Origin: a virus
Strand: one strand, 5' to 3'
DNA length: 64,000 nucleotides
IMG/VR virus record: IMGVR_UViG_3300032308_001684
Coordinates: 1-64,000 of that record
Shown: positions 1 to 64,000 of the stretch, piece after piece
Layout: every line of letters starts with the position of its first letter
Numbering within the stretch: position 1 is the first letter of the stretch
Translations under genes and position numbers: made by a program
The notes under the pieces: model-generated
What the model was told of the DNA's origin: nothing
The model's database searches: none
Seen by the model: the letters and a program-made list of their open reading frames with translations, nothing else

Positions 1-4
1 AACA

Positions 5-487
5 TTGTCACTCACAGTGCCCGCCAGCGGTGCAACCAGTCGCTGGGCCGCAGAATTTTCTGCAACTGATTTGATATTGCAATCCACAGATACTTACGAA
101 ATAACCGACTTGAATCCAATTGTTGTGGAGTTTGACACACCTGTTCCTGTAAAACGAGTGGTTGTGGTCAACGATCTAAACAGCGACACTTTCTTTATCA
201 GCCAAGCAGACATTGCCACAACTACGTTTGTCACTGATATATCTGTGTCACGTCCAGTGCAGGTCAAAGTGGGCGGAACACTGGTAGAAAGCACAGAATA
301 TTCAGTATCGTCAGTTGATCCAATTGTGGTTACTTTTGTAGTTCCACCGCCTAATGGAGTAGAAGTAGAAATCTTTATCATACAGGCAAAAGTGCTGTAT
401 GCACAAGGAGTAAATTCCGCCAGTGACGGTCGTCCATTGCAAGAACAGCCTACACTGGCAGCTTGGTTTATTGAAGGTCGGGTCTAA
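5..487 (+). CDS. C-terminal part of a virion structural (baseplate/tail) protein, 5'-truncated by the window edge
   Basis: Beta-rich ORF running from the window edge into a structural gene block. Confidence 0.55.
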   Translation: MSLTVPASGATSRWAAEFSATDLILQSTDTYEITDLNPIVVEFDTPVPVKRVVVVNDLNSDTFFISQADIATTTFVTDISVSRPVQVKVGGTLVESTEYSVSSVDPIVVTFVVPPPNGVEVEIFIIQAKVLYAQGVNSASDGRPLQEQPTLAAWFIEGRV

Positions 488-496
488 TTTTTAAGG

Positions 497-502
497 TAAA
501 TA
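497..502 (+). promoter_or_regulatory. TAAATA phage late-promoter-like motif. Further copies: + 1251-1256, 1276-1281, 45180-45185; - 30587-30592, 40855-40860, 51772-51777, 53860-53865, 60578-60583, 60808-60813, 61314-61319
   Basis: Resembles the T4 late promoter TATAAATA and recurs in intergenic gaps, usually a few nt before start codons. Confidence 0.55.
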
Positions 503-507
503 ATTTC

Positions 508-654
508 ATGCAAGAAAACACTGAAAAATCACAACAAACAACTCAACCTCAGCCCACAGCCAAACCCAATGATCGTGCTGGTTTTGCTGTGATGGGGCAT
601 GTGAAAATCTTTGACCCTAACACCAAAACGGTTTATGTGGAGACTCGAGGATGA
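508..654 (+). CDS. Small 48-aa protein MQENTEKSQQ...GHVKIFDPNTKTVYVETRG (absent from ORF track)
   Basis: Translated by hand; follows TAAATA; stop overlaps next ATG; shares G.VKIFDP with the next protein. Confidence 0.65.
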   Translation: MQENTEKSQQTTQPQPTAKPNDRAGFAVMGHVKIFDPNTKTVYVETRG

Positions 655-1253
655 TGCATGTACCTGTAAAAATTGAAGGTTTTGTCAAGATCTTTGACCC
701 GATCACTCAAGAGATATTTGTGGACAAAAAGAATGCCATACATTACGAAAACATTTCTGTGAGCATGGCCAACACTCTAGCCAATAAAAATATTGGTCAA
801 ATCTATGTCATGGCATTTGGTAATGGCGGAAGCAGTGTGGATCCCACAGGAGTAATCACATATTTGCCTCCCAATACAACGGGTCAAAATGCCGACCTGT
901 ACAATCCAACCTATGCCAAAGTGGTTGATAACAATTCGTCGGCCAACACAGATCCCAGCAGAAACAATCTCACAGTGTTGCATACCACAGGTCGTGTATA
1001 CACAGACATACTGGTCAGTTGCTTGTTGGATTACGGCGAACCAGCTGGTCAGCAGGCCTTTGATAATTCCACCAATTTCAACGGTGAATATGTGTTTGAT
1101 GAGCTGGGGTTAAAAACCTGGAACGGCAGTCCTACTGATTTACGGTTGATTACTCATGTGATTTTTCACCCAGTACAAAAGAGCTTGAACCGTCAAATAC
1201 AGATTGATTACACAGTGCGGATACAAACACTCACTAATTTGAGTGCCGCATAA
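651..1253 (+). CDS. Virion structural protein (baseplate/tail-fibre-collar-like)
   Basis: Context and the 'FDELGL...LITHVIFHPVQKSLNR.IQIDYTVRI' C-terminus, similar to tail-collar proteins. Confidence 0.6.
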   Translation: MMHVPVKIEGFVKIFDPITQEIFVDKKNAIHYENISVSMANTLANKNIGQIYVMAFGNGGSSVDPTGVITYLPPNTTGQNADLYNPTYAKVVDNNSSANTDPSRNNLTVLHTTGRVYTDILVSCLLDYGEPAGQQAFDNSTNFNGEYVFDELGLKTWNGSPTDLRLITHVIFHPVQKSLNRQIQIDYTVRIQTLTNLSAA

Positions 1254-1304
1254 ATATGAGTAGATTACGATATGATAAATATCTCTAAAGCGGAGTAGAA
1301 AAGA

Positions 1305-2738
1305 ATGGCATATACAATAAACTTAACTGATGGTACAATTTTTGCGGTAATAGCAGACGGTACTATTAACACTGATTCTAGCATGACCCTAGTGGGTAAA
1401 AACTATGCTGGTTACGGTGAATTCTTGGATGAAAACTTCATTCACTTGTTGGAAAGCGGTAGCAATACTACTGCGCCAGGGGATCCACTGGTGGGCCAAC
1501 TTTGGTGGGATAAGACCAATGGTCTAATGAAAGTGTACAACGGAACAGCTTTCAAAGTTATTTCAGCTGCCACTGCCAGCGCATCCGCTCCTACTTCCAA
1601 CGTGACCGGTGATCTTTGGTTTGACACAGTCAACGCACAGCTCAAAGTTTACAATGGCGCCAGTTTTATTCTAGTAGGCCCAGCATTTACATCAGGCACA
1701 GGTACATCAGGTGCCATTGTTGATACCATAACAGATACATCCCCGGGTGCTGATCACGTGGTGGTCAAGATATTTGTCAACAACACTATCGTTTCTATAT
1801 TTTCCAAAGACGCAACATTTACTCCTGCTGCCGCACTGTCAGGCTTTAGTACCATCAGTCCTGGCTTAAACATGAGCACCACAGTGGCTGGTGCAGTGTT
1901 CAAAGGTACTGCGACCAACGCTGATACATTGGATAGTCTTGACAGCACTGCATTCATGCGCAGTAACACCAATACATCAACTACAGGAACATTGAGCATT
2001 CTCAATGACACAGGTCTTTATGTTGGTGGCGACAGTGATGGACGTTTGTTTGTCACAGGCACAGATGTATATTTGCGCAATCAAACGCAAGACGGCGATT
2101 TAATATTCCAGGTCAACGATGGTGGGTCAACAACTACCTGCATGACCATTGACGGTGCAACTTCAAACGTCAATATTAACACTAACCTAGTGGTTTCTGG
2201 CTTGATTGCAGCCACCGGAAACTCAGTTAACTTTGGCACAGCCTCTGTTTCTTTGGGCAACATTATCAACAACAATGCCAACGGCGTTGGCAACATTGGT
2301 AGCTCAAGCACATATTTCAACACAATATTTGCCAAGGCCACATCAGCAGAATACGCTGACTTAGCCGAACGCTTTGAAGCAGATGCCGCATACCCTCCAG
2401 GTACTGTGGTCATGCTAGGCGGAGAGAAAGAAATCACAGCCGCAATGGAAGAAGCCACCGAAGAAGTGTTTGGTGTTATCAGTACCAGACCAGCATATAC
2501 TATGAATGGTGCAGCCGGCGACAATGACACACATCCACCCATTGCAATGACAGGACGTGTTCCTGTGTTGGTCATTGGACAAGTTCGCAAAGGTGATCGA
2601 TTGATCAGTGCAGGCAACGGGTTGGCCAGAGCGGCACGCCAGGGCGAAGCTACAGCGTTCAACGTCATTGGACGTGCTCTTACATCTAAGACTTCCAGTG
2701 ATGAAGGAACCGTTGAAGCCATTGTGACCATTAACTAA
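1305..2738 (+). CDS. Tail fibre-like protein with a C-terminal chaperone/autocleavage-type domain
   Basis: Repeated G(Q/D)LW(W/F)D...(L/M)KVYNG motifs, T/S/G-rich body, YADLAERF...GRVPV C-terminal domain. Confidence 0.7.
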   Translation: MAYTINLTDGTIFAVIADGTINTDSSMTLVGKNYAGYGEFLDENFIHLLESGSNTTAPGDPLVGQLWWDKTNGLMKVYNGTAFKVISAATASASAPTSNVTGDLWFDTVNAQLKVYNGASFILVGPAFTSGTGTSGAIVDTITDTSPGADHVVVKIFVNNTIVSIFSKDATFTPAAALSGFSTISPGLNMSTTVAGAVFKGTATNADTLDSLDSTAFMRSNTNTSTTGTLSILNDTGLYVGGDSDGRLFVTGTDVYLRNQTQDGDLIFQVNDGGSTTTCMTIDGATSNVNINTNLVVSGLIAATGNSVNFGTASVSLGNIINNNANGVGNIGSSSTYFNTIFAKATSAEYADLAERFEADAAYPPGTVVMLGGEKEITAAMEEATEEVFGVISTRPAYTMNGAAGDNDTHPPIAMTGRVPVLVIGQVRKGDRLISAGNGLARAARQGEATAFNVIGRALTSKTSSDEGTVEAIVTIN

Positions 2739-2749
2739 GGGATTAAATT

Positions 2750-3727
2750 ATGGCGTATTCAACCGGTTCAGTAATATTAGACGACGATTATAATATCTTT
2801 GCCACAGGCAACGCTGCCGGCACAGGTGACAACAACGTTGCAAACGTCAACACTGTGTGGGGCGTAGGCAACACTGACAAAGGATATGGGCAAACAACTC
2901 TTCCTGTGTTGAGTGCTGTGACCGCAGGGCAAACAGTTACCGCCACACAATGGGCTACCATGCTCAATCGTATTTCCAGTTCTGCCAGCCAGCAAGGTTC
3001 ATCAATCACTCCTATTACCAATCCAGTAGCAGGCAACACAATCAGTGCCTATGCCGCGCTGTCAACCAACATTACCACGATCTTCAACAATCGTTTGAAT
3101 TGTGCGGCTGTTGGTACATCGATCACATCAGGCGGTGCAGTGAGTCGTACCACAAGCTGGACATCCTCGGTGACATTTACACAGACCTTTACATTTGCAT
3201 CCGGTGATGCCGCACGTTATTTCTTCAATTCGGGTGGAAGAATCACGCTGAGCTACAGCCGAACAGGCGGCAGCTCCACTGATCAAAACACAGCTATCAG
3301 TAACTTGTTGACTGCTTGTGGAACTATCAATATCACAGCAGGCACAGGCACACAGACCATTGCAGGCGGAAGTTACACTGGAACAACCAAAACTGGTGGT
3401 TCAGGATCACCCACAGTGGCCACAACCACAGGCTACTATGATTTTACCACATCCAACGTGCAAGTGTTTACACAGTCGGCTAGTTCTTACTATGGATACG
3501 AAGGCAACTCATTGACTGTCAACGTACGAACCAACGGTGCACAAGGTGCCAACGGTGACACAGGTTCCGTTATTACCATTGCTTCCACAGTGGCCAAACC
3601 AGGTGGATTGACCACAGTTGATGGCACGTTGACTGCTACGAGCACTTTAGTTCCAAGTGGTACAACCTATTTGACAACTACCAGCTGGGGAACTCCTACA
3701 CTGTCAGGATCACAATCTGGATCATAA
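2750..3727 (+). CDS. Thr/Ser/Gly-rich virion structural protein
   Basis: Composition and position after the tail fibre; followed by a terminator. Confidence 0.6.
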   Translation: MAYSTGSVILDDDYNIFATGNAAGTGDNNVANVNTVWGVGNTDKGYGQTTLPVLSAVTAGQTVTATQWATMLNRISSSASQQGSSITPITNPVAGNTISAYAALSTNITTIFNNRLNCAAVGTSITSGGAVSRTTSWTSSVTFTQTFTFASGDAARYFFNSGGRITLSYSRTGGSSTDQNTAISNLLTACGTINITAGTGTQTIAGGSYTGTTKTGGSGSPTVATTTGYYDFTTSNVQVFTQSASSYYGYEGNSLTVNVRTNGAQGANGDTGSVITIASTVAKPGGLTTVDGTLTATSTLVPSGTTYLTTTSWGTPTLSGSQSGS

Positions 3728-3746
3728 TTGAGCAAATTGCTCAAAT

Positions 3747-3774
3747 AAAAAGGGCCTCCGGGCCCTTTTATTTT
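3747..3774 (+). terminator. Intrinsic terminator (probably bidirectional)
   Basis: AAAAGGGCC-TCCG-GGCCCTTTT followed by a T-rich tract. Confidence 0.85.
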
Positions 3775-3799
3775 GCTACATACTCTGTTATAATGGAGT

Positions 3800-4114
3800 A
3801 TGAACTTGAACCCAGATCAACTAGTAAAAGAGATCAAAAATCGTTTTGATCACGCAACACAAAAAAGACTGCTCAAAGAAAAATATCATTCTAAGATGAT
3901 GTTTGCTTATAAAGGTGGAATGTGGCGAGCCGGACCGGAACTCAACGCCATGATATTCACTTGCGGCCGCATGGGCGAAACAGTGCTTCCAGATCTATAC
4001 GATAATCCTATAAAAATAGATACTCAAGAGCTGATGGCTCTCAGCCAGGAAAGATGGAACGAACAAATGAATGCCTGGCATATCGAGCATGAAGAATTGT
4101 CGAAACAAAGATGA
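3800..4114 (+). CDS. Hypothetical protein, possibly tail-fibre assembly related
   Basis: RBS-like GGAG upstream; coupled to the next gene. Confidence 0.55.
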   Translation: MNLNPDQLVKEIKNRFDHATQKRLLKEKYHSKMMFAYKGGMWRAGPELNAMIFTCGRMGETVLPDLYDNPIKIDTQELMALSQERWNEQMNAWHIEHEELSKQR

Positions 4115-4932
4115 CAAAAGGTGCTGTTTTATTTGCGTTTAACAATGACCAAGTTGACTATGTGAGTCAAGCACAGTGGTCTGCGCCTCGCATAAACAGA
4201 CATCTGAATTTGCCAGTAACTCTAGTCACAGATGTCATGCCCACTGATACATCAATGTTTGATCAAGTTGTGTTGCGTGAAAGTCGAAGTGGGGGCACTC
4301 GCAAATATGATCACATGAATGCTGATTCCAGTGCCACTTGGTTCAACAGAGGACGCTGTCGCGCATATGATGTCACACCTTACAACGAAACATTGGTGTT
4401 GGACACAGACTACATTGTGGCCAGTGACCGATTAAAAATATTGTTTGAATCTGGACAAGATTTATTGTGCCATAGATATGTGTTAGATGTCACTGATCGT
4501 AGAAATTTTGCCAGCGACACACGGTTTGGCAATGTTGAAATGCCCATGTGGTGGGCCACAGTTTTGTATTTTAAAAAAAGCGCATTGGCGCAGTCTGTGT
4601 TCAACATGATGGACATGATTGAGACCAACTGGTATCATTACAGTAGACTTTACAAGTTCAGTCAGGACCTGTACCGCAACGATTATGCCATAAGCATTGC
4701 ATTGAACACAGTGTATGGGCATAGTCCCGACAGCATTCCAGATATACCTTGGCCGCTGTTTACTAGCTTTTACGATGTGTATCTCAATCAGTTAGAAGAA
4801 GATGCGTTTAAATTAAATTATGTTCGCACAGTTGATAATCAACAGCGTCACCAGTACATGATACTGAAAGATCAAGACCTTCATGTCATGAACAAACCCG
4901 ACCTAGGAAAAATCTGTGGCAGTGTTATTTGA
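4111..4932 (+). CDS. Glycosyltransferase-like protein (GT-A fold)
   Basis: 'ETLVLDTDYIV' DxD motif, GT8-like layout. Confidence 0.6.
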   Translation: MTKGAVLFAFNNDQVDYVSQAQWSAPRINRHLNLPVTLVTDVMPTDTSMFDQVVLRESRSGGTRKYDHMNADSSATWFNRGRCRAYDVTPYNETLVLDTDYIVASDRLKILFESGQDLLCHRYVLDVTDRRNFASDTRFGNVEMPMWWATVLYFKKSALAQSVFNMMDMIETNWYHYSRLYKFSQDLYRNDYAISIALNTVYGHSPDSIPDIPWPLFTSFYDVYLNQLEEDAFKLNYVRTVDNQQRHQYMILKDQDLHVMNKPDLGKICGSVI

Positions 4933-5746
4933 ACGAGGATATCTTATCATGGCCAGTAACAATGGTCGTGATGACTATGTAGCCTGTGCCAGAGCATTGG
5001 CCAAGAGTCTACGATGGTGGATGCCCGACTGCAAGATTTGTTTGGTCACAGACTCGCCAGAATCAGACCCAGTGTTTGACATTGTCAAAACATTTCCATT
5101 TGGAGATCAAGATCCCAATGGAGATTGGAAGTTAATCAATGATTGGCAAGCCTTTCATGCCAGTCCTTTTAGAGAAACCATCAAACTTGAAGCAGACATG
5201 ATCATTGTCAACGACATTTCACATTGGTGGTCATGGTTTGAACATCGCGATGTTGTGATCAGTCAAGGTATCAAAAACTATTTCAATCATGCCAGTGACT
5301 GTAGAGCGTATCGTAGATTGTTTGATGACAACGAGTTACCCGATGTGTACAATGCAATAACTTACTGGCGGTTGAGCAAAACATCAGCGGAATTTTTTCA
5401 TTTGGTGCGACAGTGTTTTGAACAATGGCCCACAGTGAGACAAACATTGAAATACTGTGATAGCTTGCCTGCCAACACTGATATGATCTACGCCATGGCA
5501 GCCAAGTACATGGGTGTTGAAAATGTAACTGTGCCCACAGCCTGGCCTACAATCACACACATGAAACCTGCTGTAAATTTTTTAAAAACTGACGCTCGTC
5601 CGTGGACCACGGAATTTGTATGGGAACTTGACAACGGGCACTTGCGTATCAACACTGTCGAACAACATGATGCAGTACATTATCATGAAAAAATCTTTGC
5701 GAAAGAACTAGAACAACACTATGACAAACTTTTGGCAAGCCGTTGA
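4916..5746 (+). CDS. Glycosyltransferase-like protein (GT-A fold), paralogue of the previous gene
   Basis: 'SPFRETIKLEADMII' motif. Confidence 0.6.
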   Translation: MAVLFERGYLIMASNNGRDDYVACARALAKSLRWWMPDCKICLVTDSPESDPVFDIVKTFPFGDQDPNGDWKLINDWQAFHASPFRETIKLEADMIIVNDISHWWSWFEHRDVVISQGIKNYFNHASDCRAYRRLFDDNELPDVYNAITYWRLSKTSAEFFHLVRQCFEQWPTVRQTLKYCDSLPANTDMIYAMAAKYMGVENVTVPTAWPTITHMKPAVNFLKTDARPWTTEFVWELDNGHLRINTVEQHDAVHYHEKIFAKELEQHYDKLLASR

Positions 5747-6068
5747 GGCGCACGATTGGACACCACCGGAGCTGAAACTTGAGTTCCGACTTTACTATGA
5801 CGATCAAGGACGAGTTCTTTATTACAGCATGGAAGACTTGCCCGGAACCTACATCACAGTGGACAGGCATATCTTTGAACAGCATCGATTTGATATAAGA
5901 ATCAAAGATGGAAAAATAATAAAACAAAATCATCCATCAAGTTGGAAATTGGTACCCAGTGACACTGCCAGCTACAGTTGTCACGCAAACGATGTTTCTA
6001 TAGTTGTGCCGGAAACATATGAAAACAAACAACATTGGAAAGTAGAAACCACACATGAAGCAGATTGA
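5721..6068 (+). CDS. Hypothetical protein
   Basis: Overlapping ORF within the operon. Confidence 0.6.
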   Translation: MTNFWQAVEAHDWTPPELKLEFRLYYDDQGRVLYYSMEDLPGTYITVDRHIFEQHRFDIRIKDGKIIKQNHPSSWKLVPSDTASYSCHANDVSIVVPETYENKQHWKVETTHEAD

Positions 6069-6984
6069 CATAGCAGACTTAGATTGCATTTATCTTTCAT
6101 ACGATGAGCCACAAAAAGAAGAATTTTGGGTACGCATCAAAAACATGGTACCTTGGGCCAAACGTGTGGATGGAGTCAAAGGCAGCGATGCCGCACACAA
6201 GGCTGCCGCTGATGTCAGTGATACAGAACGTTTTATCCTTATTGATGGCGACAATTTGCCCGACGAAAAGTTTTTTAACTTGACACTGGAATACCACAAT
6301 GACGATTGGGAGCATGCTGTGTATCGCTGGCGTGCTAAAAATCATATCAACGGGTTGATGTATGGCAACGGTGGCCTCAGTAGCTGGACCCGAGAATTTG
6401 TGTTGAATATGAAAACGCATGAAGCCACAGATGGCCGCACAGAAACAGAAGTGGAGTTTTGTTTTGATCCGCTGTACTGGCCCATGCATGATTGTTATTC
6501 GACCACATACCCTAACGGATCACCTTTCCATGCGTGGCGGGCAGGATTCCGAGAAGGTGTCAAGATGTGTTTGAATCGTGGACGTAAACCCACAGTTGTT
6601 GAATTCAAAGAACAAGTACACAAACGCAATTTTGATCACTTGTCAATTTGGCACAATGTAGGCAGTGATGTAGAAAATGGATTCTGGGCCATAGCCGGAG
6701 CACGTCAAGGAACATATATGACCATGCTTAGTGAATGGGACTACAGAGAAGTACAGAACTTTGATTGTTTAAAAAATATTTGGGACGCAGTGGCAGCTCC
6801 TCGTGAACCAGCGGACCTTATTGATCAATACCATGAGCCGTTGTTGACACAGTTAGGACTGCCTATGGCATTTATGCCCCCGTTTCAGAGTGCATTCTTC
6901 AAAGATCATTATCGTAGCAATTGGCACAACCGTGGTGTTATGACTAGAGAAATGGATGTAATTCGGAGTCAAGAGGGATGGTAA
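6055..6984 (+). CDS. Glycosyltransferase-like protein (phage family with 'AWRAGFREGVK' motif)
   Basis: 'FILIDGDN' DxD motif; related to the C-terminus of 24247..25848. Confidence 0.55.
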   Translation: MKQIDIADLDCIYLSYDEPQKEEFWVRIKNMVPWAKRVDGVKGSDAAHKAAADVSDTERFILIDGDNLPDEKFFNLTLEYHNDDWEHAVYRWRAKNHINGLMYGNGGLSSWTREFVLNMKTHEATDGRTETEVEFCFDPLYWPMHDCYSTTYPNGSPFHAWRAGFREGVKMCLNRGRKPTVVEFKEQVHKRNFDHLSIWHNVGSDVENGFWAIAGARQGTYMTMLSEWDYREVQNFDCLKNIWDAVAAPREPADLIDQYHEPLLTQLGLPMAFMPPFQSAFFKDHYRSNWHNRGVMTREMDVIRSQEGW

Positions 6985-7964
6985 ATGTTAGAGTGATATC
7001 TAGTGATTGCAAAGTTTGGAATCGAGATCAAGTTATTGTAGAAATCGGCCATGCTATGTCTATCAATGAAGATATCACTGTGGATCTCATAAGCGAAGGT
7101 CCTTGTTTCACTTCGCTGGATCTAACCCAGTTGATTTCTCAGATGAGATCGTTGTATAATTATCAAAAAGATATATCGGTAAAAACTTGTAACCTCTCTC
7201 AACAAACATGCGACGGATTTCAATTTGATATTGAGCCTCCTATGCACTTTGTAACAAATACCAAAAATAAGTTATCGGAAAATATTCAGGTAAAACACAT
7301 CACAAAAAAGTTTGGATTGTTTGTTGGTAGAGCCAACGCACCTCGGCTTGACTTATCTAGTTATATTTGGAAAAATCACAGAGAAGATGCTGTGATGACC
7401 TATCATTTTGATATAGAGATAGATTATCACAGAAACAATATTGGATTAGACGATTTGGTTAGATGGCAAAACACCAAAGATTTACACGACGCAGTTGATT
7501 TAATAAAGTCATCGCCGTTGAAGTTTGAGGAAGTAAAATATCCTATACTCATGGATCAACACTGCAATATCAGTTGTTTGTCAAATGATTTTCTAATAGA
7601 AATAGTGTGCGAAACATATTACACTGGAAAAACTTTCTTTCCTACAGAAAAAATATGGAGGCCGATCATGTCTGGATCTCCGTTTATTGTGCAAGGACCA
7701 AAGTATTTTTTACATAAACTAAGAGACCTTGGATTCAAGACGTTTGAAAGATGGTGGGACGAAGGTTACGGCGAAGATCCAGCTGCCTGGCAAATAACAG
7801 AAATAAAAAAAGTGCTAGATTATGTTGCTTCTTTTGATTACGATACTATACAACAATGGTATCGTGAAATGACTCCGTCATTAGATCATAATCGCAAAAG
7901 ATTTTTAGAGCTAAACAAAGAGGATTTATCCTCAATCTACAAGGATTTATCAAAGTATGATTGA
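6978..7964 (+). CDS. Glycosyltransferase-like protein (GT10/fucosyltransferase-like C-terminus)
   Basis: 'EIVCET...FPTEKIWRPI...PFIV...LRDLGFKTF' motif. Confidence 0.5.
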   Translation: MVNVRVISSDCKVWNRDQVIVEIGHAMSINEDITVDLISEGPCFTSLDLTQLISQMRSLYNYQKDISVKTCNLSQQTCDGFQFDIEPPMHFVTNTKNKLSENIQVKHITKKFGLFVGRANAPRLDLSSYIWKNHREDAVMTYHFDIEIDYHRNNIGLDDLVRWQNTKDLHDAVDLIKSSPLKFEEVKYPILMDQHCNISCLSNDFLIEIVCETYYTGKTFFPTEKIWRPIMSGSPFIVQGPKYFLHKLRDLGFKTFERWWDEGYGEDPAAWQITEIKKVLDYVASFDYDTIQQWYREMTPSLDHNRKRFLELNKEDLSSIYKDLSKYD

Positions 7965-9384
7965 TCAGAACAAAGGTGATGAAGTCTCAACAGATTTCAA
8001 ATCTAAATTTCTCAGCGATGCAGAAATAATGAAGCAACGTCTGGACTCTGTTAGTCCCAGCATGTGCTTGGCCAAATGGAAACAGGTTAGTCTACATTTG
8101 ACCACAGGCCACACAAACTCATGTTATCATCCCCCTTTACACAAAATCCGTATGGAAGATATTCAACGAGCACCGTCGGGCATTCATAACACCGAACATA
8201 AAAAACAACAGAGAAAGTTAATGTTAGAAGGCACCCGTCCGGGAGAATGTCAATACTGCTGGACCATGGAAGACAACGGCAAGCTCAGTGATCGTCATTA
8301 TCGTAGTGGCGAGCCTTGGGCCGCCAAAGATTTTACAAAGATTGTGTCAGCGCCCTGGGACCAGGATATATTACCTAGCTATGTTGAAGTAAACTTCAAC
8401 TCAGCCTGTAATCTAAAATGTAGTTATTGTAGCCCACAGTTTAGTTCTAGTTGGATGGACGAAGCCGACCGTCTAGGTGCTTTCCCTACATCAACCCCAC
8501 ACAACGACCCTGCGTATTTTACAGGCGAACGCAGACCCATTCCCAATAGAGAAGATAATCCTTATGTGGATGCTTTTTGGACTTGGTGGCCGGATCTTTA
8601 TCCAGAACTGGAACATTTCCGCATGACCGGTGGCGAGCCCTTGTTGGACAAGAATACCTATCGTGTGTTTGATTATGTGCTGGCCAATCCTAAACCAGAT
8701 CTACATTTGAATGTGACCAGTAACTTCAGCGTGGATGAAAAGTCGTGGCAAAAGTATTTGGGTTATGTCAAGCAGTTGTGTGAAGACGAAAAGATTGAAC
8801 ACTTTATGCAGTATGTCAGCCTGGATGCATGGGGTGATCAAGCAGAGTATATTCGCAACGGACTAGACTTTGAACTACTGTGGAAACGAGTCAACCAGTT
8901 CTTGACTGAAGTTCCTGGACGGTCTAGTATCACATTTATTGTTACAATGAATAATCTTTCAGTGATCAGCTTCCAGGATCTCATGATTGCTATATTAGGA
9001 CTACGACAAACATACTCGAAAACCTATCAACGTGTGTGGTTTGATACACCTGTATTGCGTACACCTTCATGGCAGAGTATGCAACTGTTGCCCGAAAGCT
9101 ATGCTGACAGGTTGGAATCTACATGGAGATGGATGATGACGAATCTTGAAACAGAACAAACACGATTTAAAGGTTTCAAAGATTACGAGCTCAGCCGTCT
9201 GGACAGAGACATTGTCTGGATGCGTGATGGTGCCAAACTAGATCCTGCCTATGTGCGTAGACAACAAGCAGATTTCTATAGATTTTTCAATGAACATGAT
9301 GGTAGACGCGGCACAGATTTTTTAAAGACTTTTCCAGAAATGGGTGAGTGGTGGGCAGGTTGCAGACACTGGAGTACACAATGA
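7957..9384 (+). CDS. Radical SAM enzyme with N-terminal Cys-rich twitch/SPASM-like region
   Basis: CNLKCSYC (CxxxCxxC), TGGEP, CQYC. Confidence 0.9.
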
Positions 9385-10319
9385 AACGTATTTTAGTTAC
9401 TGGTGGCGCAGGGTTTATCGGCAGTCATCTATGTAAAAATCTATTAGATGCTGGCAATCAAGTGTATTGTCTTGACAACTTTTTTACTGGACATAAAAAA
9501 AATATAGCAAACATACAACACAACAGAAACTTTTCCTTGATTGAACACGATGTAAAAGAAAAGTTTTTTATTGATGTTGATGAAATCTATAACTTGGCGT
9601 GTCCAGCCAGCCCAAAAAACTATCAAATTGACCCAGTGGATACTATACAGACTTGTGTGCTAGGAGCAATCAATGTTCTTGCGTTGGCCAAAAGCTGTGA
9701 CGCAAAAATACTACAAACCAGCACATCCGAAGTGTACGGAGACCCGTTGCTTTCTCCGCAGACCGAAGAATATTGGGGCAATGTTAATCCTCTTGGTCCG
9801 CGAAGTTGTTACGACGAAGGCAAGCGTTGTGCTGAGAGTTTGTTTATAAACTATCACAAAGAATACAATACACAAATAAAAATTGCTAGAATCTTCAATA
9901 CATTTGGTCCAAACCTCTCTGTCGACGACGGCCGGGTGATCAGCAATTTTATAGTACAATCTCTACTAGGACAAGACATCACCATCTATGGAACTGGAGA
10001 GCAAACAAGAAGTTTTTGCTATGTTGACGACACTGTGAGAGGACTGATAGCATTGATGGAAACAGATAGATCTGTCACTGGACCAGTAAACATTGGGAAT
10101 CCCCAAGAATTCAGTGTCAACGAAATAGCAAATAAGATTATTAATCTAACAGGATCATTGAGCAAAATTATTTTTTGTGAAAATCAAATTGACGATCCAA
10201 AGCGTCGACTGCCTGACATAACCAAAGCAATAGAGCTTTTGTCCTGGCAGCCCGAGGTTTCTCTAGATGTTGGCTTGCTCAAAACTATCAATTATTTCAA
10301 GGAAGTGCTATGTCTTTGA
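9381..10319 (+). CDS. UDP-glucuronate decarboxylase (UDP-xylose synthase)-like SDR
   Basis: [29 protein letters not shown]; start placed at MKRILVTGG. Confidence 0.85.
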
Positions 10320-11332
10320 AATTCATTGGCACAGGATTCCCAGTCAGCCACGATTATGGAGTTGAAGAAAGACAATGCTGGGCTAGTATATCTCAACAGA
10401 TACAAGAAAAATTTCCTGATCAAAAAAATCTATTGATCAGTCTTACTTGGTTTGGACCCCAGTTTGATAATGATGGCTGGAGTGATCTAATTGCTTTAAA
10501 AAACCAGCAAGAAGAATTTGACAATCTATTCTTAGTAGCCACCGTTGATCCTTCCTACCTAAACGTAACAGAACTACAAGAAGTCAAAAACTTAGCAAAT
10601 GCTCTGTGTGTATACTATCTTGGAAATTTTGATGGGCCACATCAGTTCAACTTTTTTGCTCCAGTGATTGCAGAAAAGTTTACTAGATATTCAGACGAGG
10701 AGATATTACTACAAAATTTAAAGCATCTTTATGTAAACTACAATCGTAAACCCAAATCTCATAGAGTTAATTTTGTACAAAAACTAAAAAATGAAAATCT
10801 TTTCTCTGACGGTGTGGTTACATTAGGAAAGGAAAAAGAGTCTGACCCTTATATCAGTATTGGGGAAACACACGAGAAGTATCTTGAATTGGGCAATAAA
10901 CCTGATGTTTGGAGCTTTGGAATACCGCAGGACTATTACAGTTTGCATAACATGGATGTGTGGAAACATACTTTTCTCTACATCAATGCAGCCACAGAGT
11001 TTGATCCATTGAACGATTTATTTTGTCAACAAGACACTTTCAAACCCATGATAGGACTCAGGCCATTTGTGATCAACGGTGTGCAACGTACCTATCGGTG
11101 GTTAAGAAACAATGGATTCAGAACGTTCAATCATTATTGGCCGCACATTGACATAGAGCACGGTGATGTACACGATACTTTGATAGAACTGGTCAAATTT
11201 TTGAAAGAGCAATCGCCAGATGAACTATTGCACATGTATCAAGACATGTTGCCAGATTTACGTTTTAATCAGCAAAGATTTTATGAATTCGCTCAAGAAC
11301 AGCAATACAAAATTCAACACCTATTTGACTAA
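10310..11332 (+). CDS. Glycosyltransferase-like protein (GT10-like paralogue)
   Basis: '[15 protein letters not shown]...LRNNGFRTF' motif. Confidence 0.45.
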
Positions 11333-11335
11333 GCT

Positions 11336-12055
11336 ATGAAATTTTTTATATTAGGCGATAGTTGGGGTGTAGGTGAATGGACCAAAAAAAGCGGCATATT
11401 TGAATCAATACCTGACACTGGATTAGATTACCACCTTAGTCAACTTGGGCACACAGTAACAAACATATCAGCTGGATCAGCTGGAAACTTTGGTCAGCTT
11501 AGACAAGCCTATTGGACTCTTAAAGAAAATTCAGACTACGATTATATTATTTGGTTTCACACAGAATCCATGAGAGACATAGAAGAAATTATTATAAATG
11601 ACCCCAGCGAAGGTCAAAAATATTTTCCGGATTTTGATATAAGCAATTTTGAATCTGCACTAGATTATCTAGATTTTGAAAATTACAAATATGCACAAAC
11701 AATCACAGACGAATATAATATTCCTTTTATTGTGATTGGAGGTCAATGCCCAGTCAACCCAGTGATTAATCAATTTTCTTTTGCACAGCACATCATACAC
11801 AGCTGGCTGGCAGAATTGTTAAATTTAAATTTTACCCCACCAAAAAATACTTTTTTTTCATGGGATAAAATTAAAAGAATATTAGATCATTACAACGTCA
11901 ACGAAAAAGAATTTATTATTGACAATATCAATCAATTGGATCGTGCCAAAGAGATACAACAACTAGCTACAGAAAGTCCGTTGTTTCCGGATAACGGTCA
12001 TCCTTCAAGTGGTTGTTTAAAACAATTGGCACAGAGAATACTGGCGATAGTATGA
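11336..12055 (+). CDS. SGNH/GDSL hydrolase or acyltransferase-like protein
   Basis: GDSW at N-terminus, DNGHP at C-terminus. Confidence 0.7.
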   Translation: MKFFILGDSWGVGEWTKKSGIFESIPDTGLDYHLSQLGHTVTNISAGSAGNFGQLRQAYWTLKENSDYDYIIWFHTESMRDIEEIIINDPSEGQKYFPDFDISNFESALDYLDFENYKYAQTITDEYNIPFIVIGGQCPVNPVINQFSFAQHIIHSWLAELLNLNFTPPKNTFFSWDKIKRILDHYNVNEKEFIIDNINQLDRAKEIQQLATESPLFPDNGHPSSGCLKQLAQRILAIV

Positions 12056-12095
12056 CCAGCATGCATAAATTTACCATGGATACAGTAAGATTTTT

Positions 12096-13109
12096 GTGCA
12101 AATTATAATTGAACCAGGTCTAGCTCTCAACTATCTCAGGACCGACAATGATATCACTGTGGGAGGTCTTGCCACAACAGCTGACATCTATGTGATTAGT
12201 CTTAAAACACTAACACAACATTGGCCCAGGATTCATGACATACTGGAACTAGGCGGCCGTGTTATCATAGAAAAAACCGATGAAAGTGTAATAACCCAAT
12301 GGCACGTTATTCAGAATCAACGTTATCAGCCATGGATTTTGCAAGGTCGATTGAAATTCGTCACTGGCGGAGATGCACCCACCAACATTGATAATCTTAA
12401 TAGTGAACATTTTTTAGCCGCAACCATGGGCAGTCAACCCCATGGTATGCCCTTGCTAAATTACCAACCATATGCTAGACCTTATAAGTTTTTGTTTACT
12501 AACCGTAAAGTAAGACCTCACCGCAGATATCTCATACACAGATTGCATCAGGAAGGATTGCTTGCCAACTCATTATGGTGTAATCATGATGAACACACTA
12601 CCTGGTACCATTCAGATTTTAATGTTAACTATACCGATGAAAATATTCCAGTACAGCAGTTACCACAGGACTATGATCTCAAAGATCCTCCGCCCTGGGT
12701 CGATGGTGTGATAGTAAAACAACAGTTTTTGGATACATGGTTTACTTTGGTACCAGAAACTGTGTTTGAGTCGGGTGCTAGTTTTAGAACTGAAAAATTT
12801 TATAAACCAGTGCTGGCCGGTCATCCATTTGTGATCTGTGCCAATTCAGGATTTTATCGAGACTTGCACAATCTTGGATTTAGATCATTTGGCCACTTGA
12901 TTGATGAGAGCTTTGATGTTATAATAAATGGTAAAGACCGCATGGATAGATTGGTAAGCACTGTGCAATGGCTTTGTCAACAGGATCTAGCACAGTTTTG
13001 GAATGCAGCCAAGGAAGTGTGTTTATACAACCAGCATCGTGCTTTAGAGCTACATAATAGCCAGCACCATAGTTTTACACAACAGTTAAAAGAATTTACA
13101 AATGCCTAG
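12096..13109 (+). CDS. Glycosyltransferase-like protein (GT10-like paralogue)
   Basis: 'LVPET...FRTEKFYKPV...HPFV...LHNLGFRSF' motif. Confidence 0.5.
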   Translation: MQIIIEPGLALNYLRTDNDITVGGLATTADIYVISLKTLTQHWPRIHDILELGGRVIIEKTDESVITQWHVIQNQRYQPWILQGRLKFVTGGDAPTNIDNLNSEHFLAATMGSQPHGMPLLNYQPYARPYKFLFTNRKVRPHRRYLIHRLHQEGLLANSLWCNHDEHTTWYHSDFNVNYTDENIPVQQLPQDYDLKDPPPWVDGVIVKQQFLDTWFTLVPETVFESGASFRTEKFYKPVLAGHPFVICANSGFYRDLHNLGFRSFGHLIDESFDVIINGKDRMDRLVSTVQWLCQQDLAQFWNAAKEVCLYNQHRALELHNSQHHSFTQQLKEFTNA

Positions 13110-14460
13110 ACTAAACAACGAAACAGATCTTGAATACAAACGCAGAGTAATTGACATCAAGTCAGATTCATTCTGTGCGGCCAAATGGTACAACGCTACC
13201 ATATGGTTGGGATCAGGCATGACCACAAGCTGTCATCATCCACTGCCACACCGTGTTGAAGTAGCCGACGTTGAAGCCAATCCCAAGGCATTACACAATA
13301 CTGCTAAGAAAAAAGCAGAGCGTGAAATGATGCAACGTGGTGAACGCCCACAAGGATGTGAGTATTGTTGGAAGATTGAAGATATTGGGCGAGACAATGT
13401 ATCTGATCGAGTGTATAAAACTGTGCTGTATTTAGATGAGGATTTACAACATGCTTTTCAGACTCCAGCCAGTGAAGATGTGGATTTGCAAACACTGGAA
13501 ATTGCTTTCGATAGAACTTGTCAGTTTGCTTGTTCTTATTGCAATCCGGCATTCTCAAGCACATGGGTGCGTGATATCAAGCAACACGGAGCCTACCAAG
13601 GACTGATCAGCGATGGGCGAAATCATTTCACTCACACACACGATTCTGCACAACGCTACACCATCAATGATGTAAACCCTTATGTAGAAGCATTTTTTAA
13701 ATGGTGGGAGTCCGACCTACACCGCACACTCAAAGAACTACGCATCACTGGAGGTGAACCATTGATGTCAGGCTACACATGGCAGTTGCTGGATTGGTTC
13801 AAGGTCAACAAAGGCCGATCACAAACACGATTAGCTATAAATTCAAATCTAGGTATGAGTACCGAAGACGTGATTAAATTGCTAGACAGGGCCGACGGAG
13901 TTGAGTTGGATTTATATACATCTAATGAAAGTCTCACAAATCATGCAGAATATATTCGCGATGGTCTAGAGTGGACACAATGGATTACCAACATGCACAT
14001 GCTGGCCGGCAGTGGCAGACTTCGCGGACTACATGTAATGTGTACTGTCAACGCACTGTGCCTTGAATCATTGCCAGAGTTTTTGGATCTCATGCTGGAA
14101 TTCAAACAACAATATGGTAGAGACTTTCCAACTTTTACATTGAACATTTTGCGTTTTCCAAGTTTTCAGTCGCCATTGATATTGCCTGACAATATACGAC
14201 AAGCTCAAGGTAATAAATTACAAGCATGGTACAACGTCAACAAACACAGTGACTTATTGCATCAGATGGAACTTAATCAGGTACAGCGATTAATAGATTA
14301 TCTTGACGTGGTCAAAACACCACATTCAGACACATTTGATCGTGCAAGTTTGTACAACGATTTCAAGCAATTTCACGAACAGTACGATCAACGTCGCGGA
14401 AAAGATTTCCGCAAAACATTTCCTTCATTGGCCACATGGTATGACTCAATACAAGTATAA
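13102..14460 (+). CDS. Radical SAM enzyme, paralogue of 7957..9384
   Basis: CQFACSYC, TGGEP, CEYC. Confidence 0.9.
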   Translation: MPRLNNETDLEYKRRVIDIKSDSFCAAKWYNATIWLGSGMTTSCHHPLPHRVEVADVEANPKALHNTAKKKAEREMMQRGERPQGCEYCWKIEDIGRDNVSDRVYKTVLYLDEDLQHAFQTPASEDVDLQTLEIAFDRTCQFACSYCNPAFSSTWVRDIKQHGAYQGLISDGRNHFTHTHDSAQRYTINDVNPYVEAFFKWWESDLHRTLKELRITGGEPLMSGYTWQLLDWFKVNKGRSQTRLAINSNLGMSTEDVIKLLDRADGVELDLYTSNESLTNHAEYIRDGLEWTQWITNMHMLAGSGRLRGLHVMCTVNALCLESLPEFLDLMLEFKQQYGRDFPTFTLNILRFPSFQSPLILPDNIRQAQGNKLQAWYNVNKHSDLLHQMELNQVQRLIDYLDVVKTPHSDTFDRASLYNDFKQFHEQYDQRRGKDFRKTFPSLATWYDSIQV

Positions 14461-15703
14461 CTCAGCAGATCTGGTTCGTCCAGTTGAACTTACAGAACGT
14501 GAAGAATTCTTATTAAAGGATTCAAAAACATTCTGCATCTATCCGTGGATACACTTACACGCTTACCCCACAGGCGAAGCCTATCCCTGCTGTCATGCTG
14601 AAATGGCCTATCCTGTGGGCAATGCCCGCTTTAAAACATTAGAAGAAATTTATCGTGATGCACCCATGCGCGAACTACGCAAGGATATGTTGAATGAGCG
14701 GCCAAACCCTGCATGCGGCCGCTGTTACGAACAAGAAGAGTCTGGATTCTTCAGTGGTCGACGCAGTGCCAACAAGCATCACGGACATCACGTCAAACGC
14801 ATAGATGATGACAAGTTCCAGATGAGTTATTGGGACATACGTTTCAGTAACTTGTGCAATCTCAGTTGCCGTAGCTGTGGGCATATCTTTAGCTCAAGTT
14901 GGTATCAAGATCAAGCCAAGTTGGCCGGTGGGGATTGGAAAGATCGTAACCAAGTGCTGAACTTTGCTGGACGCACAGAAATTGACATGTGGGAACAGTT
15001 GGTACCTCACTTGGATTATGTAGAGCAGATTTATTTTGCTGGCGGCGAACCGCTGATGATGGCTGAACACTATAATATTTTAGATGAACTAGAACGTCGT
15101 GGACGTTTTGATGTACGTCTAATATACAATACTAATTTTACACACACCAAACTCAAAGATCGAGAAGTATTTGACTATTGGCGCAAATTTAAAAGTGTAG
15201 CAGTTGGCGCAAGTCTGGATGCCATGGGTCCGCGGGCAGAGTACATACGTCGAGGCACCAACTGGGATCAAGTTGAACGCAATCGTGAAAAAATGATAGA
15301 AGTATGCCCCGACGTGGATTTTTATATCAGCCCCACACTCAGTATCATGAATGCCCTGCATTTGCCTGATTTTCACCGTGACTGGACTGAACGTGGTCTG
15401 ATACGTGCTCAAGATCTCAATGTCAATATTCTTCAAGATCCTGCGCACTATCGTATTGATATTGCACCAATGAATTACAAGCAACGAGTTAAACAAAAAT
15501 TTGAAGAACACATCAATTGGTTACGTCCGCAAGATTCTCTACAGAGAGCCACTGTTGGGTTTGAATCAGCAATCAACTTTCTGATGTCCACAGACAACAC
15601 TCATCTCATTGACACATTTTGGCGCAAAACACACGAACTTGATTCTATTAGAGGTGAGCAAATATCCAACATTATACCTGAACTAGAAATACTAAAAATA
15701 TGA
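14441..15703 (+). CDS. Radical SAM enzyme with twitch/SPASM-like domain
   Basis: FCIYPW...PCC, CGRC, CNLSCRSC, AGGEP; start placed at MTQYK. Confidence 0.9.
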   Translation: MTQYKYNSADLVRPVELTEREEFLLKDSKTFCIYPWIHLHAYPTGEAYPCCHAEMAYPVGNARFKTLEEIYRDAPMRELRKDMLNERPNPACGRCYEQEESGFFSGRRSANKHHGHHVKRIDDDKFQMSYWDIRFSNLCNLSCRSCGHIFSSSWYQDQAKLAGGDWKDRNQVLNFAGRTEIDMWEQLVPHLDYVEQIYFAGGEPLMMAEHYNILDELERRGRFDVRLIYNTNFTHTKLKDREVFDYWRKFKSVAVGASLDAMGPRAEYIRRGTNWDQVERNREKMIEVCPDVDFYISPTLSIMNALHLPDFHRDWTERGLIRAQDLNVNILQDPAHYRIDIAPMNYKQRVKQKFEEHINWLRPQDSLQRATVGFESAINFLMSTDNTHLIDTFWRKTHELDSIRGEQISNIIPELEILKI

Positions 15704-16908
15704 AAATTCCACACGATAAATTTTGTGTATTGCCCTGGGTGTCAATTGAAGCCAGTCCCATTGGCACAGTAAGACCTTGCTGTCTGGCCACAGACGAAAT
15801 AGTTGATGACACAGGAAATAAGTTTAAACTTAGTCAAGCATCTTTTGAAGACATACAAAACAGTCAACACATGCAGTCACTTCGACAAGAGTTTCTAGAT
15901 GGTAAACAACCACAGACTTGTCGTCGTTGCTGGAATGAAGAACGTGCTGGCCGTACCTCCAAGCGTATGCACACACTGGATAGACTCAAGCACATGGGAA
16001 TCAGTGACAACTGGACCACAGATGCCAAGCCCTTGATGTTTTTGGATCTCAAACTAGGAAACATCTGCAACCTTAAATGTCGCATCTGTGGATCATGGTC
16101 CAGCTCACAGTTTGCCACAGAAGAGCTCAACTTCATTATAGACAAGGAAGAAAAGAAAACATCATTTCATTATCAGATGTTGAGAGATGGTGCCTGGCCT
16201 AGAGAGAGTGAACAGTTTTGGGCACAGCTAGACTCTGCAATGAGTGAAGTTCGATACATTGAATTCACTGGTGGTGAACCATTCATGATCAAAGAACATT
16301 TTGATCTGTTGAAAAAATTAATCGAACGTAACTACGCACATCAAATTGAAATACACTACAATACCAACGGCACACAGTATCCAGAAGAGGCTGAAGAAAT
16401 TTGGCAGTATTTCAAACATGTTGAAGTTGCATTCAGCATCGATGATGTAGGTGCTAGATTTGAATATCAACGTACCAATGCAGTCTGGTCTGAAGTTTGT
16501 GAAAATATTGCTCGCTTTAGAGACATGCGCGATCGTAATCTAAATATGAGTCTACAGGTATGTTGTACAGTGAATGTGTTTAATGTGATGTATCTTGAAG
16601 ATGTGGCAAATTGGATTGACACACAAGATTTTGATTTTGTGTATTGGAACATGTTACACGATGCTTATTATTTCAGCATAGGTACCATGCCCACAGAGGC
16701 CAAGCATGTGGCTACCGCAAGATTACAACACGCCAATATTCCAGAAAAGTTCAGAGCTGAGATTGGTCGCATCATAGACTTTATGAACAACGGTGTCAGT
16801 CTGGATGGACAATTATTACGTATGAAGATTGAAGATCTTGATTTCAAAAGAAAACAGCAACTAGTGGATTATCTGCCTGACCTGGCACATGCAATCGAAT
16901 ATGAATAA
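15700..16908 (+). CDS. Radical SAM enzyme with twitch/SPASM-like domain
   Basis: FCVLPW...PCC, CRRC, CNLKCRIC, TGGEP. Confidence 0.9.
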   Translation: MKIPHDKFCVLPWVSIEASPIGTVRPCCLATDEIVDDTGNKFKLSQASFEDIQNSQHMQSLRQEFLDGKQPQTCRRCWNEERAGRTSKRMHTLDRLKHMGISDNWTTDAKPLMFLDLKLGNICNLKCRICGSWSSSQFATEELNFIIDKEEKKTSFHYQMLRDGAWPRESEQFWAQLDSAMSEVRYIEFTGGEPFMIKEHFDLLKKLIERNYAHQIEIHYNTNGTQYPEEAEEIWQYFKHVEVAFSIDDVGARFEYQRTNAVWSEVCENIARFRDMRDRNLNMSLQVCCTVNVFNVMYLEDVANWIDTQDFDFVYWNMLHDAYYFSIGTMPTEAKHVATARLQHANIPEKFRAEIGRIIDFMNNGVSLDGQLLRMKIEDLDFKRKQQLVDYLPDLAHAIEYE

Positions 16909-18202
16909 GCCAGAAACACTGTGCATGGCACCGTGGACGCACACTTACCTTAGTCCACAAACAGAACGCAGACTGTGTTGTGCGTCACGTGAACCTGCAC
17001 AAAATTTTGAGCAGTACATAGACACTGCCGCTGGCACAGGTCGATACATTCCTGTGACACTGGAACAACATTGGAACAGCGAGCACATGCGATCAGTACG
17101 TCAACGTATGATGTCTGGGGAAACCTTGCCTGAATGTGATGTATGCAACAGCAAACTATTAAATACAGACGTCTATCGCAGTTATTTTTGGGGGTTGTTT
17201 GGTCACAAATATGATGAAGCCATGCAGTCAACTACTCCAGATGGATTCACCACAATGAAACCTGTGAGCTGGGATTATAGATTTAGTAATCTCTGCAACT
17301 TTAAATGTCGGATGTGCGGAGATATGTTGTCAAGCTCTTGGGAAACTGAGCAACGACGGCATGACATGATTGATTGGGCCAATCCTAAAAACAACTGGAT
17401 GCGCCCTGAAGTCAAGCGTGAAATCACACAGTTCCAAGACACACAGATAGAAGCAGAGTTTGCTGAAGCAGTAGAACAACATCGTATAGAAGAAATCTAC
17501 TGGGTAGGCGGAGAGCCGCTGATGTATGAACAACATTGGCGCTATATGAAAAGAATTATTGAATTAAATGATGGACCAAAACTTTATGCAAGATACAACA
17601 CTAACCTTTCTCGTGTGGACTATAATGGCTGCAATCTTTATAGTGATTTGCTGGCAAATATACGTGACTGGCAAATCTGCGCCAGCATCGACGGAACAGG
17701 ACAAGTCGGAGAATACATCAGAACCGGTCTGGCCTGGCCCGTATTTTTAGAAAACTTCCGTCGCGGTTTAGAAATTGCACGGCACCGCAGACAAATGCGT
17801 CTGGACTTTACGCTGACATTGCCTGGCTTGTTTGAAGTAGATGCAATGCAACGCACGGCTGACGAACTAGGCGTTGATATTCTAGCCAAAGTGGTATTTG
17901 CTTTTACACCTGACATTGTAATGAGTCCGTTGGCTTTGCCCAGAGACATATTGAATCGTAAAGTTGATGAACTGGTACCGTTGACACGCGGTGCTTTACA
18001 AGATGTACTACTGCAACTCAAGCAAAGACCCACGTTTGCGGAACAATGGCCAGATCAATATCAACAAGGTCTTGCACAAGGCAAGGCTCGTGTGTTAAAA
18101 TTAGAACACATAAGAAATGATTCATTTACAATGAACAACATATTGGAAAAAGATGCAGACATACATCGCTGGTGGCAAGACATTAGACCAAGTAACAATT
18201 GA
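16901..18202 (+). CDS. Radical SAM enzyme with twitch/SPASM-like domain
   Basis: CMAPW...LCC, CDVC, CNFKCRMC, VGGEP. Confidence 0.9.
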   Translation: MNKPETLCMAPWTHTYLSPQTERRLCCASREPAQNFEQYIDTAAGTGRYIPVTLEQHWNSEHMRSVRQRMMSGETLPECDVCNSKLLNTDVYRSYFWGLFGHKYDEAMQSTTPDGFTTMKPVSWDYRFSNLCNFKCRMCGDMLSSSWETEQRRHDMIDWANPKNNWMRPEVKREITQFQDTQIEAEFAEAVEQHRIEEIYWVGGEPLMYEQHWRYMKRIIELNDGPKLYARYNTNLSRVDYNGCNLYSDLLANIRDWQICASIDGTGQVGEYIRTGLAWPVFLENFRRGLEIARHRRQMRLDFTLTLPGLFEVDAMQRTADELGVDILAKVVFAFTPDIVMSPLALPRDILNRKVDELVPLTRGALQDVLLQLKQRPTFAEQWPDQYQQGLAQGKARVLKLEHIRNDSFTMNNILEKDADIHRWWQDIRPSNN

Positions 18203-19253
18203 GCTTAAGAACAGACAAACACAAGAGTTGTTTCCTGTTCGTATCAATGTGTTTGATAATTCGTTGAGTCACAAGTGGCTCACGGCTCTCAATGACGTAC
18301 TTCGTAACAACTATCATTTAGAAAAAAACTACTGCTTTTTTGGATTTGTTGACCACAAACGCAATGGGTGGCATATACTCAACGAAGTAAACCGTAGCAT
18401 TGATGCCATCAACCAGGCCAATCTAGGATATCAAATTGACGATTATTTTGATATGTCAAATACTATCACAGACGAGCCCTTGGATGGTCGCACAGCAGGT
18501 CGTAATATACGTCAAGAAAAACTCAACTGGTTACACAGATACTTTGAAGATCTTCAAGGAGTCAGTGGTGCTCCCAAAGAGTATTACCTACGTGCCAATG
18601 CTGAAACACGTTGGCATATACGACAACTCAATCTACTGTGTCATGAATTTGAATCCTGGGCATTGAGCTATCGTAAACAAATAGAAGCACCCGAGTGGCA
18701 ACGTCCCAGTCAATTGATGTGCTGGTTAAATGCGCCTAGATTTGTGCTAGATGAAAAAGACTATGAGTTGTTTGGTATTGAAACAATCAACCGGCCGCTG
18801 GGCGGAGTATTTGTTGGAGTAAACAAAGCCGTGGGCAAGCATCATTGGGAGGTGTTTCAAGATGAAGGCCGAGACAGCAGAGTTGGAGAGTTGATATCAA
18901 CTACGCTTCGAAGTCAAACTGAAGCCGCCGGCGACTTTGACATAGAATGGGCCAACAATCCTGGCAACTATGAATGGCAAAAAATACGGCTTAAAGAGTT
19001 TAGAGAGTGGTTGCTGATCAACGGGTTTGATCCCGAGGATCCTGCGTTGACCATTGGGCATCCACAGGTCGGACAAGTTGATCTCATTGATACTTTCTGG
19101 ACAAATGATTATCAGGCCATCTGGAGTCGTTTAAATACACAACTTGATGTGTACAGCGTGAGTACCACGGATGCTCGTGCTGTGTATGATTACTGCTGGA
19201 GTGACCGCAATTACGCACAACAACAAATTGACATTATAGGAAATACAAAATGA
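18153..19253 (+). CDS. Hypothetical protein in the modification cluster (start uncertain)
   Basis: Long ORF within the operon; no family recognised. Confidence 0.65.
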   Translation: MQTYIAGGKTLDQVTIELKNRQTQELFPVRINVFDNSLSHKWLTALNDVLRNNYHLEKNYCFFGFVDHKRNGWHILNEVNRSIDAINQANLGYQIDDYFDMSNTITDEPLDGRTAGRNIRQEKLNWLHRYFEDLQGVSGAPKEYYLRANAETRWHIRQLNLLCHEFESWALSYRKQIEAPEWQRPSQLMCWLNAPRFVLDEKDYELFGIETINRPLGGVFVGVNKAVGKHHWEVFQDEGRDSRVGELISTTLRSQTEAAGDFDIEWANNPGNYEWQKIRLKEFREWLLINGFDPEDPALTIGHPQVGQVDLIDTFWTNDYQAIWSRLNTQLDVYSVSTTDARAVYDYCWSDRNYAQQQIDIIGNTK

Positions 19254-19351
19254 AATGGTTACGCAACTTGATCAATAGAATCAAACTTGAAATACGCTAT
19301 CGTAAAAAACTAAAAGAACTTCGTAAACGAGATCCTTTTATCTATAAATGA
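19250..19351 (+). CDS. 33-aa basic peptide MKWLRNLINRIKLEIRYRKKLKELRKRDPFIYK
   Basis: ATGA overlaps at both ends (translational coupling) directly before the carbamoyltransferase. Confidence 0.7.
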   Translation: MKWLRNLINRIKLEIRYRKKLKELRKRDPFIYK

Positions 19352-20835
19352 AACATATCTTAGGTATTAGTGCAGGGTTCCATGATGCCGCAGTCACTGT
19401 CATTGACTCGGATGGTGAAATAGTCTTTGCTGGCCACTCAGAACGCTATAGTAAAAAGAAAAATGATGCCACTATTGCCCCAGAGTTGCTACAAGAACTC
19501 TGTCAGTGGGACTACGATACCGTAGCGTTCTACGAACGTCCATGGGTACACAATGTTCAACAGATTTACTCTGGACAACGACACTTTGGTCCTTGGACCA
19601 CCAGAGGTGCATTAAAACAACACCTTGGCTCATGGTATCAAACTCCGGCTCGCAGAGAAGTTAGTTTTAATCATCATCTAAGTCATGCGGCCGCTGGGTT
19701 TCAAACAAGTCCGTACAACAGTGCAGTGGTCGTGGTCATAGATGCCATTGGCGAACTAGATACCATAAGCATATTTCAAGCGCACTACAATAACAAAGGG
19801 CAGGCACAATATAAACGAGTTTGGCGGCAACGATATCCGCATAGCATTGGATTATTTTATAGTGCAATGACAGATCGTGTGGGTTTACGACCCATGGACG
19901 AAGAATATATTACCATGGGCATGGCCGCCTGGGGTCAGGACTCTTGGTATTCTGCGCTGTACAATCGTGTGGTCAGAGATCCAAAAAACATTGAACTAAC
20001 CGAAAACTTTCACATAGGCGTCGAATCAACGTTTTTAGAAGCAGCCACTCATGAGGATATTGCTTGCGCCGCACAGATGGTGGCCGAAGACCTCATAATG
20101 AATGTGATGAAAAAAGCTAAAGAGCTCACAGGAGAAACTAATCTTGTGTACATGGGCGGTGTTGCCCTAAATTGTTTGGCAAATAGAAACCTAGGAAATT
20201 ATTTTGATAACATTTGGATTATGCCTAATCCTGGCGATGCTGGTAGTAGTCTGGGCAGTGCGGCGCTGGCTTACGGAAAACAGATACATTGGAAAAACGC
20301 CTTTCTTGGTCACAACATTCCTGGTGCTTACCCTGTCAATGGTATTATTGACGAGCTTTTGGTCAATAAAATTGTTGGTGTGGCCAGTGGTCGTGCAGAG
20401 TTTGGTCCCCGAGCCCTGGGCAACAGAAGTCTGCTCGCAGATCCAAGAGGCTCGGAGATAAAAGATCAAGTAAATGAAATCAAACGTAGACAACAGTTTA
20501 GGCCGTTTGCTCCTGTAATACTTGAAGAATGTGTCAATGACTACTTTGAAATGCCTTCAAGTTACACATCCAGTCCGTACATGCAGGTAGTGGCACGTTG
20601 TCGACATCCTGATCAGTTTCCGGCAATCATTCACGTAGATGGTACCAGCCGTGTACAAACTGTGAGTAAAGATTGTGGATCGGGCATTCGACAACTGTTA
20701 GAGCGGTGGTATGTGGAAACAGGATGTCCTATGTTGCTCAACACCAGTCTCAACATCAGAGGTGAACCCATGGTCAACGATCGAGCGGATGCTGATCGTT
20801 TTGAACAACTGTATGGTGTAAAAGTTTGTAGTTAG
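19348..20835 (+). CDS. O-carbamoyltransferase (NodU/CmcH/TobZ family)
   Basis: ILGISAGFHDAA, HHLSHAA, GGVALNC, EFGPRALGNRS, FRPFAP, LNTSLN. Confidence 0.93.
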   Translation: MKHILGISAGFHDAAVTVIDSDGEIVFAGHSERYSKKKNDATIAPELLQELCQWDYDTVAFYERPWVHNVQQIYSGQRHFGPWTTRGALKQHLGSWYQTPARREVSFNHHLSHAAAGFQTSPYNSAVVVVIDAIGELDTISIFQAHYNNKGQAQYKRVWRQRYPHSIGLFYSAMTDRVGLRPMDEEYITMGMAAWGQDSWYSALYNRVVRDPKNIELTENFHIGVESTFLEAATHEDIACAAQMVAEDLIMNVMKKAKELTGETNLVYMGGVALNCLANRNLGNYFDNIWIMPNPGDAGSSLGSAALAYGKQIHWKNAFLGHNIPGAYPVNGIIDELLVNKIVGVASGRAEFGPRALGNRSLLADPRGSEIKDQVNEIKRRQQFRPFAPVILEECVNDYFEMPSSYTSSPYMQVVARCRHPDQFPAIIHVDGTSRVQTVSKDCGSGIRQLLERWYVETGCPMLLNTSLNIRGEPMVNDRADADRFEQLYGVKVCS

Positions 20836-20996
20836 TTCCAGTGTCTGATTACACCCGCAATAATAAATGCATTGGTAATCAAGTAACTAATAACAATTAA
20901 AGAGCGAATCATGGCCACACGATCCGCTTCTTGTTTTGTAGCTCCAGCCTTTTCGCCCAAAGCCTTGGCCCATAATCTCCAAAACCGACGAATCAT
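20832..20996 (-). CDS. Small membrane protein (MIRRFWRLWAKALGEK...)
   Basis: Coupled to the amidinotransferase stop; C-terminal hydrophobic helix. Confidence 0.55.
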   Translation of the reverse strand: MIRRFWRLWAKALGEKAGATKQEADRVAMIRSLIVISYLITNAFIIAGVIRHWN

Positions 20997-22021
20997 AGAT
21001 ATGTTTCTAAGCCGCCGCGACGACGAATATCTTGGGTACAACAACTTACACCCCCATCCCAAAAGTAACTGTGTCGTAGCTCGCTGATGATGGGTTCAAT
21101 CTTGTGCCGGCCACAGAAGTCAAACACTTCTTTGTTGTAGGCTGAAAAGATAACATGGCTTTCGTCTAGCACCAAACAGTTAACGTCAAACACAGTTTCG
21201 CTGACAAAGCCTGTCCATTTCTTGAGATAGGTATCTACAAATTTAGTAAACTGTTCTGTGGGAGTTTGTCCTTGTACATACCAGGCTCCGTTAAAATTTT
21301 CTTCCTTGAATTTGCCAACTTCCATGGCAGCCCAAATGCTCGAATCCCATATTTTACAAACATCCCATCCTGGAAAGTCGTTGGCAAGATCTAAGTTTAC
21401 ATCATGCTTGCTACTCAATATAACACCAGGCTTGAGAATGGCAAATACAGCATCACCGTGTCCGTCAGTGATAGCTTCGTGAATGCGATAGTCTGGCCCC
21501 AATACATTATCTACAATCCAACGAGTTTGTTCTGGTTTAAGAAAGTCTGAGTTGTCAAAAAATACATCTTGCCCTACACGCACAATACAACTGGCTGATG
21601 CACCGTTGAGTATACAGTTGGGATCCCATGTTCCGTTGTGTGGGTCTACCACTTGATCTCCGTACAGCGCACAGATATCATTGAGTTCAGCCACTGGTAA
21701 CACACGTAGCAATTTATCTCCCAATGTGATTTGCCAGTCTCTTGGGGTAAGAGGTGGGAGAGGAGCACCATCTCCAGACGTTTGCCAAGTTTGAAACTGA
21801 TCTTTGTTTGGCAAATTGGGACGACGTACTGTGGCGCCATAGGTTTCTATTGTGCGTTGAAGATTGTTTAAGTCTTCAGCAGTCTCCAACAATATGTGTT
21901 GTAGTTGATTTCTTACCTGATGGTCGTCAATGAAATCAAAGTATTCTGGATCGTAGGCACGACCCACTATGACCTCTTCAAGAGGCTGCCAACTGGTATA
22001 ACTGTTTACGATATTTGTCAT
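20993..22021 (-). CDS. Amidinotransferase (glycine/inosamine-phosphate amidinotransferase family)
   Basis: 'SYTSWQPLEEVIVGR', PRD, HGD, C-terminal 'GGVSCCTQDIRR' catalytic Cys region. Confidence 0.85.
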   Translation of the reverse strand: MTNIVNSYTSWQPLEEVIVGRAYDPEYFDFIDDHQVRNQLQHILLETAEDLNNLQRTIETYGATVRRPNLPNKDQFQTWQTSGDGAPLPPLTPRDWQITLGDKLLRVLPVAELNDICALYGDQVVDPHNGTWDPNCILNGASASCIVRVGQDVFFDNSDFLKPEQTRWIVDNVLGPDYRIHEAITDGHGDAVFAILKPGVILSSKHDVNLDLANDFPGWDVCKIWDSSIWAAMEVGKFKEENFNGAWYVQGQTPTEQFTKFVDTYLKKWTGFVSETVFDVNCLVLDESHVIFSAYNKEVFDFCGRHKIEPIISELRHSYFWDGGVSCCTQDIRRRGGLETYL

Positions 22022-23223
22022 TGTGTAAGTTTCATAATTAAGGTATTTAAACGATCAGTTTTACTGCTTAAAAATAATTGTTGATTGTGTTCTAAATCAT
22101 CACGGCAGGATAGATACAGAGAGTGTAAATCTATAGACATCAATCGTTCTACTTCAGAGCACACTGCATGCCATCGTTGAGTGTTATTGTTAATAGTATC
22201 GTAGCTGTGATTGATCGCATGATCAAATGTACGATATCCCATTTTTTTCAATTGTTCAACGCTGCCAGCCGCGCCTACTATAACAAAAGGTTGGCAATTT
22301 TTAATAGGTTTGAATGTTTTTTCTGTGAGAAAAACTCCGCCGCTCTGATCAACATCCATGTGAGTTTCTAAAATGACATTGAGATAGCTGTTACTAAAAT
22401 GTTCTTGTACTGTGGTAGCATATAGATTGTGTTGATCACTGGACAGATTGTCACTGGCAAACGGACAGCTTTCCAGAAATTTATATGTAGTAGATCGCAA
22501 GTTTTCAAAGCTGTCAATTTCAATAGGATTGTCTTGCTCAAGATCGTTGACTGATATTTCGTGATTGTAACTAAAATAGCCTTGTTTGTGAAATCCTTGC
22601 CTCCAGAATCGTGCCATGGTTGTGGCTCTCCACCATTTGCCTGTGCGCACCAGCGCAGTGAATTTTTTTGTTCGGACATTTTCGTGATATGGCACAGGTT
22701 GATCTTGATTTCTTAATTGAAACAAACATTCATCGTCGACAAAATGAGAAAAGTTTTTTATATTGTCGGCAGCAGAATTTGCACTGGTAAAGCGTATTAG
22801 ATCTACATTTATTTCATGTTTGTGTGCTTGTTGATACAAATGATCTCGTATGCGCTCAGGGTTGTCGCCCTCACTGTAAAAAAACCAAAGTGTAATACTT
22901 TTTGATCTGAGTTTCTCTCTTATCATGATGGGTATTGTTTCAAACCAATCAATGCCAAAGTCAAAATAACTGATGCTGATGGGATATAATGTTTTGCGAT
23001 CGGCTTGTGTCCATTCCACGCACGAGTATTGGATTCCATGCTGATCAAGATATTCTAAAAAATGCAAGGGCTCTGAGTACGGCCAATTCACAGAAAATTC
23101 ACGCCACTCTTGCGTATAAGGAGTTGCTTGCCAACGTGCGGCATTGGGGTATGGCTTGCCGTCGACAAATTGGTCAATACAAAATTTTACCATTGCCTGA
23201 TCATACCAGTGAGCTCGTTCCAT
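22018..23223 (-). CDS. Glycosyltransferase-like protein (GT10-like paralogue)
   Basis: 'VILET...FLTEKTFKPI...QPFV...LKKMGYRTF'. Confidence 0.5.
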   Translation of the reverse strand: MERAHWYDQAMVKFCIDQFVDGKPYPNAARWQATPYTQEWREFSVNWPYSEPLHFLEYLDQHGIQYSCVEWTQADRKTLYPISISYFDFGIDWFETIPIMIREKLRSKSITLWFFYSEGDNPERIRDHLYQQAHKHEINVDLIRFTSANSAADNIKNFSHFVDDECLFQLRNQDQPVPYHENVRTKKFTALVRTGKWWRATTMARFWRQGFHKQGYFSYNHEISVNDLEQDNPIEIDSFENLRSTTYKFLESCPFASDNLSSDQHNLYATTVQEHFSNSYLNVILETHMDVDQSGGVFLTEKTFKPIKNCQPFVIVGAAGSVEQLKKMGYRTFDHAINHSYDTINNNTQRWHAVCSEVERLMSIDLHSLYLSCRDDLEHNQQLFLSSKTDRLNTLIMKLTQ

Positions 23224-24248
23224 AATAGTTGTTCAAATTCACGACTATAGAACCAATTGTAATTGTGCTCAACAGTATCGACCAAGTGCCGCTGTAGTTG
23301 AGCTTTTTCTCTAACACCGAGTGATTCAATATCAGCTAGTAGTTTACCTATACGAGATATTCTTAGATCATCGTCCTTGTCATCGTAGTCTTCATTCCAA
23401 AACTTCCCAAAGGTTTTAAATCCATAGCGCCGCAGATACTCCAGGCTGCCTTGACAAGACACCAGAACAAATGGTTGTTGCATCACAATAGGTTTAAAAG
23501 TTTTTTCTGTTAGGTGCTGTCTACGTCCGTGATACACAGTTTCAGTGACCACGTTCAACAGACTGCGATTGGCCAAGTCCCACATATCTATACAGTGACT
23601 ATTACCAGCATGGTTCGCTCCGTGATCAATGATCAATGGCAAGTCAACATGCCCTAGGTGAATGTTATACTCTTGACACAACTCAGCCACAGTTTTATTT
23701 TCGTAAGGACAGCGTTCAGGAAAACTGATAAAATTTGAATACACAAGTTCTCGATCAACCAGCTCATTTAACAATGCCACTCTGTGATGTCTTTGGCCGC
23801 CAATGATGTTGTTGGGGCAAAGAAAGGTGCGTTCAATCTTTCTATCCTGAAATGGTTGTGATAAAAATGTACGATTGTATCCTCGATACCAGTCCAATGC
23901 CGCCCAGGCATGAAAGAAATAATAACCAGAAGTCATGTTATAAGTATCACATGCCCATTTTACATATTCACTGTTGTACTCTGAAGTTATTAACCAAAAT
24001 GGACCAGAGTTCCAGTCATTGCGATACACCGGAACAAACTGATCAAAAAGAAGTTTTACTCGATCTAGATGTAAAGGTTCCTGGTCCCAAAAAAAGATTC
24101 GACCCTGACTTTCATTTAACAACGGATAATTTTTTATGTCTTTAAAACTGGTAGAGCCAAATGGATCAAACCAATGTAAGCCTATGTCGGCTCGGTGTTG
24201 CAGAGCAGACGCAAATGTGTTATAATATATTTCATCGATACGAATCAT
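23187..24248 (-). CDS. Glycosyltransferase-like protein (GT10-like paralogue)
   Basis: 'VVTET...HLTEKTFKPI...QPFV...LRRYGFKTF'. Confidence 0.5.
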   Translation of the reverse strand: MIRIDEIYYNTFASALQHRADIGLHWFDPFGSTSFKDIKNYPLLNESQGRIFFWDQEPLHLDRVKLLFDQFVPVYRNDWNSGPFWLITSEYNSEYVKWACDTYNMTSGYYFFHAWAALDWYRGYNRTFLSQPFQDRKIERTFLCPNNIIGGQRHHRVALLNELVDRELVYSNFISFPERCPYENKTVAELCQEYNIHLGHVDLPLIIDHGANHAGNSHCIDMWDLANRSLLNVVTETVYHGRRQHLTEKTFKPIVMQQPFVLVSCQGSLEYLRRYGFKTFGKFWNEDYDDKDDDLRISRIGKLLADIESLGVREKAQLQRHLVDTVEHNYNWFYSREFEQLLWNELTGMIRQW

Positions 24249-25848
24249 GTTTGATATTTTTTACCTAAACTACCCTACACACTTATTTCCACATGAACGC
24301 AAAGTGGATAGTATTCAGCAGGCCTGCGAGCTCAGTCGCACTCGATACTTATGGGTAGTCGATGGACGCAATGACTATTCTCGGTTTGACTGGACCTGGG
24401 AACCTGTGCCCTGGGAAGCTGACCAAACTCATGTATGGCCCAGCCAACATCAAGCCAATGGTGGAACATATTTGATTCCCAAAACTGGTGTCAATGATAT
24501 CAATAGAGATCACCCTGTTGTACGTAGAATTGGATCTGCCATTAGAGTTGGTGTTGATCACGGCAACGGGCTTGACATTGCTTGCCGAGAAAAAACTCGC
24601 TATATATCAGACTATCTTGGTACGCTGAGACGCATACTGTCAAAAACATCTCATGAGTATGTGTGGATTGTGAGCAGTGTATGTGATTACACAAGATTTG
24701 ATTTTACTTGGCATCCCTCGGAATGGCAGACAGACATGTTGCATGTTTTTGCCAGCAATGAACAAAAATTTGGTGACACATTCTATGTTCATGTGCCTAC
24801 ATTTATGTCTAAAACTTCTGAACTGGCTTTATTGGAATGGTTTGATACCATACACTTTGTCGAAGATATTTCTGTGCCACGTCGTGCTGTGCCTGTGGTT
24901 CGGCACCAGCATGACAGTCAAGTTCCGTCTGTGTGGGCACATGACTTTCAGGATCCAGTGGTACAATTTGTGCGGCATGATGCCGTTGACAATCCGCCTG
25001 CTATCAACCTATGGCGTGAAAAGATGAAGACCATAGTGCCACTCACACCAGGCGGCAGCTCTGTGCTGGTTCCTAGAGAAGCCAAAAACTATTTAAAGAA
25101 GCAACTGTACGATTATCCCAACATAGACAAAACACAAAAAACATTGGGGCAGGATCAACCCTTGGACATTGTGTTTATTAGCAATGGCGAGTCCAACGCA
25201 GAAACAAACTGGAACATACTGCAGGATTCAGTCGATGGCTTGCCTAATAGACTGGTGCGAAGCAACGGAGTAAATGGTCGTGCGGCAGCCTATCATGCGG
25301 CAGCACAAGCCAGTGAAACTGATTGGTTCTTTGCTGTGTTTGCCAAGCTAAGAGTGAGATCTGAGTTTGACTGGTCATGGCAACCAGACCGCATGCAGGC
25401 CTCCAAACACTATATCTTTCATGCCTACAACCCTGTAAACGGATTGACATACGGTCATCAAGCCATGATTGCCTACAACAAGAGATTGGTGTTGGCCAAC
25501 CCTGGACGTGGACTAGACTTTACCTTGGATGACGAACATGAAGTAGTTCCTGTGATATCAGGCACAGCTGAGTATGCAGATACCAAGTGGAGTGCATGGC
25601 GTACAGCATTCCGTGAATGTTTGAAACTCAAAGGCCAGGCAGATGTAGAAAGCAAATATCGGTTAAGCAAATGGCTGGATGTCAACAGCGATGAAGCAGA
25701 TCCTCAGTGGAGCCGATGGGGTGCAGAGGATGCTGTAGCTTATTATGAAGAAGTGGACGGTGACTTTGATGCTCTCAAGAAGAGCTATGAATGGTCCTGG
25801 TTGGCCAGCTATGCTTTACTCAAGCGCAATCTAACACCTGATCAATAA
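24247..25848 (+). CDS. Multi-domain glycosyltransferase-like protein
   Basis: Repeated 'FD(W/F)TW.P..W' units and C-terminal 'AWRTAFRECLK' shared with 6055..6984. Confidence 0.55.
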   Translation: MFDIFYLNYPTHLFPHERKVDSIQQACELSRTRYLWVVDGRNDYSRFDWTWEPVPWEADQTHVWPSQHQANGGTYLIPKTGVNDINRDHPVVRRIGSAIRVGVDHGNGLDIACREKTRYISDYLGTLRRILSKTSHEYVWIVSSVCDYTRFDFTWHPSEWQTDMLHVFASNEQKFGDTFYVHVPTFMSKTSELALLEWFDTIHFVEDISVPRRAVPVVRHQHDSQVPSVWAHDFQDPVVQFVRHDAVDNPPAINLWREKMKTIVPLTPGGSSVLVPREAKNYLKKQLYDYPNIDKTQKTLGQDQPLDIVFISNGESNAETNWNILQDSVDGLPNRLVRSNGVNGRAAAYHAAAQASETDWFFAVFAKLRVRSEFDWSWQPDRMQASKHYIFHAYNPVNGLTYGHQAMIAYNKRLVLANPGRGLDFTLDDEHEVVPVISGTAEYADTKWSAWRTAFRECLKLKGQADVESKYRLSKWLDVNSDEADPQWSRWGAEDAVAYYEEVDGDFDALKKSYEWSWLASYALLKRNLTPDQ

Positions 25849-26917
25849 CGTATTCAACTTCGAGATCTGACAGTTCAGGATACAACGGTAAGGTCAACAC
25901 ACGTCGACTCAAGGCCGATGAACAGCTCAAGATATCTGGACCCGGATACTGTCTAAATGTACCAAGTTCGTGTAGCGGTTGTACATAGTGTATCTTGGTT
26001 TCTATCTTGCGTATGGCAAGATTTTTTTGTAAGATATCTCTGTTGTTGATATCTATAACAAACTTATGATAAGCATGATCGTGGCAGTTTTCCTGATCTA
26101 TTAGACAACGAATGTCTGACTTTCTAAGTCGTTCCCGCCAGTAACCAGCAATCTTTGCTCTGCGCACTTGCCATGTATCAATGTGTTGCGCCTTGACCAT
26201 CATATGAGCACAATCTAGTTCACTCATACGACTATTGGTTCCTGTTTCGTTGTGTGCGGACTTGCCGTTGTCTCTCCAGGCGCGAACAAAATCAAATATG
26301 TCACTGTCATTTGTGACCACTGCACCACCGTTGCCGTAGGCTGGCAGGTTCTTCATAGGATCAAAACTGATGGCAGCGGCCTTGCCTATCCTAGTGCAGT
26401 CAGCGGCCAACCAGTGCTGTGCGGCATCTTCAATGATCATTTTATCATTGAGCATCCATTTTCGCCAGGTGTTTACATCGCCCATGTGTGCAATACTGGC
26501 TCCGTACAAGCCGACCAATACTATGGCTTGATAGCTGACATCCTGTGGAATTTTTTTAACATCAAACACGCCATGATGATCAACATCAATAAAATGTACA
26601 TTCCATCCTGCACGAATAAACGCATTGGCAGTGGCCGCATAGGTAAGACTGGGTATTAGCACAGTGGGTGGATTAGGGACAACATTGTCCGCTACGTAAT
26701 ACTCAGCAATGGCTTCCAGGGCCGAAGTTCCGGAGTGTACACACACAGCGTACTTTACACCATTCTTTTTGGCCAACCAAGCTTCAAACTCGGCTGTGTT
26801 GTTGCCATTCATCAAGATACCACTGCGCAGAACTTCGTCTGTGGCATCCAGTATCTCTTGACGGAGATTGTTATACTGTTTTTTTAGACCAGTAAAGGGA
26901 ATTGTTAAACCACTCAT
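25820..26917 (-). CDS. DegT/DnrJ/EryC1/StrS PLP sugar aminotransferase
   Basis: SGTSAL, IIEDAAQ, SFDPMKNL, GNGGAV. Confidence 0.92.
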   Translation of the reverse strand: MSGLTIPFTGLKKQYNNLRQEILDATDEVLRSGILMNGNNTAEFEAWLAKKNGVKYAVCVHSGTSALEAIAEYYVADNVVPNPPTVLIPSLTYAATANAFIRAGWNVHFIDVDHHGVFDVKKIPQDVSYQAIVLVGLYGASIAHMGDVNTWRKWMLNDKMIIEDAAQHWLAADCTRIGKAAAISFDPMKNLPAYGNGGAVVTNDSDIFDFVRAWRDNGKSAHNETGTNSRMSELDCAHMMVKAQHIDTWQVRRAKIAGYWRERLRKSDIRCLIDQENCHDHAYHKFVIDINNRDILQKNLAIRKIETKIHYVQPLHELGTFRQYPGPDILSCSSALSRRVLTLPLYPELSDLEVEYVIDQVLDCA

Positions 26918-27842
26918 AGTACCTTTGGAAACCTTCTTCTACATCTACTCGGGGATCGTAGTCAAAATCTCTACGGGCGGCATCAATGTTCAACGCACCT
27001 CTGCTGGGGAAGTCTTGATCTCTATCGCGCACTTCAATGGTACCTTGTCCGACAATTTTCACAGCCAGCTTGGCAGCGTCAAGCAGTGTACGACTATGAC
27101 TCTTGGTAATGTTATAGGTTTTGTTTGCTGTATTGTTGCTTAATGCGGCGGCAACAATGCCATCAGCGGCATCTTCCACATAGGTAAAGTCCAGAGTTTC
27201 GTTAGCACCATTGACTTTAATTACACCGTTGCGCATGGCAGTCAATAAGAACTTTGATACCACACGATCTTCAACATCGTATTCACCGTAAACCGCACTG
27301 GGCCGAATAATAGTATGAGCCATGCCCGTACTACGAGTGTAGTCACGCACCAACCACTCACCGGCCAACTTCATGATACCGTACTGGCCTTGTGGTCTGC
27401 ACACTGCATCTTCTGTTACGTCGTCGGTGAAGTCACCGTAGACCATTGAGCTTGAAATATAAAGAAATTTACAAACTTGATGACGCTTGCTGGCTTCTAG
27501 TAAATTCAATAATCCTTCGCTCATGGTCCGAGATCCTGTCATTGGGTCAACGTTCACAACCTTTTGTCGGGGAAAGCTGGCAAGGTGTATCACAGTATCA
27601 GGCTGGTACTGTCGCATCATCCAGTCAATGCCTTCACGATCTGCTATGTCAATACCATGCACTCTTGCATCAGGAATCTTTTTCCTGCGTTCTGCCATGA
27701 GATAATCTAGCTCATCCTGCGGCACTAGTCCATAATTGGTTTTGATATCTGTCACTGACACTTCATGTCCTTGTGCCATTAGACGTTGCACTACATTGTG
27801 CCCAATAAGGCCCAATCCGCCTGTGACTAAAATTTTTTTCAT
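26871..27842 (-). CDS. NAD-dependent NDP-sugar epimerase/dehydratase
   Basis: GGLGLIG, SSSMVYG, YGIMK (YxxxK). Confidence 0.9.
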   Translation of the reverse strand: MKKILVTGGLGLIGHNVVQRLMAQGHEVSVTDIKTNYGLVPQDELDYLMAERRKKIPDARVHGIDIADREGIDWMMRQYQPDTVIHLASFPRQKVVNVDPMTGSRTMSEGLLNLLEASKRHQVCKFLYISSSMVYGDFTDDVTEDAVCRPQGQYGIMKLAGEWLVRDYTRSTGMAHTIIRPSAVYGEYDVEDRVVSKFLLTAMRNGVIKVNGANETLDFTYVEDAADGIVAAALSNNTANKTYNITKSHSRTLLDAAKLAVKIVGQGTIEVRDRDQDFPSRGALNIDAARRDFDYDPRVDVEEGFQRYYEWFNNSLYWSKKTV

Positions 27843-28489
27843 ACTAAATTTCTTTCTTTGATAACTTTAATTATTTCATTGGCCCACGCCTTGTGAGTAT
27901 TTGGGCCCGGATGAATGCCGTCACTGCCAAAATCTAAATACCTTCTGTTGGTAATTGGCCATTGGCCATTCCAAGTCAAGCTGTTGTTGCTTGGAATGAG
28001 TACGTGTTCACTCGTTGAAAACTCTTTAAGAAACATTTCACCATGCTCAAGCAACGACAGTTCAGGGTGAAAACATAAGATTAGTTTTGTGCTATTTCTG
28101 TCCAATAGAACTTGTATTTGTTTAATTAAGTTAATATTTGTAATAGTATAGTGGTTGCTGGTAAACAGTAGTTTTAAAGCATTGTTGTATTCTTGAAACA
28201 TATTCTTTGAAAGATTCATTGAGTTGACAAACTGTTCATCAGGATTAAAAAAACTAAATCTTTCTAGACCAGTTACACCCCATATCACAATGTCATTGGG
28301 TTTTATATCGCTGTGTATTATTTGATTATGCGCCCACGCAATGGTACTACCAGGCTCAGTTAAAAATGTACTGTTATAGTTTATATGGTCTGCTACAATT
28401 TGTCCGTACCGCTGATTTAGATCAGTTAATCCAAATCCGTGAGCAAAACTACATCCAGCAATCCATAATGTTGGTGTTAGTTTTGCCAT
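27839..28489 (-). CDS. SGNH hydrolase-like protein
   Basis: GCSF...G at N-terminus, DGIHP at C-terminus. Confidence 0.65.
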   Translation of the reverse strand: MAKLTPTLWIAGCSFAHGFGLTDLNQRYGQIVADHINYNSTFLTEPGSTIAWAHNQIIHSDIKPNDIVIWGVTGLERFSFFNPDEQFVNSMNLSKNMFQEYNNALKLLFTSNHYTITNINLIKQIQVLLDRNSTKLILCFHPELSLLEHGEMFLKEFSTSEHVLIPSNNSLTWNGQWPITNRRYLDFGSDGIHPGPNTHKAWANEIIKVIKERNLV

Positions 28490-28719
28490 TTTAAATAATA
28501 CTCCGTTGCTTTAATTTCTTCAAGATCGCCTGTGATTGTGATACGATGCCCAAATGTATTAGCATCAGCGCCAGTATGATATTTAAGGTTGCTGGCATTA
28601 GCCATGGCCCATTTTCCCTGTTCCGTTTGTTGCCATTCATATAGAGGTTGAGCAACGTAGATATCAATGTCATCTACGTCGCCCATAGTAAAAGAATGAA
28701 ATATGACTTGCACAGTCAT
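28477..28719 (-). CDS. Hypothetical phage protein
   Basis: Coupled ORF. Confidence 0.6.
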   Translation of the reverse strand: MTVQVIFHSFTMGDVDDIDIYVAQPLYEWQQTEQGKWAMANASNLKYHTGADANTFGHRITITGDLEEIKATEYYLKWQN

Positions 28720-28734
28720 AGTATAGCAGATGTA

Positions 28735-29406
28735 CTAGTCGTTTGCAACTAGATCGGTGGCCATGGGAAATATTTTGGCAATAACTTCGGCGCAGGCGCG
28801 AGCCACTTTCATGTGTTCTTGTTGGGTGCCATTGCCACTACGAAGTTCAATAAAATGGATCCATGATCGCAGTGTTCCGTTCATGTACAAGCGACTTTCT
28901 GTAAGCCCTTCGGGTAGCACAGCACGAGCTTGTTCTTTGGCAATGCCACGTTCAATAGCTTCTTGATATACTAAACGACTATGTTCAATGATGAACTTTT
29001 GTTTGGCATCCCACCATGACTGTAACTCTGAATCATCCGTGGCAATACTGTTCTGTCTGTTTTTTGTATCCTGGAGTCGTGCTTCTCTACATACAAACGA
29101 CAGGTCTCGAGTAGGATCAGCATATCGCTGACTGAACTCTTGAAAGCTGAAACTTCTGTGTCGCAAGATTTGACGAGCAATGTCTCTTGTGGTGGTGATT
29201 TCGCAACAGGCTGACACCATTTCCAGTGGGCTCCAGTGTTGGTGTCGGACCAAGTATCTGATGAGTTTTTCTGATGATTCGGTGTTGAGTTGGTTGCTGG
29301 GGTTGCTGACACGGGCGCAATACGCAATGAGTTCCTGCGCATCCGCGATACCGTGAGATCTAAATTGTTCAGTGGGTTGGGAGTAACTGACGAGACGAAC
29401 ATTCAT
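28735..29406 (-). CDS. thyX: FAD-dependent thymidylate synthase
   Basis: RHRSFSFQEFSQRY signature, HWSPLE, EQARAVLP. Confidence 0.96.
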   Translation of the reverse strand: MNVRLVSYSQPTEQFRSHGIADAQELIAYCARVSNPSNQLNTESSEKLIRYLVRHQHWSPLEMVSACCEITTTRDIARQILRHRSFSFQEFSQRYADPTRDLSFVCREARLQDTKNRQNSIATDDSELQSWWDAKQKFIIEHSRLVYQEAIERGIAKEQARAVLPEGLTESRLYMNGTLRSWIHFIELRSGNGTQQEHMKVARACAEVIAKIFPMATDLVAND

Positions 29407-29705
29407 AACTGCCTTAAAAATTTATCGGTCATGGGCTGTACATGTTCAGCCACAGTTTTAACATCTATAACAAAGTCAACATTGAGAGTAATTGGCCCAA
29501 GTTCTGTCATGGTCCTGGACAACACACTTTCAATCTCTTCAATGTCAAGACCGTTGCGTCGCAAAGTCTCAAGGTTAATGGTCTTTTGACGATTGCCCTT
29601 GAGTTTCAGTGTGACCTTTTTTACACAATCAATGGGAATATGTTCTTTGTCCACAGACGATACAACATTTTCCCATTTTTCAATTTCATCAAGCCTGAGT
29701 TGCAT
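29403..29705 (-). CDS. Hypothetical phage protein (start MQLRLDE)
   Basis: Coupled ORF. Confidence 0.6.
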   Translation of the reverse strand: MQLRLDEIEKWENVVSSVDKEHIPIDCVKKVTLKLKGNRQKTINLETLRRNGLDIEEIESVLSRTMTELGPITLNVDFVIDVKTVAEHVQPMTDKFLRQL

Positions 29706-30369
29706 CGGCTGCCTTTGATTTAGCAGGACGACCACGTTTGGGCTCAGTGGCAACTGGTGTACCAACAAGCGCAGACGCTTCTTTCATAATTCTGGCACTC
29801 TCGGCCAATAGACCCTTGGCTTCGTTTTCCATCTTGACAGCTTGTTGACGTAAGTTTTCAGCCAATGCAACATCATCTAACACTTGATTGCTACCTGCCA
29901 AATTGGTACGTGCAGTAGGAGGAGCTTGTAGTTCACGACCATAATCATCGCGGCGTGATGCTTTGCCTGTGTAACCTGAGTTGGCATCAAGTTCTGCCAA
30001 CTTGTTAATAGCCTGCTGACCAGTTTTCATTTCTCTCAGTATGTTGTTGAGTTCACTGAGTCTGACGGTAGCAGTGGGTGTGGGTGTGACCAAGATCTGT
30101 TCAGTTTGAACTTTTTTGATCATTCCTTCGGCATGCAATGCTGTGAGCATGGGACGACCATCTGGAAACAACTTGCTATGGATAGCATCGGCCAACTGTT
30201 CAGCCTGTTGTGCTTCTGGCGTTTCAATGGCCTTGATAATGGCATCGTGCATGTGAGTGGGCATGATGTCTGGATATACTACCAGACACATATGGTCTTC
30301 ACCGGGTACTTCTCTAAATAATACAGCAACCTTGCGGTCGCCTTGTTTGCCTACGTGTTTGATAAACAT
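29689..30369 (-). CDS. Hypothetical phage protein (start MFIKHVGKQ)
   Basis: AGGAG RBS before the ATG at 30369. Confidence 0.7.
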   Translation of the reverse strand: MFIKHVGKQGDRKVAVLFREVPGEDHMCLVVYPDIMPTHMHDAIIKAIETPEAQQAEQLADAIHSKLFPDGRPMLTALHAEGMIKKVQTEQILVTPTPTATVRLSELNNILREMKTGQQAINKLAELDANSGYTGKASRRDDYGRELQAPPTARTNLAGSNQVLDDVALAENLRQQAVKMENEAKGLLAESARIMKEASALVGTPVATEPKRGRPAKSKAADATQA

Positions 30370-30380
30370 TGTGATTCTCC

Positions 30381-30581
30381 TTAGGATTGTTCGGGGGGCT
30401 GTGATGCAGTGGTATCTTGTGACGGAGTCATGTGTGCCAACCATGCACCGAGACGATCGTAACACTGTCCAATTTGACTCATTTCATCAGCGCGGAATGC
30501 GCCTCGTTCACAGGCCACTTGTACTATGCTTTGTAGCATGATAAGATCAGATACTGCTAAATTTACGGGTTGAGTTTCCAT
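30381..30581 (-). CDS. Small phage protein ('ACERGAFRADEM')
   Basis: TAAATA upstream; plausible protein. Confidence 0.65.
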   Translation of the reverse strand: METQPVNLAVSDLIMLQSIVQVACERGAFRADEMSQIGQCYDRLGAWLAHMTPSQDTTASQPPEQS

Positions 30582-30717
30582 ACATCTATTTAATGTGAAA
30601 AAAGAAATAGGCGTAGTTTATGCCACAAAAAAACCGCCTTTGCGGCAGTTGTAGAAAGGGTTTTATGTCAGTTTAACCTTTTTAATTTTATTTTGCTGTT
30701 TTTAGACACTTTGACTA

Positions 30718-31044
30718 CTATGACTGCTTCATTGATTCCAAAGTGATCATTTTACCAAGTTCTTTTTCAAACTCTTGTTCGTCGGTGATGATATAATGAC
30801 GCTCATTGTTACGATCGGTCTTACGATCGTAGTGGCGAAAGCTCACTATAAATCCCCCGATGACTTTCTTAACATTGATACGTAGACCGTCTTCCCAGCC
30901 TAGCGAATCTTCTACTGCAATCGTATTCATACCCATACCTCTTGAAACTTTGATTGAGTCTTCTTCAAGATAGTGACTGTAATGGTGTTTGTTATCCCAC
31001 ATGTCTCGAAGTTTGCGATACAAAAATTTGTCAAACCACTTCAT
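30718..31044 (-). CDS. Hypothetical phage protein
   Basis: GGAGG RBS; coupled ORF. Confidence 0.65.
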   Translation of the reverse strand: MKWFDKFLYRKLRDMWDNKHHYSHYLEEDSIKVSRGMGMNTIAVEDSLGWEDGLRINVKKVIGGFIVSFRHYDRKTDRNNERHYIITDEQEFEKELGKMITLESMKQS

Positions 31045-31169
31045 TACCGCCTCCAGCGTGTTTCACGAATCTCACGAACAATTTTGGGAATGATATCAGC
31101 AACAGCTGGTCCTAAAAACCAGCCCGCCCAACATCCTACTGCAAAGTAAACGAAGTTGACAAAGGTCAT
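31044..31169 (-). CDS. 41-aa membrane peptide MTFVNFVYFAVGCWAGWFLGPAVADII...
   Basis: Translated by hand; fills the gap with start/stop overlaps. Confidence 0.55.
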   Translation of the reverse strand: MTFVNFVYFAVGCWAGWFLGPAVADIIPKIVREIRETRWRR

Positions 31170-32446
31170 TTGTCTTCCTCATACAGAGCAAAGGTACCAA
31201 ATGGTGGATTGGGATTCTTGTCACCGTGTATGATCCATACTGTGTCGCAGTAGTTGGGATCTCCCCAGCTACCACAAGGATAACCGTCTGTGAATACTAC
31301 CAAGCGTTTGGGTTCGATCTGCTCGTCTTTTAAGTGTTTAAAGATTGAATCAAAGTCAGTACCGCCACCGCCTGCCAACTCATAGTCTTCAATGCTATCA
31401 AGATTTTCTGAATTGTATTGCTGTGGATTGTACACTTCAGTATCAAAGCAAGCAACATGAATCTTGTAGGATTCAAATGCCTCCATGATACCCTTGACTT
31501 CGCTGAGAAAGTCTTTGCCTTGTGCTTCACCAATGGAACCAGACATGTCAATATAGATAGCAATGTCAATGGCATCAGTACGATTCATACCAGGCAACAC
31601 AGCATCCATGTCCCAACCTCGGCGACTTGGACGCATCCATGTAAAGTCACTCTTGATCGTTGATTCCAACTGCATGCGAAGCAGTTCGCGCCAGTTCATT
31701 TTAGGATCTGTGAGATCCTGAATCATGCGTTTAACACCCAGCGGAATCGATCCAGCATCAGATGCCTGGGCGGCTGCCAACATGGCTTCCTTGATTTCGT
31801 CTTTGATCTTTTGACGTTCTTCTGCTGAAAGTTTGGGACGACCTTTGCCTTGATCACTTTCCTCATCGCCGTTGCCATCACTGTCGCCTTCACCATCTAA
31901 ATGGTCATCCAGCAATTTGTCAATCAAACTACCAATGTCAATTTTTTCAGCATTCTCATACAAGATGTCATAGATTTCTTCTGAGCTCTTGTTTTCGTAT
32001 TTTTGATCATACAGGCAAGGCACTGATGTAATGAACTCGCCCACACGATGTTTCTTCAAGTCTGCATTGACACAATAGTCATTGGCAATGTTGAACAGCA
32101 TTGGGTCGCGATCGCCACGACGTCCAAAGTGATCATACACACAATGCAGGACCTCATGCCCAAACAAGAATTCAATCTCTTTGGGTTTGAGCATTTCAAT
32201 AAAACGGGTATTGTAATAAAAGTGGCGACCATCTGTGGCGGCAGTGCTACACCACTCATCTGCGTTTACCAACTTCAAACGGGTGGCCAAGTTACCAAAG
32301 AAACTGGCACGGAGCAACAAGCCCACACGAGCAGTGACCAATTTTTCACGCACAATCTTGTCCAGTTTGGGATCCATAGGACCCAGTAGATTGGCAAATT
32401 TTTTAGCGTCGTCTTTGTTTGTGGAAGTTGCGGTTTTTGTAGACAT
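31166..32446 (-). CDS. Metallopeptidase-like plus VWA domain protein (DUF2201-type)
   Basis: TAATDG, HEVLH (HExxH), DMSGS MIDAS, GGGGTDF, VFTDG. Confidence 0.85.
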   Translation of the reverse strand: MSTKTATSTNKDDAKKFANLLGPMDPKLDKIVREKLVTARVGLLLRASFFGNLATRLKLVNADEWCSTAATDGRHFYYNTRFIEMLKPKEIEFLFGHEVLHCVYDHFGRRGDRDPMLFNIANDYCVNADLKKHRVGEFITSVPCLYDQKYENKSSEEIYDILYENAEKIDIGSLIDKLLDDHLDGEGDSDGNGDEESDQGKGRPKLSAEERQKIKDEIKEAMLAAAQASDAGSIPLGVKRMIQDLTDPKMNWRELLRMQLESTIKSDFTWMRPSRRGWDMDAVLPGMNRTDAIDIAIYIDMSGSIGEAQGKDFLSEVKGIMEAFESYKIHVACFDTEVYNPQQYNSENLDSIEDYELAGGGGTDFDSIFKHLKDEQIEPKRLVVFTDGYPCGSWGDPNYCDTVWIIHGDKNPNPPFGTFALYEEDK

Positions 32447-32470
32447 GAATGCTCCTTAACTGTATGTAAT

Positions 32471-32499
32471 ATTATAGCAAAAATGCCATTATCGGTCAA
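32471..32499 (-). promoter_or_regulatory. Sigma70-type early promoter TTGACC-N17-TATAAT
   Basis: Read directly on the minus strand; TG extended -10. Confidence 0.8.
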
Positions 32500-32842
32500 C
32501 CGGGTACTTTAGGGTAAAAAGCGTGAGTTCTTGCTGGCTTTTTACGTAGATACGTAGATCGTTGTGGCCATTGGTCCAACTCCAGTTGATGTTTACTGCA
32601 TCAGGTTGGCTGGGCTCAGTGCCTGGATTACTGTACCTGTGGATCACAGAGAGATATTCTTTGATGTCAGCCCATTGGCGTATTTCGGCACTCCAGCCAT
32701 AGATGTCAAAAAAGTATTTCTGCGCTTCAGTAAAATGCATAGGGCCATTCCAGGCGCTCATGCGGTTAGAGAAGATTATCGCATATTCAAAATACTTGCG
32801 ATAACTCCAGCGTCCGTCCAGTTTGACTATTTTATATTTCAT
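32489..32842 (-). CDS. Hypothetical phage protein
   Basis: Coupled ORF ending 'FTLKY'. Confidence 0.6.
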   Translation of the reverse strand: MKYKIVKLDGRWSYRKYFEYAIIFSNRMSAWNGPMHFTEAQKYFFDIYGWSAEIRQWADIKEYLSVIHRYSNPGTEPSQPDAVNINWSWTNGHNDLRIYVKSQQELTLFTLKYPVDR

Positions 32843-33111
32843 CGTTGGTATTTAAGGCCAAAAATGATTGCATCATGCGGACTGGCAAAATAGAAATCTA
32901 ACTGCCAAACATTGGTCTCATGTTTACCCAGTGCAGGTGTTAGATAATGCCAACGATCACTGGGTCGACCAAAATCTTTGACCACAGCTCGAAGCATCGA
33001 TTGTACTTCATTGTGATTGTATGGTGCAAAAACCACCCGGATGGGTGGTGGGTAAGAAGAGTGGGTTGAGTCCGACATAGCCCTATGTCTCGTTTCCGAT
33101 AGTGGACTCAA
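32839..33111 (-). CDS. Hypothetical phage protein (likely start MSDSTH)
   Basis: ORF ending 'HDAIIFGLKY', like other small early proteins here. Confidence 0.55.
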   Translation of the reverse strand: MSPLSETRHRAMSDSTHSSYPPPIRVVFAPYNHNEVQSMLRAVVKDFGRPSDRWHYLTPALGKHETNVWQLDFYFASPHDAIIFGLKYQR

Positions 33112-33122
33112 CCCTGAACCAA

Positions 33123-34217
33123 TTAAGAGTTCTGACTTGCGCTGAGAATGTACTTGCCGTACCGCTGGTGAAACTCGTCAAAGTTCTTGAGTTTGGTAGG
33201 CTGGAACGGTAAGTTGTATGTGGTCAGTGCAATACGAGCACCCATCACAACCAACTCTGTTTCAAAATTGTCCATCATGTAGCGGAAGAAATTGTCCGAC
33301 ATGGCATGGAAGTCCTTGTCAGCAACCTTGCGTTCAATGGCACCCTTGAGCTCGTAGCACATGCTGATAACCAAACTGTACATGGCTGACACTTCTTTGA
33401 TCTGCAGATCCTTGACCTTGCCTGCTAGAATATCTTCAGGCTTGGGCATGCGACCAGCAATCTTGCGGTGTGCCATGAACTTCACTGCCAGACCTTCGCC
33501 CACAGCACCAGCAATCAAGTCAGTGTAAGTGGTTTCGTCCACATCTTCATCGGCTAACAATTCACTGACAAAGGTCCACGAACGTGGTGTGGCAAAACTA
33601 CGGCTTGCAGATTTTGCATCAAAGTCGTACAAATCTTGCTTGGCAAAACTCAAGTAACCAACCACGTCTTTGTGGATGTCATTGCTTACTGCCCACTCTT
33701 GCCACACAGGAAAGTCAACTCGCATTTCCAAGTGAACGAAACGGTTTGCCAGTGGAGTGGGCATACGATAGGTAACGCCTTTGTCACTCTCACGATTACC
33801 AGCCGCAACCATGACCACATTGTCAGGCAACATGTATTTGCCCACACGGCGATTCAGCACCAGCTGATAGGCCGCGGCCTGTACAGCAGGAGCCGCAGAG
33901 TTCATCTCGTCCAGGAACAATACTACCACAGGATACTGAGCAGCCGTTTCTGCATCGGGCAAGTCAATGGGAGGAGCCCAGTCCATGACATTCTTTTCTT
34001 TGTTATAGAAAGGAATACCGCGGATGTCTGTGGGGTCCATCTGTCCCAAACGCAGGTCGATCATGAGACCGCCAAGTTCGCGAGTGATGTCTGCCACAAC
34101 TTCTGATTTGCCAATACCGGGAGGGCCCCAGAGGAATAGTGGACGCTTTTTAGAAAAGCATTTTTTGATGGATTTGCGGGCACCAGTCGCGGTTACGGTG
34201 CGGTGTTCAAATGACAT
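33123..34217 (-). CDS. MoxR-like AAA+ ATPase
   Basis: GPPGIGKS Walker A, LFLDE Walker B, AGNR, LANRF, TPRSW. Confidence 0.9.
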   Translation of the reverse strand: MSFEHRTVTATGARKSIKKCFSKKRPLFLWGPPGIGKSEVVADITRELGGLMIDLRLGQMDPTDIRGIPFYNKEKNVMDWAPPIDLPDAETAAQYPVVVLFLDEMNSAAPAVQAAAYQLVLNRRVGKYMLPDNVVMVAAGNRESDKGVTYRMPTPLANRFVHLEMRVDFPVWQEWAVSNDIHKDVVGYLSFAKQDLYDFDAKSASRSFATPRSWTFVSELLADEDVDETTYTDLIAGAVGEGLAVKFMAHRKIAGRMPKPEDILAGKVKDLQIKEVSAMYSLVISMCYELKGAIERKVADKDFHAMSDNFFRYMMDNFETELVVMGARIALTTYNLPFQPTKLKNFDEFHQRYGKYILSASQNS

Positions 34218-34249
34218 AGGGCTTGGTCCTTGTTGTTGATGATTCTACT

Positions 34250-34278
34250 ATTGTATGTGAAGTTGATTTTTCAGTCAA
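34250..34278 (-). promoter_or_regulatory. Sigma70 promoter TTGACT-N17-TACAAT
   Basis: Read directly. Confidence 0.75.
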
Positions 34279-34280
34279 CC

Positions 34281-34532
34281 TTAGCTAAACTCGTAAAATT
34301 TAACTGTGGGATCTAGACTACGAAGTTCTTGCGCCGCGGCAGTGAGTTGACGGTAGCGAGCTTGTACTTGACTGCGAGGCAGTTCGCCATCGCAAGTGAG
34401 ATTTTCTGGTGAAAGATCGCTGTCGATCATGTTGGCAATGCGTTGATTGTCTTGACCAATGACCATGGGCTTGCCGCCAAAGATAGCGTTCCATTGATTC
34501 TTTTGATCTAGGTATTTTTGCAGTGATTTCAC
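34281..34532 (-). CDS. Hypothetical phage protein ('LSPENLTCDGEL')
   Basis: AGGAG RBS and its own promoter. Confidence 0.7.
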   Translation of the reverse strand: MKSLQKYLDQKNQWNAIFGGKPMVIGQDNQRIANMIDSDLSPENLTCDGELPRSQVQARYRQLTAAAQELRSLDPTVKFYEFS

Positions 34533-34564
34533 AGTAGGGCTCCTGTTTGTTTAACTTAGCCTAT

Positions 34565-34593
34565 AGTATAGCAAAATGGGTATTTCTGGTCAA
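34565..34593 (-). promoter_or_regulatory. Sigma70 promoter TTGACC-N17-TATACT
   Basis: Read directly; TG extended -10. Confidence 0.75.
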
Positions 34594-34598
34594 CCCCG

Positions 34599-34625
34599 TA
34601 AAAAACCCTGCATACAGCAGGGTTA
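34599..34625 (-). terminator. Intrinsic terminator after the PP-loop gene
   Basis: AACCCTGC-TGTAT-GCAGGGTT followed by a T run on the minus strand. Confidence 0.75.
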
Positions 34626-35834
34626 TTCTAGGTAATACTTTATTTGTAATCGTTTGATGCCTTGTTCTAAGCCGCCTCTGTGTTTGACCCACTCGTCAGG
34701 TAAAGCACTGTAAGTTTTTATATAACCGTTAAACCAATTCTTGGTTTCATTGGGAGCTTGTTTTTGCATCCATTTGTACGACGGGTGTATAAGTCGACCA
34801 CCTTGTTTGTCCTCGTGATAAGTCAAAAAATTCCAATCGGGATAAATGGTGCAGTTGATGGCATTTCGATCCAGCCACCACTTCTTGTCATTAAACCAAG
34901 TGTTGACATGCAGTGCTCTGGCAGTTTTGATATCGAATCCTCTAGGCCCAATTATAGGAACAGATTTGTCTTTTTCAAAATCAACAAAGATGTCTGTGCG
35001 ATAGCGTATCTGTGACAACGTTTTCAACAAAAGATGACATTGTTTTATCTTCAACTCAGGATGGTCGGGATCGTCATAGAACTGTTCGTGATGCACCAAC
35101 GGATCGGGATTTTCTTGATCTCTAGGCTGTGGAGCATGAGCATAATGATCTTCAAAATAAAAATAATGCTTCTGTGCATCAATATCGTAATCTATATGTG
35201 GCTTGGCTTCTCCCCAGACAAAGCAGATTTTTTTACCTTGTTGTCTAACCTTGTGCCATCTTTCAAATCGATTTTCTAAATCGTAGTGTACATGTATCTG
35301 TCCAAGATTATGAATGTTATTGCATTCTCGATATGAACGTTGTCGTAGATCTGAATCTTGAATACATGACAACATCAAATCACTTATGTCATTGACAGTG
35401 ACCAATGTTTCAGAATCCGCAGGTAGTTTTTGTTCTAGGTAAGGCAGTGCCGCTTGAAATATTTCGCTAGCCATGAATTGATCCTCACCACCCAGTCCTT
35501 TGGCCCAATGTTGTAGATATATTTCGTCAATGTGTATACCATTGTTAATAAAGCTATCCAGTACTGTGGTACTGTCTGCGCCACCACTGAACATGATAAC
35601 CACATAATCAAATTGATCTCTAATGGCCTGCGCTCGTTCGCGATACATTGTTCTGATATCTTTTTCTGGCTCTGCGGTCCAGTCTTGTTTAGAAAAAACT
35701 TCATTGTTAAAATTCCAGGCAACTTCTTGACCTGTGGCCATGCTGTGTTTGATAGCATCTAGTTTGCTATAGAACTTTTCTTCGCCTACTTCAAAGAATC
35801 CATGTTTGTTTAAGTGACTGTTGGTGTGAAACAT
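34623..35834 (-). CDS. PP-loop (adenine nucleotide alpha-hydrolase) protein
   Basis: 'IMFSGGADS' PP-loop; paralogue of 52667..53851. Confidence 0.75.
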   Translation of the reverse strand: MFHTNSHLNKHGFFEVGEEKFYSKLDAIKHSMATGQEVAWNFNNEVFSKQDWTAEPEKDIRTMYRERAQAIRDQFDYVVIMFSGGADSTTVLDSFINNGIHIDEIYLQHWAKGLGGEDQFMASEIFQAALPYLEQKLPADSETLVTVNDISDLMLSCIQDSDLRQRSYRECNNIHNLGQIHVHYDLENRFERWHKVRQQGKKICFVWGEAKPHIDYDIDAQKHYFYFEDHYAHAPQPRDQENPDPLVHHEQFYDDPDHPELKIKQCHLLLKTLSQIRYRTDIFVDFEKDKSVPIIGPRGFDIKTARALHVNTWFNDKKWWLDRNAINCTIYPDWNFLTYHEDKQGGRLIHPSYKWMQKQAPNETKNWFNGYIKTYSALPDEWVKHRGGLEQGIKRLQIKYYLE

Positions 35835-35835
35835 A

Positions 35836-36747
35836 TCAGTATTTTAAAAAGGCTACCAAGCCGACACGATGCTGATCAGTGGTTTTTTTAACTCCGTGAA
35901 AAGTTGCAGGGGTCATGCACTGTGCTTGATCACAGTAATCAAATCCAGGAAACAATATGATTTGTTTGCGCTGGTCAAACAAAGAATCTATGGGACGAGC
36001 AGGTTCTTCATGCTCCTGGCCCAAATCAATAAATCCCCCAGGTTGATTTTCAAACACCCATGCAGTGAGTATGCTGTTGTCAGCGTGACGGTTGACCAGT
36101 GAATCATCAACAAAAACACTTCCTGGTGGATTGTGATTGAGTCTGAACATGAGATTAGACCTCAGAATATTAGCACTCATGCCTATCTTGCTTGCCACAG
36201 GCTCTAATATATCAACTAACTGATCAAACAGTTTTTGAAACTCTGTGTATAGTGTTTGATGTGCTGGTCCAGGCGCCGCCGGCATTTCTTGGCCAAATTG
36301 ATACCAGTGTCTTTTTACCGAATCAAAATATCCATGATCACGATCGTGAAACTTGTAACTGTAACGATGACTAAACTTTGGCAGACTTTGATATAACTCA
36401 AGATACATGTTGATCAACTGACTGGCGTCAAATGCCCAGGGTTTGGGAACAACTGCATATCCATTTTTAAACACAGGATCAGCTGAGTTATACAGAGTTG
36501 CAGATGAGTCGACGATCACTGTGGAGTAGTGTTTTTCGATGATGTGCTTGACAGCTACACTACGGCTAACAGGCTCACCGTTGTTGACCAAGCACACAGA
36601 GTGATCTGTTGGAATCTTGTCTAAAAACTCTGACAGATATTTCTGTGTGCCATGGCTGTATTGATTGTAACTATTTCCAAAGTAAGGCAAATGCAAATCA
36701 TAGTTTGAATGCATTGGCCTTGGATGAACATTGACTCGTGTGGTCAC
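35836..36747 (-). CDS. 2-oxoglutarate/Fe(II) oxygenase-like protein
   Basis: 'RHADNSILT...TFHGV...HRVGLVAF' (HxD..H..R). Confidence 0.65.
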   Translation of the reverse strand: MTTRVNVHPRPMHSNYDLHLPYFGNSYNQYSHGTQKYLSEFLDKIPTDHSVCLVNNGEPVSRSVAVKHIIEKHYSTVIVDSSATLYNSADPVFKNGYAVVPKPWAFDASQLINMYLELYQSLPKFSHRYSYKFHDRDHGYFDSVKRHWYQFGQEMPAAPGPAHQTLYTEFQKLFDQLVDILEPVASKIGMSANILRSNLMFRLNHNPPGSVFVDDSLVNRHADNSILTAWVFENQPGGFIDLGQEHEEPARPIDSLFDQRKQIILFPGFDYCDQAQCMTPATFHGVKKTTDQHRVGLVAFLKY

Positions 36748-36748
36748 T

Positions 36749-37645
36749 TTATTTTTTGAAGGACTTGAAATAGTCTTCTACCAGCTTGAACTGTTGTGCA
36801 GGAGTTGCCCCAGCTGGCACACCACGTTTGTCTGCACCTGTGGCAAAGTGTTGCACAAATACTGGGTTTTTGTCGATGACATTGGTGATGATAGGACGAA
36901 TTTTATCAGTGTCAACGTTTAATCCAACTGCCACACCCATGTACCCGGCACCGGCCACAGAGCTATTTTTGCGAAAATCGTCAATGCTGATTTGATTGTT
37001 GCGGGCGGCCTTGCCAATGCCAGCTGTGGTAAAGAAACATGTGCCACCAGCTTGCACCACAGATGCCGCGTTGGAGAACTGTCCAACAAAATCAACTTCT
37101 TTGGAAATCAAGGCCTGCATGAGTGCAGGGTTTCCTTTGTATTTGACCACTTGGATATTTTTGTTGACATCGGCCACGATCTGTTCTGCAATGGAGCCAT
37201 TGATGTCAGGCGCGGCAGTGATGCCCAATTTGCCCTTGCCACTCTTCCATTGATCCATGGCGTCACGCACAGGTTTCATGCTACAGGCCTGAAACTGACT
37301 TTGATAGGTAATGACCAACACTGTTTTTTCTGTCAGTGGCACAGTGCATGCGCCAGGATGACCTGGTTCAATCATGCCCAAAGCCTGATTGCCAAGTAGA
37401 TATTCAAACACAGCAGGCTTGTCGGAGTTGGACTTGATCCAGTTTTCCAGTCCTTTACAGTTGTCAAATCTAACTAAATTAGTTTTGTATCCATTTTTTT
37501 CCAACTCATCCTTGAAGGCCAAGTTGATTCTATCTGTCAGCCCACCTGGCGGCAAGCTAACAATTACATTGATTGGCTCCTGCGCCATCACAGTCATTGC
37601 CATTACGGACAATAGTCCAGTTAAAAAAAGTTTAAGTGCTTTCAT
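36749..37645 (-). CDS. Divergent TctC/Bug-like periplasmic binding protein
   Basis: Signal peptide, 'VSLPPGGLTD', 'VKYKGNP.LMQALISKEVD'. Confidence 0.7.
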   Translation of the reverse strand: MKALKLFLTGLLSVMAMTVMAQEPINVIVSLPPGGLTDRINLAFKDELEKNGYKTNLVRFDNCKGLENWIKSNSDKPAVFEYLLGNQALGMIEPGHPGACTVPLTEKTVLVITYQSQFQACSMKPVRDAMDQWKSGKGKLGITAAPDINGSIAEQIVADVNKNIQVVKYKGNPALMQALISKEVDFVGQFSNAASVVQAGGTCFFTTAGIGKAARNNQISIDDFRKNSSVAGAGYMGVAVGLNVDTDKIRPIITNVIDKNPVFVQHFATGADKRGVPAGATPAQQFKLVEDYFKSFKK

Positions 37646-37653
37646 TTTTTTCC

Positions 37654-38967
37654 TTAAAAGTAAAGTTGTATCAAGTTGTAAACCACGGATTGCATACTGG
37701 CTCCTAAAACAAATACAAACACCATGGGCATGACGTCTTTGTTACGCAGAGCAAATCCCACAATCAAGCTCACAATTAGGGTTGATAGATACAGCAGTAG
37801 TTTCTGTGAGGACCATGCTTCCACACCCAAACTTAAAACTATCACAGCTATCAACATCCATATAAATCTCTTATCCAAGAGTTTTTGTGCCACGGTTCGA
37901 CCCAGGGTAGCCAAGGGCCAAGACAGTGTCAGTCCCACAGCACAAGCTGCCATGAACCATGACGCTAGTATAACATAATTATTGATCAAGAACGACCCCA
38001 GTGTAAAAATTGCACCAGAATCAATCATGAGATCATAGATAATGGCTTCGCTGGCAATGATAGGAATACCAAACAACAACAGTGGAATCAGCACACTCAT
38101 GGATCCGGCATTGCTGGCTGTTTCACTAGCCACAACAGCGGCTAGATTGGGGTTTTGTTTGCTGGGACGGTGTTTCTGCAACCATTTTTCAGATGTGTAT
38201 GCGGCACTGCTACCCATGATGTAACTCATTCCAGGCACCAGGCCTAGAACGTAACCTATCACAGAACCTCTGATCATTGGGCCGACATACTGTTTGTGAT
38301 GATCCACAGTGCGTATTTCATTGTTGGATGGTTTGATTTCTAAGTTTCTCAACAGTTGAGGTATGACATAGATGCCGATTAGAAATGGCAACAAGGGTAG
38401 GCCACTGTACAAGTCTGCCCATCCGCCGGTAAAGTAAATTTTTTGAGTGTAGTAGTTATAGCCCACAGCACTGAGCGCAAATCCTGTCAGCATAAATGCA
38501 GTGTTTTCCCACCAGCGATTGGCGCCTGACAGTGCAATACAGATCACTGTGACAGTGTAAAAAACTATCTGCCAACGGCTGGCAAAGATTTCTGGAAACG
38601 ACAACAACCAGCTGACAATAAAATAACTGGCACCCAGCGCAATCACACTGCCCAACATTCTGCCCAGAGCAGTGAGTTGGATGGCATGTTGGGTAAGACC
38701 GGCCTGTGCTAGATTACTGCTTTCCTTGCTGGCCGGTATGGCGCTGACTTCGCCCGGTACCCCAAAATACAAACTGGGGATGATGTCAACAAAGTTTGAT
38801 ATGGTAATATAAGCCACATAGAAGATCATGAGATGCAGTGGGTTCCATCCCACCATCCATGTGTACAAGATGGCCAATAGATGTGCAGGCCCCAGCCCAG
38901 GCACAATGCCAGTGGCCACTCCAGCCAGACAACCGGCAACAAATATAGATATAGTAATCAGATCCAT
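37654..38967 (-). CDS. Tripartite tricarboxylate transporter TctA-family permease
   Basis: Two 'G.VPG' repeats, 'VVASETASNA...LIPLLLFGIP', many TM segments; start placed at MDLITIS. Confidence 0.85.
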   Translation of the reverse strand: MDLITISIFVAGCLAGVATGIVPGLGPAHLLAILYTWMVGWNPLHLMIFYVAYITISNFVDIIPSLYFGVPGEVSAIPASKESSNLAQAGLTQHAIQLTALGRMLGSVIALGASYFIVSWLLSFPEIFASRWQIVFYTVTVICIALSGANRWWENTAFMLTGFALSAVGYNYYTQKIYFTGGWADLYSGLPLLPFLIGIYVIPQLLRNLEIKPSNNEIRTVDHHKQYVGPMIRGSVIGYVLGLVPGMSYIMGSSAAYTSEKWLQKHRPSKQNPNLAAVVASETASNAGSMSVLIPLLLFGIPIIASEAIIYDLMIDSGAIFTLGSFLINNYVILASWFMAACAVGLTLSWPLATLGRTVAQKLLDKRFIWMLIAVIVLSLGVEAWSSQKLLLYLSTLIVSLIVGFALRNKDVMPMVFVFVLGASMQSVVYNLIQLYF

Positions 38968-38982
38968 AAAACTTATATATAG

Positions 38983-39009
38983 GAACAGGTGCACAAGGCA
39001 CCTGTTTTT
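38983..39009. terminator. Hairpin between porin and tctA
   Basis: AACAGGTGC-ACAAG-GCACCTGTT. Confidence 0.55.
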
Positions 39010-39028
39010 GTCATTCTAAAAATTCAAA

Positions 39029-40177
39029 TTAGAATGTGTGTGTGATACCTACACCATACGCTGTTTGCTTGCCACCTGCATTTACTACAGATTGATACTG
39101 GCTGGAGCTCAAACTATTAACGTTTGCACCACCACCACCGTAGGCAGCAAATCCAGCTGTACCGTTGTTGTCTTGCTGAGAAACAAGAGCGTAAATTTTG
39201 GTACGCTTGCTCAAGTCCTTTTCAACGCCAGTGCTCCACATCTTGCTTTGGTTGGCAGTTGTGACTTTATCGTTGAACTGATAGTGACCCAAGAACACAG
39301 CGGTATCAGATGTTACTTGATAACGAGTGCTGAGCTGTTTGAGATCAAACTCGGAATTGGCCTGTCCTGAGATTGAAGGATTTTCAATCTGTGTGTAACC
39401 ACCGCGCACGATCCAACGATCAGTGATACGATAGCCGCCGCCCAGGAACTGATACTGGCCAGTTTTTACACCTGTGGCGCTCTTGACTTCGTAGTAACCT
39501 GCTGTGGCAATATACGGGCCTTTATCATACAAAGCACCAATGCCAATGCGCTGACCGTAGTCCATGTCGCCGGCTGTGTTACCAAAACCATACATGGTAC
39601 GCACAGTGAGACCGTTCCAGTTGGGTGATTGCCAAGAAGCAATGTTAGAACCATATGTTCCACCGGTCATTGCGCTGACACCAGTTTTGGCAGTGGCAGT
39701 GCCGTTGAAGGTAGAACCATCGGCAAAGTACACCAATGAGCTACCAAATCCCATGCCACCACGAACGTCCTGCGCATTGAAATATTGATAGATTGGCATG
39801 ACCTGACGACCCAGGCGCAGTGTACCTAGATCTTTGTTGGCCAAAAACACATTGGATTCACGAGCAAATACACCATTGGCAGCGCCTGTACCAGAGCTGA
39901 CACCTTGTGTACCATCAGCTGGATTGATTTGGCTTTCAAGCAAGAAACCTGCTGAGTTGCCGCCACCAAGATCTTCTGTGCCACGGAATCCTAAGAAACT
40001 GGTAGAAATAGGTGAGCTGGTGATGTGTGTAAGACTTTGCTTGTTTGTTCCCACGTTGTTGGCATTGATGACTCCTAAATCAAGTCGACCAAATACTTGA
40101 ACATTGGATGATTGTGCTAGGGCAGAGCCTGCAACGGCCGTTGCCATGGCACCTGCGATAACGAGTTTTTTAAACAT
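39029..40177 (-). CDS. Gram-negative trimeric porin (Burkholderiales/Neisseria type)
   Basis: Signal peptide, 'AQSSNVQVFGRLD', 'LGFRGTEDLGGG', 'LSKRT', C-terminal 'GITHTF'. Confidence 0.92.
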   Translation of the reverse strand: MFKKLVIAGAMATAVAGSALAQSSNVQVFGRLDLGVINANNVGTNKQSLTHITSSPISTSFLGFRGTEDLGGGNSAGFLLESQINPADGTQGVSSGTGAANGVFARESNVFLANKDLGTLRLGRQVMPIYQYFNAQDVRGGMGFGSSLVYFADGSTFNGTATAKTGVSAMTGGTYGSNIASWQSPNWNGLTVRTMYGFGNTAGDMDYGQRIGIGALYDKGPYIATAGYYEVKSATGVKTGQYQFLGGGYRITDRWIVRGGYTQIENPSISGQANSEFDLKQLSTRYQVTSDTAVFLGHYQFNDKVTTANQSKMWSTGVEKDLSKRTKIYALVSQQDNNGTAGFAAYGGGGANVNSLSSSQYQSVVNAGGKQTAYGVGITHTF

Positions 40178-40219
40178 TAAATTTTCCTTTCGAAAGTTGT
40201 TAAAATTACTACCAAAGTA

Positions 40220-40248
40220 ATTCTAACAGATTACTTACCAGGAGTCAA
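40220..40248 (-). promoter_or_regulatory. Sigma70 promoter TTGACT-N17-TAGAAT for the porin, flanked by inverted repeats
   Basis: Read directly; IRs at 40202-40214 and 40253-40265. Confidence 0.7.
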
Positions 40249-40276
40249 GCACTGGCAGTAATTTTTCTTTAGGAAA

Positions 40277-40849
40277 TTAGCCAAAGGTAAACAGCACACT
40301 TTCTCTGCTGAGTCCTGGCGCTATACGGCGTGTTCCGTGGGCTTTTTTAATGGTATTGTCATTGACGTAGCCTGCGTTGGGTGCATAAGGACTTTCTACA
40401 ATGTCCAACCCAGACATATCTACAATGGAGTCCACTCCGTGCTGGGAAAATAAACTAGGGTTTTTATCACCCACATACCACTGTGTGCCCATGTTGGGCT
40501 GAGCAATGTCACCACAGTAGACTTGTAGCAATACCCGATAGTTGTTGTTGTCAAAGTGCCAGGTCAGTTGATGTCCTGGGAGATCAATGAATATTTCTTG
40601 ATTGAGTGGGCGCAGTTGATGCCCTGTGAGTTCGCTGACAGCGAGATTGATGTCCATGGCTACATCTTGGAGATAGCTGTAGTCTGGATTGTTTGGCAGG
40701 CTCATGAGCCTGTTGGGCACAAGACATTGCCATCCTGTCACAGTTTCTCGATAACATTGACGTATCTCCCGATAGGTCTGATTATCAAAAACTTGAGATA
40801 GATACCAAAGTCCTGGACCCAAGGTCTGAGCAGTTTCTGTGTGTAGCAT
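40277..40849 (-). CDS. 2OG-Fe(II) oxygenase-like protein
   Basis: 'WHFDN...LQVY...AHG...RES'. Confidence 0.6.
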   Translation of the reverse strand: MLHTETAQTLGPGLWYLSQVFDNQTYREIRQCYRETVTGWQCLVPNRLMSLPNNPDYSYLQDVAMDINLAVSELTGHQLRPLNQEIFIDLPGHQLTWHFDNNNYRVLLQVYCGDIAQPNMGTQWYVGDKNPSLFSQHGVDSIVDMSGLDIVESPYAPNAGYVNDNTIKKAHGTRRIAPGLSRESVLFTFG

Positions 40850-40853
40850 GCCT

Positions 40854-41087
40854 TTATTTAATACGGCCTGCTAGTCTTTCTACTATAAATGTTTCTTTGG
40901 CAAGATACTCGTATTCGTCTATTGGATCTCCAGGCCCTGTGATAAAGATGTTGCCGCGATAACACCATTCCCACCATATTCTACGATGAGTAAGTTCACA
41001 ACGTCGAGGCCATATAACAAATACAAGATCCCATTTGATTACTCGATTGTACAGAGCCCAATGGTCGTCCATGCCGGGTATGGGCAA
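40854..41087 (-). CDS. Hypothetical phage protein
   Basis: ORF track; fits the gene spacing. Confidence 0.5.
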   Translation of the reverse strand: MPIPGMDDHWALYNRVIKWDLVFVIWPRRCELTHRRIWWEWCYRGNIFITGPGDPIDEYEYLAKETFIVERLAGRIK

Positions 41088-41246
41088 TTACTTGCGATCG
41101 CCTTTGGGTTGACGTACTTGCTGTTGGCTGGCCAGTTCAGCCTGCACAGTGCCTCTCTTGATTTCGCCTCGTTTGTGAGTATCAACGATTGTTGCTAGAT
41201 ATCGTTTGCTTTGTTTAGACATTTTGAAGTTTGAGCCCGATTTCAT
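41088..41246 (-). CDS. 52-aa basic protein MKSGSNFKMSKQSKRYLATIVDTHKRGEIKRG...
   Basis: Translated by hand; AAGGA RBS. Confidence 0.6.
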   Translation of the reverse strand: MKSGSNFKMSKQSKRYLATIVDTHKRGEIKRGTVQAELASQQQVRQPKGDRK

Positions 41247-41265
41247 GATTTTCCTTTACGGTAGT

Positions 41266-41339
41266 TGGTGCCCCTTGACAGAATCGAACTGCCAATTGAT
41301 GATTACAAATCAACTGTTATACCATTTAACTAAAAGGGC
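41266..41339 (-). tRNA. tRNA-Thr(TGT)
   Basis: Cloverleaf, TTCGA T-loop, encoded CCA. Confidence 0.9.
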
Positions 41340-41345
41340 TGTGTG

Positions 41346-41540
41346 TTATTCTGACGCTGGTTGTTCTTGAATTGGTGCCACATATCCAAAGTGAGTGAGC
41401 CTACGACTAATTTTGGCTTTGATTTTTTTCTTTTGTGTACGATCTAGCTCGGCGACAAGTTGCTTGACGCTCATGCTAACAATCTTGGCCACACCTGCTT
41501 TGGTAAATCCGGGTTTTTTACGATTAAGTTTTTTTGACAT
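41346..41540 (-). CDS. Small basic hypothetical protein
   Basis: GAGGA RBS; upstream TTGCAT-N17-TATAAT promoter. Confidence 0.6.
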   Translation of the reverse strand: MSKKLNRKKPGFTKAGVAKIVSMSVKQLVAELDRTQKKKIKAKISRRLTHFGYVAPIQEQPASE

Positions 41541-41600
41541 ATTATCCTCGCTCTAAGCAGTAATTATATACTACTACAGACAGAGATGCAACCATTGATA

Positions 41601-41728
41601 TTGCCGGTTACCCAGTCCGGCGCAGTCTTGTGGTATCTGCGGCTCTTGTTACCTCGCGGTAATCGTCACCCAATCATTTCGCTATCAGCACTTATTGACG
41701 TTGGCCGAGTGAGCGAGGCTGATTGCCA
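41601..41728 (-). ncRNA. Candidate structured RNA with four hairpins
   Basis: TTACC-GCGA-GGTAA, GCAG..CTGC, GCCGG..CCGGC, CAATCA..TGATTG in an intergenic gap. Confidence 0.35.
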
Positions 41729-41730
41729 CC

Positions 41731-41880
41731 TTAGCTGGGAATTATATGTGGAATGTAAGGAACATTCCTGGGGCCATGCCGCTGTTCCAGCAGTTGCCGT
41801 GCTTCTTGTAAATCCTTGGCATATACACGATCTTTCTTATCGCCTTGGGGTGTTCTCACAGTTGCTTCATACATTGGCAT
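41731..41880 (-). CDS. 49-aa protein MPMYEATVRTPQGDKKDRVYAKDLQEARQLLEQRHGPRNVPYIPHIIPS
   Basis: Translated by hand; AAGGAG RBS. Confidence 0.7.
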   Translation of the reverse strand: MPMYEATVRTPQGDKKDRVYAKDLQEARQLLEQRHGPRNVPYIPHIIPS

Positions 41881-41890
41881 TGCATGCTCC

Positions 41891-42475
41891 TTACATTGTT
41901 GGCCCGTTACCGTTTTGAAAACCTACTACACCACCTTCTGCTTCAATGCGTTTGATTACGTCCTCAAACAGGATGGGTGCAAAATCAGTTTGTTCTACAC
42001 AAACACAGTGATAGCGTGGATCAATCATGTCAGGACGGTATGCCGGTGGCATGGCCTTCATCACACGATTGGCATGCAAGTGTCCGTGAATGTTGACACC
42101 AAAACGACCAAGACTTTCTGGGTGAATAGGAATATGACTCAAGATCATTCCATTCATTACATGATAAGCCCGAAGCTCACGAAAGTGTTCACGATATTCT
42201 TCATCACGAAAGATGTCGTGGTTACCGCGTATCAACACCTTGTCGCCGTTGAGCCTGCGCATGATACCCAAGGCCTTGCGGTTAATAACCACATCGCCCA
42301 AATGGTAAACTTTATCAGTGGGCCGGACTCGCTCGTTCCAGGCCTTGACCATGAACTCATCCATTTCATCTGCGTTGTCCCATGGACGCAATTTTGTAAC
42401 ACCATCGTTGCGTGTGAAGCGACATACACCTGCGTGACCAAAGTGCGTGTCGCTGACTAAAAATACGCTAGGCAT
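41891..42475 (-). CDS. Calcineurin-like metallophosphoesterase
   Basis: SDTHFGH, HLGD, GNHD, SHIP, HGHLH. Confidence 0.9.
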   Translation of the reverse strand: MPSVFLVSDTHFGHAGVCRFTRNDGVTKLRPWDNADEMDEFMVKAWNERVRPTDKVYHLGDVVINRKALGIMRRLNGDKVLIRGNHDIFRDEEYREHFRELRAYHVMNGMILSHIPIHPESLGRFGVNIHGHLHANRVMKAMPPAYRPDMIDPRYHCVCVEQTDFAPILFEDVIKRIEAEGGVVGFQNGNGPTM

Positions 42476-42667
42476 AATGTGCTCCTTTCATGTCGGTTAA
42501 TGAACTGCTTCTTTTACTTCGCATTCTACCACCCAGTTTTCAAACTGAGTAGCACCCGATACATCTACTCCCAACCCCACTGCTTCATGCACAAAATGTT
42601 TTAGCAGTGCATTATACAGCTCGTCGGGCATGGTATCTTTGCTAAATTGAATTTTCAATCTATACTC

Positions 42668-43021
42668 CTACTCTTGTTGTTTTAAATATTTTCTCTGAAA
42701 CTTTAAATGGTGCTTCATGGCCGCCGCACATGAAAACTGATCGTTCTTTTTAAACTTGACACCATTCAATGAAAATGGTTTTAACACACGATCTCCGTTC
42801 CACCAGCCTCGTTCGACCTGTATGTATCCATCACGCTCTAGTTGTTCGCGAAGCTGGGCAAACTCAGGGTGATCTTTGGTACCAACGCTGACCATGGAAC
42901 TGGGATTTTTAATCACTGAAATTAGTTCTTCTGCAGTGAGATCTGTGCGATCGTTGTAGCAAGGATATTCAGTCCGCACTACAACATCAGTAATATATGA
43001 TTCGTCTATGTAAAAGTCCAT
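42668..43021 (-). CDS. Hypothetical phage protein, probably a leaderless mRNA
   Basis: ATG lies 6 nt after the -10 hexamer of the promoter at 43028-43056. Confidence 0.65.
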   Translation of the reverse strand: MDFYIDESYITDVVVRTEYPCYNDRTDLTAEELISVIKNPSSMVSVGTKDHPEFAQLREQLERDGYIQVERGWWNGDRVLKPFSLNGVKFKKNDQFSCAAAMKHHLKFQRKYLKQQE

Positions 43022-43027
43022 GCAAGT

Positions 43028-43056
43028 ATTATACTGGCAAAGACATTTCTAGTCAA
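43028..43056 (-). promoter_or_regulatory. Sigma70 promoter TTGACT-N17-TATAAT
   Basis: Read directly. Confidence 0.8.
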
Positions 43057-43061
43057 CCGTT

Positions 43062-43229
43062 TTATCGGCCGCGTCCGGTGACTTTTTTAACAGGTTTTCC
43101 TGTGACCACAGGCACGGGTCGTTTGGTCTTTGATTTGCCATCTTCTTTGGCATCCGACTTGGTGTCAGGATGTGCCGCGGCATGTTTTTTCTCCAGCGCG
43201 GCCTTTAGAGTGTCTGTTAATTTGCTCAT
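43062..43229 (-). CDS. 55-aa Lys-rich protein MSKLTDTLKAALEKK...KVTGRGR
   Basis: Translated by hand; ATGA-coupled to the upstream gene. Confidence 0.6.
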   Translation of the reverse strand: MSKLTDTLKAALEKKHAAAHPDTKSDAKEDGKSKTKRPVPVVTGKPVKKVTGRGR

Positions 43230-43660
43230 GCCAGTATGTATTCGTAGTTCACAGTGCTGTCATTTTCTCTCAACACATGAGCACCATTTTTGATATGGAA
43301 GCGTCGAGCCATTTCAGTTTTTGGACTCAGTGTAACAAAGCGGGTGACAGTGGGAAACTGTCTGCGTATTTCATCCACAGTGGCAAACAACAGTTCACCA
43401 GCCGCGCCAGGCACATAGCTCCAAATGGTGTAGAATATGGCTGTGTTGGGTTCGGTGGAATCTTGAGATAAATCTTCCACAGTTTCAGGTACAAAATCAT
43501 GTAGGCTTACACACACCATGGCTCTAGGCTTTTCTTCTACCAGCGCCGAAACAAAACGCTGACCGCTTACACGGAACTCGCGTGAAATTTCAGGACGCAC
43601 AGGGTCGTCTTTGAGATAGTCTAGCAAGGGATCGGTGAGTTCGTGAATGAATGACAGCAT
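43226..43660 (-). CDS. GNAT-fold protein resembling the malonyl-CoA decarboxylase catalytic core
   Basis: 'TAIFYTIWSY..GA...L......FPTVTRFVTLSP'; start placed at MLSFIHEL. Confidence 0.55.
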   Translation of the reverse strand: MLSFIHELTDPLLDYLKDDPVRPEISREFRVSGQRFVSALVEEKPRAMVCVSLHDFVPETVEDLSQDSTEPNTAIFYTIWSYVPGAAGELLFATVDEIRRQFPTVTRFVTLSPKTEMARRFHIKNGAHVLRENDSTVNYEYILA

Positions 43661-43691
43661 AATATGTGTATATATCTCTTTTGTTGAAAAT

Positions 43692-43919
43692 CTATGATTT
43701 ACGAGATTTTTTATCAACGTATTGGCTCTTGTAGAGATAGTCGCGGCCAATATGACCTTGTTCAACTTCTCTAATGGCCTTGACCACGGTGGTGTCATCT
43801 GTTGTGATATGAGGAGCATAGCCGTTGGACAACTCACGAGCTCGACGACTAGCGATCAACACTAGATCATAACGATTACCTACTTGTTCTACTGCTTTTT
43901 CTGATGTGATTCTTGCCAT
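43692..43919 (-). CDS. rpoZ: RNA polymerase omega subunit
   Basis: MARIT.E.AVEQVGNRYDLVLIASRRAREL...VKAIREVE.G; AAGGAG RBS. Confidence 0.92.
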   Translation of the reverse strand: MARITSEKAVEQVGNRYDLVLIASRRARELSNGYAPHITTDDTTVVKAIREVEQGHIGRDYLYKSQYVDKKSRKS

Positions 43920-43942
43920 GCTATTCTCCTTGGTTATTAAAA

Positions 43943-44174
43943 TGCTCTGCGACCCTCGGCGGTATAAAAATTAGCGACCTGGTTGGATTTTGTATCTACC
44001 TTCCACCCATCGGCTTCCGGTCCCTCAGTAGGTCAATCAAAGGCTAAAATTTACCCGCTTCCCGACGGGGCCCGTTCTCGCATTGCCAGCGGCCTTTCGG
44101 TTGGAAGACTACCACCCGTGGTTGCTACACCACTTCTTGTCATCTGGGTCAGACTAGCTGTTGCTACACAGCAC
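43943..44174 (-). ncRNA. Candidate ~230-nt structured RNA directly upstream of rpoZ
   Basis: Two hairpins with identical GTAGCA loops, a GAAA tetraloop and long-range closing pairs. Confidence 0.55.
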
Positions 44175-44180
44175 GTAAAG

Positions 44181-44291
44181 TAGCTCAGGCGGCGCTTGAA
44201 TCCACGGTAGCCCTACTCTTCATGGCCGGTCCTTGTACATGGTCGACATTGACAAGTATTTCGGTGTTCCACTGTAGCTACTACCTGAGCA
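44181..44291 (-). ncRNA. Candidate ~110-nt RNA after tRNA-Gly
   Basis: Closing stem GCTCAGGT..GCCTGAGC, inner GTAGCT..GGCTAC. Confidence 0.4.
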
Positions 44292-44295
44292 AACT

Positions 44296-44369
44296 TGGAG
44301 CAGGGTAAGAGAATCGAACTCTCCGCATCAGCTTGGAAGGCTGAGGTATTACCACTATACGAACCCTGC
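44296..44369 (-). tRNA. tRNA-Gly(TCC)
   Basis: Cloverleaf, CCA. Confidence 0.93.
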
Positions 44370-44375
44370 ACTGCT

Positions 44376-44449
44376 TGGTTGCGGAGGAGGGAATCGAACC
44401 CCCAACACCAGCTTATGAGACTGGTAAGATACCGTTTCTATACTCCGCG
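44376..44449 (-). tRNA. tRNA(CAT), initiator-like (C1:A72 mismatch)
   Basis: CGCGGAG...CTCCGCA-ACCA; lacks the three consecutive G:C anticodon-stem pairs. Confidence 0.85.
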
Positions 44450-44694
44450 ATATTAGTTCCGCTTACGATTATGCGGAGTCTGTGTTGATGCTCAGTGACC
44501 TGCGATGCAGAGGACCAGCTGTTCAGGCCAATCATACAGAGCACAGAGTGTAGCCCAGACCGATTTGGGTTGCGAGAGGCTAGAAAACTACCGTATACTC
44601 GGATCGATCTAGCGTCGCTAAACATAGCAGTGAGTGGCCCGGGCTTGTGTAGCGCCTGGAATATAGTATGCATCACTGTGTGTCTATGTTGAAA

Positions 44695-44892
44695 TAGTAA
44701 ATGGCACCATCACGTGTTTAAGGTCCAGACATTTTGTCCAGGGTTCCAGCCTGGTGCCCAGTCCCCCTTGGCATGCTGATCTCGTAGCCAACGAGTACGT
44801 CTCAAATTGAGTTGCAGGAGCCCAGGGTGGTGATCTCCCCTGATGGTTGGGATATTGCTGGCGAAGCATTCTTTCGCTCACACCATTTACCA
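44695..44892 (-). ncRNA. Candidate ~195-nt structured RNA
   Basis: 12-bp terminal stem TGGTAAATGGTG/TGCCATTTACTA, with G:U pairs on the minus strand. Confidence 0.4.
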
Positions 44893-45042
44893 TATGTAAG
44901 TGCTGAGAAATACCAATTTAGGCGTCCGGCGCTAACCGTGCCACAGCCGAGGTCTGTTGTGTCAGGACCCGTCCCCGGCCGGGAGGGCCCGAATAGTGTA
45001 CACGTCTGCACACGATACCAGTATCAGCACTTACATATGGTA
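44888..45042 (-). ncRNA. Candidate ~150-nt RNA closed by a perfect 19-bp inverted repeat
   Basis: TACCATATGTAAGTGCTGA (44888-44906) / TCAGCACTTACATATGGTA (45024-45042); GC-rich interior. Confidence 0.5.
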
Positions 45043-45112
45043 CACGGTAGGGGAATCGAACCCCTCTTCCTGCCGTGAAAGGGCAGTGTCCTAACCGATA
45101 GACGAACCGTGC
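45038..45112 (-). tRNA. tRNA-Glu(TTC)
   Basis: Cloverleaf, CCA. Confidence 0.93.
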
Positions 45113-45146
45113 ATCGAATCAATAGATTGTTAATGAGCAAGTATGT

Positions 45147-45175
45147 ATTATAATATATTTTGAGTTGCGTGTCAA
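45147..45175 (-). promoter_or_regulatory. Perfect sigma70 promoter TTGACA-N17-TATAAT for the tRNA-Glu/ncRNA/rpoZ unit
   Basis: Exact consensus. Confidence 0.9.
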
Positions 45176-45190
45176 CCTGTAAATAGATTC

Positions 45191-46090
45191 ATGCACAAAC
45201 TTTTTATAGCTACCTATTCTGGAGATCTTGCCCAGTTTGAACTGTGTTGCCATTGCATTAACAAAAACTGGAAAGGCAATCGATTCATCACAATATCCTG
45301 GGGACAACCAAATCCCTTGCAACAGGGTCAGATTTTTAATATAGAATCACTCACTAGTCTGGTAACAGACATTTTTGACAGCGACTGGCAGATAGAAATA
45401 GTAGATGGCGCTGTGCCAGGAATGTCAGGCTACTGTGAACAACAGGTCAACAAAGTTAGATTTTCTATTGATCCTAGGTTTCAAGATACCATAGTGTTTG
45501 ACTGTAAAGATTTTTTACTCAAACCTACGGGCATTGATTTTTTCAAACCCAACGGTGTTTATCGTGTGGCATATTTTAAAAATGGCAACACATTTAAAGA
45601 ACAATACATATCTGCATTGGACATCATTGATCAGGTACCCAACAATGTTCCTACACCTTTTAACACTACTCCTTGGATATGGGCCGGCGGAGAGCTTGAA
45701 AAGTTTTGGTCTTACATGCAATCAAGATTTGGCCCATATCAATCCTGGAGAACTTTTCCTGGTGCAACAGAATGGTCAAACTTTTATATCTTCAACTACT
45801 GCGACCCAGAGTCAATGATGCCCATGACTAGTGCCGAATACGAGTTTGTTAACTTTTGTGGTGTATGGCAAACTCTCAGCCTTGAAGATATACAGCAACA
45901 AATCGTTGATTTTGATGTCTGGGATTCTATGCGCATATGGAAACATACCAGAAAAGATTCTACTCTCCAAAAGGTCGAGCTCACAGAGCAGGTACTTAAA
46001 AAATATGGAATAGAACAATCAGTGATTGATCAATGGAAACAACAACATCTTGCTGAAATCTTGCAGTCTGATTATTCTAAAGAATTTTGA
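45191..46090 (+). CDS. Glycosyltransferase-like hypothetical protein inserted antisense in the tRNA region
   Basis: 'GYCEQQVNK...IVFDCKDFL' GT-A-like; TAAATA just upstream. Confidence 0.55.
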   Translation: MHKLFIATYSGDLAQFELCCHCINKNWKGNRFITISWGQPNPLQQGQIFNIESLTSLVTDIFDSDWQIEIVDGAVPGMSGYCEQQVNKVRFSIDPRFQDTIVFDCKDFLLKPTGIDFFKPNGVYRVAYFKNGNTFKEQYISALDIIDQVPNNVPTPFNTTPWIWAGGELEKFWSYMQSRFGPYQSWRTFPGATEWSNFYIFNYCDPESMMPMTSAEYEFVNFCGVWQTLSLEDIQQQIVDFDVWDSMRIWKHTRKDSTLQKVELTEQVLKKYGIEQSVIDQWKQQHLAEILQSDYSKEF

Positions 46091-46430
46091 CCGGGTATTC
46101 TGTTACGAGGAACCCGGCAAACCCTAGGTTACCTTAGATCAGGCAGCCAATGCGTAAACTTCATCGTTTGCGTTTACTTTGATTTGCTTCTACGACCAGG
46201 TTACCCCAATCCTACGGGTTCTGCTTTCCCGTGTTGCCGTCTTTTCTAGCTCGCCATGTCGAAACCGGTCGAGCCCATCATAAAAAGACATGTATGCAAA
46301 CAAACGCAATCAACAGTATGACTACTATAGTGTACGATGTGTTAACCATATATCTCCTTATGGTGGACCCGGGGAGAATCGAACTCCCGTCCACAGCGCC
46401 TTCAAATTGAAGGATATACAACAATTCTTT
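46091..46430 (-). ncRNA. ssrA: Circularly permuted (two-piece) tmRNA, tag ANDEVYALAA
   Basis: Acceptor piece ends GGGAGTTCGATTCTCCC-CGGGTCC-ACCA (46361); coding piece starts GGGCTCGACCGGTTTCGAC (46276) giving G3:U70; tag ORF at 46139-46171; outer ends approximate. Confidence 0.92.
46278..46349 (-). CDS. 23-aa hydrophobic peptide MVNTSYTIVVILLIAFVCIHVFL inside the tmRNA intervening segment
   Basis: TAAGGAG RBS directly after the CCA; ORF fills the intervening segment. Confidence 0.5.
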   Translation of the reverse strand: MVNTSYTIVVILLIAFVCIHVFL

Positions 46431-46551
46431 CACGAGACTATCAGGACTTGAAGGCCCTCGCGTGGCCTAGGGACTCACACCCTATCAACATTCCAGCAGA
46501 TAAATCAGCGCCACTGGGTGTATACTCCTGCTAGTTGTTTACTTATCATCA

Positions 46552-46625
46552 TGGTGGAGGATGAGAGAATCGAACTCTCAATCTCGGCTTGCAAAGCCGA
46601 TGTTATCCCATTTAACTAATCCCCC
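46552..46625 (-). tRNA. tRNA-Ala(TGC)
   Basis: Cloverleaf, G3:U70, CCA. Confidence 0.93.
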
Positions 46626-46641
46626 AAAGAAAAAACCTGAG

Positions 46642-46854
46642 TCATCCCCAGGTTTCTTCGTACTTCTTCATGGCCAGTTGCCTGGCCAACCACAACCTAA
46701 ACTTTACATAATCACTGAGTTCAACGTCAACTGAATTATGTATTACTTCGGGTCTACGGTATCCTACATGTAGGTAATCATCTCCTTCATATACATACTC
46801 GCAATCATCGATTGTAAGTACAATGATGTGAGCAGGATTACTTTTTAGGAGCGT
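46642..46854 (-). CDS. 70-codon reading frame with no N-terminal ATG/GTG/TTG (possible ACG start)
   Basis: (T/M)LLKSNPAHIIVLTIDDCEYVYEGDDYLHVGYRRPEV...LARQLAMKKYEETWG; followed by a terminator-like hairpin. Confidence 0.4.
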   Translation of the reverse strand, partial: TLLKSNPAHIIVLTIDDCEYVYEGDDYLHVGYRRPEVIHNSVDVELSDYVKFRLWLARQLAMKKYEETWG

Positions 46855-47029
46855 CGGCTTTTTTGTCGTCTTTCTTAGCGTCGCTTTTGGTAGCGTCAGC
46901 GGCCTTCTTTTCAGCAGGCTTAGCAGGTGCTGCCGCGGCTGGCTTGGCTTCTTCTTTCTTGGCAGCAGGTGCCTGTGCGAAAGCGGATACAGCGAACAAT
47001 GATGCGATTAGTGTAGCTACGAGTTTCAT
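46838..47029 (-). CDS. Small secreted Ala/Lys/Pro-rich protein
   Basis: Signal peptide ending AFA-Q, low-complexity tail, AAGGAG RBS. Confidence 0.8.
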   Translation of the reverse strand: MKLVATLIASLFAVSAFAQAPAAKKEEAKPAAAAPAKPAEKKAADATKSDAKKDDKKADAPKK

Positions 47030-47126
47030 AAAAGTCTCCTTTTGGTTATGAAATGTAGAGAATCAACCTCTACACTATAATAACGCCTGTGTTGACATCT
47101 ACGTTGACACATTTGGCAAATATTTT

Positions 47127-47201
47127 TGGTACCCAAGGGTGGGAACGATCCACCGACCCTCGCCTTATCAAGACGATGCTCTACCACTGAGCTACTTGGG
47201 C
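47127..47201 (-). tRNA. tRNA-Ile(GAT)
   Basis: Cloverleaf with variant T-loop (GATCGTT), CCA. Confidence 0.88.
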
Positions 47202-47207
47202 ATGTCA

Positions 47208-47284
47208 TGGCCGGCCCTGAGAGATTTGAACTCCCAACTTCCAGTTTCGAAGACTGGCACTCTATCCAATTGAGTTAAGGACCG
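47208..47284 (-). tRNA. tRNA-Arg(TCG)
   Basis: Cloverleaf, CCA. Confidence 0.9.
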
Positions 47285-47289
47285 ATGAT

Positions 47290-47364
47290 TGGTCCGGCCT
47301 GCAGGAATCGAACCCACATTCACGGTGTAGAAGACCGCTGTATTATCCATTATACTAAGGCCGG
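47290..47364 (-). tRNA. tRNA-Arg(TCT)
   Basis: Cloverleaf, CCA. Confidence 0.9.
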
Positions 47365-47369
47365 ATATT

Positions 47370-47444
47370 TGGTGGTAATGGTAAGAGTCGAACTTACACT
47401 GAACACCGTATGAAGGTGGAGCACTACCATTATGCTACATTACC
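47370..47444 (-). tRNA. tRNA(CAT), probably elongator Met
   Basis: Cloverleaf, CCA; Met versus Ile2 not certain. Confidence 0.8.
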
Positions 47445-48171
47445 AAAAAATATGTTCGCGGATGTATTGAGCGTAGGCCACATGAGCCGGACGTAGAAAA
47501 TGTCCCCCGGGTGCTCTAGCAAAATTACGATCCATAGCAAAATTACAAAAATCTACATTGCCCACAGGCCTGAATATGTTGTCGTTCCAGTTAAAATCTA
47601 TCACTGCTTGGAAACTGTCTATGTTGATAACCGATATCGATCGATCCAGGGCTAATTTGTTCAAGGCCAGGATGTTTTTTATTTTGTTGATACGTCCGCG
47701 GTGATCGTGTCCTTCAAACATGATCCATTCACGTCCGTATCTCTCATAACGTTCGCGATTCTTTATTAGTGGGCCTATGTTGATGCCTTGCTGTAAAACA
47801 GGATTTCCCACACGAGCATGACTGATTCCATCGCCGTAATTGATGGGTATCCAGTATTGATGTTCTTCGTGCCATACTTCGCCACGATCACAACCAGTCC
47901 AGCAGGCTATCACGATGTCTTGATCTGTAAGACCGTCAATCTGTTCCAACAACACACGGAACATAGCATCGTTGCTACCGCCCGATATAGCATGATTTAT
48001 AGACTCGTAGCCCAGTGCATCGGCCAGTAATACAGGATAACTGTTTTTGGCGCCATATTCAACCTGCATGACAGGATGCTGGATATTGTTACTGGGTTCA
48101 GACCATATCTCAGCACCTGTGGCATGACTGCATCCTAGTATAATCGCTTTGTTCATCATGATACTTACCAA
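47440..48171 (-). CDS. SGNH hydrolase-like protein inside the tRNA array
   Basis: GCSH..G, GGSN, GGHF; exact start uncertain. Confidence 0.65.
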   Translation of the reverse strand: MVSIMMNKAIILGCSHATGAEIWSEPSNNIQHPVMQVEYGAKNSYPVLLADALGYESINHAISGGSNDAMFRVLLEQIDGLTDQDIVIACWTGCDRGEVWHEEHQYWIPINYGDGISHARVGNPVLQQGINIGPLIKNRERYERYGREWIMFEGHDHRGRINKIKNILALNKLALDRSISVINIDSFQAVIDFNWNDNIFRPVGNVDFCNFAMDRNFARAPGGHFLRPAHVAYAQYIREHIFW

Positions 48172-48247
48172 TGGTAGGACGTGCGGGATTCGAACCCACC
48201 ACCAATAGATTAAAAGTCTACTGCTCTACCCAATGAGCTAACGTCCC
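48172..48247 (-). tRNA. tRNA-Lys(TTT)
   Basis: Cloverleaf, CCA. Confidence 0.93.
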
Positions 48248-48253
48248 GATGTC

Positions 48254-48327
48254 TGGCAGAGGGTATAGGAATCGAACCTATAATAACGGAATCAAAATCC
48301 GTGGTTATACCATTTAACTAACCCCCA
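48254..48327 (-). tRNA. tRNA-Gln(TTG)
   Basis: Cloverleaf, CCA. Confidence 0.9.
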
Positions 48328-48335
48328 ACTGTGAT

Positions 48336-48411
48336 TGGTGCCGTCCCCTGGGATCGAACCAGGTTCCTCGGTGCTTCAAACCGGTGCTATGACCACATCA
48401 GCTAAAACGGC
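48336..48411 (-). tRNA. tRNA-Phe(GAA)
   Basis: Cloverleaf, CCA. Confidence 0.9.
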
Positions 48412-48413
48412 AT

Positions 48414-48487
48414 TGGTACCTCGTGACAGAATCGAACTGCCGCAACCGCCGTGTAAAAGCGGAGTTCTACCATTAAACTAACGAGGC
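48414..48487 (-). tRNA. tRNA-Val(TAC)
   Basis: Cloverleaf, CCA. Confidence 0.9.
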
Positions 48488-48560
48488 AAAAAAGAAAACC
48501 CAGACGCAGTTTGCCGACATCAACGAGAGATCTATAACCGGAGGTCTGGGCCATAATACT

Positions 48561-48635
48561 TGGAGCAGGTAGTCGGGGTCGAACCGACGGCATTCTCGTT
48601 GGCAACGAGACATTCTACCACTGAATTATACCTGC
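48561..48635 (-). tRNA. tRNA-Gly(GCC)
   Basis: Cloverleaf, CCA. Confidence 0.92.
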
Positions 48636-48638
48636 ATA

Positions 48639-48720
48639 TGGTACCCCTGCCCGGATTCGAACCGGGAAACATAGTCACTCCTTTTGAGAGAGCCGCCTTT
48701 TCCAATTTGGCCACAGGGGC
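48639..48720 (-). tRNA. tRNA-Leu(CAA)
   Basis: Cloverleaf with variable arm, CCA. Confidence 0.88.
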
Positions 48721-48728
48721 AATAAACT

Positions 48729-48805
48729 TGGTCGGAGTACAAGGATTCGAACCTTGGACCCCCTGGTCCCAAACCAGGTGCGCTACCAGGCTGCGCCACA
48801 CTCCG
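48729..48805 (-). tRNA. tRNA-Pro(TGG)
   Basis: Cloverleaf, CCA. Confidence 0.95.
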
Positions 48806-48811
48806 AATAAC

Positions 48812-48897
48812 TGGTACGACTGGCCGGACTCGAACCGGCACGCCATTAAAGACGACAGATTTTAAGTCTGTTGCGGCTACCATTACGCCACAGTCGC
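48812..48897 (-). tRNA. tRNA-Leu(TAA)
   Basis: Cloverleaf with variable arm, CCA. Confidence 0.92.
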
Positions 48898-48904
48898 AAA
48901 CATT

Positions 48905-48987
48905 TGGTGCCCCAGGTCGGACTCGAACCGACACGCACTAGGCACTGGCTTCTAAGACCAGCGTGGCTACCATTACACCACCGGGGC
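48905..48987 (-). tRNA. tRNA-Leu(TAG)
   Basis: Cloverleaf with variable arm, CCA. Confidence 0.92.
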
Positions 48988-48996
48988 AAAATTACA

Positions 48997-49072
48997 TGGG
49001 GAGAAGTATGGGAATCGAACCCATGCTAACGGAATCACAATCCGTGGTGCTGACCGCTACACTAACGACTCC
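48997..49072 (-). tRNA. tRNA-His(GTG)
   Basis: Cloverleaf, G-1:C73, CCA. Confidence 0.88.
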
Positions 49073-49078
49073 ATTGAT

Positions 49079-49168
49079 TGGCGGAGAGACTGGGACTTGA
49101 ACCCAGAAAGCGGCTTTCACCACTCGACGGATTAGCAATCCGCTCCAATACCATTATGGGACCTCTCC
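49079..49168 (-). tRNA. tRNA-Ser(GCT)
   Basis: Long variable arm, CCA. Confidence 0.92.
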
Positions 49169-49173
49169 ATGTT

Positions 49174-49390
49174 TGGTGTAGGCTACGTTTCCACATCGCC
49201 CCTACTTGAGTTGACTTCTCTGTCACTGTGTTTTATTCTCTGCCTAGTTACAGTTCTAGTCAGCGGTTCGGACTCCCTTATCTTCTATCTTACTGTAGAA
49301 AGACAGATGGGCACTCTTCTTAACGGGTCACCGCCCCCGACCCCTCTAACGACGGGCCACCGGTACAGATCACGTTCTGTACTGACGGGA
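49174..49390 (-). ncRNA. Candidate non-tRNA RNA(s) ending in ...GCCTACACCA between two tRNA-Ser genes
   Basis: CCA end at tRNA-like spacing, TAGGC/GCCTA stem, GTACAGA..TCTGTAC hairpin; no cloverleaf. Confidence 0.45.
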
Positions 49391-49391
49391 T

Positions 49392-49479
49392 TGGCGGAAG
49401 CGGTGAGATTCGAACTCACGGTACCTTTCGATACGCTGGTTTTCAAGACCAGAGCCATAGACCACTCGACCACACTTCC
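49392..49479 (-). tRNA. tRNA-Ser(TGA)
   Basis: Long variable arm, CCA. Confidence 0.93.
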
Positions 49480-49484
49480 TTACA

Positions 49485-49562
49485 TGGAGCAACAGGTAGG
49501 ATTCGAACCTACGACTTTACGGGTTTGCAATCCGTTGCATTTGACCACTCTGCCACTGTTGC
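49485..49562 (-). tRNA. tRNA-Cys(GCA)
   Basis: Cloverleaf, U73, CCA. Confidence 0.9.
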
Positions 49563-49568
49563 GTTGTT

Positions 49569-49645
49569 TGGCGACCCGGGAAGGATTTGAACCTCCGACA
49601 TTTGGTTTTGGAGACCAACGTTCTGCCAGACTGAACTACCGAGCC
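49569..49645 (-). tRNA. tRNA-Trp(CCA)
   Basis: Cloverleaf, CCA. Confidence 0.92.
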
Positions 49646-49651
49646 ATTGTT

Positions 49652-49743
49652 TGGTACCCCCAGCGGGAGTCGAACCCACATGAACCAATTATCTGTTGCT
49701 TACGGGATATAAATCCGCCGTTTTACCATTAAACTATAGGGGC
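49652..49743 (-). tRNA. Atypical tRNA-Ile(TAT) with a ~22-nt variable region
   Basis: Normal acceptor, D and T arms; GCGGA-TT-TAT-AT-CCCGT anticodon arm; 92 nt. Confidence 0.75.
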
Positions 49744-49749
49744 TATATT

Positions 49750-49826
49750 TGGCTCCTCAGGGTGGGCTCGAACCACCGACACCTTGATTAACAGTCAAGT
49801 GCTTCTACCGACTGAGCTACTGAGGA
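49750..49826 (-). tRNA. tRNA-Asn(GTT)
   Basis: Cloverleaf, CCA. Confidence 0.93.
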
Positions 49827-49833
49827 ATAAACT

Positions 49834-49908
49834 TGGCGGTCCCAAGGGGAATCGAACCCCTGCCGACGGCGTGACAAGCCGCTATACTTACCGCTATACT
49901 ATGGGACC
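49834..49908 (-). tRNA. tRNA-Asp(GTC)
   Basis: Cloverleaf, CCA. Confidence 0.92.
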
Positions 49909-49914
49909 AAGAAC

Positions 49915-49998
49915 TGGTGGAGACGGATGGATTCGAACCACCGTGCTGTTAAGAACAGATTTACAGTCTGCCGCAATCGACCACTCTGCCACATCTCC
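49915..49998 (-). tRNA. tRNA-Tyr(GTA), first tRNA of the main array
   Basis: Cloverleaf with variable arm, CCA. Confidence 0.93.
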
Positions 49999-50004
49999 AG
50001 ATTT

Positions 50005-50190
50005 TTAACACACTGTCGCCAGTGTGTGTATCGAAGCACACTACTCATCTGCTGACGCAATTTGATTGTTCGGCAATGTGCTTCGATACTCTGTGATTTT
50101 TCACACTACAAGAAGTGCTCCATCCCACAGGCCGCCCGTTCGTCCATGTTTAGAGTGCAGACTGGGACCTCGTTTCCCTTAACACTTTTG
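50005..50190 (-). ncRNA. Structured RNA leader directly before the first tRNA
   Basis: 13-bp stem 50028-50040/50077-50089, ACACACTG-GCGA-CAGTGTGT hairpin, GGGA..TCCC hairpin. Confidence 0.5.
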
Positions 50191-50193
50191 CTA

Positions 50194-50367
50194 TCAATTT
50201 ACACTAAACGTTGGCGCTTTGGCTAACGATTCGCGATATAGTCTAGCACGTTCAAACTTATCTTGAATAAGTTTTTGAAGCTGTTCTTGAGAGATTTCTC
50301 CAAAAGCAGTTTCATAAGCCTGTTCAACGATGCGTTCGTTTAATTTTTCGTAATCTATCTTTTCCAT
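50194..50367 (-). CDS. 57-aa protein MEKIDYEKLNERIVEQAYETAFGEISQEQLQKLIQDKFERARLYRESLAKAPTFSVN
   Basis: Translated by hand; AAGGA RBS; first ORF after the attenuator terminator. Confidence 0.65.
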   Translation of the reverse strand: MEKIDYEKLNERIVEQAYETAFGEISQEQLQKLIQDKFERARLYRESLAKAPTFSVN

Positions 50368-50381
50368 TTTTCCTTTTTGTA

Positions 50382-50418
50382 TAAAAACAAAGCCCCGGAG
50401 TGTTTAGTTCCGGGGCTC
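50382..50418 (-). terminator. Attenuator terminator of the tRNA operon
   Basis: GAGCCCCGGA-ACTAAACAC-TCCGGGGCTT-TGTTTTT. Confidence 0.88.
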
Positions 50419-50459
50419 TGTGTAGAATAAGTTACTATCTGACTTCTACTCAGAACCCC
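50412..50459 (-). promoter_or_regulatory. Antiterminator hairpin overlapping the leader stop codon and the terminator 5' arm
   Basis: GGGGTTCTGAGTAGAA (50459-50444) pairs with TTCTACACAGAGCCCC (50427-50412) at 15 of 16 positions. Confidence 0.8.
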
Positions 50460-50562
50460 CGACCCCGATCGCATCATTACGTAGGCAGGTAGGATGCCAC
50501 AAGAGACTTGTTGGCTCCATCTGTTTAAATGATATTGAATAGGATCTTTGTGTGTTCATCAT
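50446..50562 (-). CDS. Attenuator leader peptide MMNTQRSYSISFKQMEPTSLLWHPTCLRNDAIGVGGSE (all 20 amino acids)
   Basis: Translated by hand; starts at the predicted TSS and its stop lies in the antiterminator arm. Confidence 0.75.
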   Translation of the reverse strand: MMNTQRSYSISFKQMEPTSLLWHPTCLRNDAIGVGGSE

Positions 50563-50569
50563 AGTATCT

Positions 50570-50598
50570 ATTGTATGCGTTTATTTATTCCTGGTCAA
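50570..50598 (-). promoter_or_regulatory. Sigma70 promoter TTGACC-N17-TACAAT of the tRNA operon, with ATAAATA in the spacer
   Basis: Read directly; ATG follows 7 nt after the -10. Confidence 0.85.
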
Positions 50599-50621
50599 CC
50601 CCTGGTTTACCTTTTTACAAC

Positions 50622-50649
50622 AAAAAACCCTACACAAGGTAGGGTTTTT
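50622..50649 (-). terminator. Intrinsic terminator after dctP (probably bidirectional)
   Basis: AAAAACCCTAC-ACAAG-GTAGGGTTTTT. Confidence 0.85.
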
Positions 50650-50667
50650 GTTTTGCTTGTCTACCTA

Positions 50668-51627
50668 TCAAGCCTTGCGTTCAATTGCCTCAACCAGTCC
50701 TGGTGTGAACGTGTCACGGAACTGATCATAGACACCTGACAATGCTACCTTAGCGGCGTCGCGTTGTTCTTGTGTCCACTTGACAATGTTGGCACCTTCT
50801 TCTTGAACTAGACGCTGTTCGGCACGAGCACCATCACGGATGGTCTCAGCACGTTCTTCACGTCCTGCAAGAATAGCGGCTTGCTTGATCACGGCCTGAA
50901 CTTCAGGGCTCATTGTGGCCCAGAACTTGTCACCAATGATCATTGATGTGAGGAACAAGCTGTGGCCTGTGTCAATCACTGACTTGGTAACTTCATTCTG
51001 ACGCAATGGGTACATACGTGGGTAGTTGGTTTCGCCACCTTCGGCTTCGCCGTCGACCACTACTTGGCGCAGGTCTTCTACTTCAGCAACAACAGGCTTC
51101 ATGCCCAGTGCAGAAATAGTTGCTTGTGCAACAGGGTTACGGTTTGAACGAACTGCTGTACCAGCAAGCTCTTCTAAAGTGCTAACTTTCTTGTTAGCAA
51201 TCATCTGACGGAAACCGCCAGAGTATGTGAAACTCAATCCACGTACATTAGACTTGTCAGTGAGTTTGTTGAGAAGAGTCTCTCCAACTTCACCTTCTAG
51301 CACACGGGTAGCATGCTCATGATCTTTAAACAAGAAAGGAAGATCAAATACCAAGAAGTCTTGTTCATACTTCTCAGCAAGCCATGTGGTGTACATCTGG
51401 CTCATTTCAATCTTGCCTGCTTCCATGAGATCTAGCAAATCATGCTTGGTGACCACAACACCATCGTTATAACGCTGGCTGTACTCTGAAAGAGTCATGA
51501 TTTCAACTTCGATCTTGTGCTCGCTTTGTTGTTCGTTTACACGACGCTCAAAGTCTTCAGCGGCACGAAGGAAAAGGTTTAAAGGCTCATGGGCGATAAC
51601 CCAACGAATCTTAGTAGTTTTGCTCAT
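50668..51627 (-). CDS. TRAP transporter substrate-binding protein (DctP family), no obvious signal peptide
   Basis: 'VFDLPFLFKD.EHA', 'GGFRQM', 'W..(M)SPE.Q.VI'. Confidence 0.88.
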   Translation of the reverse strand: MSKTTKIRWVIAHEPLNLFLRAAEDFERRVNEQQSEHKIEVEIMTLSEYSQRYNDGVVVTKHDLLDLMEAGKIEMSQMYTTWLAEKYEQDFLVFDLPFLFKDHEHATRVLEGEVGETLLNKLTDKSNVRGLSFTYSGGFRQMIANKKVSTLEELAGTAVRSNRNPVAQATISALGMKPVVAEVEDLRQVVVDGEAEGGETNYPRMYPLRQNEVTKSVIDTGHSLFLTSMIIGDKFWATMSPEVQAVIKQAAILAGREERAETIRDGARAEQRLVQEEGANIVKWTQEQRDAAKVALSGVYDQFRDTFTPGLVEAIERKA

Positions 51628-51656
51628 TTTTTATATCCAAATTTGGTAGTTTAAAT

Positions 51657-51768
51657 GTGCTCGCGATTGCTCGCTACGGTTCGGCGTTCTAGGCATAACA
51701 TGCTAGTAAATGGGTTTTACCCAAGGCGTCGTTGTAACCGGCGTCGATCACCTGACCGGCGCTGCCAT
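51657..51768 (-). ncRNA. Candidate cis-regulatory RNA in the dctP 5' leader
   Basis: TGGGT-AAA-ACCCA, CTAGCAT..ATGCCTAG, GCGA-GCAA-TCGC, CGGTT..AACCG. Confidence 0.45.
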
Positions 51769-51770
51769 TA

Positions 51771-52670
51771 TTATTTAGCCAGTTTCACACCTTGGCTCAG
51801 GCGTTTCCACAGGGTAACTTGTGAATCAAACCAACGCTGTGTGGCGGTAGCGTCAAGATTGCTGGGCTCGCAGTAGTCCACAGCATAAGCTCGTTGTACG
51901 CTGGCAGCTTTGGCAGCTTCAACAACCATGCCACGAAGTTCATTGTACTGTGTGTCGGGCATGGATCGGGGTACTTGTAAGCTGTGCATGTTGACCACTT
52001 CGCCTACTCCAGCAAAGCCCTGACTTTCTAAAGTAGGAACTCCACGCACAGTTCGACGTCCAGAGATGCCCAGGGCATGTAGATCGCCTTTGTCTAAGAA
52101 TCCTTCAACTTCTCCCAGGAATGCCACACTGAGTTCAATGTTGCCTGAGATGACATCCATGCTGGCTTCACGTGTGCCTTTGTAGGGCACTGGCTGTGCA
52201 TTGGGGAAACGCTTGACAATCTCCATGGCCATCAAGTGCGATGTAGCACCCAAACCAGAGATACCAATGTTGATGGGCTTTGACTTGTCAACTTCCTGCC
52301 AGCTACGATATTTTTTGCTCACAATGACCATGGGTGCGGCACACTGTGTCATCAATGGCCGGAAGTCTGCCACTGAGTGACTTTCTTCAGGATAAAAGTT
52401 TGGGCGAACAAAGAAGGCAGTAGATGCACTCAATACAGTGTTAGGGGTGGTTGCTACGTGTTTGGCACCAATGGTTGCTCCTGCTCCTGGTTTGTTTTCC
52501 AAGATGAATGTGTATTTCTTTTGATTCTTGTTGAGCTCTTCAACAAGACTACGGCTGTATTGTGCTTGTGTGTCGCCCATGCCAAAGGGCCATATGATAG
52601 ATACGGTCTGTTGTGCTTGAGACGAAAGCGATGCCAATGTGACGGCACTGGCGATTAAAAACTTTTTCAT
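51771..52670 (-). CDS. TctC/Bug family tripartite tricarboxylate transporter binding protein
   Basis: Signal peptide, 'ENKPGAGATIG', 'VPYKG', 'VPTLESQG'. Confidence 0.9.
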   Translation of the reverse strand: MKKFLIASAVTLASLSSQAQQTVSIIWPFGMGDTQAQYSRSLVEELNKNQKKYTFILENKPGAGATIGAKHVATTPNTVLSASTAFFVRPNFYPEESHSVADFRPLMTQCAAPMVIVSKKYRSWQEVDKSKPINIGISGLGATSHLMAMEIVKRFPNAQPVPYKGTREASMDVISGNIELSVAFLGEVEGFLDKGDLHALGISGRRTVRGVPTLESQGFAGVGEVVNMHSLQVPRSMPDTQYNELRGMVVEAAKAASVQRAYAVDYCEPSNLDATATQRWFDSQVTLWKRLSQGVKLAK

Positions 52671-53851
52671 TTGAGTAATCCTTGTATGATGTCGGTATTT
52701 ACATAGTCTGTGGGGCCCAGGTCATAGAACTTGTCCATGAACCCAACAAAGCCCACAGCACGACCCTGTTCGTAGGTAAAGAACTTAGAGTCAATGGTGT
52801 TGACCATGTGGGCTAATCCTGCTTCCCATACTTGATAGAAGCGAGTGTCTTTGAAGTTCTTAAAGAACCACCAAGTCATTTCTGAGTAGAAGTTATTGGT
52901 TGACTTTGTGGTTTGCCAAGTTGTTGGATCGTAGTCAGGATAGATCAGCGGCTTGGCCAGTTGTTCGTAGGCACCTCGCTGTGCCACTGAGTGATTAGGC
53001 CAGCGTACCAAGAACTGCAAATGCTTGGCATGGTCTGTCATAAACCAGTTACGTATGGTATGTGCTTGTTTGATAATGAGTTCTGGCAAATCAGCTTGCC
53101 AGTAAAAATACTCTGTGGTAATGTTGTTGTAAGGACCACGTTGATTTTGACTGTGGTTGGCCTGGATGTCAAGAAAGTACATGTACCAACGACCGTCTTT
53201 GATACAGACCTTGGGCTTGTCAACACCATAAAGAACACAGATTTGTTTGCCTGATTCTGCCAACAGTTTGTGACTGCTCATGCCCAACGGATCGTGTTTG
53301 AATGTGTGTTCAGGATGTAAGTAATCTTTGGCGTTGTTGACCCAGGACTCATCACCTTTATAATCAAGTATGTTTTGACTAAAGTCATGCATGGTGATCT
53401 TGATGTTAGGGTGTGTGACCGCTAGTTTTTGTAATATGGGCTTGGCCGCAAAGTGCCACTCTGACAAAGTGTTCTCAGCTTTCATATTTTTGGCATCAGG
53501 GCCAAGATTTTTATCGCCCTGTGCTGGATAGCGAAACACCACTTCGTCTAGGTGTATGTTGTTGTTGATAAAACTGTAGAGCACTGTAGCAGAGTCTGAA
53601 CCACCTGAGAACTCTAGTCGAATGTAATCGTATCGATCTCTCAACTGTTGCGCTCGCATGCGATAGAGTTCTCGCAAGCTCAGTTGTGGTTCCTTGGTTG
53701 TGTCCATACGAGAAAAAACTTCTCGGTTAAAGTTCCAAGTTGGAAACTGGCCAGTGGCCGTGGCCTCTAGCAGAGCTTGAGGTTTGGAATAGAAGTTTTT
53801 ACCATTGACTGTGTAAAAACCAAGTTTGGGATTGTTTTCGAGAAGTTCCAT
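52667..53851 (-). CDS. PP-loop (adenine nucleotide alpha-hydrolase) protein
   Basis: 'EFSGGSDS'; paralogue of 34623..35834. Confidence 0.75.
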   Translation of the reverse strand: MELLENNPKLGFYTVNGKNFYSKPQALLEATATGQFPTWNFNREVFSRMDTTKEPQLSLRELYRMRAQQLRDRYDYIRLEFSGGSDSATVLYSFINNNIHLDEVVFRYPAQGDKNLGPDAKNMKAENTLSEWHFAAKPILQKLAVTHPNIKITMHDFSQNILDYKGDESWVNNAKDYLHPEHTFKHDPLGMSSHKLLAESGKQICVLYGVDKPKVCIKDGRWYMYFLDIQANHSQNQRGPYNNITTEYFYWQADLPELIIKQAHTIRNWFMTDHAKHLQFLVRWPNHSVAQRGAYEQLAKPLIYPDYDPTTWQTTKSTNNFYSEMTWWFFKNFKDTRFYQVWEAGLAHMVNTIDSKFFTYEQGRAVGFVGFMDKFYDLGPTDYVNTDIIQGLLK

Positions 53852-53862
53852 GAGCGGAGTAT

Positions 53863-54648
53863 TTAAAGATCAAAGCCCGTGGAGGAAACATTTAGCACTT
53901 GATTTGTTTTGGACATGTCGGCACAGGTATATCTTTGATAGCTGTTTCTAAGCTGTTCAGGCAATGGTATTTCTTCAATGGGCACATCAAACTGTTCAGC
54001 AATTTCATAAAAGCTCTTGGTCTTTCCTGTGCCTACATTAAACACACCACTGGCTGACACTTTTAAAAACTTTAGATGCATTTCAACAACTTCCTGCACA
54101 GGAATAAAATCTCGGCAAGACTCTCTACTGCCTTCAAACACCTGTATGCGGCCAGTCTCTCGAGCTTGTTTGGCAAACTGAGAAAATGGACTGGCCTGCG
54201 AGCCTTTATGGTCTTCGCCAGTACCATACACATTAAAGTATCGAAATCCTTGTACTGTGTTCTTGCCTTGATTTCTAGCATGATGCCGTTCAAACAGATA
54301 TTTAGACCAAGCATAGGGAGTTCTTGGATCTGCTGGAGCATCTTCTGTAAACACAGTACCAAGCCCATACACGCTGGCACTGCTGGAATACTGCATGTTT
54401 ACCTCATAGAATCTGCAGGCATCAAACAGCTGGCGACTAAAGTCATAGTTCTGTGTGAGTATTTTGTCAATGTCTCGCTCTGTGGTACTGCTGATGGCAC
54501 CCATGTGTATGACCCAATCTTGTTCAGCCACACTGGGCATGTTTCCATCATTCCAATCATAGGTTGAAACAGAATGGCCTTCGCGCTCAAGAGCCTGGAG
54601 CATGTTACTACCAATAAATCCTCTGTGTCCTGTAAGCAATATTTTCAT
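53863..54648 (-). CDS. hldD: ADP-L-glycero-D-manno-heptose 6-epimerase-like
   Basis: GFIGSN, HMGAISSTTE, YSSSASVYG, YAWSK, GFRYFNVYG..E.HKG.QAS. Confidence 0.85.
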   Translation of the reverse strand: MKILLTGHRGFIGSNMLQALEREGHSVSTYDWNDGNMPSVAEQDWVIHMGAISSTTERDIDKILTQNYDFSRQLFDACRFYEVNMQYSSSASVYGLGTVFTEDAPADPRTPYAWSKYLFERHHARNQGKNTVQGFRYFNVYGTGEDHKGSQASPFSQFAKQARETGRIQVFEGSRESCRDFIPVQEVVEMHLKFLKVSASGVFNVGTGKTKSFYEIAEQFDVPIEEIPLPEQLRNSYQRYTCADMSKTNQVLNVSSTGFDL

Positions 54649-55004
54649 TGTTGACTGTCCCCTGGCACGATTCGATAGTTGTCTTCAACAGAATCAGCAG
54701 TGCTGATCTCAAGTATGGTACCAGCTTCTAGACAAGTAACACGATGTGGCACCATGGGATCATTGTGATGTGTGGCACCTTGTTGTAATATTTTTTTAGT
54801 GATTGTAGCATTGGCAGTATTGATAGTTTCTACTTCAAACTTTCCGCTTTGAACATACCATGTTTCCATCTTATCTCTATGGAAGTGCATGCTGAACTGA
54901 CCGCCTGTTTCAAAGTTTAGAAACTTACCGCAATAGCAATCGTTAGTAGCCCAGATATATTCAGAACCCCATCCTTTTGGCACTAGACCTTTTAACTGTG
55001 TCAT
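54645..55004 (-). CDS. Cupin (sugar isomerase-like)
   Basis: KGWGSE, SMHFH.DK.ETWYV, PH, EIST. Confidence 0.8.
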   Translation of the reverse strand: MTQLKGLVPKGWGSEYIWATNDCYCGKFLNFETGGQFSMHFHRDKMETWYVQSGKFEVETINTANATITKKILQQGATHHNDPMVPHRVTCLEAGTILEISTADSVEDNYRIVPGDSQQ

Positions 55005-55765
55005 TGTATCTCCTCCAAGGTAGGAGCATACACTCCTAGATGTTGTACTGTGATGCCCGCGGCGCGATTAGCAAACTCAATGGCTGTCTGCATTTCTCCA
55101 GTGATTAAAAACTGGTAGCACAATGCCGCTAAAAAAGTATCTCCTGCACCAGTGACATCTGTTATCTCTACTCGCTGTGCAGAACACTGCCAACCATTCC
55201 ATTCAGCACCTTGATCACCATGTGTGATCACTAGCCATTGAGAATCGGGCAAAGTTTTTAACAAACTATGTTCAAGTTCGTTGATCTTGATGTAACAACC
55301 ATTGAGCCGTGCTAGATCAGTCTTTTTGGTATCAATAAAGATTGGAATGGTAACTGCGTTGATCAACTCTTCAATCAGGTCGTAGCTGATCGTACCTTTG
55401 TTGTAGTCACTGATCACAATGGCATCGTAAACATTGGGGATCTCAGAATCAAACTCTATGGGATTACTGATTGCATCTTGGTCAATGCGCACAATATGTT
55501 GTTTGGTACGTTGATCAATCAGTCGAGTTTTCTTGCTGATTTGGCCGTGCAAAAAATCCACATCGCATCCTAATGTTTTTAGATTTTTGCTGACATTATT
55601 GGCCATGCCGCCCAGTGTGATTTCGTTGATTGGCTCAAACACAGGCACAGGAGCTTCAGGGCTAATACGATGAACTGCTCCATAGATATAGGTATCTATG
55701 CAAGCATCACCGATTAATAATATCTTGAATTTTTTTAGTGGTTGAGTATTCATTGAGTCGATCAA
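55001..55765 (-). CDS. Heptose-7-phosphate kinase (RfaE/HldA domain, PfkB family)
   Basis: RISPEAPVPV, ISDYNKG, DVTGAGDTF. Confidence 0.9.
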   Translation of the reverse strand: MIDSMNTQPLKKFKILLIGDACIDTYIYGAVHRISPEAPVPVFEPINEITLGGMANNVSKNLKTLGCDVDFLHGQISKKTRLIDQRTKQHIVRIDQDAISNPIEFDSEIPNVYDAIVISDYNKGTISYDLIEELINAVTIPIFIDTKKTDLARLNGCYIKINELEHSLLKTLPDSQWLVITHGDQGAEWNGWQCSAQRVEITDVTGAGDTFLAALCYQFLITGEMQTAIEFANRAAGITVQHLGVYAPTLEEIQ

Positions 55766-56099
55766 AAAATATCAGTTGTTTGGCGTGAGTCTTGCCGATT
55801 ACAGATTGGTCTTGATAATCACTGCCTTTGACCAAAATATCTGCACTGCTGATGATATCTATCAAGTCTTGGTCAGTGTCGAATATTTTTACTTCATCCA
55901 CTGCCCGAAGATTCCTCAGCATTTCTTGACGCTCATACTCATTGTTGACAGGCCTAGTTGGCCCTTTGAGCTCTTTGACTCTACGGTCAGAATCTATAGC
56001 TACCAAAAGATGATCTCCCAAACTCCGGGCATGATTTAGCAAAGCCAAATGCCCGGAGTGCAGGATGTCAAATGTTCCATTGACTACTACTTGTTTCAT
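55707..56099 (-). CDS. Heptose-1-phosphate adenylyltransferase (RfaE/HldC domain)
   Basis: NGTFDILHSGH, LKGPTRPVN, VKGSDY, YSTT. Confidence 0.9.
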   Translation of the reverse strand: MKQVVVNGTFDILHSGHLALLNHARSLGDHLLVAIDSDRRVKELKGPTRPVNNEYERQEMLRNLRAVDEVKIFDTDQDLIDIISSADILVKGSDYQDQSVIGKTHAKQLIFFDRLNEYSTTKKIQDIINR

Positions 56100-56611
56100 T
56101 AGCTGTTAAGCACACGAGCCACAGAAGTAATCACAGACGCAATGCGACCAATGTCACGAAGTTGCTCTACAGAGTAACCTTCTTTTCTCAAGGTTTCGTA
56201 GTGCGCTTTTACGCAGAAGTGGCACTTGCCAACGATACTGGCGGCTAGACTGTAGCTCTCAAAACGAGCCTTGGTTGTTCCACCATGGGAGCTGATAGCA
56301 TTCATGCGTAACTGCGCTGGCAAACCTGTGAGTCGCTCGTCCTCGGCCATTTCAACGTAGGGATACCATACATTGTTCATGGCCATCAAACTGGCCGCAG
56401 TCAAGGCCGCGTCTCTTTCAGTGGCATCTTCAATGCCTGACTGTATAAATGTAACGAGTTTTCCATTGCCTGTTGCCATAGCGGCTGCGAGAGCACAGCC
56501 ATTGGCTTCAACAGGATCAAGAGTGCTACGATTAACAACGCTGTCAAGATTGAGACGTGTGTCTTTTGCATATTCAGGCAATGCCTCTTTGATTTGATCT
56601 ACCCATGACAT
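56099..56611 (-). CDS. ahpD: Alkylhydroperoxidase AhpD
   Basis: LPEYAKD.RLNL, MAMNNVWY, LRMN, SIVGKCHFCVKAH. Confidence 0.92.
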   Translation of the reverse strand: MSWVDQIKEALPEYAKDTRLNLDSVVNRSTLDPVEANGCALAAAMATGNGKLVTFIQSGIEDATERDAALTAASLMAMNNVWYPYVEMAEDERLTGLPAQLRMNAISSHGGTTKARFESYSLAASIVGKCHFCVKAHYETLRKEGYSVEQLRDIGRIASVITSVARVLNS

Positions 56612-57165
56612 TACAATGTCTCTCCGCCCACTGCACGGTTACAAGCACACTTCTCGCCAGTTTGCAATGCGTCTAATACACGCAATGTTTCTTCTGGGCT
56701 ACGACCCACGTTCAAGTTATTCACAGTAACGTGTTGGATAACGTTGTCTGGATCAACGATAAATGTAGCACGAAGTGCGGCACCTGCTGGAGCATAGAAC
56801 ACGCCTAGTTGTTCAATCAAACTTACACCACCGCGTTCTTCGCCGGGCTGATGACGTGCAGTATCTGCAAATTGAATGTGACGGATCTTGCCCAAATCTT
56901 CATGACTACGTTGCCATGCCAGTTTGCAGAACTCATTGTCTGTGCTACCTGTCAGCAATACTGCATCACGGTCAGCAAAGTCCTGGAACAGCTTATCGTA
57001 TGCAACAATCTCAGTTGGACATACAAATGTAAAGTCCTTTGGATAGTAAACGATTACTTTCCACTTGCCAGCAAATGATTCTTCAGTGATGGTAAAGAAA
57101 TCATCTTTACCTGGGTTAACGCCAGTGATGGCAAACTTTTCGATTTTATTTCCTACTGTTTTCAT
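56611..57165 (-). CDS. ahpC: Peroxiredoxin AhpC
   Basis: YPKDFTFVCPTE, VGRS.EE.LRVLDALQT. Confidence 0.95.
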   Translation of the reverse strand: MKTVGNKIEKFAITGVNPGKDDFFTITEESFAGKWKVIVYYPKDFTFVCPTEIVAYDKLFQDFADRDAVLLTGSTDNEFCKLAWQRSHEDLGKIRHIQFADTARHQPGEERGGVSLIEQLGVFYAPAGAALRATFIVDPDNVIQHVTVNNLNVGRSPEETLRVLDALQTGEKCACNRAVGGETL

Positions 57166-57226
57166 AACTTCTCCTTAGTGTTAAAAATTTGAAAGCTCTC
57201 AGTGTTTATACTGATGCTTTATTGTA

Positions 57227-57306
57227 ATAGTATATACCTACAAAATCAACGATTCTAATAGATTTTTTCTGAATATTTTTTAATGTCAATCATAGAAAAA
57301 ATCAAT
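57227..57306. promoter_or_regulatory. Putative OxyR (LysR-type) binding region upstream of ahpC
   Basis: ATAG-N7-C(T/A)xx half-site pairs, e.g. ATAGAAAAAATCAAT at 57292-57306. Confidence 0.5.
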
Positions 57307-57868
57307 AATCTTCGTCGGGATCAGTGACCACAGCCCAGCCTAGTTTTTGCAAATCTGCTTGTATTTCGTCGGTGACTACACTTTCTGGGACATATCCGTT
57401 TGGGTAGGCTATGTTTAATTCTGGATCGTAATTGTTATCGTTTCGAATGCCACTACAGTACCAGTCAATGTAGTCACCTTCGCCACGCATGTCAGCAATG
57501 ATCCCACCAGCATGGCGCCATGAGCAAGCATACTTCTGATCTTTGAGTACAGGCCAAACATCCTGACTCTGAAAATCATTGTTACACAAGGCCGCATAGA
57601 GATTTTGAGCATAGCTCTCATTGGCACGAACCTTCTCTACCATCCAATCAGTACTACGAAGATCGTATTCAAGATTGTTCTTTTGCCACTCAGGATCAGC
57701 TTCTTGCTTTTGAGATTCTTCGCTCCAGGAATCATACCAGTGGATCATGGCCTTGACATCAGGATCGTCTAGACTGCGACCTTCTTTGAGTTGTCTCTCA
57801 ATGTAACCGTCACGCTGAAACGTGTTTCTTTGAGGACTTGCGCTGAGTTTTGGAAGTTTTTGACTCAT
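57302..57868 (-). CDS. Hypothetical phage protein ('YAQNLYAALCNN', 'GDYIDWYCSG')
   Basis: ORF track; protein-like sequence. Confidence 0.7.
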   Translation of the reverse strand: MSQKLPKLSASPQRNTFQRDGYIERQLKEGRSLDDPDVKAMIHWYDSWSEESQKQEADPEWQKNNLEYDLRSTDWMVEKVRANESYAQNLYAALCNNDFQSQDVWPVLKDQKYACSWRHAGGIIADMRGEGDYIDWYCSGIRNDNNYDPELNIAYPNGYVPESVVTDEIQADLQKLGWAVVTDPDEDY

Positions 57869-58079
57869 CTGTTTTTTTAAATTCTTTATCGATATAATAG
57901 CTGACCAGTTGTCGTTGCATCATGGTGATTAGCTCACCCTCGGCTTCGCCTACTACAAATCGTACCGGACAGCCGCCCCAGGTTCTATTTCTTTGAAAAT
58001 CTGCAAACCACTTGCGATGTTGTTTGTTTGTGACATCAAATACCACCCAGGGGCGTCCCCAGTAACTAAGTCTACTCAT
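57810..58079 (-). CDS. Hypothetical phage protein
   Basis: Coupled ORF. Confidence 0.6.
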   Translation of the reverse strand: MSRLSYWGRPWVVFDVTNKQHRKWFADFQRNRTWGGCPVRFVVGEAEGELITMMQRQLVSYYIDKEFKKTDESKTSKTQRKSSKKHVSA

Positions 58080-58384
58080 TGTAGTCGGTTCTTTCTCTCA
58101 TCTAAGTGAATATCATTCAATGCTTGTAGTACTATTTCTCGTTCTGTGGGATCCATGTCTGCAATGTCTTCATCAGTGAGTTGCCTGCTGTTGGCCTCAA
58201 GCTCTTCTTTGGACATTGTGGCAAACATGCTAGTGAGTTCAGCCATGATGGCATCTAGTTCTTCTTGACTGTCAACATCAAGATGATCAAAGCAACCCGG
58301 TGCAAACTCAACTTTTAACGGTTCGCCTTCTACAGGCTTGACTCGGGCCTTGGCCGAGAGTTTGAGTTTTTTGTTTTCAGACAT
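58076..58384 (-). CDS. Acidic hypothetical phage protein (start MSENKK)
   Basis: Coupled ORF. Confidence 0.6.
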   Translation of the reverse strand: MSENKKLKLSAKARVKPVEGEPLKVEFAPGCFDHLDVDSQEELDAIMAELTSMFATMSKEELEANSRQLTDEDIADMDPTEREIVLQALNDIHLDERKNRLQ

Positions 58385-58634
58385 TGGGTTCTTTCTTGTC
58401 TTGATCATACTGCATGACCATGCGAGTCAGGGGTTCCATGCGTTCTTGGAAAACTTCCGGGCAAGCATCTGCGGCACGTTTCATATCATATGATCCAGGG
58501 TAATGTCGCAAACAACCTGAAGCACGTTGACGAATATTTTTTGGTACCCGAGGTGTCTTTGACGCATCACAGAGATCTTTGAGTAGTTGTTCTGCCTGCT
58601 TAACAGCTCGATATCTTTCGTCTGGCAATGTCAT
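58377..58634 (-). CDS. Small phage protein MTLPDERYRAV...CLRHYP
   Basis: AAGGA RBS; start moved out of the tRNA. Confidence 0.7.
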   Translation of the reverse strand: MTLPDERYRAVKQAEQLLKDLCDASKTPRVPKNIRQRASGCLRHYPGSYDMKRAADACPEVFQERMEPLTRMVMQYDQDKKEPNV

Positions 58635-58648
58635 ATGTTTCCTTAATA

Positions 58649-58725
58649 TGGTGGGCCCACCAGGACTTGAACCTGGGACCAAAGGATTATGAGTCCTCTG
58701 CTCTAACCAACTGAGCTATAGGCCC
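58649..58725 (-). tRNA. tRNA(CAT), Ile2 (lysidine)-like
   Basis: GGGCCTATAGCTCAG...GACTCATAATC resembles bacterial ileX; CCA. Confidence 0.88.
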
Positions 58726-58733
58726 ATGTGTAT

Positions 58734-58762
58734 ATTGTAGCAGACTAGAGATTATTTGTCAA
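58734..58762 (-). promoter_or_regulatory. Sigma70 promoter TTGACA-N17-TACAAT for tRNA-Ile2
   Basis: Read directly. Confidence 0.8.
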
Positions 58763-58763
58763 C

Positions 58764-58791
58764 AAAAAAATAGGACCCAATTGGGTCCTAT
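58764..58791 (-). terminator. Intrinsic terminator after the glycosyltransferase
   Basis: ATAGGACCC-AATT-GGGTCCTAT followed by a T run on the minus strand. Confidence 0.85.
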
Positions 58792-58831
58792 ACTGGTAAC
58801 TTATCCTATTTTACGCCACCAGCCGGGCGAG

Positions 58832-59824
58832 TTACTTTACTAGGTTATCTCTAAAGATTTCCCATGCTCTTTCCCATGTCCAGCGTTGGCTCCCTTGGGC
58901 CACTAGATTTCGATCCATGAGCAGACACTGATCCACAGCCGTGCGCAGGTTGGGTACCATGTATCCGGTTATGCCTTGATCAATGACATCTTCTGGACCT
59001 TGCACAGGGTAAGCCGCCACTGGTGTGCCACAGGCCATGGCTTCAATCATCACAATACCAAATGTTTCCCAACAGCTGGGAAATACAAATACGTCGGCCA
59101 TGCGATAGTAATCAGCAAGATCCTTGCCTGTTTTGAATCCTACAAATTCTACATCAGGATACTGTTGCTGATATTGTTCACGCATGGGGCCATCTCCGAC
59201 CATGATCTTGCGGGCACCAGGGTAATCTAATGAAAAAAAGTCTTCCAAGTTCTTTTCTTTACTCACACGACTCACGCACAATAGCATGGGATTTTGATTA
59301 GGACCTCGAGGGTTAGGATAAAATACATCACGATCAACACCACGAGTCCACGAAATAACTTCTCCATCAAACCCATGTGCCTGCAACTCTGCAACCATTG
59401 TGTCAGTGGTAGTCAACACTCTACCTGAGTGCTTGTGAAACCAGCGTACTAGAGGCCAAGTAAGAGCCTCAGGGATTCCAAATAAGGCTCTAAGTCCTTC
59501 AGGGAACTTAGTATGATAAGCAGTATTGTAGCGAATACCATGTTTTGAAAGATATTTTCTAGCAGACAGACCAACAGGACCCTCTGTGGCGATATGGTAA
59601 TAATCCGCACCGATCTCCTCAATCTTCTGGCCCATCGCCCTGGGATAGGCAATCTTGACTTCGTTGTAGCCAGGACAATCAAAGTGGCGGAAGTCCCCGG
59701 GAGTAATGTAAACAACGCGATAACCATCCAGAACCGCACAAGCCTCAATGTTTTTGTAAGTTGTAACCACGCCATTGATCTGCTCCGGTAAGTTATCAGT
59801 TATTATCAATATCTTCTTTGTCAT
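58832..59824 (-). CDS. GT4 glycosyltransferase, Agt-like glycolipid synthase
   Basis: 'ITD..PEQINGVVTT', HIATEGPVG, AYHTKFPE, ETFGIVMIEAMACG; start placed at MTKKIL. Confidence 0.85.
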   Translation of the reverse strand: MTKKILIITDNLPEQINGVVTTYKNIEACAVLDGYRVVYITPGDFRHFDCPGYNEVKIAYPRAMGQKIEEIGADYYHIATEGPVGLSARKYLSKHGIRYNTAYHTKFPEGLRALFGIPEALTWPLVRWFHKHSGRVLTTTDTMVAELQAHGFDGEVISWTRGVDRDVFYPNPRGPNQNPMLLCVSRVSKEKNLEDFFSLDYPGARKIMVGDGPMREQYQQQYPDVEFVGFKTGKDLADYYRMADVFVFPSCWETFGIVMIEAMACGTPVAAYPVQGPEDVIDQGITGYMVPNLRTAVDQCLLMDRNLVAQGSQRWTWERAWEIFRDNLVK

Positions 59825-60572
59825 TCTGTTTAGTCCATGTAACAATTTCCCATGTACCATCATGATGTTCTACCAATGCAGTACAGCTTTCAACCCAGTC
59901 TCCGTCATTCATGTATGTGACGCCGTCTATGATTTTAATTTCAGCATGATGAATATGTCCACATATGACACCATCGTAGCCACGTTTTTTGCAGTATCCT
60001 GCTAGATTCTTTTCGAATTGAAACATAAAGTCGCTGGCCTTCTTGACTCTGTGCTTGAGATACTTGCTAAGACTCCAGTATCCAAAGCCCAGTTTATGAC
60101 GTATCCAATTGAACTTGCTGTTCCAGGATAACACTAGGTCGTACAGTTTGTCGCCCAAAAATGCCAGCCACGGAGCAAGACGAGTAATACCGTCGAATAA
60201 ATCACCATGTGTGACCAAATAGTGTCGACCATCGGCGCCTATGTGTTCGGTCTGATTTTGTATTTCAATTAGACCAAATGAAAAACCATAGGGTATCATT
60301 GGCCTTAAAAACTCATCATGATTGCCTGCTACGTAGATTACTCGTGTGCCACGTTTGGCATGTCCAAGTATACGGCGGACAACATTGGTGTGGCTTTGTT
60401 TCCAACGCCACTTGTTTTGTTGTATCTTCCACGCATCGATGATATCTCCTACAAGATACAGTGTGTCGCAGGTGTTGTGTTTGAGAAAGTTGTTGAGCTT
60501 GTCTGCTTGACAGTCTCTAGTACCAAGATGCACATCAGAAATAAAGATAGATCTGTAGATTTTTTCTGGCAT
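59796..60572 (-). CDS. PlcP-like phospholipase C (LpxH2-type metallophosphoesterase)
   Basis: FISDVHLG, LVGDIID.W, GNHDEFLR, HGDLFD, CGHIH, N.GDWVESCTALVE. Confidence 0.85.
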   Translation of the reverse strand: MPEKIYRSIFISDVHLGTRDCQADKLNNFLKHNTCDTLYLVGDIIDAWKIQQNKWRWKQSHTNVVRRILGHAKRGTRVIYVAGNHDEFLRPMIPYGFSFGLIEIQNQTEHIGADGRHYLVTHGDLFDGITRLAPWLAFLGDKLYDLVLSWNSKFNWIRHKLGFGYWSLSKYLKHRVKKASDFMFQFEKNLAGYCKKRGYDGVICGHIHHAEIKIIDGVTYMNDGDWVESCTALVEHHDGTWEIVTWTKQNDKEDIDNN

Positions 60573-60600
60573 GCACTTATTTACTGCGATGCCAGAAAAA

Positions 60601-60622
60601 GTTTATGACTGTTGTGTTACAG
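60601..60622 (-). promoter_or_regulatory. Putative Pho box
   Basis: CTGTAAC-ACAA-CAGTCAT-AAAC, an 11-bp-period direct repeat matching the PhoB consensus, 28 nt upstream of the plcP-like ATG. Confidence 0.65.
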
Positions 60623-60628
60623 TCTATG

Positions 60629-60787
60629 TTAGACGTTTACCAGCGTCCATTTGGTTGTAAATGGTTTGCCTTCGGCCTTGTGTTTCGCAATCTTGCGGAA
60701 TTCTTCTTGTTGAAGTTTTGCAATCTTTTTGGCATCGTGGTCGACGCAAGCCTTGTACAGTTCAACTAGTAGTTTACTCTGTTTCAT
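60629..60787 (-). CDS. 52-aa protein [18 protein letters not shown]...
   Basis: AGGAGG RBS and TAAATA upstream. Confidence 0.65.
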
Positions 60788-60830
60788 GGTTGTGTCCTCC
60801 TGACAAATATTTATGTAAAAATTTCTTTTA

Positions 60831-61034
60831 CTATCTGTCTGTGCCGTTGATCTTTTGTTGCCGTGTGATTTTTTCAAAATCCTCACCGCATTCTTTGGAA
60901 CAAAATGCACCTGGGGTCGGCTCTTCACAGACCAGGCAGTACCCAGTGAGAGCTGGTACCTTGGGTCTACGGTTTAGGTTTGCTTGTAGCCAAAGTTCGG
61001 TTGCGGCATCTGCATCATCAAATAAATCACTCAT
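60831..61034 (-). CDS. TraR/DksA-like C4 zinc-finger protein
   Basis: N-terminal DLFDDA (DxxDxA) plus CLVC...CSKEC. Confidence 0.65.
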
Positions 61035-61308
61035 CAGTTTTTAGTCCATTACTTTTTCGGTCAGTGGGTGTGTCAATGTCTTGAAACAGTCGTTTTTCTT
61101 GCACTGTGGGCTCTTTGAAAAACTTTCTAGGATTACCACACATGGCACAGTTGGGATCGCCGCAGGTTGTGGCATGAACTTTGGCTAGTCTATGTTCTGG
61201 ACCTGTTGGAAATCCATGGGCCTTGGCAATCTTAGATTGTTTTTTAATAGCATTGTCATCCTTTAACAAACGCCGTGAATGCTTGATTTTATCTTCGTCT
61301 TTGCTCAT
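61027..61308 (-). CDS. Hypothetical protein with 'CGDPNCAMCGNPRK' Zn motif
   Basis: Start placed at MSKDEDK after TAAATA. Confidence 0.65.
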   Translation of the reverse strand: MSKDEDKIKHSRRLLKDDNAIKKQSKIAKAHGFPTGPEHRLAKVHATTCGDPNCAMCGNPRKFFKEPTVQEKRLFQDIDTPTDRKSNGLKTDE

Positions 61309-61334
61309 ACCAATATTTAACCTCCTGTCATAAT

Positions 61335-61607
61335 TTACAAGATTTCCAGCTCTCGAGCTTGTAGTTTGATCCATGTTAGCTCCTTGGGCCGGATTTTTTC
61401 ATGAGTGTCTCGTCCGTGTTGTCTTACAAGCACAGCACCATTGGCATTTTCCAACCATATACGAGTGGCATGCTCATAGCATTGTCCGTGCAAAGTACGC
61501 TGATACTGAGTACTGTATTCTGGATGATACCCACGCTGGATAGCATATCGTGTGGGTTGGTCAAACATCTTTATTCCCTGAGGAAACTCGTAATAATAAT
61601 CAATCAT
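61335..61607 (-). CDS. Hypothetical phage protein
   Basis: Coupled ORF chain. Confidence 0.55.
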   Translation of the reverse strand: MIDYYYEFPQGIKMFDQPTRYAIQRGYHPEYSTQYQRTLHGQCYEHATRIWLENANGAVLVRQHGRDTHEKIRPKELTWIKLQARELEIL

Positions 61608-61851
61608 GCTTACTCCATCTCAATGCAAACAACATGGCATCATGCGGGTTTTCAAAACGAAAAGCAAATCCTTCTGTTGATTTCCAACCGTGTAAATGAT
61701 AACATTTTCCAGGAGTTTTGTCAAGCCATTTGATTATATTGTTAGGAGCATGGTCTGCATTCTCCAGCATGGTCTGCCAAGAAACCACTATTTCTGTCCA
61801 ATCTTCAGGAGGTGGCCATGTTTCAATCTGTGTCACGTAGTTGATCTGCAA
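61600..61851 (-). CDS. Hypothetical phage protein ('FENPHDAMLFALRW')
   Basis: Coupled ORF chain. Confidence 0.6.
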   Translation of the reverse strand: MQINYVTQIETWPPPEDWTEIVVSWQTMLENADHAPNNIIKWLDKTPGKCYHLHGWKSTEGFAFRFENPHDAMLFALRWSKHD

Positions 61852-62125
61852 ACTTGATCAGGAACCAGCTTCGAGCTGACTCATTGTAAAAGTCTAGCAC
61901 AGTGTATTCTTGATAGAATCCATAGGCTTGTCCGTTTTCTCTCTTACCTGTTTCTACCCACTGTTTGTGATAACGCTGAGTAAATCCTAACACCCGACGC
62001 ATCTTGCTTCTAATCAGCAGAACGCTGGGTTCATTGAGATACTCTTGTGTGAGTACCAACATGATGTCCTGCCACACTTGATGTGGCATTGTGATCATGC
62101 CGTTTGTTTTTTTGATAGTTCGCAT
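61823..62125 (-). CDS. Hypothetical phage protein
   Basis: Coupled ORF chain; start uncertain. Confidence 0.55.
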   Translation of the reverse strand: MRTIKKTNGMITMPHQVWQDIMLVLTQEYLNEPSVLLIRSKMRRVLGFTQRYHKQWVETGKRENGQAYGFYQEYTVLDFYNESARSWFLIKFADQLRDTD

Positions 62126-62550
62126 ACCAGTAAAAAATGATCATAGGCTCGGCGAACACTTTCGTGTTCCATGAGTTTGTCTGCTTCTGCAATCATGGCC
62201 TGCACACCTGCTTCTGCACAGTCGTGAACACTGAGTCCTCTGAGAGTGGTAAGCTCGTCACCAAATGCTTCTGCCAACTCCTCCCAGGCCTTTTTCTGTC
62301 GTGGGGTCAATGGTATACGTTGCGGGCGCAGTTCACTGGCACGGCTGATGGCACGGCAAATGGCATCTTCGGCCACTCGCCCAGCCGCAATCATGGGAGC
62401 CAATGCAGGATCGATGTTGAAACGTCGACTTTGCCCACCCGGGTAACACATCACAAGATGTGTGCCCTTGGGAAAACTGTCTATGGCTTCGTTGCTGTAT
62501 TCAGCAACAGGCTCATATCTACGTCCAACTTTTTTGTATAATGTGGTCAT
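62095..62550 (-). CDS. Hypothetical phage protein (start MTTLYKKVGRRY)
   Basis: ATGA-coupled. Confidence 0.65.
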   Translation of the reverse strand: MTTLYKKVGRRYEPVAEYSNEAIDSFPKGTHLVMCYPGGQSRRFNIDPALAPMIAAGRVAEDAICRAISRASELRPQRIPLTPRQKKAWEELAEAFGDELTTLRGLSVHDCAEAGVQAMIAEADKLMEHESVRRAYDHFLLVCELSKKQTA

Positions 62551-62750
62551 GGTCGATTCAGCTGACTCCATGTTAAGAATTCTTTCATAGCATTATACAC
62601 TATTTCAGCTTCTCTGTCATCCTGTTCAACCTTGACACCACGTACCCAAAAGCCGTCAGGACCTATTCGTAGCATTTCTTCACTGCCTGCCAGGCAGGTT
62701 ATGGTGTTGGGTTGATTAGAACTCTGTAGAGTGTATTCTTCTTGATTCAC
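62547..62750 (-). CDS. Hypothetical phage protein
   Basis: ORF track. Confidence 0.55.
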   Translation of the reverse strand: MNQEEYTLQSSNQPNTITCLAGSEEMLRIGPDGFWVRGVKVEQDDREAEIVYNAMKEFLTWSQLNRP

Positions 62751-62903
62751 TATTCAACTCCGAGGTAGGTCGTACAATATTCGCCACACAGTGTCAGTGA
62801 GTTTATACATTCCAAAACGCTTGCCGCTAGGAAATCTTTTACCATCATTCAAATAATACAATAATTTAGGTTTCATTCTTCAACTCCAAAATGTTGTTTA
62901 ATC

Positions 62904-63158
62904 TCATCTCTGATTTGTTTCAATGATCCTGCCGTAGTACACAGCCTGCAACTCTTCACCTTTTTGCTTTGCTCGACCGTTACGAATGTCTACCCAAGTC
63001 AGTGCATTAAAATGTGATTCAAACTCTTTTTCTTCCTTGACCTTTGTCAAGTTAGGTTCACCCAGTTCTACGGGGTGAACATAAACGATGTGAACATATC
63101 GGGTCATTGTTAACTCCTTGTTTGCTTTTTCAGCAAGTTCTCGAATTCGTTCGTTCAT
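62904..63158 (-). CDS. MNERI-family N-terminus fused in frame to an unrelated small protein
   Basis: MNERIRELAEK then internal AAGGAG RBS and MTRYVHIV... Confidence 0.5.
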   Translation of the reverse strand: MNERIRELAEKANKELTMTRYVHIVYVHPVELGEPNLTKVKEEKEFESHFNALTWVDIRNGRAKQKGEELQAVYYGRIIETNQR

Positions 63159-63270
63159 AAAAACCATTCCCGGATGTGCCAAACCGCAATGGCAACAATA
63201 TTAAACCATAAAGCAAACAACGCCGTATAGAGATATATCATAGCCCAGCGTCCTGCTCGTTCTCCTTCGG

Positions 63271-63477
63271 TCATGATTCAACTCCAAAATGTTCTCGAAT
63301 CAAATCACCCTGTGTCCCACCACCTTCAGCAAGTATCCAATCAACTCGGCCGGCACATTCTCGAACAATCAACTCGGCAAACTTTTCCAAAGAAGCTTCC
63401 CATTTAGCTCGATCCAGGCCAAGAGCATACACATCGATATGGCTTTCTCTTTCAAATGTTCTAATACGTTCGTTCAT
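63271..63477 (-). CDS. MNERI...HFGVE family small phage protein
   Basis: MNERIR...EKFAELIVREC...EHFGVES. Confidence 0.65.
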   Translation of the reverse strand: MNERIRTFERESHIDVYALGLDRAKWEASLEKFAELIVRECAGRVDWILAEGGGTQGDLIREHFGVES

Positions 63478-63995
63478 TACCAAGATCCTGGCCAAGCACA
63501 ATAGCGATTGATTGCTGTATAAGCAGAACACATCTTTTTGGCCATGTCACTCTTGTGACGTCGACTCCAATAGCGATCAGCAATCTTGACAAGATCTTCT
63601 AGATCTTCTCTAGAGCCAGACCATTTGATATTGGCCACAGCAAGAGGTCGTCCGCGCCAGGCCGCAAAGCCATGATCCCAAATGCGCTGTATAATATCCT
63701 GACGATTGGTCAGTCTGGTGCCAGTGGCCAAGTCATAGATGCCGTGTGTTTTGCGTGTGGCAAAAGCACGACGCCAAGTTCTAAAACTGTGACAAAAACT
63801 CTGCCCAGAGTCTTGTACAGCAAAATCTAGATTTTTAGATTCCAACCATTCTTGATATTGTTGAGTCCACTCCGTGGGCAAAAGGTCTTGTTCTATACCA
63901 TTGGTGTCATCATTGGCTAGGTATTGGATTTTGTTTGCATGCAGAACAAGATGAGTAGCACTGTGCTTCTTGCCCAAGCTCAGCAAGAAATCCAA
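63477..63995 (-). CDS. Hypothetical protein, 5'-truncated by the window edge
   Basis: ORF reaching the window end. Confidence 0.55.
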   Translation of the reverse strand: MDFLLSLGKKHSATHLVLHANKIQYLANDDTNGIEQDLLPTEWTQQYQEWLESKNLDFAVQDSGQSFCHSFRTWRRAFATRKTHGIYDLATGTRLTNRQDIIQRIWDHGFAAWRGRPLAVANIKWSGSREDLEDLVKIADRYWSRRHKSDMAKKMCSAYTAINRYCAWPGSW

Positions 63996-64000
63996 ATTGT

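Follow-up and report, generated by a model that had tools for sequence, protein, structure and literature searches.

How does a large phage regulate the transcription of its tRNA genes? The roles of the tRNA arrays of large phages are debated; it has been proposed that they compensate for codon usage, stand in for host tRNAs that have been degraded, or allow the phage to evade anticodon nucleases. The question is raised by a locus of a giant lake phage, IMG/VR record IMGVR_UViG_3300032308_001684, of which we analysed positions 1 to 64,000 (this stretch of 64,000 nt is referred to as the window). A first-pass annotation had interpreted a region ahead of the tRNA array as a leader-peptide attenuator, and our sequence analysis supports this interpretation. 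It is likely that a ribosome-mediated leader-peptide transcription attenuator heads the main tRNA operon of the phage and that its leader gauges the decoding of every amino acid.

The locus begins with a sigma-70-type promoter, TTGACC-N17-TACAAT, which we located on the minus strand at 50598 to 50570 and which carries a conserved TAAATAA motif in its spacer. The family promoter pattern TTGAC-N5-8-TAAATA-N5-9-TAYAAT has its single match in the window at this promoter, with 0 matches expected by chance. Upstream, a bidirectional hairpin terminator (50623–50649, detected by terminator scan and in the sequence) closes the gene for a DctP-like protein (50668–51627; Pfam DctP match), and is predicted to shield the leader promoter from upstream read-in. 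The leader ORF (50446–50562, minus strand) has 38 codons followed by a TAG stop. It starts with ATGATG at 50562, 7 nt past the -10 element and without a Shine–Dalgarno (SD) sequence, and is thus probably leaderless. A direct recount on the sequence and its translation gave 32 distinct codons and all 20 amino acids, as originally described. The ORF also contains a stem-loop, GAUCCU...GGGGUC, closed around inner hairpins (50461–50546, minus strand; z = -4.3 for the minimum free energy fold), which is a candidate pause or anti-antiterminator element.

The end of the leader ORF can take part in a structure that competes with termination. The 5' strand of the putative antiterminator, GGGGTTCTGAGTAGAA (50444–50459, minus strand), comprises the last four codons, the TAG stop and 2 nt beyond. 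Its 3' strand, TTCTACACAGAGCCCC (50412–50427, minus strand), overlaps the 5' arm of an intrinsic terminator. The pairing reported for 15 of 16 positions consists of 14 Watson–Crick pairs and one G-U pair, with one mismatch, and the hairpin has a dG of -21.9 kcal/mol. For the duplex, we obtained a dG of -20.5, compared with -9.5 ± 2.2 in shuffled sequences. The terminator itself, ACAGAGCCCCGGA / TCCGGGGCTTTGT followed by a T-run (50383–50421, minus strand), was found where it had been placed, and has a 13-bp stem, a 9-nt loop and a dG of -23.3. In the full-length naked RNA of the window the two folds are nearly iso-energetic, the terminator being slightly favoured at equilibrium (-58.6 versus -55.6 kcal/mol). 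When the transcript was truncated ahead of the 3' arm of the terminator, the antiterminator folded, and masking of the last codons yielded the terminator. The fold check proposed with the original claim is therefore in agreement with an attenuator.

The first-pass annotation had placed the tRNA genes beyond the terminator. We found all 22 of them, from 49998 to 47127, as well as the tRNA-Ala and then the tmRNA that come after the array, but a 57-aa ORF, which had been overlooked, and a spacer of about 195 nt lie in between. The first gene past the terminator is this ORF with its SD sequence AAGGA (50194–50375, ORF 50367 to 50194, minus strand). The encoded protein has a mean column identity of 76% across relatives. 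It matched no Pfam or PHROGs family and no recognisable RNA-binding family, and its 541 homolog clusters, nearly all annotated as ‘hypothetical protein’, provide no informative annotation. AlphaFold models it as two helices in a hairpin, a shape too simple to search for similar folds. The adjoining non-coding spacer (49999–50193, minus strand) is highly structured (fold dG -69.3, z = -4.4). Our scan of the window called no promoter-like or terminator-like sites between the leader terminator and the first tRNA gene.

The 22 co-oriented tRNA genes (47127–49998, minus strand) were identified with ARAGORN and Rfam. The first one encodes tRNA-Tyr, and the array is interrupted by a 243-aa ORF at 47440–48171. 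The array, which is near-complete and is headed by a single leader cassette, is presumed to be the regulated cargo of the leader, and we infer that the tRNA genes are co-transcribed from the leader promoter. Phage-specific promoters within the array may also exist. Since the gene gated first has a product without known function, the switch may have targets besides the tRNAs, and the tRNAs may not be the principal one. We also looked for further attenuator cassettes in front of the other tRNA genes in the window; the gap at 46626–47126 holds a 63-aa ORF with a signal peptide, not a leader.

The same cassette was found in about 60 related giant-phage loci. It consists of a TTGAC-N17/18-TAyAAT promoter, an ORF of 35–53 codons, a terminator, an SD sequence with the 57-aa ORF, and a tRNA array which starts 350–500 nt further on. 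The promoter is present in every related locus examined, and the order of leader, terminator, 57-aa ORF and tRNA array is kept in all related giant-phage contigs with enough flank. A second scan of viral contigs with the protein alignment returned the same loci. Among GenBank phages, neither blastn with the locus nor tblastn with the 57-aa protein gave a match, and no cultured relative was found. Four lake RNA runs yielded metatranscriptome contigs only from relatives of about 90% identity; these contigs span the tRNAs, the 57-aa ORF and the dctP-like gene, without coverage of the leader.

We collected 83 distinct leader peptides, 50 from viral contigs and 33 further ones from metagenome contigs, with lengths of 35–53 aa according to the likely start. 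In most of the 18 short-spacer forms, the start codon lies 6–10 nt past the -10 element (leaderless, with several ATGATG starts); in two leaders (L036 and L045) the distance is 0 nt. The remaining forms start behind a 20–61-nt UTR with a purine-rich tract. One frame is open in all 50 distinct leaders from viral contigs, while the other two frames contain 3.2 and 4.3 stops on average and are never open. The leaders of close relatives differ by in-frame indels of 3 nt.

Conservation extends to the alternative folds. The terminator is kept in the approximately 60 loci, with compensatory changes from GGA/TCC to AGG/CCT. The letters of the antiterminator differ by clade (GGGGUCC/GGACCCC, GGGUUCC/GGAACCC, GGGUCUUAGUUAA/UUAAUUAAGACCC and GGGUUUU/AAAACCC), and duplex energies in most representatives correspond to z values of about -2.6 to -7.3 against shuffled sequences. 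Counted from the end of the stop codon, the 5' strand lies at -13 to -5 in the short form and at -28 to -17 in the long form. The antiterminator was judged by duplex and fold analyses of each sequence, as a global MAFFT alignment of the 3' parts misaligned this strand across short-form and long-form clades. The RNAalifold consensus structure is the antiterminator. When tested on the RNAalifold alignment, a structure combining the antiterminator with the ORF-internal hairpins was 96% paired, compared with 33–50% in slid controls, and eight pairs had double changes; none of 500 shuffles reached this. Antiterminator and terminator are mutually exclusive, as they share the terminator 5' arm, and covariation is seen both within and between clades. 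In truncated transcripts of the relatives, the terminator 5' arm pairs with the final codons of the ORF, and the naked RNA of the long forms folds the antiterminator. A ribosome-mask scan gave a clean switch in six of 14 representatives (L054, L064, L069, L072, L077 and L027), in which the terminator forms only when the last 8–14 codons are covered; the scan was untidy in the clade of the window. The expectation that relatives would have a diverse, weakly conserved short ORF and a covarying alternative hairpin ahead of their tRNA arrays was borne out.

The presence of all 20 amino acids in the leader had been taken as a signal. This holds across the relatives, but within the window the property is too common to carry much weight: among the 247 ORFs with 30–60 aa, four carry all 20 amino acids as well. 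The significance of the complete set therefore rests on the relatives; it is weak evidence in the window alone and decisive across the family. All 20 amino acids occur in 68 of the 83 distinct leader peptides. Among those from viral contigs, 39 of 50 are complete and a further seven have 19 amino acids; the metagenome leaders, which are out of sample, are complete in 29 of 33 cases. The null expectation from length-matched controls is 0.2–4% depending on length (0.2–0.5% for 38-aa windows of coding sequences and 0.9% for random short ORFs). Complete members are present in seven of ten leader clusters formed at 50% identity. The median pairwise identity of the first 50 leaders is 29%, and after random substitution of 50% of the residues only 7% of the leaders are still complete. 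The sequences indicate that completeness is maintained against drift, by selection for amino-acid completeness.

The amino acids which are nearly always present, often as a single copy and at shifting positions, are Cys, His, Tyr, Phe and internal Met. Cys occurs in 48 of 50 leaders, in 46 of them once, and is spread across 16 alignment columns. His and internal Met are found in all 50 leaders, over 13 and 20 columns respectively. About seven amino acids per leader are singletons, and there is no run of any codon. The amino acid varies in 41 of 46 codon columns, without third-position bias, whereas the adjacent 57-aa protein has a column identity of 76%. By this comparison, it is the presence of residues that is under selection and not their position, the peptide being otherwise unconstrained.

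The set of sensed amino acids has limits. Assuming a ribosome footprint of +11 nt, the part of the window leader that would be sensing contains 18 types of amino acids; Gly and Val occur only in the tail masked by the ribosome, in agreement with an earlier caveat that these two may be sensed poorly. Glu lies at the sensing boundary in most relatives. A minority clade (L036, L045 and L049) has only 16–17 types. Missing leader amino acids track missing phage tRNAs in three lineages, not in three others. Matching gaps are found in L098 (no Lys), L092 (no Phe) and the reduced-array clade L036/L049, which combines 16–17 types with 10–12 tRNAs, whereas L024/L008 (no Val) and L009/L039 (no Cys) encode the tRNAs for the amino acids that their leaders lack. 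Codons which are Watson–Crick-cognate to phage anticodons are not enriched in the leaders (0.44 observed versus 0.505 expected). Leader codon usage is skewed mainly by the RNA helices.

From these data, the following mechanism is proposed. The strong promoter would start a transcript with a 5'-terminal AUG, and the 38-codon leader would be translated while RNA polymerase advances. The last codons and the stop would serve as the 5' strand of the antiterminator, the 3' strand being the 5' arm of the terminator. A fast ribosome, upon reaching the stop codon, would occupy or melt the antiterminator strand so that the terminator forms and transcription ends at about 50383. With a ribosome that is slow, stalled upstream or absent, the antiterminator would form first and let polymerase read on through the 57-aa ORF to the tRNA genes. 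As each amino acid is represented by at least one codon, and often by exactly one, shortage of almost any charged tRNA would slow translation of the leader. The element would thus report in general on how fast codons are decoded or how well tRNAs are supplied. With tRNAs as its products, it could in addition exert negative feedback on the phage's own tRNA output. We infer that the leader is translated and that the position of the ribosome decides on termination; shortage of aminoacyl-tRNA would be the physiological trigger.

We lean, with some reservation, towards a further reading of the ‘one-of-each’ leaders of 35–53 codons as a universal gauge of the pool of charged tRNAs, which supplies replacement tRNAs on demand and is switched off once decoding speed is restored. 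Triggers could be a mismatch in codon usage, host shut-off or cleavage of tRNAs by anticodon-nuclease defences, the last of these being speculative. The tRNA genes would then be under direct feedback by their own products via translation speed.

Other explanations have to be weighed against the attenuator that senses aminoacyl-tRNA supply. The switch might instead respond to a factor acting in trans, which binds the leader RNA and picks one of the helices, with translation being incidental or needed for reset only. Such a factor could be a small ligand or an uncharged tRNA, an RNA-binding protein from host or phage, or, in autogenous control, the conserved 57-aa protein itself; one possible binding site would be the conserved ORF-internal hairpin. 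That hairpin covaries in the long-form clade, using codons of the positionally conserved residues W, S-I, D-R and P-E; together with the lack of a match between leader codons and phage anticodons, and with a highly conserved small protein that is always encoded first past the terminator, this is what such a factor would lead one to expect. On the other hand, the hairpin differs between clades and is built distinctly in that of the window, the leader matches no riboswitch, T-box or other family in Rfam, and the plain helical hairpin modelled for the 57-aa protein does not resemble a recognisable RNA-binding family. Why the frame is open in 83 of 83 distinct leaders, and why the leaders keep all 20 amino acids although these shift in position, would also be left unexplained. 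We regard such a factor as unlikely.

A different question is whether the region regulates anything downstream. A promoter, about 180 nt and a strong terminator would also be the architecture of a stand-alone small gene, and small RNAs and peptides with second functions are known to derive from leaders (rnTrpL/peTrpL, PMC7968998). The product could be a functional micro-protein, with W, D and R as its few positionally conserved residues, or the terminated transcript could be a trans-acting small RNA; the terminator would be a leaky gene end and completeness non-regulatory. We consider this quite improbable, as the 41 variable columns of 46 and the absence of third-position bias are not expected of a peptide that folds or binds, the conserved residues map to RNA helices, the stop codon always lies inside the helix that competes with the terminator and covaries across clades, and completeness is maintained against drift. 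The probability that the ORF and the alternative pairing lie by coincidence beside an ordinary terminator is negligible. Complete short ORFs do occur elsewhere in the window and promoter-like hexamers are common there (20 observed versus 12 expected in the promoter scan), but conservation in about 80 distinct homologs effectively refutes chance.

An attenuator sensing aminoacyl-tRNA supply can be compared with several known systems. In the leader attenuators of amino-acid operons and of pheST (pheM), the position of the ribosome on a short ORF selects the fold (PMC1183508, PMC3082878). Like the phage leader, trpL, hisL, pheL, leuL, thrL, ilvL/ivbL and pheM have a promoter-proximal short ORF, a terminator about 70 nt past the stop and the 5' strand of the antiterminator at the ORF end, so that geometry and predicted logic, with fast translation leading to termination, are identical. 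In the classical leaders, codons for the one or few cognate amino acids are repeated in runs, and the genes under control serve biosynthesis or encode synthetases, whereas the phage leader has one of each without a run, precedes tRNA genes, is longer (35–53 codons), is leaderless in many members and is phage-encoded. Outside the terminator, it shares no sequence similarity with them. It was not assigned to the classical amino-acid-operon class, as it lacks a run of regulatory codons and its cargo is not biosynthetic. A search of the leader against Rfam (gathering threshold and E ≤ 10) assigned no family; weak matches to Thr_leader and His_leader span the terminator only. T-box riboswitches are similar in being cis-acting RNAs that couple tRNA charging, by terminator and antiterminator, to read-through into translation-related genes, but they bind one specific uncharged tRNA directly and independently of translation, while the phage leader has a conserved ORF. 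The same Rfam search gave no match to a T-box covariance model.

Leaders that respond to antibiotic stalling, bmrB-bmrCD (PMC4191407) and PA5471.1/armZ-MexXY (PMC13041342), induce downstream genes when ribosomes stall. They resemble the phage leader in reporting general impairment of translation and not one amino acid; they differ in being bacterial and in their protein-coding efflux or resistance cargo, and compositional completeness has not been reported for them. The nearest published functional analogue of spare tRNAs on demand is the L-array (trn operon) of Anabaena, whose accessory tRNA genes, about 26 in number, are silent by default and come on under impaired translation (PMC8421152). 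In contrast to the putative attenuator of the phage, the L-array is controlled by a protein repressor, TrcR of the ribbon-helix-helix family, whose binding sites are direct repeats within the promoter (PMC10272220, PMC8421152). The terms ‘leader peptide’, ‘attenuation’ and ‘terminator’ are absent from the text of the L-array paper. We found no published account of a phage leader attenuator with all 20 amino acids ahead of tRNA genes.

Leader-peptide attenuation is a textbook mechanism. To our knowledge, it has only been described for sensing a single amino acid or a small number of them, in control of biosynthetic or synthetase genes. A leader that reports on every amino acid and controls tRNA genes would, if our interpretation is true, represent a new design principle, a universal meter of decoding speed. 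Hypothetically, omission of any amino acid or tRNA would then raise read-through, and removal of its codon from the leader would abolish only that response. The signature of rare residues that are always present but wander in position illustrates cleanly how a peptide can be selected for its composition and not for its sequence, and could be used for finding similar sensors elsewhere. If true, the attenuator would for the first time explain, through regulation in cis, when or in what amounts large phages express their tRNA arrays.

The leader cassette lies on the minus strand of the window. Its promoter, TTGACC-N17-TACAAT (50598-50570), is the sole match within the window to the promoter pattern of the family. 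The leader ORF starts as ATGATG 7 nt past the -10 hexamer and runs for 38 codons to a TAG stop at 50448-50446, using 32 distinct codons and all 20 amino acids. Across its end lies a 16-mer, GGGGTTCTGAGTAGAA (50459-50444), complementary to TTCTACACAGAGCCCC (50427-50412), which overlaps the 5' arm of a terminator with a 13-bp stem and a T-run (50421-50383). All these elements were confirmed on the minus strand as described in the first-pass annotation. The tRNAs, which it had placed beyond the terminator, do lie downstream, but a Shine-Dalgarno (SD) sequence, an ORF for a 57-residue protein and a spacer of ~195 nt, all omitted there, intervene. By itself, in the window alone, the presence of all 20 amino acids is not striking. 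The property is shared by four of the 247 window ORFs of 30-60 residues, and its chance in a 38-residue window of phage coding sequence is 0.2-0.5%.

The IMG/VR record holding the window is 95.8 kb long and, at an estimated completeness of 28%, represents part of a giant phage genome. The relatives are contigs of 260-357 kb, and the metagenomes and RNA datasets containing them are labelled lake, river or freshwater. Between 41 and 59 kb of the window, the minus strand encodes a permuted tmRNA and 28 tRNAs that between them serve all 20 amino acids. Upstream of the cassette is a DctP-like gene (50668-51627, minus strand), which ends in a bidirectional hairpin terminator (50623-50649). Phage-encoded solute-binding proteins of the DctP (TRAP) and TctC families occupy 50668-52670 (minus strand), directly upstream of the tRNA operon; no transporter membrane genes were seen near them.

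Homologous loci (L-numbers) were found with two anchors, the DctP-like protein and the 57-residue protein, which recovered 97 viral loci. According to a leader-region profile, about 60 of these have a terminator directly upstream of the 57-residue ORF. Each such locus has a single ATG-ORF of 25 codons or more ending 40-140 nt ahead of the end of the terminator, and a TTGAC-N17/18-TAyAAT promoter is present in each locus examined. Wherever enough downstream DNA is available, a co-oriented tRNA array follows, usually starting 350-500 nt past the terminator. Two start architectures occur. The ATG of 18 distinct forms, those of the window clade among them, follows the -10 hexamer at a distance of 0-10 nt, giving leaderless starts, several with a double ATG; in the remaining forms it is preceded by a UTR of 20-61 nt that contains a hairpin and a purine-rich tract. 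In the clade of L036, L045, L049 and L050 no gap separates the first ATG from the -10 hexamer, so codon 4, another ATG, is the probable start, again leaderless. Leader diversity is lowest in this clade (16-17 amino-acid types), and its tRNA sets are the smallest (10-12 genes; one genome is 100% complete). L096 (3700-4000), a divergent relative that the nucleotide profile did not pick up, was inspected manually: its leader is 57 codons long and includes all 20 amino acids, and its antiterminator, GGGGTTTCATA/TATGAAACCCC, is a perfect 11-bp helix.

Among the 50 distinct leader sequences, which are 35-53 codons long, the leader frame is open in every case, while the other two frames are always interrupted, by 3.2 and 4.3 stops on average. 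The five closest relatives show 3-nt indels and several synonymous changes. The open frame and this pattern of changes are indirect indications that the ORF is translated.

All 20 amino acids are found in 39 of the 50 leaders, 19 in seven and 16-18 in four. Length-matched windows of phage coding sequence reach 20 types in 0.2% (38 residues) to 3-4% (50 residues) of cases, and random short ORFs of the same loci in 0.9%. The leaders form 10 clusters at 50% identity, seven of which have complete members, and their median pairwise identity is 29%. In a simulation, random substitution of 10%, 20% and 50% of the residues left 50%, 27% and 7% of the leaders complete; replacements taken from the leaders' own flattened composition gave the same result. 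Rare residues are nearly always present while their positions wander. Cys occurs in 48 leaders (in 46 as a single copy) over 16 alignment columns, compared with a presence of 43% expected from its proteome frequency. His, internal Met and Tyr occur in all 50, over 13, 20 and 17 columns, respectively. Across the clade of 31 members, amino-acid variation affects 41 of 46 codon columns, and third-position bias is absent. Apart from its composition the peptide is hardly constrained, in contrast to the 57-residue protein, whose mean column identity is 76%. An out-of-sample test used 65 metagenome loci collected after the hypothesis was formed. Among their 33 new distinct leaders, 29 have 20 types, two have 19 and two have 18; three of the ORFs are 61-73 residues long because the first-ATG rule over-extends the 5' end.

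Leader codons are not enriched for those cognate to the phage's anticodons. The amino acid missing from the leader is also missing from the phage tRNA set in L098 (Lys), L092 (Phe) and the reduced-array clade, to which L049 belongs (100% complete genome, 11-12 tRNAs, leader of 16 types). Leader gaps occur without a tRNA gap in L024 and L008 (Val) and in L009 and L039 (Cys). The L098 lineage lacks Lys; two newly found relatives carry it, at two different positions. Metatranscriptome contigs, all from relatives, did not include the leader.

When the transcript is cut short ahead of the terminator's 3' arm, the end of the ORF is the pairing partner of the 5' arm. Counted from the end of the stop codon, this partner occupies positions -13 to -5 in short-form leaders (those of the window clade, L097 and L027 among them) and -28 to -17 in the long form. 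The pairing sequences vary by clade with complementarity kept: GGGGUCC/GGACCCC, GGGUUCC/GGAACCC, GGGUCUUAGUUAA/UUAAUUAAGACCC, GGGGUUUUUAAUUA/UAAUUAAAGACCCC and GGGUUUU/AAAACCC, the window pair being GGGGUUCUGAGUAGAA/UUCUACACAGAGCCCC. These duplexes are typically 2.6-7.3 SD more stable than those of shuffles, and the terminator arm pairs much better with the end of the ORF than with its first 45 nt. For the 31 long-form leaders the RNAalifold consensus is the antiterminator. Together with ORF-internal hairpins it is 96% paired on their alignment, with eight pairs changed on both sides; none of 500 shuffles reached this, and slid registers gave 33-50%. The long-form internal hairpin joins Trp UGG with Pro CCA, and UCGAUU with GAUCG of Asp-Arg. 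The few leader residues that stay fixed while the rest drifts do so because their codons build this hairpin, which may act as a pause hairpin.

Ribosome position was scanned codon by codon: with each codon placed in the A site, nucleotides -15 to +11 were masked and the minimum free energy fold was taken. In L054, L064, L069, L072, L077 and L027 the terminator formed only with the last 8-14 codons occupied, and the antiterminator with the ribosome elsewhere or absent. The two window hairpins are near iso-energetic (antiterminator -21.9, terminator -23.3 kcal/mol). In the full-length fold, naked RNA favours the terminator at equilibrium (-58.6 versus -55.6 for the antiterminator state), and the truncated transcript folds the antiterminator first. 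With the same footprint, 36 of the 50 leaders have a 'sensing' part that covers 19 or 20 amino-acid types; Glu typically lies on its boundary. For the window this part comprises codons 1-31 with 18 types, lacking Gly and Val, the two residues that had been suspected of being sensed poorly.

The first gene behind the terminator, preceded by an SD sequence, is always the 57-residue ORF (50367-50194, minus strand, in the window). Its very conserved product (IDYxKLNERIVEQAYE...EQLQKLIQDKFERA) is modelled as a two-helix hairpin and is widespread, with 541 homolog clusters in metagenomes, all without informative annotation; no family match was obtained. Possible roles are those of a regulator or of a factor connected with tRNAs or translation; on a rival reading of the cassette, the protein could itself take part in the regulation. 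The ~195-nt non-coding spacer that follows (49999-50193, minus strand) is strongly structured (dG -69.3, z -4.4 versus shuffles), with one stem of 17 bp, and may serve in processing or anti-termination of the untranslated array, which begins with tRNA-Tyr at 49998 (minus strand). No promoter-like or terminator-like sites were called from the leader terminator to tRNA-Tyr. On the simplest reading, one transcript spans the 57-residue ORF, the spacer and no fewer than the first 22 tRNAs.

Further down, tRNA-Glu is preceded at a distance of 35 nt by a perfect consensus promoter, TTGACA-N17-TATAAT (45175-45147, minus strand); the distal tRNAs are thus probably under their own unattenuated promoter. 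Several other features of the array, all on the minus strand, were recorded. The tRNA with anticodon UAU (Ile; 49652-49743) is unusually long (92 nt), and this gene recurs in the arrays of L100, L101, L102, L103 and L147. A gap of ~220 nt without a tRNA call (49169-49391) is flanked by two tRNA-Ser genes in the otherwise tightly packed array. An ORF of 243 residues (47440-48171) between tRNA-Lys and tRNA-Met has a weak DUF6071 match (E 4e-6), and one of 63 residues (46838-47029) between tRNA-Ile and tRNA-Ala begins like a signal peptide and has a low-complexity tail rich in Lys, Ala and Pro. The tmRNA (46048-46465) received both beta-proteobacterial type and permuted calls (Rfam RF01850, 121.6 bits; RF04321, 115.6 bits); its tag peptide is ANDEVYALAA.

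Classical amino-acid leaders are recognized by a run of regulatory codons. Such a run is missing here, and the leader region matches neither the T-box nor any other Rfam family. The cassette has every sequence-level feature of a ribosome-mediated attenuator: a promoter-proximal ORF, a terminator, a mutually exclusive antiterminator, and an antiterminator strand within ribosome reach of the stop codon. Antibiotic-sensing leaders, bmrB among them, report general ribosome stalling, as this cassette would, but their targets are efflux genes (PMC4191407). The nearest published functional case is the accessory tRNA array of Anabaena, silent until translation is impaired; unlike the leader here, its control is a repressor, TrcR, acting at the promoter (PMC8421152, PMC10272220). 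Full-text literature searches turned up neither leader-peptide control of tRNA genes nor a compositionally complete leader, although such searches cannot prove that none has been described. The proposal of the first-pass annotation, that ribosome position on the leader would decide between termination and read-through into the tRNA genes, has comparative and structural support. The family to which the cassette belongs has a single leader with all 20 amino acids, and the comparisons support a cassette that would act by leader-peptide attenuation, a mechanism we infer, with a sensor design and a cargo that are both unprecedented.
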